DNA of 17,293 nucleotides from a virus. The notes below the pieces were generated by a model, which saw only the letters and a list, made by a program, of their open reading frames with translations, searched no databases and was not told where the DNA came from. The number at the start of each line of letters is the position of its first letter. Positions within the stretch are counted from its first letter, which is position 1. This document shows, piece after piece, positions 1 through 17,293 of the stretch. The stretch lies in UHGV virus genome UHGV-0371215; one strand, written 5' to 3'. Position numbers and translations under genes: made by a program.

Positions 1-489
1 CAGTACACCGCGTGCGCGGGAGGCACGCACCAGCGCCTCATAAACGGTTTCTGAATGGTCCAGCGTGAAGCCGGGAAAAGCTGCCGAACTTTCCTTATCG
101 GAAAGCTCCCAGCGAACGGTAACGCCATAAGGAGCGCACAGGTCACGCGCAATCTGCTCCAGTGTGCGGTTTTTCCACTGTCCGCCACTGTAAACGGCAG
201 CACAGTCAATCAGGTCAGCCGTTTTATCACGTCCGGCGACAGTGATTTTCATACTGTCAGCGGTCATCTGGCGTCGCCGTGAATCGATATAACCGGTGCA
301 GACAATCTGCCCCCCGATTTCGAGCGTGAACATCTTCCCCGGTGCCAGCCCGGATAAATCCGTGCCCGGTGGCACGTTCACCCCCAGCTCAAAATATCCG
401 GCTACGGATTCAATCGAGCGGGTGACAGAGACTGACGTCCAGCCGGTAAAAAGCCTGCCATCCGTTCGCAGCGTGACGGTATTACTCAT
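1..489 (-). CDS. P: Baseplate/tail protein, Mu gpP-like (P2 gpD late control D family); 5' part only, ORF runs off the window start
   Basis: ATG at 489-487 overlaps the upstream gene's stop (482-484); my translation of the reverse strand ([17 protein letters not shown]...) is open for all 163 codons to position 1. Not in the ORF track because it is truncated. Position directly after the N-like gene matches Mu order. Confidence 0.75.
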
Positions 490-1969
490 TAATCACCTCA
501 ATACTGACGCCACCGGGAACAAACAACGGGTTGCTGATACCGTTCCTGCGGGCCAGCCGTTGCCAGTTCCGGCTGTTTCCTGTGTAACGGTACAGGGCCA
601 CCATTGCAGGCATCGTCTCCGGCAGACGGTGCGTTTCACTGCCCGCCAGTTGCAGCCCGCGTTTTTCCAGGTCGGCAACAACCAGCAGACGCAGTTGCGT
701 AAGCTGAACGCTGTCTGTCGAAAAGCCCTGCTCAGATGCCGTCAGAATGACGGTATCCAGTGCAGCCCCCAGCATGGCGGCTGTTTTTCCGATATCGGAC
801 ACACTTTCAAATACCGGGGGCGTGGCTGTACCACTGTCTGAAAAGGATACCGTTGAAAAGCCACCGTCCGGGGTTATGGCAGTTAACTGTAACTGTCCCT
901 GTGTGACGGTAGCCGATGTGCTGCTGGCCCCGCTGGCTCTGCCGGTTGTGGTGGACGGAGCATCCAGTACAGGTGCACGGGCGGCATTATCCATCCGGCG
1001 ACTGAAATCCAGTGCCGCAGTCAGTGCCTGGCTGGCAGCTTCTGCCCGGTATGTCTGGGCTGCTGCCAGCATGACGTAGTTCAGTGTGGCAATATTTTTT
1101 TCTGCAACCGGACTGTTGTACGAGGTTGTGATTGCCCCCTGTCTGCCTGCGGTGGCGGCATGGCGACGTTCGAATCGCTGCGCCAGACGGTTCCAGGTGG
1201 AAAATGCTGTCCGGGTATCGCATAACGATGAAACGCCGGACAGCGCCCCCAGCAGCGAAGAGGCCAGCATGGCAGGCTTGTTAATCAGGCGGGTCACAGA
1301 GCCTTTCATTGCAGAAAGCGAACCCATCAGACCGCTGACAGTCTGCATAATACCCAGATTGTCCACCGCATCACTGATATCATCGATGACACCGGTTACG
1401 GCATCCATCACGGCGGTGGCCGCCGCAGTGCCATCTTTTACGGTCTGCCAGACAGAGGACAGCGTATCTCCAAGAGAACCGGTTACAGCAACGGCCTGTG
1501 CCGGTACGGCTGCACTGGTGTCTGTTTCTGCATCCGGGGCAGTATCCTGCAACGACGGGTAAACGGTAACGGTGAACGCGTAATAATTCAGTTCATCTGC
1601 TTTAGTGCGGCATTCCCATGAATCCACCATAACGTCCACAGTGCCGAAATCAGGATGTACCAGCTCACCGCTACCCGGAGCATCAAGTGCATCCATCAGC
1701 GCCTCCGCGTCATCTCTGGCGGTTTCTGCATTACTGTTCAGAATGCAGGCGCTGAATGTACGGGAGCGAAGTTTTTTCCCCAGGTCATTGACGCCGCCGG
1801 TATCACGTAACGGGTACTCGCGTTTAACCAGGCGACGTCCGCCAGCCTGTTTTTGCTCCTCGATGACGAGAAACGGCACGTTACGGAACGTGCCTTTGCC
1901 GGTTGTTTTCTTACCACCGCTGATTTTATCCCGGACAGCATTAACGGCATTTAAAGCATCTTCAAACAT
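482..1969 (-). CDS. N: DNA circulation protein, Mu gpN-like tail protein
   Basis: 495-aa ORF, ATG at 1969-1967, four nt after the tape-measure stop; sits between tape measure and P as in Mu. Confidence 0.8.
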
Positions 1970-1973
1970 GGTT

Positions 1974-4079
1974 TTACCAGCCCGTAATGTAGTTATCGCC
2001 CGCGTAAATATTCAGCCCCATACCATCTTCGGTGACGCGGGAACTGGTCAGACGTAACCCCTCGCCAAGTTCGACACGCAGCGAGGCTTCCGCATTGACT
2101 TTTTGCTCCTGCGGTTCCTTATCCGGGGCCGTCCACTTCTGATACAGGTCAGTTACAAAACCGCCCAGATATTCCCCGGCGACACTGCCCAGCGTGGCAC
2201 CGGCAACCGTACCCAGTGGTCCGGCAAGGCTGCCAACGGCACCGCCGAGCCATGCACCGGCTGTACTGCCAATGGCCCCGGCTTTTTCATGGACTGACGC
2301 CTGCTCATCCATCAGAACAGGGGCAAGCTGGAGTGCCCCCATTACCGGGCCACCCAGACGAGACAGCGCACGACCGGCACCTTTCCCCATCCAGCCCAGC
2401 GCCCCGGCACCTTTTGTCATAACCCGACCGATCGCACTGCCTGCAAGTTTGTTTCCGATACCGGAAAACCACCCGCCAGCGGCACGCCCGGCATCAGCCA
2501 GCTTTCCGACCGTTCCCGTAACCAGTTGTCCGGCAGCACTGCCTGCAAGCCTGCTCAGAAGACCGGATTGGCCGGGTAAAGGTAATGGGGCAGGCCGTGC
2601 TGTTACCGGTACGCCGGGAGGGGGTAATGCCGGTAATGCCTGTGGTTTTGGTGCCGGTAATGCAGGAACAGAGCGTGGTGCAGGTAATGCCGGCGGCTGT
2701 GGCCCGGACAGCAATAACGGCTGGCGGGGTAACAGCGGGGCCATTCTTCCGCCGCTCCGTACGCGACGACCGCCGCCACTCCCGTAGCCACCAAATCCAC
2801 GGGGCCAGTTGATGACAAACACACGCTGAATGCCGATACCCTGCAACAGCGTCTCAGACGTCATGGCATCCGGGACCGGCAGTGCTGCCTGCCCACGTTT
2901 GCGGTTTCGCATCCAGCGCCACATACGACGCCCGGTTTTAAACGGATAACTGGCAACCTGCCATGAGGGTTTTGCCACGGCCCAGCCTGCTCTCAGGGCT
3001 TTATTGGCAAGCCAGACAGACACCAGAACAGCAGCCAGTTTTTTCAGGCTGACAATATTCTGGTCAACCCATGCCAGCGCATCTTTACCCGGTTTCAGCC
3101 AGCGCCATAATTCCTGCGCCGCGATTTTTACCGTTCTGAACGTGGTCAGAAATTTCTGACCAATGTTTTCTGCCAGTGCGTCAAGTTCCCCGGATTTATC
3201 CGCCATGTCGTGCCAGTTAAGCACCCGGCGCATCTCGTTCTTGATTTCTTCAAAGGGGCCGCTGTTTGCCACCTTCGTGCGAAACTCAAGCAGGTTGCCC
3301 TCCATCTGGGCCATCATCCCGTCCCAGGAGTTCATGGCAGCCGCCTGTGCGCCTTTTGACTGCTCCAGCAGGGTCCGGAATACCGTCAGAATGGATTTCA
3401 GGCCCAGCTTGCCTTTTTCACCCAGCTTACGGATTTTTTTCTCATCCTCACCCGTTGCATCTGCCAGCACCTTGTAAACGTTGATACCGTAACCGGTCAG
3501 CAGGTTGGCGTCCGCCGCCGTGATTTGCTGGCGGGCAAACATCTGTTTGAACTGTAACGATGCACCCTGTGCAGTGGGTAAATCCCAGCCATGCATCGCG
3601 CCCTGATTCTGTAGCATGGTGATGAACTGTTTTACCTGGGCATCAGTCATGCCAAACGCAGTTGATGTGCGGATCTCCTGCAGAACACCACCCAGCCCCC
3701 AGGTGGTTTCTTTTGCGTTCTGCTTCGCCCACGCCATCATGGCCTGTGCTCTGGCCTTATCGCCGTGATAGAGCGAGTTCATGGCGATAATCTGCTGCTC
3801 ACGCTGAGCGGCTGCACCAATAAACAGTTTATTGGCGGTGTAACCCACGCCAGCGATACCCAGCGCCCCGGCTGACAGCATTCGGAATGTACGGGTTGAC
3901 AGTGAACCCATTCTGTCAATGGCACCAGAAACGCGCACAACCTCCATACGCAGGGCACGAAGGGAACTTTGCCCGCTACGGGACAGGACGTTTATCTGGT
4001 TCGAATACTGGCGGGAACGCCGGGAAAGATTGCCATTAAGATCAATAATGACAGACGCCTTTAAGCGTTTCCCGGTCAT
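1974..4079 (-). CDS. Tail tape measure protein
   Basis: 701-aa ORF with an AGGAAA Shine-Dalgarno 7 nt upstream of ATG 4079; internal hydrophobic segment, Pro/Ala-rich linker (ALPAP repeats) and Gly-rich C-terminal region; position after tube and chaperone genes. Confidence 0.85.
2575..2700. repeat. Short imperfect tandem repeats (ggtaatgcc units) inside the tape measure gene, encoding Ala-Leu-Pro repeats
   Basis: ggtaatgcc at 2623-2631 and 2632-2640, with ggtaatgc again at 2656-2663 and 2683-2690; the reverse complement GCATTACC(G) encodes the ALPAP-type repeats seen in the protein. Confidence 0.5.
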
Positions 4080-4093
4080 AGATATTTCCTGAT

Positions 4094-4261
4094 TTAACGG
4101 TGATATTGAGAGAGGGTTTTAGCCTGCTGGCAGTGCCGGAAAAAGCGGGACAGCGGGAGAGACAAGGCCCATTCCGGGCCACTTTTCAGAATAACGCCAA
4201 TCGCTGTCGCCGCTTTCTCAATATCATTCCGGCACCGCAGCCACTCGCCCCCGTTCTTGTG
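4094..4261 (-). CDS. Possible frameshift extension of the tail assembly chaperone (alternate frame bridging chaperone and tape measure genes)
   Basis: The +1 frame relative to the chaperone opens at a TGA (4264-4262) 12 codons before the chaperone stop and stays open for 55 codons without any start codon, ending at TAA 4096-4094, 15 nt before the tape-measure ATG. Confidence 0.35.
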   Translation of the reverse strand, partial: HKNGGEWLRCRNDIEKAATAIGVILKSGPEWALSLPLSRFFRHCQQAKTLSQYHR

Positions 4262-4658
4262 TCAGCGATGCCGCCACAGCCATGTCGTACATTTCTGTGG
4301 CCAGCGACAGACGCTGGAAGTCATCGACAGACAGTTTACGAATCAGCGCCATCGACAACGGGCCTTTGATGCAGCCCACGCTGGCAATCTGTCGGCGCAG
4401 CATTTCCAGTCCCATCCGGGACGGGGAACTGACCAGCACCGGACCTTCCTTGCTCATTACCAGCTTTTCAGCAGCCGCCTGTGCATCAATCATATCGCCT
4501 GCGGTCAGTTCACGCAGCGTCACGTCATACTGCATTTCAGTCTCGTCACCGGTGCCGAACGGCAGGCCGTCTTTCAGTTTCAGCACGCCGGACTGAATTT
4601 CTGCCACAATGCTGTCATGCAGTTCCTGTGCTTCAGGACCTAAATTCATTTCGTCCAT
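4224..4658 (-). CDS. Tail assembly chaperone-like protein (Mu gp41-like)
   Basis: 144-aa acidic ORF between the tube and tape measure genes, the conserved position of myovirus tail chaperones. Confidence 0.7.
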   Translation of the reverse strand: MDEMNLGPEAQELHDSIVAEIQSGVLKLKDGLPFGTGDETEMQYDVTLRELTAGDMIDAQAAAEKLVMSKEGPVLVSSPSRMGLEMLRRQIASVGCIKGPLSMALIRKLSVDDFQRLSLATEMYDMAVAASLTQERGRVAAVPE

Positions 4659-4667
4659 TGTTTCCCC

Positions 4668-5024
4668 TTATGCAATGCGTTTGCTTTGTTTTGCCATCAG
4701 TACCAGCGAAATTTCGCCGCCGTCGTTTTTCGGTTCATCTGCCTGCCAGGCATTCGCCATCATCCAGGTTTCACCGGTGTCTGCCTGAAACTCTGCCGTG
4801 ATGTTTTCCCAGCCGATGATTTCATCCAGACCGATATCACCACCGCCCGGAATTTTGCATTCCAGCTTTGCGGCACGTGGTTTACCTTTCCAGCCATAAA
4901 CCCGCGAGCCGGTCACTTCTTCACGGGTGATGCCGGAAGGCGTGAAGGAGGCCCCTTCCATCGTTTCAAGCTCCATGCCATTGACACGGATGAACGCCAC
5001 CCCCTGACGCTGATTTCCAGCCAT
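4668..5024 (-). CDS. M: Tail tube protein (Mu gpM-like)
   Basis: 118-aa ORF starting 9 nt after the sheath gene stop; size and position typical of Mu-type tube proteins. Confidence 0.8.
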   Translation of the reverse strand: MAGNQRQGVAFIRVNGMELETMEGASFTPSGITREEVTGSRVYGWKGKPRAAKLECKIPGGGDIGLDEIIGWENITAEFQADTGETWMMANAWQADEPKNDGGEISLVLMAKQSKRIA

Positions 5025-5033
5025 AAATGCTCC

Positions 5034-6521
5034 TTACAGAATGAACTGAACTTGTGCCGCGAAAATGCGGAACTGGTTAATCAGATTCGGGCCGCACAGC
5101 ACATCAAGACGGTCTTTGTCGTCCTTGTTACGTGCCACATACAGCTCCTCTTTGAACGTGTCGAAATCCTCGACCAGTCCGGCGTTTTCCCATTCTTCAA
5201 ACAGTGCCAGCAGCTCCGTTTTGATCACGGATGGCGTCACCACGGCCTGACCGGTGGCAAAGCGGGTGCCATCACTTGCCAGCTTGTGGTTCGGGAATTT
5301 CTGCGTGATGCGGGTTCGCAGCGAATAACGCAGATAACTCAGCGTGGCGATGGTATTCACGTTCAGATAAGACGGATCACTGTCACCGTACTTGTTTGTG
5401 CGGTACATCGTGATCATGCGTTCAATCTGCATTTCACCACCATCATTCACGTTAAACGTGGAGATGCCGTCAAACAGCAGCGCATTACGTTCTGACCAGG
5501 TGAAACGATCCCCCACCGCAGGCGGCATTCTTCCGGGCAACGTCAGCGTCTGGAGAGGACGCGCCGGGTCGATGGAAAGCGCCTGGCTGGCAACGGCACA
5601 CAGTGTGGCGGCGTACAGATATGACGGTTCCGGTGCACCGGCAATCCCCATACAGGAAATCAGATGGTCATTACGACTGACACCAAACGTGGAAATATCC
5701 CCATACGTGCCGGACAGCACTGTCACGGCAAAGCCATCAGCCTGATTGACCGGTCCCCAGCGTTCCTGCAATTCAGTGCGTAACAGATTCAGGTTCGGTT
5801 CATCGGTATAGGGCATCACAATATATTTGTATTGCAGATCGCCCATTCCCGCGATACTTGCGCTGATATCCGGGTTGCTGTTTTTCCCGGATGCGGCTTT
5901 GAATGCCGTGATAATCCCGTAAGGGGTGGTTTCACCCGCGTAATAGTTCCAGCGCACGTCCACGGCAGATAATGCACCTGTAAATTTTGCACTCAGAACC
6001 ACATCTGCATGGGTGTCATCATCCCCGCTGTCTGCGCGAACTTCTGCCGTCACCGGTAAATCCGGCTGACCTTTGATTCGGGCAACCAGCAGGTCAGCCA
6101 GCGCCGCTCCCGTTGCACCTGCTGCGACAGATACCGCCAGTCGCTGACCGGCAATGTAAGTCACAAGCGAGCCGTTTTCGCCTGCTGTTCCTGACAGTGA
6201 AATTTCACCGACAGCAGCATTACCGGTGCCGTTCCCCTGCGGAATACACCACAGCTCCGCCACGCGGTTAGCGTTCAGGAATGCATCTGCCATCAGTGCC
6301 AGCATGGAACCCTGACCAAACGCCGCACTGGCCTGTGAGCCGGAACGGATACGGACAGGCACGTTCGGTGTGGCACTGGCTTTACTTCCGCTTTGCCCGA
6401 ACATCAGCACGCGCTGACGGGGTGCCGGTGTTCCGCTGACGGCATTACTGTTATCAAATTCGATATACGTCAGAGGAACGCGAACATCTGACGGGATCGC
6501 GTTAAATGAAATATCGCTCAT
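5034..6521 (-). CDS. L: Tail sheath protein (Mu gpL-like)
   Basis: 495-aa ORF; ATG at 6521-6519 overlaps the upstream stop in an ATGA junction; N-terminus [24 protein letters not shown] is sheath-like. Confidence 0.85.
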
Positions 6522-6724
6522 TTCGATTTACTCCGTTTTTTCGGCGCAGCGTCTGTGTCATCCGCCGTGTTTTCGGTGCTCCCGATTTCAACCACATCAC
6601 CGGCGGCAAGACGGCGTATCCAGAAACTGTTACGGGGCTTTTCTTCCCCCTCTGACGCCAGTAGTTTCATCGTGAACGGGTCACGAATGGCTTTACCCTC
6701 TGCGGGTTTAATTTTCAGCATCAT
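6518..6724 (-). CDS. Small Mu gp38-like protein (DUF2635-type), basic C-terminus
   Basis: 68-aa ORF wedged between the gp37-like gene and the sheath gene with overlapping junctions; Lys-rich tail. Confidence 0.65.
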
Positions 6725-7253
6725 GATTTTCCTGATTCACATTGATATGTGCGGCAAATTCCGGGGTTTCGTCCGGGAATCTCCAGGTCTGCCAGTGACG
6801 CTCGTAATCATCCAGCGAATCCATGTCCACCACGGACGGCAGCGGGGTAGTGCCACTGAACAGAACGCCGTAAAGCACCACACCGGCATTGATACGGTTG
6901 TCGTCACAAAGATTTCTGACCTGCGTCAGTCTCATCCCGGTGGTCGGGCCAAACGTCTGACCGTTAACACCGGCAATCAGTCGCTCCACAATCTGATAAA
7001 TACCGGGCCGGTTTACCGGTTCCCCGTTCAGCAACTCCGCCACGACAAAAAATGCCCAGCGGCTTTCAACTTCCCGACGTGTACGCCCCTCACCACAGCC
7101 CATCCATGCCAGAAATACCGATGGCGGGGCCAGAAAGAGACGGTGCACATCCTCGTTAGTCCATGTGCCGGTAAGGGGTTCCACCTGCCGCAGGGTTGCC
7201 CCAAACAACTCACGAACGCGCGCCAGCAGTGCGGCTTCGGTTTCTTCCAGCAT
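6708..7253 (-). CDS. Mu gp37-like protein (DUF1834-type), probable head-tail joining/completion protein
   Basis: 181-aa ORF; 1-nt overlap with upstream gene; conserved position in Mu-like clusters. Confidence 0.7.
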   Translation of the reverse strand: MLEETEAALLARVRELFGATLRQVEPLTGTWTNEDVHRLFLAPPSVFLAWMGCGEGRTRREVESRWAFFVVAELLNGEPVNRPGIYQIVERLIAGVNGQTFGPTTGMRLTQVRNLCDDNRINAGVVLYGVLFSGTTPLPSVVDMDSLDDYERHWQTWRFPDETPEFAAHINVNQENHDAEN

Positions 7254-7678
7254 CAGATAAACCCCTTCTGTTTTCGTAAAAAAACAGGTGGATCAGACCG
7301 AACCTGCACAAGATCCTCTCCCTCCGGCGAGGCTGCCGTCCTGCTTTCCACACCGGGATCTGTTTTGCCATCGCGCACCTGTTCCAGCCAGCGCACTGTG
7401 TCCCTGTAGGCAGCGGTGATCTGCTCGGTGGGTTGTGATTCATTCAGATAAAACCAGGCCACCACGCAACACTGCCGTTTCAGCAGTGAGGGGACGACGG
7501 TAAGCGGCAGAACAAAGCGCGCGGCGAGATAGCCATCAATAAAGGCCGAGGCATCTGCCAGTGCCTGTTCTGCCACGGCATCATCCGGCTGCCCGTCCGC
7601 TGTTTTAGGGCGGGTGAGAATATCCAGCCGCGTTCGTGTATAGCGGGCGCACAGGTCATTTACCGTCGCGTAATTCAT
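7253..7678 (-). CDS. Mu gp36-like protein (DUF1320-type), probable head completion protein
   Basis: 141-aa ORF; ATGA overlap with the upstream gene at 7675-7678. Confidence 0.7.
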   Translation of the reverse strand: MNYATVNDLCARYTRTRLDILTRPKTADGQPDDAVAEQALADASAFIDGYLAARFVLPLTVVPSLLKRQCCVVAWFYLNESQPTEQITAAYRDTVRWLEQVRDGKTDPGVESRTAASPEGEDLVQVRSDPPVFLRKQKGFI

Positions 7679-8085
7679 GCATCCGCCTCAGCCAGCGCCG
7701 CTTTGATTTGCGCACTGCTTACCGGTTCCCCCAGCGCCGCACTGACGGCTTTCACTTTGGGTTCCCCCCCTGCGGTAAAGTGCTCCGGGTTTGCCTTATC
7801 CAGACCGGCAACGGTCGCACGGATACGGGTATTCAGATCGCCCACACCCAGAACGTCCAGCCCCCCAGCCTCAGCGAGCGTTTCTGCTGACGATGCAGAT
7901 ACCACAGACAGCACGCTGTCGGCACGAATGATCGCCAGTTGTTCTTCGGTGACTTCCACGGTGTTTTCGCCACGTGTAAAGGCGATTCCGGCGCGGCGGT
8001 AAACCGGACGAAGGCATTTAATAATCGCCGTGCAAGTGATGCGAGAAGTGTCCAGCCGTTGTGAATTAAGCGAAGTGCCTGACAT
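7675..8085 (-). CDS. Mu gp35-like small head protein (FluMu HI1506-like)
   Basis: 136-aa ORF with a strong Shine-Dalgarno (AAGGAGGAG) upstream of ATG 8085-8083; immediately downstream of the major capsid gene. Confidence 0.65.
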   Translation of the reverse strand: MSGTSLNSQRLDTSRITCTAIIKCLRPVYRRAGIAFTRGENTVEVTEEQLAIIRADSVLSVVSASSAETLAEAGGLDVLGVGDLNTRIRATVAGLDKANPEHFTAGGEPKVKAVSAALGEPVSSAQIKAALAEADA

Positions 8086-8119
8086 AACACATGCTCCTCC
8101 TTTTCCTTTAAATCAGGTT

Positions 8120-8143
8120 AAAAGGCGGTCTGAACCGCCTTTT
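8120..8143 (-). terminator. Terminator-like hairpin between major capsid gene and downstream head genes
   Basis: Transcript reads AAAAGGCGG-UUCAGA-CCGCCUUUU, a 9-bp stem (5 G/C pairs flanked by an A4/U4 tract) 9 nt after the T stop codon. Probably a partial terminator or mRNA-stabilising hairpin. Confidence 0.5.
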
Positions 8144-8151
8144 AATGACGG

Positions 8152-9069
8152 TTACAGGTAGTCAGCGACAACCAGTTGCAGCTTGCCCTTCATCTCGTTG
8201 GAGACAGTGGTATTGCCATCCGCGAACAGTTCACGGTTAAGCAGTTGCTCTGCGGCTTTTTCCAGCCCGACCGGTACAACGATATGTGTCGGCTTCAGGC
8301 CCAGCTTCTTACCGCCATCACCTTCAAACGCACGCATCAGTTGCCAGCCCTTCCAGAGGTTATCCAGCGTCAGATCACCTTTTACCGCAACAGCCATCTG
8401 CCAGAAGCCGTAACCGGCAGCACGGCGGGCGCTGGCACCAAACAGGAACTCGTTATCCATAAAAACGTGGTCGTCATCGATACGGGTACGTGCGACCAGT
8501 TCCGGTTTGCGGCGCTCCTGGAAAATCAGCGGTTTGACTGCGCGGGAGCAGTCCAGCAGATAGAACGGCAGACCGCTGAAGCTGTCCTGCTCAACGATGT
8601 TGGAGGTATTAACCGCGCTGCCCGTGCCGTCCACATTCGGATATACCGGATGCTCCTTGTCGAAGAAGTTCTGACCGTCATAGCACGGCTGGGTAAAGCC
8701 ATCTTTCAGAAGTTTAAAAATCAGCTCATCCGGCTGAACTGCCGCAGAACGGCCCATCTCCTGAAAAATCGGCGCATAAATACCCAGATTGTCATCCTCG
8801 AAGTCATCACGGGAAATACCAACGGTGCCTTCAAACGTTTTATTGGTGATGGAGTAGCCATGCGCTGCCATTTGCTGAATGGTTCGCTTACCCACCCATT
8901 CTTTCAGGGTCGGGAATTTACCCAGCCAGCCATAGGTATTACTGCGGGTGGAAGAGTTCACCACCATTGCAATTTTGTTGTACTGCGACGGGGCGTCTTC
9001 AAGACCGCCCTGAAAATCCTTACGCCAGGAGGTCATCAGGGCTTTAATGGATGCCGGGGTGACAATCAT
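8152..9069 (-). CDS. T: Major capsid protein (Mu gpT-like)
   Basis: 305-aa ORF, ATGA overlap with the I stop (9066-9069); followed by a stem-loop as is common for highly expressed capsid genes. Confidence 0.85.
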   Translation of the reverse strand: MIVTPASIKALMTSWRKDFQGGLEDAPSQYNKIAMVVNSSTRSNTYGWLGKFPTLKEWVGKRTIQQMAAHGYSITNKTFEGTVGISRDDFEDDNLGIYAPIFQEMGRSAAVQPDELIFKLLKDGFTQPCYDGQNFFDKEHPVYPNVDGTGSAVNTSNIVEQDSFSGLPFYLLDCSRAVKPLIFQERRKPELVARTRIDDDHVFMDNEFLFGASARRAAGYGFWQMAVAVKGDLTLDNLWKGWQLMRAFEGDGGKKLGLKPTHIVVPVGLEKAAEQLLNRELFADGNTTVSNEMKGKLQLVVADYL

Positions 9070-9617
9070 TTTTCTTGTTCCTGTTTCATTTTCAGATACT
9101 CAGCCTCTGTAATGCCGAGCGCCTTCACTGCTGCCTGTTCATCAGCAGACAGCACCGCCACCGCCGTTTTTTCCTGCGACGGGATTTTCGCTGTGGTGGT
9201 CTGCATGGCAGATAACGCAGCGATGGGCTGTTTTTTCTCAAGCTGTGCCGACAGTGCCGCCACGCCAATCTGACCGCCAAGCTGTTCCAGGTAAGTGCGT
9301 TCGCTTCTGAAAATGCGGCCCTCCTGTTCCGCCTTGTCCAGAACGGCGCTCAGGCTGGCGGTGGCGCTTTGTGCAGTCGCCTGTGCCAGTTCATCACGCA
9401 GGGCGTTGTAGCTTTCCACCGGGACGTATTTCGTCAGGTCAACGGCGGCTTTCTGTGCCTTTTCCAGTTCGGCAGACAACGCGGCCACTTTTCCGGCATT
9501 ACTTTCCAGCATGTCCAGCGCGGTCAGTGCCGCTGTTGCCTGTTCATCGGTGATGTCTGCATTTTCGGGGACCGTCACCCCAAGACGCGCAAGCAGCCTG
9601 CGCAGCGTTTCATTCAT
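9066..9617 (-). CDS. Z: Nested in-frame scaffold protein (Mu gpZ-like), from an internal start of I
   Basis: In-frame ATG at 9617-9615 (Met179 of I) preceded by AGGAGA 8 nt upstream; the downstream 183 residues are the coiled-coil-like part of I. Confidence 0.45.
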   Translation of the reverse strand: MNETLRRLLARLGVTVPENADITDEQATAALTALDMLESNAGKVAALSAELEKAQKAAVDLTKYVPVESYNALRDELAQATAQSATASLSAVLDKAEQEGRIFRSERTYLEQLGGQIGVAALSAQLEKKQPIAALSAMQTTTAKIPSQEKTAVAVLSADEQAAVKALGITEAEYLKMKQEQEK

Positions 9618-10151
9618 GGGTTTATTCTCCTGTTGAAGGATGTCGGGAAGGTCTGCCGCCAGTGCGGTCAGCTTTTTCATGCCGGTGGCACCGGGGTCAT
9701 TGGTCAGCGCAGCAAGGCGGATTTGCAGCACCGCACCGGTGGCGGTGTCATACGGAAAAACCGCAGAGAGATAACCAAATTCGCCGTCATCGATGCGCTG
9801 CTGTGCCGCCGCCGTCCAGCGTGGGTGGATAAATAATCCTTCACCTTCACGCCACTGCATTTCATCGGCGTTAAACCAGCCAGCCGCGACGAGTTGTTCC
9901 GGGGGTAATCCTTTGTCCTTACGTAGCTGGTTATGCTCGTAATCAATCAGCACGTCCTGGTTGAGCGCGCGAACGCCTTCAACCAGACGCCCGGCAATCT
10001 CACCGTCGATGAACCACCCCTGACCGCCTGTCACATCAAACGGACGACCATCACGGGCACTGAAATGACCGGCAGGCAATAGCTGGCACCAGCCGTCATC
10101 GTCAATGGACAGCGCACTCAGTGCGGCAATGCCAATCGCGTGTTTTTTCAT
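9066..10151 (-). CDS. I: Head maturation protease / scaffold (Mu gpI-like)
   Basis: 361-aa ORF; globular N-terminal half and Ala/Gln/Glu-rich predicted coiled-coil C-terminal half; position between G and T as in Mu. Confidence 0.85.
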   Translation of the reverse strand: MKKHAIGIAALSALSIDDDGWCQLLPAGHFSARDGRPFDVTGGQGWFIDGEIAGRLVEGVRALNQDVLIDYEHNQLRKDKGLPPEQLVAAGWFNADEMQWREGEGLFIHPRWTAAAQQRIDDGEFGYLSAVFPYDTATGAVLQIRLAALTNDPGATGMKKLTALAADLPDILQQENKPMNETLRRLLARLGVTVPENADITDEQATAALTALDMLESNAGKVAALSAELEKAQKAAVDLTKYVPVESYNALRDELAQATAQSATASLSAVLDKAEQEGRIFRSERTYLEQLGGQIGVAALSAQLEKKQPIAALSAMQTTTAKIPSQEKTAVAVLSADEQAAVKALGITEAEYLKMKQEQEK

Positions 10152-10347
10152 GTCCTGCTGCTCATCATGGTTTGTGAGCAGTCAGTTTGCGGGAGGTGCG
10201 GGAAAATCTGGGGTTATGCTATTTGAGTACTGGAGAAAGAAAGTGGAAGGAAGATAAAACGGGATTCATACACCGTTAAATACCGGTTTAAAAATCCCGT
10301 GGCGCGTTTTAAAAAATCTGTGCGGCTGATTTTATGTCTGATTCTGT
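10152..10347 (-). promoter_or_regulatory. G-I intergenic region: hairpin plus candidate late promoter for the I-T-tail operon
   Basis: 196-bp non-coding gap, the largest in the window; inverted repeat ACGGGATT/AATCCCGT (10259-10266 vs 10293-10300) followed by a U-rich run on the transcript; AT-rich stretch and an ATAACCCC tract about 60 bp upstream of the I start. No sigma-70 consensus identified. Confidence 0.3.
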
Positions 10348-10818
10348 TTATTGCCTCAGAGCGGCGCTGACGCGTTTTCTGATGGCATCAAAAATTTCCT
10401 GTTCCCCGGTCTTATCCAGCCCCATATAAGGACGTGCCGGAACGCCTGCCGGGCGGGGGGCCATATCGGGTGTGCCGCCCCACTGATGAATGGCCGCATA
10501 AATTTTTGGCGAACCAATCAGGGCATAATCCTGTCCATAATCGGTGGTAATGCTGCGTGCCAGATCGCCATGCAGGGTAAGAATACTGCCCGGAACAAAA
10601 CCATGATCCTGACGCCATGCCAGCCACGAATCGCTCCACGCTTCCCAGCCTTTCCCTGTATCCGGGTCGGCCTGCCGTTCAAATGCCTGTTCTGTGGATG
10701 ACAACAGTGCTGCGGCAATCGCACGGGGAATGGCACGATCCCGCGTCACCGTTTCCAGCTCACCAAGTGCGGTCTGAAGATGCCGGACATCCACCACGCT
10801 GTTCATATCAATACTCAT
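10348..10818 (-). CDS. G: Virion morphogenesis protein (Mu gpG-like)
   Basis: 156-aa ORF with a GAGGAG Shine-Dalgarno upstream of ATG 10818; position between F and I. Confidence 0.8.
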   Translation of the reverse strand: MSIDMNSVVDVRHLQTALGELETVTRDRAIPRAIAAALLSSTEQAFERQADPDTGKGWEAWSDSWLAWRQDHGFVPGSILTLHGDLARSITTDYGQDYALIGSPKIYAAIHQWGGTPDMAPRPAGVPARPYMGLDKTGEQEIFDAIRKRVSAALRQ

Positions 10819-10859
10819 GTATTGAGCTCCTCTTACATGAAAAATATACTGACGCTACA

Positions 10860-10938
10860 GGCGCTGTACGCTTAACGGTAAAGACGGTGTCAACCCCGCA
10901 GGGGAGCATGTATACAGGTTCGACTCCTGTCAGCGCCT
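10860..10938 (+). other. tRNA-like motif (T-arm plus acceptor stem only) in the F-G intergenic region; not a canonical tRNA
   Basis: ACAGG-TTCGACT-CCTGT (10914-10930) has a T-arm-like 5-bp stem and 7-nt loop, followed directly by CAGCGCC (10931-10937) that pairs perfectly with GGCGCTG (10860-10866); a T follows at the U8 position. I could not fold a D-arm or anticodon arm from the intervening 47 nt. Confidence 0.25.
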
Positions 10939-12272
10939 TAATCCAGCGTACCTTCCAGAATTTCAACCACACCCCCGGCAATATCCGATTTCAGGGCGCT
11001 GATGTCCGGCAGCCTGTATGCATTGATCAACACATCCAGACGGTCAGCCTGTCGCTTTAACGAATAAGCCGCATTGACCACCACCTTTGCGCTCCCGGTT
11101 CCGGTGCTGACCAGGTAAATCAGGTTATTGTGTCGCCTGTCCCAGAGCACCGCCTGCGGTTTTGCCAGCAGTGACGGCAGTAACCGCAAATCCTCAGGCA
11201 GCAGTGCAACCCCCGTTTTGTGGTGTTTCGGGCTGTCCGCATGAAGCAGGCTTTTTTCGCTCATTACCAGCAGTCTGGCCGGGGCTTCACCTGTTCGCGC
11301 CTGTACGGCATCTGCCACAGATTCAGTCATAAAACCCAGCGTCTGGATCCCGTGACCGGCACGGCGTGATTCGGTCAGACGTTTCACCCATAAGGAAAAA
11401 GCAAGCTGACGCTCCCGGCTGTTATTCAGCGTCTGTACAACCTGTTCACGCAATTGTGCGTCACGGACCTCCACCAGTTTTCGAATCAGCGCCTGATCCG
11501 TACCAAACGCCGCCGAACCCGGGTTATATGACCAGCCCACATCCGGCGTCATTTTTACCCGACCATTGTCAAACGTGGTCGACGATGTGCGGAAAATCTC
11601 TCCGGTGCTTTCATCCGTGCCGGCCTCCACTTCACGGGTATTCATGAATGACGCACCATAACTGACCTGTAGCCCCAGTTCTTTCATGCGGGCCGCAGAC
11701 AGCGCCCGGACGCGACAGCGGCAGTTCCAGCCATTGGGCGGGTAATGCGTCTGCCAGAAAATGTCGTCATACCGGAAAACCATATTGTGCAGCCGCGCAT
11801 GTTCCGGGCGTGTTCTGCCATCCATAACGGCAACGTACTGCCAGTACGGGTACAAATCGGCGGTATTCATCATCTGTGCATAACGTCCTACCCCATACGC
11901 CGTACGGGTATTGACGTTATAAATGGTTGCCAGACGACGCGGACTGCCCAGCTCGATTACCTTTGCGTTTCCGTCTGCATCCACGATGATTTGTTTTCCC
12001 CACCATCCGAGTTTTTGCAGCCGGGGGGCCAGTGTGCGGGTAAATTCTTCACGGGTGATGCCTTCACTGACAGCCCGCTCCACTTCCTCACGGATTGTGG
12101 TCAGGACATCCATCCGGGTGGCTTTGGCAACGGTAAAGGCGCGGGCGTGCGCGTCTGCCAGTTGTTCGTACCAGTTCCAGGTGATGTTGTAGCCTTTGGC
12201 GCGGAAATACGCGACAGCCTCCTTTGGCGGGAGGCGTGCGGCATACGCCAGATCAATGGTCTGCTGCGGCAT
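10938..12272 (-). CDS. F: Head morphogenesis protein, MuF (gp30) family, with about 150-aa C-terminal extension of unknown function
   Basis: ORF 10938-12308 in the track starts at GTG; ATG at 12272-12270 with a G-rich Shine-Dalgarno is the preferred start (444 aa). MuF-like core includes YPPNGWNCRCRV and PDVGWSYNPG; C-terminal about 150 residues (His/Arg/Lys-rich) follow the core. Confidence 0.8.
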   Translation of the reverse strand: MPQQTIDLAYAARLPPKEAVAYFRAKGYNITWNWYEQLADAHARAFTVAKATRMDVLTTIREEVERAVSEGITREEFTRTLAPRLQKLGWWGKQIIVDADGNAKVIELGSPRRLATIYNVNTRTAYGVGRYAQMMNTADLYPYWQYVAVMDGRTRPEHARLHNMVFRYDDIFWQTHYPPNGWNCRCRVRALSAARMKELGLQVSYGASFMNTREVEAGTDESTGEIFRTSSTTFDNGRVKMTPDVGWSYNPGSAAFGTDQALIRKLVEVRDAQLREQVVQTLNNSRERQLAFSLWVKRLTESRRAGHGIQTLGFMTESVADAVQARTGEAPARLLVMSEKSLLHADSPKHHKTGVALLPEDLRLLPSLLAKPQAVLWDRRHNNLIYLVSTGTGSAKVVVNAAYSLKRQADRLDVLINAYRLPDISALKSDIAGGVVEILEGTLD

Positions 12273-13791
12273 CCAGACGCCCCCATATATCGGCAACAAA
12301 AATGGCACGGGTCAGCATGTCGATAAGTTCTGCATCATCCATCTGCGGATATAATGAAGCGGCTTTGTTCATGGCGGCTTCCGGGCCATCTTTCAGCACA
12401 GAAAAAATGACGGGTTTCAGCAGGGAATCAACCGAACGCTGCCAGTCTTCCGGTGAGACGCCCATCCTGTCGATATCATCCTCCTGCGGGATATCTTCAG
12501 CGGATAATGCGGCCTCTTTCTGCGAACCGTTATCCGGGACAACAGGTTGAGCAGTAAACACGGCTTCATCACCGACCGGCTGTGGAATATGAAGTTTTTC
12601 CTGTATCCAGGAGACCGGAATACGCATTCCCGCCGCCAGTTTCGGAATGGCGTCAGACAGTGCCGTAATATCACCCGCTTCACTGGTATCAAATACAATG
12701 CCCGGCAGGCGGTTAATATCAATGGTGCTGTCACTGTTCAGTGCCAGCAGGGGATAAATCAGGTCACGGTTAATACTGCGGGCAAGCTGGCCCACATCCG
12801 CGTTACGGATTTCCCGGCGAACCTCATCATGCACTTCACCCAGTGACCGCGCACCTTTATCGCCAGCCTCTGTGGTCAGGGTGCCGCCCAGAATGGCTTT
12901 TGAAATCGCTTTTTCTGCCCAGCCAATCATTGCCATGAAAGGGTCAGACTGACCATCTGCGGCGCTCTGAAAATCCAGCGTCATCCCCATCGGAATAATG
13001 CCACCGGCACGTCGCCCGATATCCATCACGGCCTGCATCAGCGTGGCTTTCTCACGGTTCGTGGAGCCGGTCGGATATTTACCGACGCGCATGGGAAGTC
13101 CGTAAATTTCCAGAAACTCTGCAAAATCACGCACGGAATAGTTTTTAAAAATAAAAGGCCAGATAAGCGTGCGCACAAGGCCATTGGTGCCAACGTACCC
13201 GGTGCGGGATTTGGCCCGGTGCATAAACCAGCCGAACGGTTGCAGCTCCAGCCCGTGATAAGACGTATCACGCAGACGTAATTCGTTCAGATTATCGGGG
13301 TTCGCGCAGAACAGCGCCGGATCGCGATGATGCAGCGCCACCGGCACGCGCATTTTGCCCAGCCAGCCCCATTCAATCTCCTGCATGGAATAACCCTTGA
13401 GAATGGCATCACCGGCATCAAACAGGGCATCTTCAAACCACGCCGCATCATGCAGATATTCATTCAGCATGTCGGCGTCTTTTTTCTCCTGTGCGCTGGC
13501 ATCACGTGCCGGAGCGATGCGCCATTCCAGCGCCTGAATGGCAAGGCGGCGCTTGCTCAGTTCGGAAAAAAGGTGGGTGTCCTTTTCTTCCATATCAAAG
13601 GCCAGGTCAGCCTGTGCGGTCAGATCACCGCGTTCGGCATCACGCAGCATCTGCGCGGCCCGGTTCGGCGTCACACCACTGGAAGGATGCTCCTGCGTAC
13701 GCTTCATGACCATTGCCAGCTCATCGCTGCGGGTCTGCATTTCATCGTCAAAATCAAACGGCTGCCCGGAAATATCCAGAATACGGCCCAT
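12253..13791 (-). CDS. H: Portal protein (Mu gp29/H-like, DUF935 family)
   Basis: 512-aa ORF; ATG at 13791-13789 shares one nt with the terminase stop (TAATG); position between terminase and F. Confidence 0.85.
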   Translation of the reverse strand: MGRILDISGQPFDFDDEMQTRSDELAMVMKRTQEHPSSGVTPNRAAQMLRDAERGDLTAQADLAFDMEEKDTHLFSELSKRRLAIQALEWRIAPARDASAQEKKDADMLNEYLHDAAWFEDALFDAGDAILKGYSMQEIEWGWLGKMRVPVALHHRDPALFCANPDNLNELRLRDTSYHGLELQPFGWFMHRAKSRTGYVGTNGLVRTLIWPFIFKNYSVRDFAEFLEIYGLPMRVGKYPTGSTNREKATLMQAVMDIGRRAGGIIPMGMTLDFQSAADGQSDPFMAMIGWAEKAISKAILGGTLTTEAGDKGARSLGEVHDEVRREIRNADVGQLARSINRDLIYPLLALNSDSTIDINRLPGIVFDTSEAGDITALSDAIPKLAAGMRIPVSWIQEKLHIPQPVGDEAVFTAQPVVPDNGSQKEAALSAEDIPQEDDIDRMGVSPEDWQRSVDSLLKPVIFSVLKDGPEAAMNKAASLYPQMDDAELIDMLTRAIFVADIWGRLDAAADH

Positions 13792-15446
13792 TACCAGCCC
13801 CCTCGTTCAAACTGGTGATAATCATCAAAATCATCGTTATCAACATCATCACCACGGTGGCGTGGTGGCAGCGCCTGTATGCTGTTCTCGTCGATAACAA
13901 AACCATTCATATAAGACGCCCTGACAGCCATACAGAGCGCCACGGCAAAGTCGCCATGTCGTCGGCCTTTACCACCTTCATCTTTTGTGCGCCCCTTATC
14001 AATCTGCGGAATACCTTTGTCCACCTTGATGTGGAGCAGGTCATCAAGAGTGGTCTGGTGCCGGGCAATCGTGATGTTCTGCGCTTCAAACTCGCCTTTC
14101 AGTTTTGGCATCCACTCCTGATACCAGGATGCGGTCAGATTCACACAGTCGATCATCTCCGGGCCATAAATCAGACGGGCGGCTTCTGCCAGATAACCGC
14201 CGTTACCGGTGGCATCAAATGCAGCGCCGGTAAAACGGGGCAAACGGGACAGAATGAATAAAAGGATTTGTCGCTGCTGGCCATAGGTCACATTACGCAG
14301 CTCCACGCGGAAACATTCGCGTTTGCGTAAGTCAGGCGTGATGGCAAGTGGCACAAACACCGTCAGGTCGCCACGGCGTGCAAAGTCTTCGCCCAGTACG
14401 TGTTTATTGAGCGGCGACAGCGCATCGAGCAACGGGAGCAGCTCCTGTTCACACCAGTCCTGAACGATGCCGTGGCGCATTTGTGGTGTCAGCGATTCAA
14501 AATCGTCCGGGGCTTCAAAACGCAGAATCGGGATATCCCGCACTGGCGTCATGGCGGCTTCAATCAGCACGCGTGACAGATAAGCGCCCCCGGATTTTTT
14601 GGGAATGCAGCCGTATTCCTCGTCGGCACTCTCTTTATTCGGCGCATTCCGGTACAGGCCATCACGCCAGGCTTTTTCCGCTTCCGGCGACCACGGCTGA
14701 TTCGTGACGTAACAGATACGTCGGTATAACCCGTCAGTGATGGCATCATCCAGCGTGATGCGGTGAACGCTGTAATCCTTGCGCCCCTCGCGCGCATCCT
14801 GAATGTACTGATTAAACAGATTATCGACGCCGTTATGTGTCGATATGATGCGCACGCTGGCACCCCACATGTTTAGTGCAAAGGCCGCTTTCAGCAGTTC
14901 GTCCAGGGCTTCATGGAATGCCGCCTCATCAATCACCACGTCCCCCTGCAATCCACGCAGGTTAGACGGGCGGCTTGACAGAGCCTGTATCTTAAATCCG
15001 CTGTTCGGAAAGCGGATCATGTAGGTGAGGATTTCTTCTTTTTTGTCGCTGTCCCAGAAGGTCTGCTCCCAGACATCAGCCTTTGCCAGCTGGTTAAAGG
15101 CGCGGGCAAACAGGGCACAGGCGGCGATGTATTCCAGCGCCATTTCCTGACGGGAACCCACATAAAAGACGTTGCGACCACCGCGACGCTTCGGCTTTGC
15201 GGCCGTCATGACATTGCGGCCCGCTTCAGCCCATGTCAGACCGGTACGACGGGATTTTTCAGCGATGCAAATCTGGCTTTCATCCTCAAACCAGCGGCGC
15301 TGATAGCCCAGAAAAACCGGTTCATTGCGGGGTTGTGCTTCCCCGATATCGGTCACGATATTCACGCCGAGCAGTCCGGCTTCCTCACGCAGGTTGATTT
15401 TTCGGGGGGCATGAAGGGCTTTAAGGTTGTTTTCTCTGGTGTTCAT
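13791..15446 (-). CDS. Terminase large subunit (Mu gp28-like)
   Basis: Track ORF 13791-15638 starts at an upstream alternative start that would overlap the small terminase gene; ATG at 15446-15444 (MNTRENNLKALH...) follows an AGAGGG Shine-Dalgarno and lies 7 nt after the small terminase stop, giving 551 aa; contains a DEAAF Walker-B-like segment. Confidence 0.8.
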   Translation of the reverse strand: MNTRENNLKALHAPRKINLREEAGLLGVNIVTDIGEAQPRNEPVFLGYQRRWFEDESQICIAEKSRRTGLTWAEAGRNVMTAAKPKRRGGRNVFYVGSRQEMALEYIAACALFARAFNQLAKADVWEQTFWDSDKKEEILTYMIRFPNSGFKIQALSSRPSNLRGLQGDVVIDEAAFHEALDELLKAAFALNMWGASVRIISTHNGVDNLFNQYIQDAREGRKDYSVHRITLDDAITDGLYRRICYVTNQPWSPEAEKAWRDGLYRNAPNKESADEEYGCIPKKSGGAYLSRVLIEAAMTPVRDIPILRFEAPDDFESLTPQMRHGIVQDWCEQELLPLLDALSPLNKHVLGEDFARRGDLTVFVPLAITPDLRKRECFRVELRNVTYGQQRQILLFILSRLPRFTGAAFDATGNGGYLAEAARLIYGPEMIDCVNLTASWYQEWMPKLKGEFEAQNITIARHQTTLDDLLHIKVDKGIPQIDKGRTKDEGGKGRRHGDFAVALCMAVRASYMNGFVIDENSIQALPPRHRGDDVDNDDFDDYHQFERGGW

Positions 15447-15453
15447 AACCCTC

Positions 15454-16044
15454 TCATGCCTTACCCAGCAGCACATCACGGATACGCTGCTCCAGCTCTT
15501 CGCTGATGCCATCCTGCCCGCGCAGTTCTTCACTGACGGCGTTTGCCGCTTCTTCTGCGAATGCCTGGCGGATTTCTTTCTCGCGCCGGTGGCTGGACAT
15601 TGCCGTGGATTCCAGACGCTGTGCCGCCAGCATGGCATTTTTCAGCAGGTCAATATCCACGTCAGATTCCGGGTTTTCGATTTGCCGCATCATGGCCTTA
15701 AAAAGCTGGCTGCGGGCCATTTCCAGAATCAGCTTTGTGGTTTCTCCCATTGGCTTGTCGCCAAGTTCTGCGGTCAGTGCTGACGTCATTTCACGCATCT
15801 GTCGCAGGTTATGGCCTACCTGCTCGACGTTCGTCGCGTAACGGTTCAGACCGGAACGGGAGAGTTTCATCTCATCCGGCAGGCCAGCGTCTTCAATCAG
15901 TGCGTTAATTTCTTCCAGAATGCGGGCCTGTGGGATCGCCTTATCACGCAGCATTTCATGCAGCGTTTTACGTACGTTTTCCGGCAGTAAATCCACTTTT
16001 GAAGCCCGGCCCCGTGTTTTCCTGTCCATCACGCCTCCTGTCAT
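15454..16044 (-). CDS. Terminase small subunit-like protein (Mu gp27-like, DUF3486-type)
   Basis: 196-aa charged, coiled-coil-rich ORF directly upstream of the large terminase; ATGA overlap with the upstream gene. Confidence 0.7.
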   Translation of the reverse strand: MTGGVMDRKTRGRASKVDLLPENVRKTLHEMLRDKAIPQARILEEINALIEDAGLPDEMKLSRSGLNRYATNVEQVGHNLRQMREMTSALTAELGDKPMGETTKLILEMARSQLFKAMMRQIENPESDVDIDLLKNAMLAAQRLESTAMSSHRREKEIRQAFAEEAANAVSEELRGQDGISEELEQRIRDVLLGKA

Positions 16045-16331
16045 GCACGGGGACGAGGACGCTTGACACCGGCAACGCGGGCACGACCTTCTGCCACATC
16101 CTGACCTCGGGAGGTCAGCGTTACGACATAAAAGCCGCGCAGGTTTTCCACTGTGACCAGTTGCTGCTCTGCCAGCCAGTCAATCTGGCCGCGAACCACA
16201 TCGCGGGAAACGTTGTGTCCGTATGCATCCAGACAGTCCTGAAGGATGGACTCATTGGCTTCGTTATTGCAGTCCATCAGGGAACGCAGGATGACCAGAC
16301 GACGGTCTTCGGTCAGAATATCGTTAATCAT
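16041..16331 (-). CDS. Small Mu gp26-like protein, possible winged-helix DNA-binding protein
   Basis: 96-aa ORF with ATGA overlaps at both ends; basic C-terminus (GVKRPRPRA); function inferred from position only. Confidence 0.55.
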   Translation of the reverse strand: MINDILTEDRRLVILRSLMDCNNEANESILQDCLDAYGHNVSRDVVRGQIDWLAEQQLVTVENLRGFYVVTLTSRGQDVAEGRARVAGVKRPRPRA

Positions 16332-16627
16332 GAATTACTCCGGTTTACTGCGTTTTCAAGCAGCAGCTCCAGTTGATGGGAAAATGACTGCACCCGCTGG
16401 GACAGCACCCGGATATCGCCGGACAGCTCTGCAATTCGCAGGCGCATTTCGTGTACATCTTCTGTGCCAGGGATGCTGGCGTAGCGGGTTTCCATTTCGG
16501 TCATCCGGTTTTCAAGACGCTCCACACGCTCAGTGCTGGCAAAACTACGACGCATTGCCCAGACGGCCCCACCGGCCACAACAGGCAACAGGTAAGGCCA
16601 TAACGCTAAAACTGAAATCAAATCCAT
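16328..16627 (-). CDS. Membrane-anchored coiled-coil protein (Mu gp25-like, DUF2730-type), lysis-cassette associated
   Basis: Track ORF starts at GTG 16645; ATG at 16627-16625 gives a TAATG junction with the upstream stop (99 aa). N-terminal hydrophobic helix (MDLISVLALWPYLLPVVAGGAVWA) followed by a coiled-coil-like region. Confidence 0.65.
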   Translation of the reverse strand: MDLISVLALWPYLLPVVAGGAVWAMRRSFASTERVERLENRMTEMETRYASIPGTEDVHEMRLRIAELSGDIRVLSQRVQSFSHQLELLLENAVNRSNS

Positions 16628-16821
16628 TATTCTGCTCCACGGCACCAGTGGCAGTAGTTCGCCATCGGCTGCTGTCTCAGCACATCAGGCCGCAGCTCAC
16701 GACCGCAACCGGCACACAATACAGGCGGGTCATACGCCGCCGGGCGGGGAATATCACGGGTATCCCCCTGCCAGAGTTCAGCGAGCAGCAGCGCCACCGC
16801 CCGGTTCTGGTCTTCGTTCAT
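16627..16821 (-). CDS. TraR/DksA-family C4 zinc-finger protein
   Basis: 64-aa ORF with CAGC-x17-CHWC (CxxC-x17-CxxC) spacing; AAGGAAAG Shine-Dalgarno upstream of ATG 16821. Confidence 0.7.
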   Translation of the reverse strand: MNEDQNRAVALLLAELWQGDTRDIPRPAAYDPPVLCAGCGRELRPDVLRQQPMANYCHWCRGAE

Positions 16822-17119
16822 AAATTTCTTTCCTTCGGATCTCCTGTTCCCGGACTGATGCCTTGTCGCGGTTGCACTGCCCGAGCGCCATCAACAGGTC
16901 AGCATTCCAGAGAAGGGATGCTCCCCACGTCAGGGGCTGTGGCATGGGCGGAACGGGCGTTGCTTCTGTCAGTTCTGTATCAGTTTCGGGCAGGATCACC
17001 ACCGATGGCACGGGTGCGTTTTTCGAGTTCCCGCAACCTGTCAGCAGCAACGGCAGGCACAGGACGAGTGCTGCAATTGTCACCGGTAATGGCGGTTGTA
17101 ATTTTTTGTTTTGCATCAT
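16778..17119 (-). CDS. Outer-membrane spanin (o-spanin, Rz1-like lipoprotein)
   Basis: Track ORF begins at GTG 17254; internal ATG-ATG at 17119-17114 begins MMQNKKLQPPLPVTIAALVLCLPLLLTGC, a signal peptide with lipobox-like LTGC, followed by a Pro-rich mature part. The start lies inside the i-spanin reading frame. Confidence 0.7.
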   Translation of the reverse strand: MMQNKKLQPPLPVTIAALVLCLPLLLTGCGNSKNAPVPSVVILPETDTELTEATPVPPMPQPLTWGASLLWNADLLMALGQCNRDKASVREQEIRRKEIYERRPEPGGGAAAR

Positions 17120-17293
17120 GATGTTCTGTCTCGTCTGCCAGCCGCGCGGCACGATTTGCGGCACGGATAGCGGAAAATACCTGCATCGTCTGTTCCTGAC
17201 CGTGTAACAACCATTCAGCCGTGTTGCGGGCCTGTTGCTCCGTCTGTAATTCACGGCGCAGCGTCTGGTTATCGTGGCGGGTGCTGTCCAGCC
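16980..17293 (-). CDS. Inner-membrane spanin (i-spanin, Rz-like), 3' portion; ORF enters from beyond the window end
   Basis: My translation is open from the window edge to the stop at 16980: ...DNQTLRRELQTEQQARNTAEWLLHGQEQTMQVFSAIRAANRAARLADETEHHDAKQK..., a charged coiled-coil typical of Rz-type periplasmic domains; o-spanin is embedded/overlapping in another frame. Confidence 0.65.
   Translation of the reverse strand, partial: LDSTRHDNQTLRRELQTEQQARNTAEWLLHGQEQTMQVFSAIRAANRAARLADETEHHDAKQKITTAITGDNCSTRPVPAVAADRLRELEKRTRAIGGDPARN

What the first reader, a model, noticed from the sequence alone, without database searches (positions are those of the whole stretch)
4094..4264. Alternate frame bridging tail chaperone and tape measure genes: candidate +1/-2 programmed frameshift
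A frameshifted extension of the tail chaperone is a conserved feature of tailed phages, usually -1. Here the -1 frame closes almost immediately, while the +1 (equivalently -2) frame opens just before the chaperone stop and runs 55 codons with no start codon to 15 nt before the tape-measure ATG. That geometry suggests an extension expressed only by a non-canonical shift, near a CGG-GGG-CGA run (4253-4245) that is not a classical X-XXY-YYZ heptamer.
Basis: partly seen in the sequence, partly recalled or inferred. Interest (0 to 1): 0.45.

Follow-up and report, generated by a model that had tools for sequence, protein, structure and literature searches.

The report
Known phage Mu -2 tail-chaperone frameshift
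The shifted reading frame between the tail chaperone and tape-measure genes is real, but it is the already published and database-annotated -2 ribosomal frameshift of bacteriophage Mu, whose sequence here is identical to this window.

Summary
The chaperone ORF is 4658..4224 (-), 144 aa. The in-phase run CGG GGG CGA lies at 4253-4245. The +1/-2 frame has 55 open codons from 4261 to TAA 4096-4094, 14 nt before the tape-measure ATG at 4079. The -1 frame closes at 4188-4186.

The window is a Muvirus. Bases 4060-4330 are 100% identical to phage Mu. GenBank AF083977.1 annotates this product (Mu_56) as a "verified -2 translational frameshift in PMID 15469818". The 188-aa -2 product equals UniProt P0DJY4, "FS-gp41".

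The open frame alone is not unusual (about 12% by chance). Comparison supplies the evidence. In 40 of the 42 chaperone loci checked first (10 phage lineages and 32 bacterial genome loci, 36-61% identical to Mu), [C/A]GG GGG CGA is in phase. In all 42 the +1/-2 frame stays open to about the tape-measure start, with a coding substitution pattern. The two exceptions are decaying prophages.

I found no downstream RNA stimulator in the Mu lineage. Side observations: a covarying hairpin 6 nt downstream in marine Mu-like phages; canonical -1 heptamers in distant relatives; and a database disagreement over the junction residue (Gly or Arg).

The parts
4668..5024 (-). Tail tube gene (Mu gpM / Mu_40 homologue), immediately upstream of the chaperone
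   Evidence: Pfam PF10618 Tail_tube, E 3e-35. Annotated as tail tube protein in Mu.
4224..4658 (-). Tail assembly chaperone gp41 (analogue of lambda gpG), the zero-frame product of 144 aa
   Evidence: ORF. Pfam PF23746 Gp41_Mu, E 8e-34. PHROG 508, tail assembly chaperone. 100% identical to Mu gp41.
4245..4253 (-). Shift site CGG GGG CGA, in phase with the chaperone frame. The five G at 4252-4248 let the Gly tRNA on GGG re-pair 2 nt upstream.
   Evidence: Conserved as [C/A]GG GGG CGA in 40 of the first 42 related loci.
4227..4261 (-). The 35-nt overlap in which both the zero frame and the +1/-2 frame are open. It is the only place where a shift gives a long product.
4094..4249 (-). T-like extension read in the -2 (=+1) frame: 51 sense codons (GGC at 4249-4247 to CGT at 4099-4097) plus TAA 4096-4094. 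The full FS-gp41 is 4658..4248 joined to 4249..4094 (stop codon TAA 4096-4094 included), 188 aa.
   Evidence: The translation equals UniProt P0DJY4 exactly. PHROG 12783, E 2e-29. Coding-type substitution pattern in the shifted frame.
4186..4188 (-). TGA that closes the -1 frame 106 nt before the tape-measure start
1974..4079 (-). Tape measure protein gene (Mu gp42 homologue), 701 aa. Its ATG at 4079 lies 14 nt after the stop of the extension.
   Evidence: Pfam PF20155 TMP_3, E 9e-15. Mu annotation. 655 of 701 aligned columns are identical to Mu, with an 11-aa insertion.

Best explanation
This is the programmed -2 ribosomal frameshift of phage Mu that produces the G-T type tail assembly chaperone pair.

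Most ribosomes translate the chaperone gene to its TGA and make gp41 (144 aa). A few percent shift at CGG GGG CGA. The likely event is that the peptidyl Gly tRNA on GGG (4250-4248) slips back two bases onto the identical GGG (4252-4250) while the A site holds the rare, slowly read CGA codon. Reading then resumes at GGC GAG UGG and continues for 51 codons to TAA 4096-4094. This gives FS-gp41 (188 aa).

By analogy with lambda gpG/gpGT, the shared N-terminal part binds the tape measure protein, and the extension recruits the tail tube protein. The fixed low shifting rate sets the ratio of the two proteins. Neither protein is expected in the finished virion.

Shown here: the sequence identity to Mu, the geometry, the conservation of the site and frame, and the coding signature of the extension. 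Taken from literature and annotation: that the fusion is made, that the shift is -2, and that its efficiency is about 2%. Inferred: which tRNA slips, the role of CGA, and the binding partners.
For: - Window 4060-4330 is identical to Mu. The whole window is 97% identical to Mu, D108 and PhiR68_1.
- The exact 188-aa -2 product is UniProt P0DJY4 FS-gp41. The 187-aa +1 product is not deposited for Mu.
- Literature: natural -2 frameshift for Mu gpGT at about 2.2% (PMC3498833); -2 used in decoding Mu (PMC5009743); -1, or -2 in Mu, conserved before the tape-measure gene (PMC2628397); the Mu 10-mer alone gave 14% shifting in a cell-free reporter (bioRxiv 10.1101/2025.10.02.679949).
- Gene order is tube, chaperone, tape measure, with Pfam support.
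- Comparison: [C/A]GG GGG CGA is in phase in 40 of 42 loci whose chaperones are only 36-61% identical. In every one the +1/-2 frame is open for 46-52 codons after the site and ends between 23 nt inside and 14 nt before the tape-measure start. The -1 frame closes at scattered places.
- Given the residues R-G-R, the window's codon usage predicts this codon triple about 0.2% of the time (CGG 13.6%, GGG 18.5%, CGA 7.1%). This argues for selection on the nucleotides.
- The first Arg codon is always NGG. This keeps G at the two positions needed for -2 re-pairing and is not needed for +1.
- Substitutions in the extension follow the codon positions of the shifted frame: 735/399/1069 at positions 1/2/3 in the marine clade, and the same ranking in the Mu clade.
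Against: - I could not read the primary paper. The -2 direction and the efficiency rest on secondary citations and database notes.
- The two curated records disagree on the junction residue: RG-G-EW in UniProt and RG-R-EW in GenBank UIW09302.1. The tRNA that slips is therefore not settled by what I could see.
- The cell-free reporter in the 2025 preprint cannot separate -2 from +1 or from slippage by the RNA polymerase.
- No stimulatory RNA structure was found in the Mu lineage: z -0.35 and -0.47, and no covariation. The efficiency must therefore come from the nonamer itself, and this is unexplained in detail.
- Loci L064-L066 have CGG GGG GAG in place of CGA. CGA is therefore not indispensable in every lineage.
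Confidence: 0.93

Rival explanations
1. The shift is +1 rather than -2. The Gly tRNA on GGG moves forward one base to GGC while the A site waits on the rare CGA codon, as in +1 sites such as prfB or Ty1. The product would be 187 aa with junction R-G-E-W.
For: +1 and -2 reach the same frame, so the geometry fits both. A rare A-site codon is typical of +1 P-site slippage (own knowledge). The review notes that most access to the +1 frame is by +1 shifting (PMC5009743). The 2025 reporter cannot tell the two apart.
Against: The GenBank note and two reviews state that -2 was verified for Mu. Both deposited fusion sequences are 188 aa, and the 187-aa form is absent for Mu. Re-pairing GGG to GGC is poorer than GGG to GGG. 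The two G upstream of the GGG codon are invariant in 40 of 40 sites although Arg has six codons. This is expected for -2 and not for +1.
Confidence: 0.04
2. Transcriptional slippage: RNA polymerase adds two G, or drops one G, in the G5 run, and ordinary translation of the edited mRNA gives the fusion.
For: Adding GG would give the same RGGEW protein as a -2 ribosomal shift. The only fully invariant element is a homopolymer run. The cell-free reporter used coupled transcription and translation.
Against: Five G is short for productive polymerase slippage, which usually needs longer A or T runs (own knowledge). The adjacent CGA codon is conserved in 40 of 40 sites of the main set, which a polymerase mechanism does not require. 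The primary paper and the annotation call it translational.
Confidence: 0.02
3. The alternate-frame ORF is an independent small gene ('41.5', as annotated in phage D108) that starts on its own at a non-ATG codon.
For: The D108 records annotate a 48-aa '41.5' CDS here. Its first codon corresponds to the CTG at window 4240. The same 48-aa protein is deposited under several accessions.
Against: There is no ATG or GTG in the frame, only CTG and one late TTG. The Mu annotation marks no ribosome-binding site for it. In relatives the open frame always spans the slip site, whereas its upstream limit varies from 17 to 86 nt before the chaperone stop. This is expected for a shift and not for an initiation site. 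The fusion is reported as verified.
Confidence: 0.01

Closest known systems
Phage Mu gp41 / FS-gp41 -2 frameshift (Xu, Hendrix and Duda 2004, PMID 15469818; UniProt P0DJY4; GenBank AF083977.1 Mu_56)
   Same: Everything tested. The DNA is identical across the site and extension, gp41 is identical, the 188-aa product is identical, and the flanking tube and tape-measure genes are the same.
   Different: Nothing at the site itself. The window comes from a Mu relative (about 97% identical overall; best match PhiR68_1). Its tape measure protein is 11 aa longer than Mu's.
Lambda gpG / gpGT -1 frameshift at G_GGA_AAG (Levin, Hendrix and Casjens 1993; reviewed in PMC5009743)
   Same: It lies between the major tail (tube) gene and the tape-measure gene. 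A low-rate shift near the end of the chaperone gene gives a C-terminally extended second product. No stimulatory RNA element is needed. The ratio of the two products matters for tail assembly.
   Different: The direction is -1 with a tandem-slip heptamer X_XXY_YYZ. Here it is -2 on a G5 run followed by CGA. There is no detectable sequence similarity of the proteins to lambda G or T (only Gp41_Mu and Phage_TAC_7 were hit). Mu has a contractile tail.
Distant members of the same chaperone family with a -1 shift (IMG/VR loci L069, L071, L073)
   Same: The chaperones are homologous (31-37% identity). The extension ends at the tape-measure start, and its tail carries a similar 'LP..F' motif.
   Different: The extension is in the -1 frame, with canonical in-phase heptamers G_GGA_AAA or G_GGA_AAC. 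The direction of the shift has therefore changed within one protein family.
Arterivirus nsp2TF -2 frameshift (Fang et al. 2012, as cited in PMC5009743)
   Same: A natural, functional -2 ribosomal frameshift that gives a product with an alternative C-terminus.
   Different: It occurs in a eukaryotic RNA virus, at 20% efficiency, and depends on a viral protein acting in trans. The Mu site shows no sign of a trans-activator or of an RNA stimulator.

Membership tests
G/GT-type tail assembly chaperone frameshift of long-tailed phages | The chaperone gene lies between the major tail/tube gene and the tape measure gene | tested here: met
   The order on the minus strand is tube 5024..4668, chaperone 4658..4224, tape measure 4079..1974, with Pfam Tail_tube, Gp41_Mu and TMP_3 hits.
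G/GT-type tail assembly chaperone frameshift of long-tailed phages | An alternate-frame ORF without its own start overlaps the 3' end of the chaperone gene and fills the gap to the tape measure gene | tested here: met
   The +1/-2 frame is open over 4261..4097. It overlaps the chaperone by 35 nt and ends 14 nt before the tape-measure ATG. It has no ATG or GTG.
G/GT-type tail assembly chaperone frameshift of long-tailed phages | A shift-prone sequence inside the overlap that allows tRNA re-pairing in the new frame | tested here: met
   CGG GGG CGA at 4253-4245 is in phase. GGG re-pairs perfectly 2 nt upstream.
G/GT-type tail assembly chaperone frameshift of long-tailed phages | The site and the shifted frame are conserved in relatives despite low protein identity | tested here: met
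   The motif is present in 40 of the first 42 loci, and the frame is open in all of them. The substitution pattern is of coding type in the shifted frame.
G/GT-type tail assembly chaperone frameshift of long-tailed phages | The fusion protein is actually made at a low, fixed ratio and is needed for tail assembly | not testable with these tools
   Literature and annotation only: 'verified -2 translational frameshift' and about 2.2% (PMC3498833). A requirement for tail assembly is shown for lambda, not for Mu, in what I could read.
Canonical -1 tandem-slippage site (X_XXY_YYZ) | An in-phase heptamer X_XXY_YYZ in the overlap and a -1 frame open to the tape measure gene | tested here: not met
   There is no such heptamer in the overlap. 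The -1 frame stops at 4188-4186, 106 nt before the tape-measure start, and its end point is not conserved in relatives.
Phage Mu FS-gp41 (UniProt P0DJY4) | Identical product sequence | tested here: met
   The exact-sequence look-up of the 188-aa -2 translation returns P0DJY4.1.
Frameshift sites with a 3' RNA stimulator (hairpin or pseudoknot 5-9 nt downstream) | A stable, conserved structure just downstream of the shift site | tested here: not met
   In the window the fold is no better than shuffles (z -0.35; z -0.47). The Mu clade shows no compensatory changes. A structure of this kind is present in the marine clade only.

The most novel reading that the evidence does not exclude
Nothing new remains for the window itself. 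The most novel reading left open by the evidence concerns relatives. In marine Mu-like phages and prophages (Vibrio, Shewanella, Rheinheimera, Marinomonas, Photobacterium) the same [C/A]GG GGG CGA site is followed, 6 nt downstream, by a long covarying hairpin of about 64 nt. This hairpin may act as a 3' stimulator of the -2 shift, whereas the enterobacterial Mu lineage works without one. A second open point is which tRNA slips, because curated records give Gly or Arg at the junction.
Probability: 0.3. Interest if true: 0.3.

Novelty: already known. Interest (0 to 1): 0.1.

Why it matters
As a discovery it does not matter. The Mu -2 frameshift was published in 2004, is cited in reviews as the first natural -2 case, and is in GenBank and UniProt.

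It has practical value for annotation. Of the phage records inspected here, only AF083977.1 annotates the fusion product. D108 calls the extension a separate '41.5' gene, and RefSeq Mu, SfMu and the Vibrio, Shewanella and Pasteurella phages list only the short chaperone. The in-phase nonamer [C/A]GG GGG CGA followed by an open +1/-2 frame up to the tape-measure start is a simple rule that would recover the fusion product across Mu-like prophages of Gammaproteobacteria.

Tried and rejected
- Primary sources could not be read. Xu et al. 2004 and Baranov et al. 2006 are not held. The exact published junction could therefore not be checked.
- Literature searches for the sequence string GGGGGCGA gave only unrelated hits. 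A 'phage Mu' hit in PMC4810235 was a false match to 'phage mutants'.
- A nine-sequence chaperone alignment was too divergent for the search for related loci. A five-sequence alignment worked.
- I looked for a downstream RNA stimulator in the Mu lineage and rejected it. The fold was no better than shuffles, and five Mu-clade sequences showed no compensatory pairs.
- I tested whether the open frame or the nonamer alone is statistically unusual in the window. Neither is. The case rests on position, phase and conservation.
- Independent initiation of the extension was rejected because it has no ATG or GTG and no conserved upstream limit.
- A canonical -1 shift was rejected because the -1 frame closes early and there is no heptamer.
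- My first automated pass mis-scored loci L011, L023, L042 and L043, because their chaperone genes carry internal frame breaks. Inspection showed that the site and extension are present in them too.

Full report
**What is in the sequence**

All genes in this part of the window are on the minus strand. The order is tail sheath (6521..5034), tail tube (5024..4668), a 144-aa ORF (4658..4224), a 144-nt stretch with no zero-frame gene, and then a 701-aa ORF (4079..1974). Pfam assigns these to Phage_sheath, Tail_tube, Gp41_Mu (tail assembly protein gp41; E 8e-34) and TMP_3 (tape measure).

- The +1/-2 frame opens after TGA 4264-4262, 35 nt before the chaperone stop (TGA 4226-4224). It stays open for 55 codons to TAA 4096-4094, 14 nt before the tape-measure ATG at 4079.
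- That stretch contains no ATG or GTG. It has one TTG at codon 33 and three CTG.
- The run CGG GGG CGA is at 4253-4245, in phase with the chaperone. It is the only [A/C]GGGGGCGA in the window.
- The -1 frame closes at 4188-4186, about 12 codons past the chaperone stop and 106 nt short of the tape-measure gene.

**Is it more than chance?**

Not by itself. 11.9% of shuffles of the 165 nt have no stop in that frame. Within the window's own genes, 12.6% of +1-frame open stretches are at least 55 codons long. The nonamer is expected 0.42 times per window. What is unusual is the combination: the motif is in phase inside the 35-nt overlap, and the frame fills exactly the one large gap in a tightly packed tail module. 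The comparison below adds the decisive evidence.

**Identity of the window**

The region is 98-99.7% identical to Muvirus genomes (Mu, D108, PhiR68_1, Mu_3F6, SfMu and Yersinia Mu-like phages). The whole 17.3-kb window is about 97% identical to them over 97% of its length. Bases 4060-4330 are identical to Mu AF083977.1, and the chaperone protein is 100% identical to Mu gp41.

**It is already annotated and published**

- The -2 translation of the window is 188 aa: 4658..4248 joined to 4249..4097, junction ...QERG-G-EWL.... It is found by exact look-up as UniProt P0DJY4, 'Probable tail assembly protein FS-gp41 [Escherichia phage Mu]'. The 187-aa +1 translation is not deposited for Mu.
- Firth et al. 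[quoted passage not shown]
- Atkins et al. 2016 list Mu among the -2 cases. They note that in some tailed phages the shift seems to need no stimulatory signal (PMC5009743).
- The KS10 genome paper summarises Xu et al. as '-1 (or -2 in Mu)' (PMC2628397).
- A 2025 preprint used the Mu 10-mer as a positive control and measured 14% shifting in a cell-free system. Its reporter cannot separate -2 from +1.

I collected eight further phage lineages by tblastn (SfMu, a Mu-like insert in an Stx phage, and Pasteurella, Klebsiella, Alteromonadaceae, Vibrio and Shewanella phages). I added 34 loci from bacterial genomes. Their chaperones are 36-61% identical to Mu, apart from SfMu at 90%.

- [C/A]GG GGG CGA is in phase with the chaperone in 40 of the 42 loci that could be checked.
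- In all 42 the +1/-2 frame is open for 46-52 codons after the site. It ends between 23 nt inside and 14 nt before the tape-measure start.
- The -1 frame closes at scattered positions.
- The two exceptions are a Sodalis MAG and Candidatus Pantoea persica. They read GCG GGG CGA and have truncated tape-measure ORFs, so they are decaying prophages.

R-G-R is invariant in the protein alignment, but the constraint is on the nucleotides:
- The window's own codon usage predicts this codon triple about 0.2% of the time, given those residues.
- The first Arg codon is only ever CGG or AGG. This keeps G at the two positions needed for re-pairing 2 nt upstream.
- A C-to-A change at the first base of CGA would be synonymous in both frames, yet it is never seen.

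The extension is under protein-coding selection in the shifted frame. Summed pairwise differences at codon positions 1/2/3 are 735/399/1069 in the marine clade, and the ranking is the same in every Mu-clade pair. A conserved motif, 'LP[LI]R/S..[FL]', appears near its end. The extension alone matches PHROG 12783 (E 2e-29), a family of unknown function. Records such as D108 '41.5' show that the extension is sometimes annotated as a separate orphan gene.

**Mechanism**

Shown: the site, phase, frame and conservation.

From the literature: the fusion is made, the shift is -2, and the efficiency is low.

Inferred: the Gly tRNA in the P site on GGG (4250-4248) re-pairs with GGG (4252-4250) while the A site waits on CGA, which accounts for 7.1% of Arg codons in the window's genes. 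Decoding resumes at GGC. Three observations support a slip on the G run as the common element:
- The five G are invariant.
- The base before them is free (C or A).
- A variant lineage (L064-L066) has CGG GGG GAG, with six G, no CGA, and the same shifted frame.

I found no RNA stimulator in the Mu lineage. The 123-nt and 70-nt folds are no better than shuffles (z -0.35 and -0.47). Five Mu-clade sequences show no compensatory pairs.

By analogy with lambda, the gp41 part would coat the tape measure protein and the extension would recruit the tube protein (PMC5009743). This step is inference for Mu.

**Rivals**

- +1 instead of -2: same frame, but contradicted by the annotation, the reviews and the NGG constraint.
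- Transcriptional slippage: G5 is short, and the conserved CGA is unexplained by it.
- Independent initiation of '41.5': no start codon and no conserved upstream limit.

None of these can be fully excluded by computation. Together I give them about 7%.

**Unresolved detail**

UniProt P0DJY4 reads ...ERG-G-EWL. GenBank UIW09302.1 reads ...ERG-R-EWL, with the join placed after CGA. Both are '-2', but they imply different slipping tRNAs. I could not read the primary paper to see which was observed.

**Side observations in relatives**

(a) In the marine clade every sequence folds into a hairpin of about 64 nt starting 5-7 nt after CGA. Single-sequence z is -1.7 to -7.1, and mostly -3 or lower. On 13 sequences its closing helix is 91% paired, 5 of 6 pairs show changes on both sides, and 0 of 500 shuffles reach this. 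On 15 sequences with 12 pairs it is 85% paired, against 31-49% when the partner columns are slid. The covariation comes from only about three lineages, so this remains a lead. It would be a 3' stimulator at the classical spacing.

(b) Distant relatives of the chaperone (31-37% identity) carry the extension in the -1 frame behind canonical heptamers G_GGA_AAA or G_GGA_AAC. The direction of the shift has therefore switched within one family.

(c) Some public assemblies have a genomically fused 187-aa gene. This reflects a one-base-shorter G run or an assembly error.

**Verdict**

The feature is the known Mu -2 frameshift. Interest as a finding is low.

Noticed in passing
L008-L010, L025-L036, L045-L063 (alignments A4 and A7, columns 16-27 and 67-79); not in the window: Marine Mu-like phages and prophages have a hairpin of about 64 nt starting 5-7 nt after the CGA of the same slip site. 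Single-sequence z is -1.7 to -7.1 (mostly -3 or lower). The closing helix is 85-91% paired, 5-6 pairs show changes on both sides, and 0 of 500 shuffles reach this. It may be a 3' stimulator of the -2 shift and is absent from the Mu lineage. The covariation rests on about three independent lineages.
   Followed up: partly
window 4245-4250 (junction); proteins P0001 and P0006: Curated databases disagree on the junction residue of Mu FS-gp41. UniProt P0DJY4 has ...ERG-G-EWL (re-reading GG after GGG). GenBank UIW09302.1 has ...ERG-R-EWL (join after CGA). Both are 188 aa and both are called -2, but they imply different slipping tRNAs.
   Followed up: partly
L069, L071, L073 (IMG/VR contigs), last ~30 nt of the chaperone gene: Distant relatives of the same chaperone family (31-37% identity) carry the extension in the -1 frame, behind canonical in-phase heptamers G_GGA_AAA or G_GGA_AAC. 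The shift direction has therefore changed within one protein family.
   Followed up: partly
L064-L066 (IMG/VR contigs), site at locus position 1046: A variant slip site, CGG GGG GAG (six G, no CGA), with the extension still in the +1/-2 frame. On a G6 run both a +1 and a -2 slip give perfect re-pairing.
   Followed up: no
L016 (Sodalis MAG) position 1861; L021 (Candidatus Pantoea persica): These are the only two loci without the G5 run (GCG GGG CGA). Both have tape-measure ORFs truncated after 124-135 codons, which suggests decaying prophages in symbiont genomes.
   Followed up: partly
proteins P0002 and P0008 (Logan assemblies): Some public contigs encode a genomically fused 187-aa chaperone-extension gene (junctions RGEWL and RGQWL). 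This corresponds to a G run one base shorter. It is either an assembly error in the homopolymer or a natural mutant that makes only the fusion.
   Followed up: no
window 1974-4079 (-), tape measure residues ~472-482: The tape measure protein is 701 aa against 690 aa in Mu. It has an 11-aa insertion in the proline-rich ALPAP repeat region. Elsewhere 655 of 701 aligned columns are identical.
   Followed up: partly
window 10831-11303 (-): A segment of about 470 nt, near the end of the minor head protein gene (Mu gp30/F) and the start of gp31/G, has no blastn match to Mu, although the flanks are 96-98% identical. It looks like a locally replaced or divergent segment.
   Followed up: no
Phage records H3/H5 (D108), H7 (RefSeq Mu), SfMu, and the Vibrio, Shewanella, Pasteurella and Alteromonadaceae phages: Among the phage records inspected, only AF083977.1 annotates the frameshift product. 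D108 lists the extension as a separate '41.5' gene starting at a CTG. The others leave a gap of 107-144 nt unannotated.
   Followed up: yes

Follow-up and report, generated by a model that had tools for sequence, protein, structure and literature searches.

A conserved histidine pair in the C-terminal domain of a Mu-type F protein co-occurs with a neighboring tRNA-like RNA gene

By gathering 168 loci related to one in the late region of a Mu-type phage, we found that a gene for a tRNA-like RNA is present in 140 out of the 141 whose head protein F carries a pair of histidines in its C-terminal tail, and in none of the 27 without the pair. Our reading, which we hold to be right or wrong with similar probability, is that the locus combines a probably active, virion-carried RNase domain with a tRNA-mimicking RNA as its partner, most plausibly an inhibitor, where both the catalysis and the functional link are what we infer. 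The tail as such is largely explained already by a published family of predicted RNase domains, and an earlier sequence-only reading was right in its intuition about the histidines. What is new here is the recombinant 'intact' allele of the tail, together with the uncharacterized tRNA-mimic gene that is tied to this allele.

A recombinant patch in a Mu-like late region

The DNA analyzed, i.e. the whole 17.3-kb stretch of virus genome UHGV-0371215 (hereafter the window), comprises late genes of a phage or prophage of the Mu type (Muvirus), encoded on the minus strand (Table 1). It displays the portal-F-G synteny of Mu, and 97% of its length aligns with Mu, D108, SfMu and their relatives at approximately 97% identity. 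The open reading frame of F had been correctly delimited in the sequence-only reading, and the motifs LLHADSPKHH and WDRRHNN quoted there are indeed present in residues 300-456. We number residues throughout according to this mechanical 456-aa frame, while the gene probably starts at the ATG, as judged by the start in Mu and the length of identical database proteins. The exact F protein was also found in draft assemblies of E. coli, Shigella, Cronobacter and E. albertii.

Along codons 1-335, gene F is 95% identical to Mu at the DNA level, and the protein is 82% identical to Mu gp30 (439 aa) over 445 alignment columns. In blastn comparisons with Mu, identity is reduced to roughly 70-75% from about 11400 down to 11136, no blastn-level similarity is found in 10831-11135, and identity is back at 97% from the start of G. 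The F tail allele was thus brought in by recombination, on a patch of ~0.6 kb, while the late region around it is Mu-like. An E. coli O157-type F-tail/spacer patch, including the tRNA-like gene, occurs in 228 of 5,426 complete E. coli genomes, among which the window-type patch had no megablast match.

Table 1. Features of the window, with positions and strands.
Feature	Position	Strand	Remarks
Terminase large subunit gene	13791-15638	-	Mu-type late region
Portal gene	12253-13791	-	Mu-type late region
Gene F, mechanical ORF	10938..12308	-	456 aa from GTG 12308
Gene F (Mu gp30 ortholog, minor head/virion morphogenesis protein)	10938..12272	-	444 aa from ATG 12272 (probable start)
Phage_Mu_F core (PF04233)	11709..12098	-	Residues 71-200; Pfam E 4e-31
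C-terminal alpha+beta unit	10941..11411	-	Residues 300-456; AlphaFold2, Pfam, BFVD matches
LLHADSPKHH	11220..11249	-	Residues 354-363; helix with H356 and H362, predicted catalytic histidines
MuF_C (PF18819) match	11013-11234	-	Residues 359-432
Mosaic patch relative to Mu	10831..11400	.	blastn vs Mu, ~0.6 kb
tRNA-like RNA gene, 79 nt	10860..10938	+	Antisense to late genes; Rfam and covariance model R1
Sigma-70-like promoter of the tRNA-like gene	10822..10850	+	TTGAGC, 17 nt, TATACT
Gene G (Mu gp31 ortholog)	10348..10818	-	119-nt spacer from F
Protease/scaffold I gene	9066-10151	-	Late region
Major head protein T gene	8152-9069	-	Late region; tail genes come after

The tail of F is the MuF-C domain of its family

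Two Pfam domains were identified in F, i.e. the N-terminal Phage_Mu_F core, which also matches the NCBIfam phageSPP1_gp7 domain, and, C-terminal to it, MuF_C, which scores just above its gathering cut-off of 27.6 bits (29.2 bits with the full protein, 31.8 bits with the tail on its own). The tail, translated from 10941-11411 on the minus strand (residues 300-456), reads RQLAFSLWVKRL...EGTLD. It had been described as lying beyond the recognizable MuF core, which holds in so far as Phage_Mu_F covers residues 71-200 only, but it is a recognized domain in its own right. The further suggestion of a C-terminal extension, possibly a cargo or effector domain, did not survive the comparison with Mu. 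The alignment with gp30 reaches the last residues, with about 50% identity over the last ~120 aa, and the sole difference in length is an indel of 7-8 residues at HADSPKHH; this is the full-length alignment with the C-terminus of canonical Mu gpF that the sequence-only reading had itself named as speaking against its proposal. Furthermore, the same tail domain is aligned across Mu-like F proteins. A profile search with the tail returned 383 clusters at 50% identity, and among 78 clusters of full-length homologs Phage_Mu_F was identified in 76 and MuF_C in 37. The tail is the regular C-terminal MuF-C domain of the family, not an add-on.

This leaves very little probability for a toxin or cargo domain of foreign origin, or a swapped one, that was joined to the MuF core in the manner of the MuF polymorphic toxins. 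While the tail is the part of the gene that diverges most from Mu and lies within the recombinant patch, such an origin is refuted by its full alignment with the gp30 tail; the same domain ends F in 76/78 of the full-length homolog clusters, and the 119-nt spacer downstream of F harbors no small immunity ORF, the next gene being G.

Iyer, Burroughs, Anand, de Souza & Aravind (2017; PMC5512222) assigned the MuF-C domain of Mu gp30 to PBECR, a phage class of BECR-fold RNases, in which they considered the Mu copy to be inactive, perhaps RNA-binding, and orthologs with intact active sites to be likely RNases. According to the same authors, PBECR domains are distributed over solo, MuF-fused and polyvalent proteins, and the conserved Ser/Thr in strand 4 of BECR folds is a common but not an obligatory configuration (PMC5512222). 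The orthologous Mu gp30 is alike in domain order and genomic position, but whereas the window tail matches PF18819, MuF-C in gp30 scores 21 bits, i.e. under the Pfam cut-off.

A confident AlphaFold2 model of the tail, based on an alignment of 23 sequences (pLDDT 84, pTM 0.81), is of the alpha+beta type and contains a predicted BECR-like core, with a helix (351-365) that carries H356 and H362 followed by four strands (386-433); in tail numbering, the helices are 52-58 and 61-66 and the strands 87-91, 96-103, 106-113 and 128-134. Among the predicted viral structures in BFVD, the whole 157-residue unit was matched with TM 0.5-0.7 over ~155 residues. The matches comprised a solo 165-aa protein, minor capsid protein tails and multidomain phage proteins of ~900 aa, which is the solo, MuF-fused and polyvalent distribution described in PMC5512222. 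The BECR tRNases colicin D, colicin E5 and CdiA-CT appeared as weak structural neighbors of the model; a Foldseek search against PDB gave no match at E < 0.1, and a PDB sequence search with the tail returned nothing meaningful. The Pfam models PBECR1-5 did not match the window tail at E <= 1. In the C-terminal region of the 78 homolog clusters, PBECR3 was matched by ten and PBECR2 by one, and individually checked matches scored 18-21 bits, below the Pfam cut-offs of 27-30. PADLOC gave no match for F, and we found no experimental report on PBECR biochemistry in the library searched, which is not proof that none exists. The BECR assignment is a prediction that is consistent with the present data, in which the fold-level support is weak.

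A putative active site maintained in the window allele

The motif K-x-L-L-H-A-D-S-x-K-H is common to enterobacterial and more distant relatives. Across 132 cluster representatives, the position of H356 is His in 66% and that of H362 in 54% (Lys in 31%), while the strand-4 position, N429 in the window, is N in 44, T in 34 and S in 26. The sequence-only reading had proposed that clustered His/Arg/Lys residues could be catalytic, and for HADSPKHH this is in line with the family-wide conservation of H356 and H362. WDRRHNN, on the other hand, was rejected as a catalytic motif, as its His is poorly conserved (23/131 representatives, 18%).

Within the subtype of the window, represented by 74 distinct tails, H356, H362 and K/R418 are found in all 74, Y/F431 in 73, K352, S359 and N429 in 72 each, D358 and K361 in 70 each, and N412 in 65. 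In Mu, D108, SfMu and the Yersinia Mu phages, the motif is replaced by SLATTADA and a deletion. Mu-type tails display H356T, a deletion of 358-362, N412R, Y415Q, K418G/S, N429S and Y431S, but still hold the hydrophobic core residues as well as D390, Y398, D425 and R432. The polar set looks like an active site that is maintained in the window allele and decayed in Mu. Judging from these sequence comparisons, the window tail is probably the ancestral, catalytically competent form of the predicted RNase domain, i.e. the version that PMC5512222 predicts to be active.

A tRNA-like RNA gene without an anticodon loop

In Mu, there is a 4-nt overlap between F and G, and neither a spacer nor a tRNA-like gene is present ahead of G. 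In the window, on the other hand, the two genes are 119 nt apart, and the spacer holds a tRNA-like gene on the plus strand that ends on the third position of the F stop codon. The RNA has a 7-bp acceptor stem, a D arm and a T arm with the T loop UUCGACU, and in place of the anticodon stem-loop there is a GUGU/GCAU-CCCC(GCA)GGGG hairpin. The Rfam tRNA model (RF00005) matched with 32.4 bits in a local search (gathering score 29) in which the 24-nt central region was skipped; a whole-window Rfam run with default filters did not return the gene. Our own covariance model, R1, gave 83 bits and a single match in the window.

Several identities were considered for this sequence. A real tRNA was rejected, as ARAGORN found no tRNA in the window and, among relatives, reported none in most and 'tRNA-???' with a 2-nt anticodon in others, and as the central arm is unable to present an anticodon. 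Instead of a five-bp anticodon stem with a 7-nt loop and anticodon, the arm has hairpin loops of 3-4 nt, often capped by UUCG or CUUG tetraloops, and varies between copies in both length and sequence, which makes decoding impossible. Y RNA/YrlA or another curated RNA family was rejected since tRNA is the sole Rfam family that matches. A structure on the sense (late mRNA) strand was also rejected, as the T-loop and D-loop signatures are legible only in antisense and the frequent G-U pairs (columns 11-26, 29-66 and 71-88) would be C-A on that strand.

In an alignment (A6) of 31 distinct copies, which were delimited by at least six of the seven acceptor pairs so that the acceptor helix is partly selected while the D, T and central stems are not, 96.3% of cells are paired, as compared to 35-54% with slid partners, and 15 of the 19 pairs have changed on both sides. 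The covariation score is 0.578 vs 0.233 for shuffles, with none out of 500 shuffles reaching 0.578. Compensatory changes affect each of the seven acceptor pairs as well as pairs of the T arm, the D arm and the proximal central arm, and span Enterobacterales, Alishewanella, Marinobacterium and GC-rich hosts, while U8, A9, GG in the D loop and UUCGA in the T loop do not vary. The copies were independently recovered by R1. A Mu-like prophage inside an Stx phage has the same element, with an only 60% identical F tail and fully compensated acceptor and T stems. Further hosts of the gene are Salmonella, Citrobacter, Erwinia, Edwardsiella and marine Gammaproteobacteria.

The -10 hexamer of the promoter ends 9 nt upstream of the acceptor 5' end, and the -35 hexamer overlaps the Shine-Dalgarno sequence of gene G on the opposite strand. 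No other promoter-like site was found in 10600-11300, and out of 38 distinct copies, 36 are preceded at 8-13 nt by a -10 hexamer of at least 5/6. It is hardly credible, then, that the sequence is a functionless, decaying tRNA pseudogene or attachment-site remnant accompanied by a His pair kept through phylogenetic inertia. The absence of an ARAGORN call and the RefSeq label 'tRNA-OTHER' for the E. coli O157-type copy, e.g. at 2287610-2287689 of NZ_CP027340, would fit such a remnant, but we rejected it on the covariation and the conserved promoter; the compensatory changes cross diverse hosts, and the central hairpins are stable and tetraloop-capped. No paper describing a tRNA-like RNA in Mu-like phages was found in the library searched, which again is not proof of absence. 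The gene is a previously uncharacterized and widespread one, annotated at best as 'tRNA-OTHER', and represents a tRNA mimic that is transcribable, under structural constraint and devoid of an anticodon loop.

Co-occurrence of the RNA and the histidine pair

The related loci were gathered via the tail protein (93), via a DNA pattern (119) and via non-His homologs (44), and are divided by tail type in Table 2. In the loci with the His pair, 137 RNAs were identified by a strict script and another three by the covariance model, and the single locus without the RNA has a rearranged tail. None of the other classes yielded an RNA, even with the filters of the covariance model off.

Table 2. Tail types at residues 356/362 and presence of the tRNA-like RNA in 168 loci.
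Tail type	Loci	Distinct tails	Loci with RNA
HH (His pair)	141	74	140
Mu-type (T, deletion)	19	15	0
QH	4	2	0
HK	3	3	0
AS	1	1	0

In a rough NJ tree of the tails, the Mu-type clade lies inside the enterobacterial His clade and the QH clade inside a different His subclade, while the AS tail branches deep. The loci without RNA and pair apparently represent at least three independent lineages. The QH and AS loci resemble Mu in that there is no gap between F and G, which abut or overlap. Conversely, both the His pair and the RNA are kept in a GC-rich clade with ~25% identity, where the RNA is present as two tandem copies; such tandem copies were found only in loci L195 and L141. In a pattern scan of IMG/VR, well-formed copies abut an ORF with MuF_C convergently, at -4 to +33 nt, apart from three copies that lie at the edge of a locus and from three contigs that are related. 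These contigs have the RNA but no F tail; the RNA precedes a DUF2971 gene (PDC-S31, a PADLOC candidate) by 210 nt and is near an AAA_13 gene (PDC-S06).

The His-pair tail and the RNA co-occur, in a data set where independent losses are few and the two features are physically linked. This tight association with the His-bearing tail suggests that the RNA is a partner of the virion-borne predicted RNase.

A less probable alternative is that the tail has a structural or nucleic-acid-binding function without catalysis, being needed for head assembly or DNA piloting with polar residues that bind DNA/RNA or the portal, and that the RNA has an unrelated task, e.g. antisense or transcription-interference control of F/G, or as a decoy against host tRNA-targeting defense nucleases. 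Mu functions with a tail that has no His pair, so catalysis is dispensable for morphogenesis, RNA binding has been proposed for the Mu version (Iyer et al., PMC5512222), and SPP1 gp7 is a DNA-binding portal partner as cited in PMC5576092. The RNase fold, moreover, is not firmly established by the fold searches. As for the RNA, regulation would agree with a -35 hexamer overlapping the G Shine-Dalgarno sequence and with an RNA that runs into the 3' end of F, and the three contigs place it beside candidate defense genes and not F. However, this alternative leaves unexplained why ten polar positions are conserved over the 74 distinct tails and decay jointly exactly where the RNA is missing, and a pure antisense regulator would have no need for the D-loop GG, the T-loop UUCGA or a compensated acceptor stem.

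The same co-occurrence and adjacency would also agree with the RNA serving the domain as substrate or cofactor or being packaged along with it, for example by being processed by the RNase or loaded into the head as an F-RNA complex, and the tandem copies in L195 and L141 are reminiscent of processed RNA arrays. We nevertheless regard this as improbable: there is no sign that the RNA has processing sites, a convergent gene with a promoter of its own does not suggest co-transcription, and Mu heads are not known to package RNA.

A proposed role for the RNA

Returning to the preferred reading of an RNase domain with an inhibitory RNA partner, the N-terminal MuF domain would, by analogy with SPP1 gp7 and from what is known of the family, place F inside the head, at the portal. 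As a passenger of the virion, the RNase domain would enter the infected cell together with the DNA and may cleave RNA there. The tRNA-like RNA would be its functional partner, most plausibly a non-cleavable mimic that could occupy the enzyme by virtue of its tRNA body (acceptor stem and D/T elbow) while presenting a stable hairpin instead of the anticodon loop. It might thereby protect the producing cell late in infection, as well as lysogens from the enzyme of incoming relatives.

An inhibitory or immunity role is favored for four reasons. BECR toxins commonly cut tRNA anticodon loops; the mimic lacks exactly that loop; the RNA holds the position of the immunity genes downstream of MuF toxins; and, with its own promoter, it could work in lysogens. 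In its most specific form, which we put forward only tentatively and consider rather unlikely, the proposal is that the anticodon-less mimic is a dedicated 'immunity RNA', made from its own promoter in lysogens and late in infection, that inhibits a virion-delivered BECR-type tRNase on Mu F by binding its tRNA-recognition surface without offering a scissile loop. We count as weak points of the proposal that the strand-4 residue is Asn, not Ser/Thr, and that HK-type tails come without the RNA.

Should the RNA partner be an inhibitor, it would represent a new class of immunity or antitoxin element and would explain the absence of an immunity protein beside these domains. The specific immunity-RNA proposal, if true, would add a new kind of toxin-immunity pairing and show tRNA mimicry in a new role, in conflicts of phages with their hosts and with each other. 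What Mu F/gp30 and the very common MuF-C/PBECR domains do is so far a prediction. With putative catalytic residues kept in a late region that is 97% identical to Mu, the locus offers a natural near-isogenic contrast to Mu, which makes the RNase prediction directly testable.

Comparison with known systems

Colicin D/ImmD, colicin E5 and the CdiA-CT toxins, which are accompanied by immunity proteins, are small metal-independent RNase folds with a His in the N-terminal helix, a likeness to the window tail that is predicted only on the side of the latter. Colicins D and E5 cleave anticodon loops. On the RNA side, the tRNA-like module of YrlA/Y RNA and the tRNA-like domain of tmRNA mimic the acceptor, T arm and D arm without decoding; by comparison, the window RNA is devoid of a Ro-binding helix, G3-U70, an encoded CCA and an mRNA-like part. 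The neutralization of an endoRNase by an adjacent structured RNA is, as a concept, shared with type III toxin-antitoxin systems (ToxIN; PMC8860590). ToxI, however, is a tandem repeat array that lies upstream on the strand of the toxin gene, is processed by the toxin and forms pseudoknots, in contrast to the single, convergent, tRNA-shaped copy with its own promoter in the window, which is neither tandem nor co-transcribed.

Where PMC5576092 turns to SPP1, gp7 is described as binding the portal and being present in 1-2 copies per capsid. Gp7 has the N-terminal MuF core in common with F but no MuF-C tail, and it is from its portal binding that we assume F to be packaged in the virion. Lastly, the MuF polymorphic toxins of temperate phages (Jamet et al. 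2017, PMC5576092), in a survey that treats Mu GpF as monodomain, consist of a MuF gene right after the portal gene, with an exchangeable toxin tail and a small immunity ORF downstream. F is likewise situated directly downstream of the portal gene, with a MuF domain and a C-terminal fold of a toxin type, as predicted here. In contrast to their unrelated, exchangeable tails with variable toxin domains shared with other toxin families, the tail in the window is a conserved family domain, homologous across Mu-like F proteins, and where they have a downstream immunity ORF, the window has an RNA gene on the opposite strand.

The tRNA-like RNA gene and its further copies

The gap between the minor head protein gene F and the neighboring gene G holds a conserved, anticodon-less tRNA-like RNA gene with its own promoter, which runs antisense to the late operon and overlaps the F stop codon by a single base. 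Mu, D108 and SfMu lack this RNA gene. The copy of the E. coli O157 type carries the RefSeq label 'tRNA-OTHER'. By employing an E-value search restricted to the short region, the element was matched by the Rfam tRNA model at 32.4 bits (gathering score 29); the Rfam gathering run on the whole window returned nothing, and elements of this type are consequently easily missed.

Two lineages, represented by the loci L195 and L141, have the element doubled in tandem, with second copies scoring 25-28 bits. The former is a GC-rich lineage with a distant F tail, and the latter locus stops at a contig edge. Further copies, found in the loci L205, L135 and L188, do not adjoin F. In all three, a DUF2971 gene of 393 aa on the same strand, listed as candidate defence PDC-S31 by PADLOC, begins 210 nt downstream of the element. 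L205, a rearranged Mu-like region in which gpT adjoins Mor, also has a 786-aa AAA_13 gene (PDC-S06) near the element. These surroundings hint that the tRNA-like RNA could act in other settings, possibly related to defence.

Coordinates of the features in the window and in the comparison loci
Feature	Location	Position	Strand
tRNA-like RNA gene, F/G gap	window	10860-10938	+
Promoter of the RNA gene	window	10822-10850	+
Mosaic patch	window	10831-11400	
G-I spacer, non-coding, 196 nt	window	10152-10347	
Tandem tRNA-like copies	L195	5392-5472, 5523-5608	
Tandem tRNA-like copies	L141	4523-4604, 4613-4681	
Element not adjoining F	L205	2294-2367	
Element not adjoining F	L135	13257-13330	
Element not adjoining F	L188	429-502	

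The F gene and its surroundings

The mechanically called F reading frame opens with a GTG at 12308, 12 codons upstream of the ATG at 12272 that is used in Mu and in the database proteins; the end of the portal gene (stop codon 12253-12255) overlaps this start region. The mosaic patch lies in a 17-kb region otherwise ~97% identical to Mu. A megablast comparison with 5,426 complete E. coli genomes gave no match to the patch. An F protein of 444 aa with an identical sequence is nonetheless present in draft assemblies of E. coli, Shigella boydii, Cronobacter sakazakii and E. albertii, and is also encoded by the metagenome contig L003.

Among the homologs of the F tail were two odd architectures, namely a MuF protein interrupted by an intein-splicing domain (P0209, 759 aa) and a MuF_C domain fused behind an MFS-transporter-like N-terminus (P0237, 525 aa), the latter possibly a gene-calling artefact. 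The 30 short matches in a giant repeat protein (P0162, 3721 aa) are probably spurious.

Lastly, the G-I spacer, with ~97% identity to Mu, is the counterpart of the Mu region in which the central gyrase cut site is annotated (4843-4844 in the Mu record, L001), about 20 nt past G.

Follow-up and report, generated by a model that had tools for sequence, protein, structure and literature searches.

Why should the short gap between two late genes of a Mu-like phage contain what looks like part of a tRNA? The window analyzed here, that is, the whole stretch of 17,293 nt from the virus genome UHGV-0371215, raises this question between its genes F and G, which are separated by 119 nt and which lie, as do all the long open reading frames listed near the element, on the minus strand. 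A sequence-only reading of the locus had pointed to a T-loop, TTCGACT, in a 5-bp stem (ACAGG/CCTGT), followed by a 7-nt strand perfectly paired with an upstream segment at tRNA-like spacing, and both landmarks are indeed present, the second as GGCGCTG (10860-10866) paired with CAGCGCC (10931-10937). The same reading had considered that the middle of the element does not fold and that an anticodon arm is lacking, and it had offered three options: a decayed tRNA, a tRNA-like structure, or a stem in the late mRNA. As detailed below, the tRNA-like structure is the only one of the three that survives, and the element is very probably a small RNA gene, with predicted transcription from the plus strand.

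With regard to its shape, the middle of the element does fold, as both the alignment to the Rfam tRNA model and RNAfold indicate, and the minimum-free-energy structure is a four-way cloverleaf (see the table). The D arm is canonical, with a GCUU/AAG(A) stem and an AACGGUA loop that holds the invariant G18 G19, and the central arm consists of a basal GUGU/GCAU stem, an internal loop, and an apical CCCC/GGGG stem closed by a GCA triloop. The alleged absence of an anticodon arm thus stands insofar as there is no 7-nt anticodon loop, which is the sole tRNA part missing from the fold, but falls insofar as a stem with a 3-nt loop forms in its place. With a short capped hairpin where the anticodon loop would be, this RNA cannot decode. 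At the other end of the molecule, the acceptor helix reaches 8 bp because A10859 pairs with T10938 (position -1:73), a base that doubles as the first base of the complement of the F stop codon (TTA, 10938-10940). The final U of the variable loop could moreover form a Levitt-type pair with A15, as in tRNA tertiary structure.

Table. Features of the F-G region of the window (positions are those of the whole stretch)
Feature	Position	Strand	Basis or remark
Anticodon-less tRNA-like RNA gene, cloverleaf (four-way junction)	10859..10938	+	Rfam, family model, covariation, minimum-free-energy fold
Acceptor-like stem, 5' strand	10859..10866	+	Pairs with 10931-10938; 8 bp
Acceptor-like stem, 3' strand	10931..10938	+	No CCA encoded
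U8 A9, extra C, D arm, then CG	10867..10886	+	Alignment to the Rfam tRNA model
Central arm in anticodon-arm position	10887..10909	+	RNAfold
Variable loop GUAU, 4 nt	10910..10913	+	Columns nearly invariant in the 22-sequence alignment
T arm	10914..10930	+	Stem ACAGG/CCUGU (10914-10918 with 10926-10930), loop UUCGACU
Sigma-70-type promoter (predicted)	10822..10850	+	TTGAGC, 17-nt spacer, TATACT
Gene G	10348..10818	-	Virion morphogenesis, Phage_tail_S; downstream of F
Gene F, Mu gp30 homologue, minor head protein	10938..12308	-	Phage_Mu_F aa 71-200 and MuF_C/PBECR aa 359-432
MuF_C (PF18819), i.e., PBECR domain, Barnase-EndoU-ColicinE5/D-RelE fold	11013..11234	-	Pfam
Motif HADSPKHH	11220..11243	-	F aa 356-363; predicted catalytic Lys-His, "pre-alpha" element
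Cassette unlike Mu	about 10690..11400 (~700 bp)		50-75% identical or without Mu counterpart

How far this RNA belongs to the tRNAs depends on the model consulted. With permissive filters on a 191-nt region, the Rfam tRNA model RF00005 matches 10860-10938 of the plus strand at 32.4 bits (E 2e-5), above its gathering threshold of 29, by treating the anticodon arm as a 24-nt local end, and the Escherichia coli homologue at 31.0 bits; a scan of the whole window at gathering thresholds returned no Rfam match, presumably owing to speed filters. The covariance model of the family itself (R1) scores the element at 82.3 bits. Of the programs that the sequence-only reading had named, Rfam therefore bore out the resemblance and ARAGORN did not, the latter reporting neither tRNA nor tmRNA on the window and the E. 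coli homologues. The region is matched in 161 of 5426 complete E. coli genomes, where the homologous position is 72.6% identical, and PGAP calls the same site in E. coli Mu-like prophages "tRNA-OTHER", on the strand opposite F and G. This annotation is carried by 30/30 records among the matches listed, that is, homologues of the element are already flagged by automated annotation.

When confronted with the hallmarks of canonical tRNAs, the element retains the cloverleaf, the D arm, the T arm with its 5-bp stem, the 4-nt variable loop, and the tertiary nucleotides U8, A14, G18 G19, T54 T55 C56, and A58, which build the tRNA elbow, and its GCTTAAYGGTAAAGC-like D-arm sequence recurs in many genuine tRNAs that the pattern scan of viral contigs also picked up. 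It differs from them by the absence of a 7-nt anticodon loop with U33, an anticodon, and a purine at position 37; among 36 relatives, a single 7-nt loop occurs (UAUCAAU in L198), with A instead of U at the U33 position. It also differs by an extra nucleotide after A9 and by its 3' end: instead of a 7-bp acceptor followed by an unpaired discriminator and an encoded CCA, the -1:73 positions are paired, as GC, AU, or UA, in 22/22 sequences of a MAFFT alignment and in 33/36 of a model alignment, with no CCA after the stem. No consistent aminoacylation (synthetase) identity element is apparent in the RNA family. Nor is it a tmRNA, as neither ARAGORN nor Rfam detects one and the element is only 80 nt long. 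For annotators this is a warning, since such loci do not encode tRNAs that decode.

Taken by itself, the folding energy of the single sequence does not stand out (z from -1.0 to -1.35, not significant), and the support for the structure is comparative. To this end, relatives were gathered from a DNA-pattern scan of viral contigs, from isolated phages, and from viral and metagenome loci fetched through their G protein and then searched with the covariance model, a route that avoids ascertainment on the RNA. These relatives show that the structure of the RNA is under selection. Among 22 distinct sequences aligned with MAFFT, 93.1% of the cells pair and 15 of the 21 pairs change on both sides; in the model alignment of 36 distinct relatives, which is fitted to the model and thus leans towards the structure, but with which the MAFFT result agrees, the corresponding values are 93.2% and 19/21, so that the covariation check suggested by the sequence-only reading came out in favor of the fold. 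The covariation score of the 36 sequences (0.674 vs. 0.228 for shuffles) was reached by 0/500 shuffles, and sliding the 3' partners by one to three columns left only 39-48% of cells paired.

Every helix contributes to this signal. All eight acceptor pairs covary, with 98.3% (22 sequences) and 96.8% (36 sequences) of cells paired; covariation of the D stem is seen in divergent members, where it reads, e.g., GAAU/AUUC or CCCC/GGGG; the basal stem of the central arm covaries in both alignments; and in the T stem, three to four of the 5 pairs do so, with 98-99% of cells pairing. U8, A9, A14, G18 G19, and GGUUC.A (columns T11 A12, A18, G22 G23, and GGTTC.A) are invariant in the 22-sequence alignment, an invariance partly due to the search pattern used to collect that set. 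The central arm, for its part, varies in length among the 36 relatives, its apical loops being mostly of 3-4 nt and its caps being UUCG (6 sequences), UCCG (4), GCAA, CUUG, or a triloop, and L003 represents a minimal form, namely a canonical cloverleaf with UUCG where the anticodon loop would be. The RNA is retained from Escherichia to Pasteurella prophages.

Which strand carries this RNA can be read from the same alignments, as the paired columns of the 36 relatives contain 67 G·U cells on the plus strand versus 7 A·C cells (those that the other strand would show as G·U), and pairing would drop from 93.2% to 85.2% if the element were read on the minus strand. The RNA thus lies on the plus strand, antisense to the late genes. 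Directly upstream, a predicted sigma-70-type promoter would start transcription at about A10857, ~2 nt before the stem; it is the sole promoter-like site in 10600-11300, where 0.3 would be expected by chance, and its -35 box coincides in part with the translation start region of G (Shine-Dalgarno sequence and start codon), which is read from the opposite strand. In most of 21 relatives inspected by eye, an equivalent -10 box occupies a position 6-10 nt ahead of the stem; the divergent L183 and L214 also have a -10-like hexamer before it, read by eye and not scanned for. Judging from this consensus match, the RNA gene apparently has a promoter of its own in the window and in closer relatives. 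The same promoter/terminator scan of 10600-11300 found no terminator after the element.

If the RNA is a gene in its own right, its neighbor F may tell what it is for. The F protein matches Phage_Mu_F at 108.5 bits and, towards its C-terminus, MuF_C at 29.2 bits against a cut-off of 27.6. Its closest database proteins are 444 aa long, the nearest being P0047 of E. coli (98% identical), so that F likely starts at ATG 12272 and not at the mechanically chosen GTG 12308; starting at 12272, F would overlap the last part of the portal gene. MuF-C corresponds to the PBECR domain of the Barnase-EndoU-ColicinE5/D-RelE RNase fold, the copy in Mu gp30 being considered inactive and orthologues with active-site residues being predicted RNases (Iyer et al. 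2017, PMC5512222). A preprint also places PBECRs among the colicin-like BECR RNases, with a catalytic His in a pre-alpha element and a semi-conserved Lys before it, and reports a conserved DUF4926 gene as a common downstream neighbor of other MuF-BECR (DUF6883) fusions, an arrangement that its authors read as toxin-immunity (bioRxiv 10.64898/2026.08.28.747851). The Lys-His position described there matches K361-H362 of F, which sits before the core helix, is conserved in all RNA-positive lineages, and is on this basis predicted to be catalytic. At strand 4, where a polar residue would be expected, N or T stands before x-Y/F-R/K. In the AF2 model that covers F aa 320-456, with a mean pLDDT of 80.7, four strands come after a helix, and the motif sits just before this helix. 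Neither Foldseek against the PDB nor a profile search of PDB sequences was informative for this domain, and a word-indexed protein search with the C-terminal fragment of F alone gave only 4 matches.

The comparison of the window with phage Mu (NC_000929) places the RNA and this domain in one and the same block. Sliding identity over 9700-12600 reaches 98-100% at the nucleotide level on both flanks of a cassette that differs from Mu, within which lie the MuF-C domain, the RNA gene together with its predicted promoter, and ~40 codons at the start of G. The swap of this cassette relative to Mu shows that the RNA and the F domain travel together.

The presence of MuF-C alone was rejected as a predictor of the RNA, as the Mu-type F has the domain and no RNA; it is the His motif that discriminates. 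The relatives nearest in G protein (L005-L020, 92% aa identity) lack any F-G intergenic region, which led to a comparison of the F proteins: RNA-positive loci carry SEKxLxHADSxKH(H/Q), or H.D...H or K..RH in divergent phages, and in RNA-negative loci this segment is gone through a 4-9-aa deletion or a substitution, the motif being likewise deleted or replaced in Mu gp30 and all RNA-lacking relatives. After clustering of the F C-termini at 70% identity, with the motif defined as HxDxxxH, KxxRH, or HxxxxH, the RNA was found in 17/17 clusters with the motif and in 0/10 without it, that is, 0/27 clusters are discordant (Fisher's exact test, about 1e-7, not corrected for phylogeny). A neighbor-joining tree built without the motif columns requires at least 5 joint losses, and the co-occurrence spans domain identities down to about 25% relative to the domain of the window. 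In all 17 motif lineages, the RNA lies beside the stop codon of F, including L198, in which a methylase gene stands between the RNA and G and the RNA still abuts the F stop; in the 10 motif-less clusters, the F stop abuts or overlaps the G start. Isolated phages display the same pattern, Pasteurella phage Pmp9 having both the motif and the RNA (81 bits), and Mu and Shewanella phage MuM16-1 having neither.

These counts should be read with their composition in mind. Of the 17 positive clusters, 13 were recognized by the covariance model and 4 by inspection of cloverleaf-like RNAs, two of which (L183 and L211) are without a T-loop, and 5 positive loci came from the RNA-pattern scan, so that some ascertainment on the RNA remains in the sample. 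For two of the 10 negatives (L310 and L311, looked up later), absence of the RNA was deduced from a 4-nt overlap of F with G, which leaves no room for it, and not from a model search. The main caveat lies elsewhere: the His motif is only about 280 nt from the RNA gene, and physical linkage alone could give the co-occurrence, which, as recombination can move the motif and the RNA in one block, overstates their functional coupling.

Some loci at the margins of the family deserve mention. In L183 (1084-1178) and L211 (downstream of position 401), the K..RH variant of F has in the same place, after a -10-like hexamer, a cloverleaf RNA with D-like and T-like loops that differ from those of tRNAs (e.g., GGAGG-GACGGCAGG-CCTCC), as if the protein motif and the RNA loops changed together. 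The RNA family also occurs in a Mu-like element, maybe a defective phage or satellite, represented by L080 (13253-13333) and L146 (426-506), with a gpT capsid gene, an rve transposase, an AAA ATPase, DUF4238, and DUF2971/DUF2199; no F or MuF-C gene lies within 12-15 kb of it, which counts against a link between F and the RNA.

With these observations in hand, we suggest that the RNA may be a non-cleavable tRNA mimic that binds or neutralizes the putative RNase domain of F, a reading to which we grant close to, yet somewhat below, an even chance. The RNA would be the genetic partner of the C-terminal MuF-C/PBECR domain, with its predicted colicin-D-like, metal-independent RNase fold; the domain would bind it as a tRNA look-alike devoid of a scissile loop, and the bound RNA would keep the nuclease harmless inside the cell that produces F. 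Having its own predicted sigma-70 promoter, the RNA could conceivably also shield a lysogen from F injected by related phages. It would then occupy the position that the DUF4926 gene holds downstream of other MuF-BECR fusions. In a bolder version, which we offer as a possibility more than as an expectation, the anticodon-less mimic would be an RNA immunity factor that imitates the substrate of an injected colicin-D-like tRNase domain on F. One difficulty is that an RNA that stayed bound in the virion would leave the effector blocked after injection, so that a release step must be assumed.

Other roles would account for part of the same data. Instead of inhibiting F, the RNA might be its positive cofactor, cargo, or substrate, by helping the domain to fold or assemble into procapsids, by being injected with F as an RNP, or by being processed by the RNase of F. 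The co-occurrence and cassette data fit these variants equally well, as they do not separate binding to inhibit from binding to assist, and the 2-3 tandem copies found in L170 and L307 are reminiscent of nuclease-processed antitoxin or substrate arrays. We nonetheless consider them unlikely, given that phages that lost both motif and RNA, such as Mu, are viable, which implies that the RNA is not needed for the role of F in head assembly, and that an antisense gene with a sigma-70 promoter is ill suited to stoichiometric co-production with a late protein. The RNA might also be independent of F, as a moron-like accessory gene placed between phage genes and tied to the motif by the shared recombining block alone, for example as a decoy or sponge for tRNA-directed enzymes of the host or of a rival (defense nucleases, CCA-end-modifying toxins, RNase P, or modification enzymes). 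Its promoter of constitutive type, its variable presence among near-identical phages, its occurrence in L080 and L146 away from any F gene, and the existence of unrelated anticodon-less tRNA-like elements in other phages speak for such a role; however, independent elements would be expected to separate, when no cluster is discordant down to about 25% domain identity and the RNA of L198 remains beside F and not beside G. Furthermore, anticodon nucleases recognize the very loop that this RNA lacks, which counts against a decoy, and we regard this independent role, too, as doubtful.

Readings in which the cloverleaf is incidental fare worse. It could form the 5' module of a longer antisense RNA that extends into the 3' coding part of F and down-regulates F in the manner of a type I antitoxin, its tRNA-like fold serving as a stabilizer or processing signal; this would agree with the lack of a terminator after the element and with a gene that abuts the F stop in the window and whose coordinates overlap the end of the F ORF in L298 and L219. 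It is nevertheless improbable, as the conserved, covarying part is the cloverleaf with its tRNA tertiary nucleotides, and what follows evolves as F coding sequence. As for a structured element of the late F-G mRNA on the minus strand (a processing site, stabilizer, or translational uncoupler), the reverse complement does fold and the element does sit within the late operon, but the G·U bias and the loss of pairing on that strand, together with T-loop and D-loop consensuses that are legible on the plus strand only and a predicted promoter on that strand, make this option of the sequence-only reading very improbable. The decayed tRNA goes the same way: although a functionless pseudogene in decay would have no anticodon loop, escape ARAGORN, and encode no CCA, compensatory changes in all four helices, invariant tertiary nucleotides, selected stable caps or triloops on the central arm, and retention from Escherichia to Pasteurella leave it scarcely credible.

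Several known systems resemble the proposed pair of a tRNA-mimicking RNA and the F domain in some respects. In ToxIN, CptIN, and TenpIN, a structured RNA beside an endoribonuclease gene is thought to neutralize the protein by binding it; these type III toxin-antitoxin systems are associated with phage or abortive infection, and their RNA is a 34-36-nt pseudoknot repeat located upstream in the operon. Here too, the RNA gene adjoins a predicted RNase domain, and some relatives bear tandem copies: three different anticodon-less tRNA-like genes follow one another between F and G in L170 (854-1165), and two in L307 (downstream of position 836), which recalls the repeat arrays of type III antitoxins. 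The layout of the window is otherwise distinct, as tandem repeats upstream, a single operon, a terminator, and a ToxN/AbiQ fold are replaced by a single tRNA-like cloverleaf with its own predicted promoter, antisense to and downstream of F, and by a BECR/PBECR domain (MuF_C/PBECR) on a virion protein. Colicins D and E5 with their immunity proteins, and DUF6883 with DUF4926, have a BECR-fold RNase with a protective gene directly downstream, as the pair proposed here would. The immunity proteins of these colicins work as mimics of the tRNA substrate; in the present case, the downstream gene would be a tRNA-shaped RNA and not a tRNA-imitating protein, and the putative toxin domain resides in a head protein. 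Finally, the tRNA-like domain of tmRNA, mascRNA, the vtRNAs of gammaherpesviruses, and YrlA all keep an acceptor/T-arm, have lost anticodon function, and serve as protein-binding or processing handles. In comparison with them, the element is bacterial/phage-encoded, has a complete D arm, and is tied to one neighboring protein domain; it has neither the mRNA-like part nor the tag peptide of tmRNA, and is not circularly permuted like YrlA.

A literature search of incomplete coverage returned no paper on this RNA, nor one on an RNA partner of MuF-C, and there is a substantial chance that F and its RNA constitute a nuclease-inhibitor pair of a new class. The F protein of Mu (gp30), although a classic head protein, is poorly understood, its PBECR domain being only predicted to bind or cut RNA, and our analysis offers a concrete candidate RNA partner for this domain. 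It also offers a natural on/off comparison, the window being in effect Mu with a ~700-bp cassette swapped in. Since Mu is a natural null for both parts, the immunity-factor reading could be put to a direct test in that phage. Should the RNA inhibit or guide the domain, phages could protect themselves or their lysogens from a virion-delivered RNase by means of a substrate-imitating RNA, tRNA mimicry would join the mechanisms of RNA antitoxins, and the "tRNA-OTHER" calls in Mu-like prophages would be explained.

Around the locus, two further features of the window were recorded. Its G-I intergenic region (10152-10347) is 99% identical to the Mu segment annotated with a gyrase cut site, which is the central strong gyrase site of Mu. 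On the minus strand, a perfect hairpin, AAAAGGCGGTC-tga-GACCGCCTTTT (8112-8143), follows a major-head-type ORF (8152-9069); it resembles a bidirectional intrinsic terminator and is weakly matched by the RNA model on both strands.

Beyond Mu-like phages, the pattern scan brought up other anticodon-less tRNA-like elements, to which an association with MuF-C was considered for extension and then dropped: the L140 group adjoins scaffold and capsid genes, and its neighbors have no Pfam match or similarity to MuF-C. This unrelated family (L071, L094, L126, L127, and L140, the latter at ~9145-9225) is characterized by a CCCGG-ACAT-CCGGG arm with a 4-nt loop, followed by a T-run, and lies on the coding strand of SPP1-like phages, between ORFs of unknown function and the scaffold and major-capsid genes. 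In L027 and L107, phage tRNA-like sequences with an ACCA end and a shortened anticodon loop, reported by ARAGORN as tRNA-???, appear to be deletion derivatives of the suppressor tRNA of L130 (anticodon UUA).
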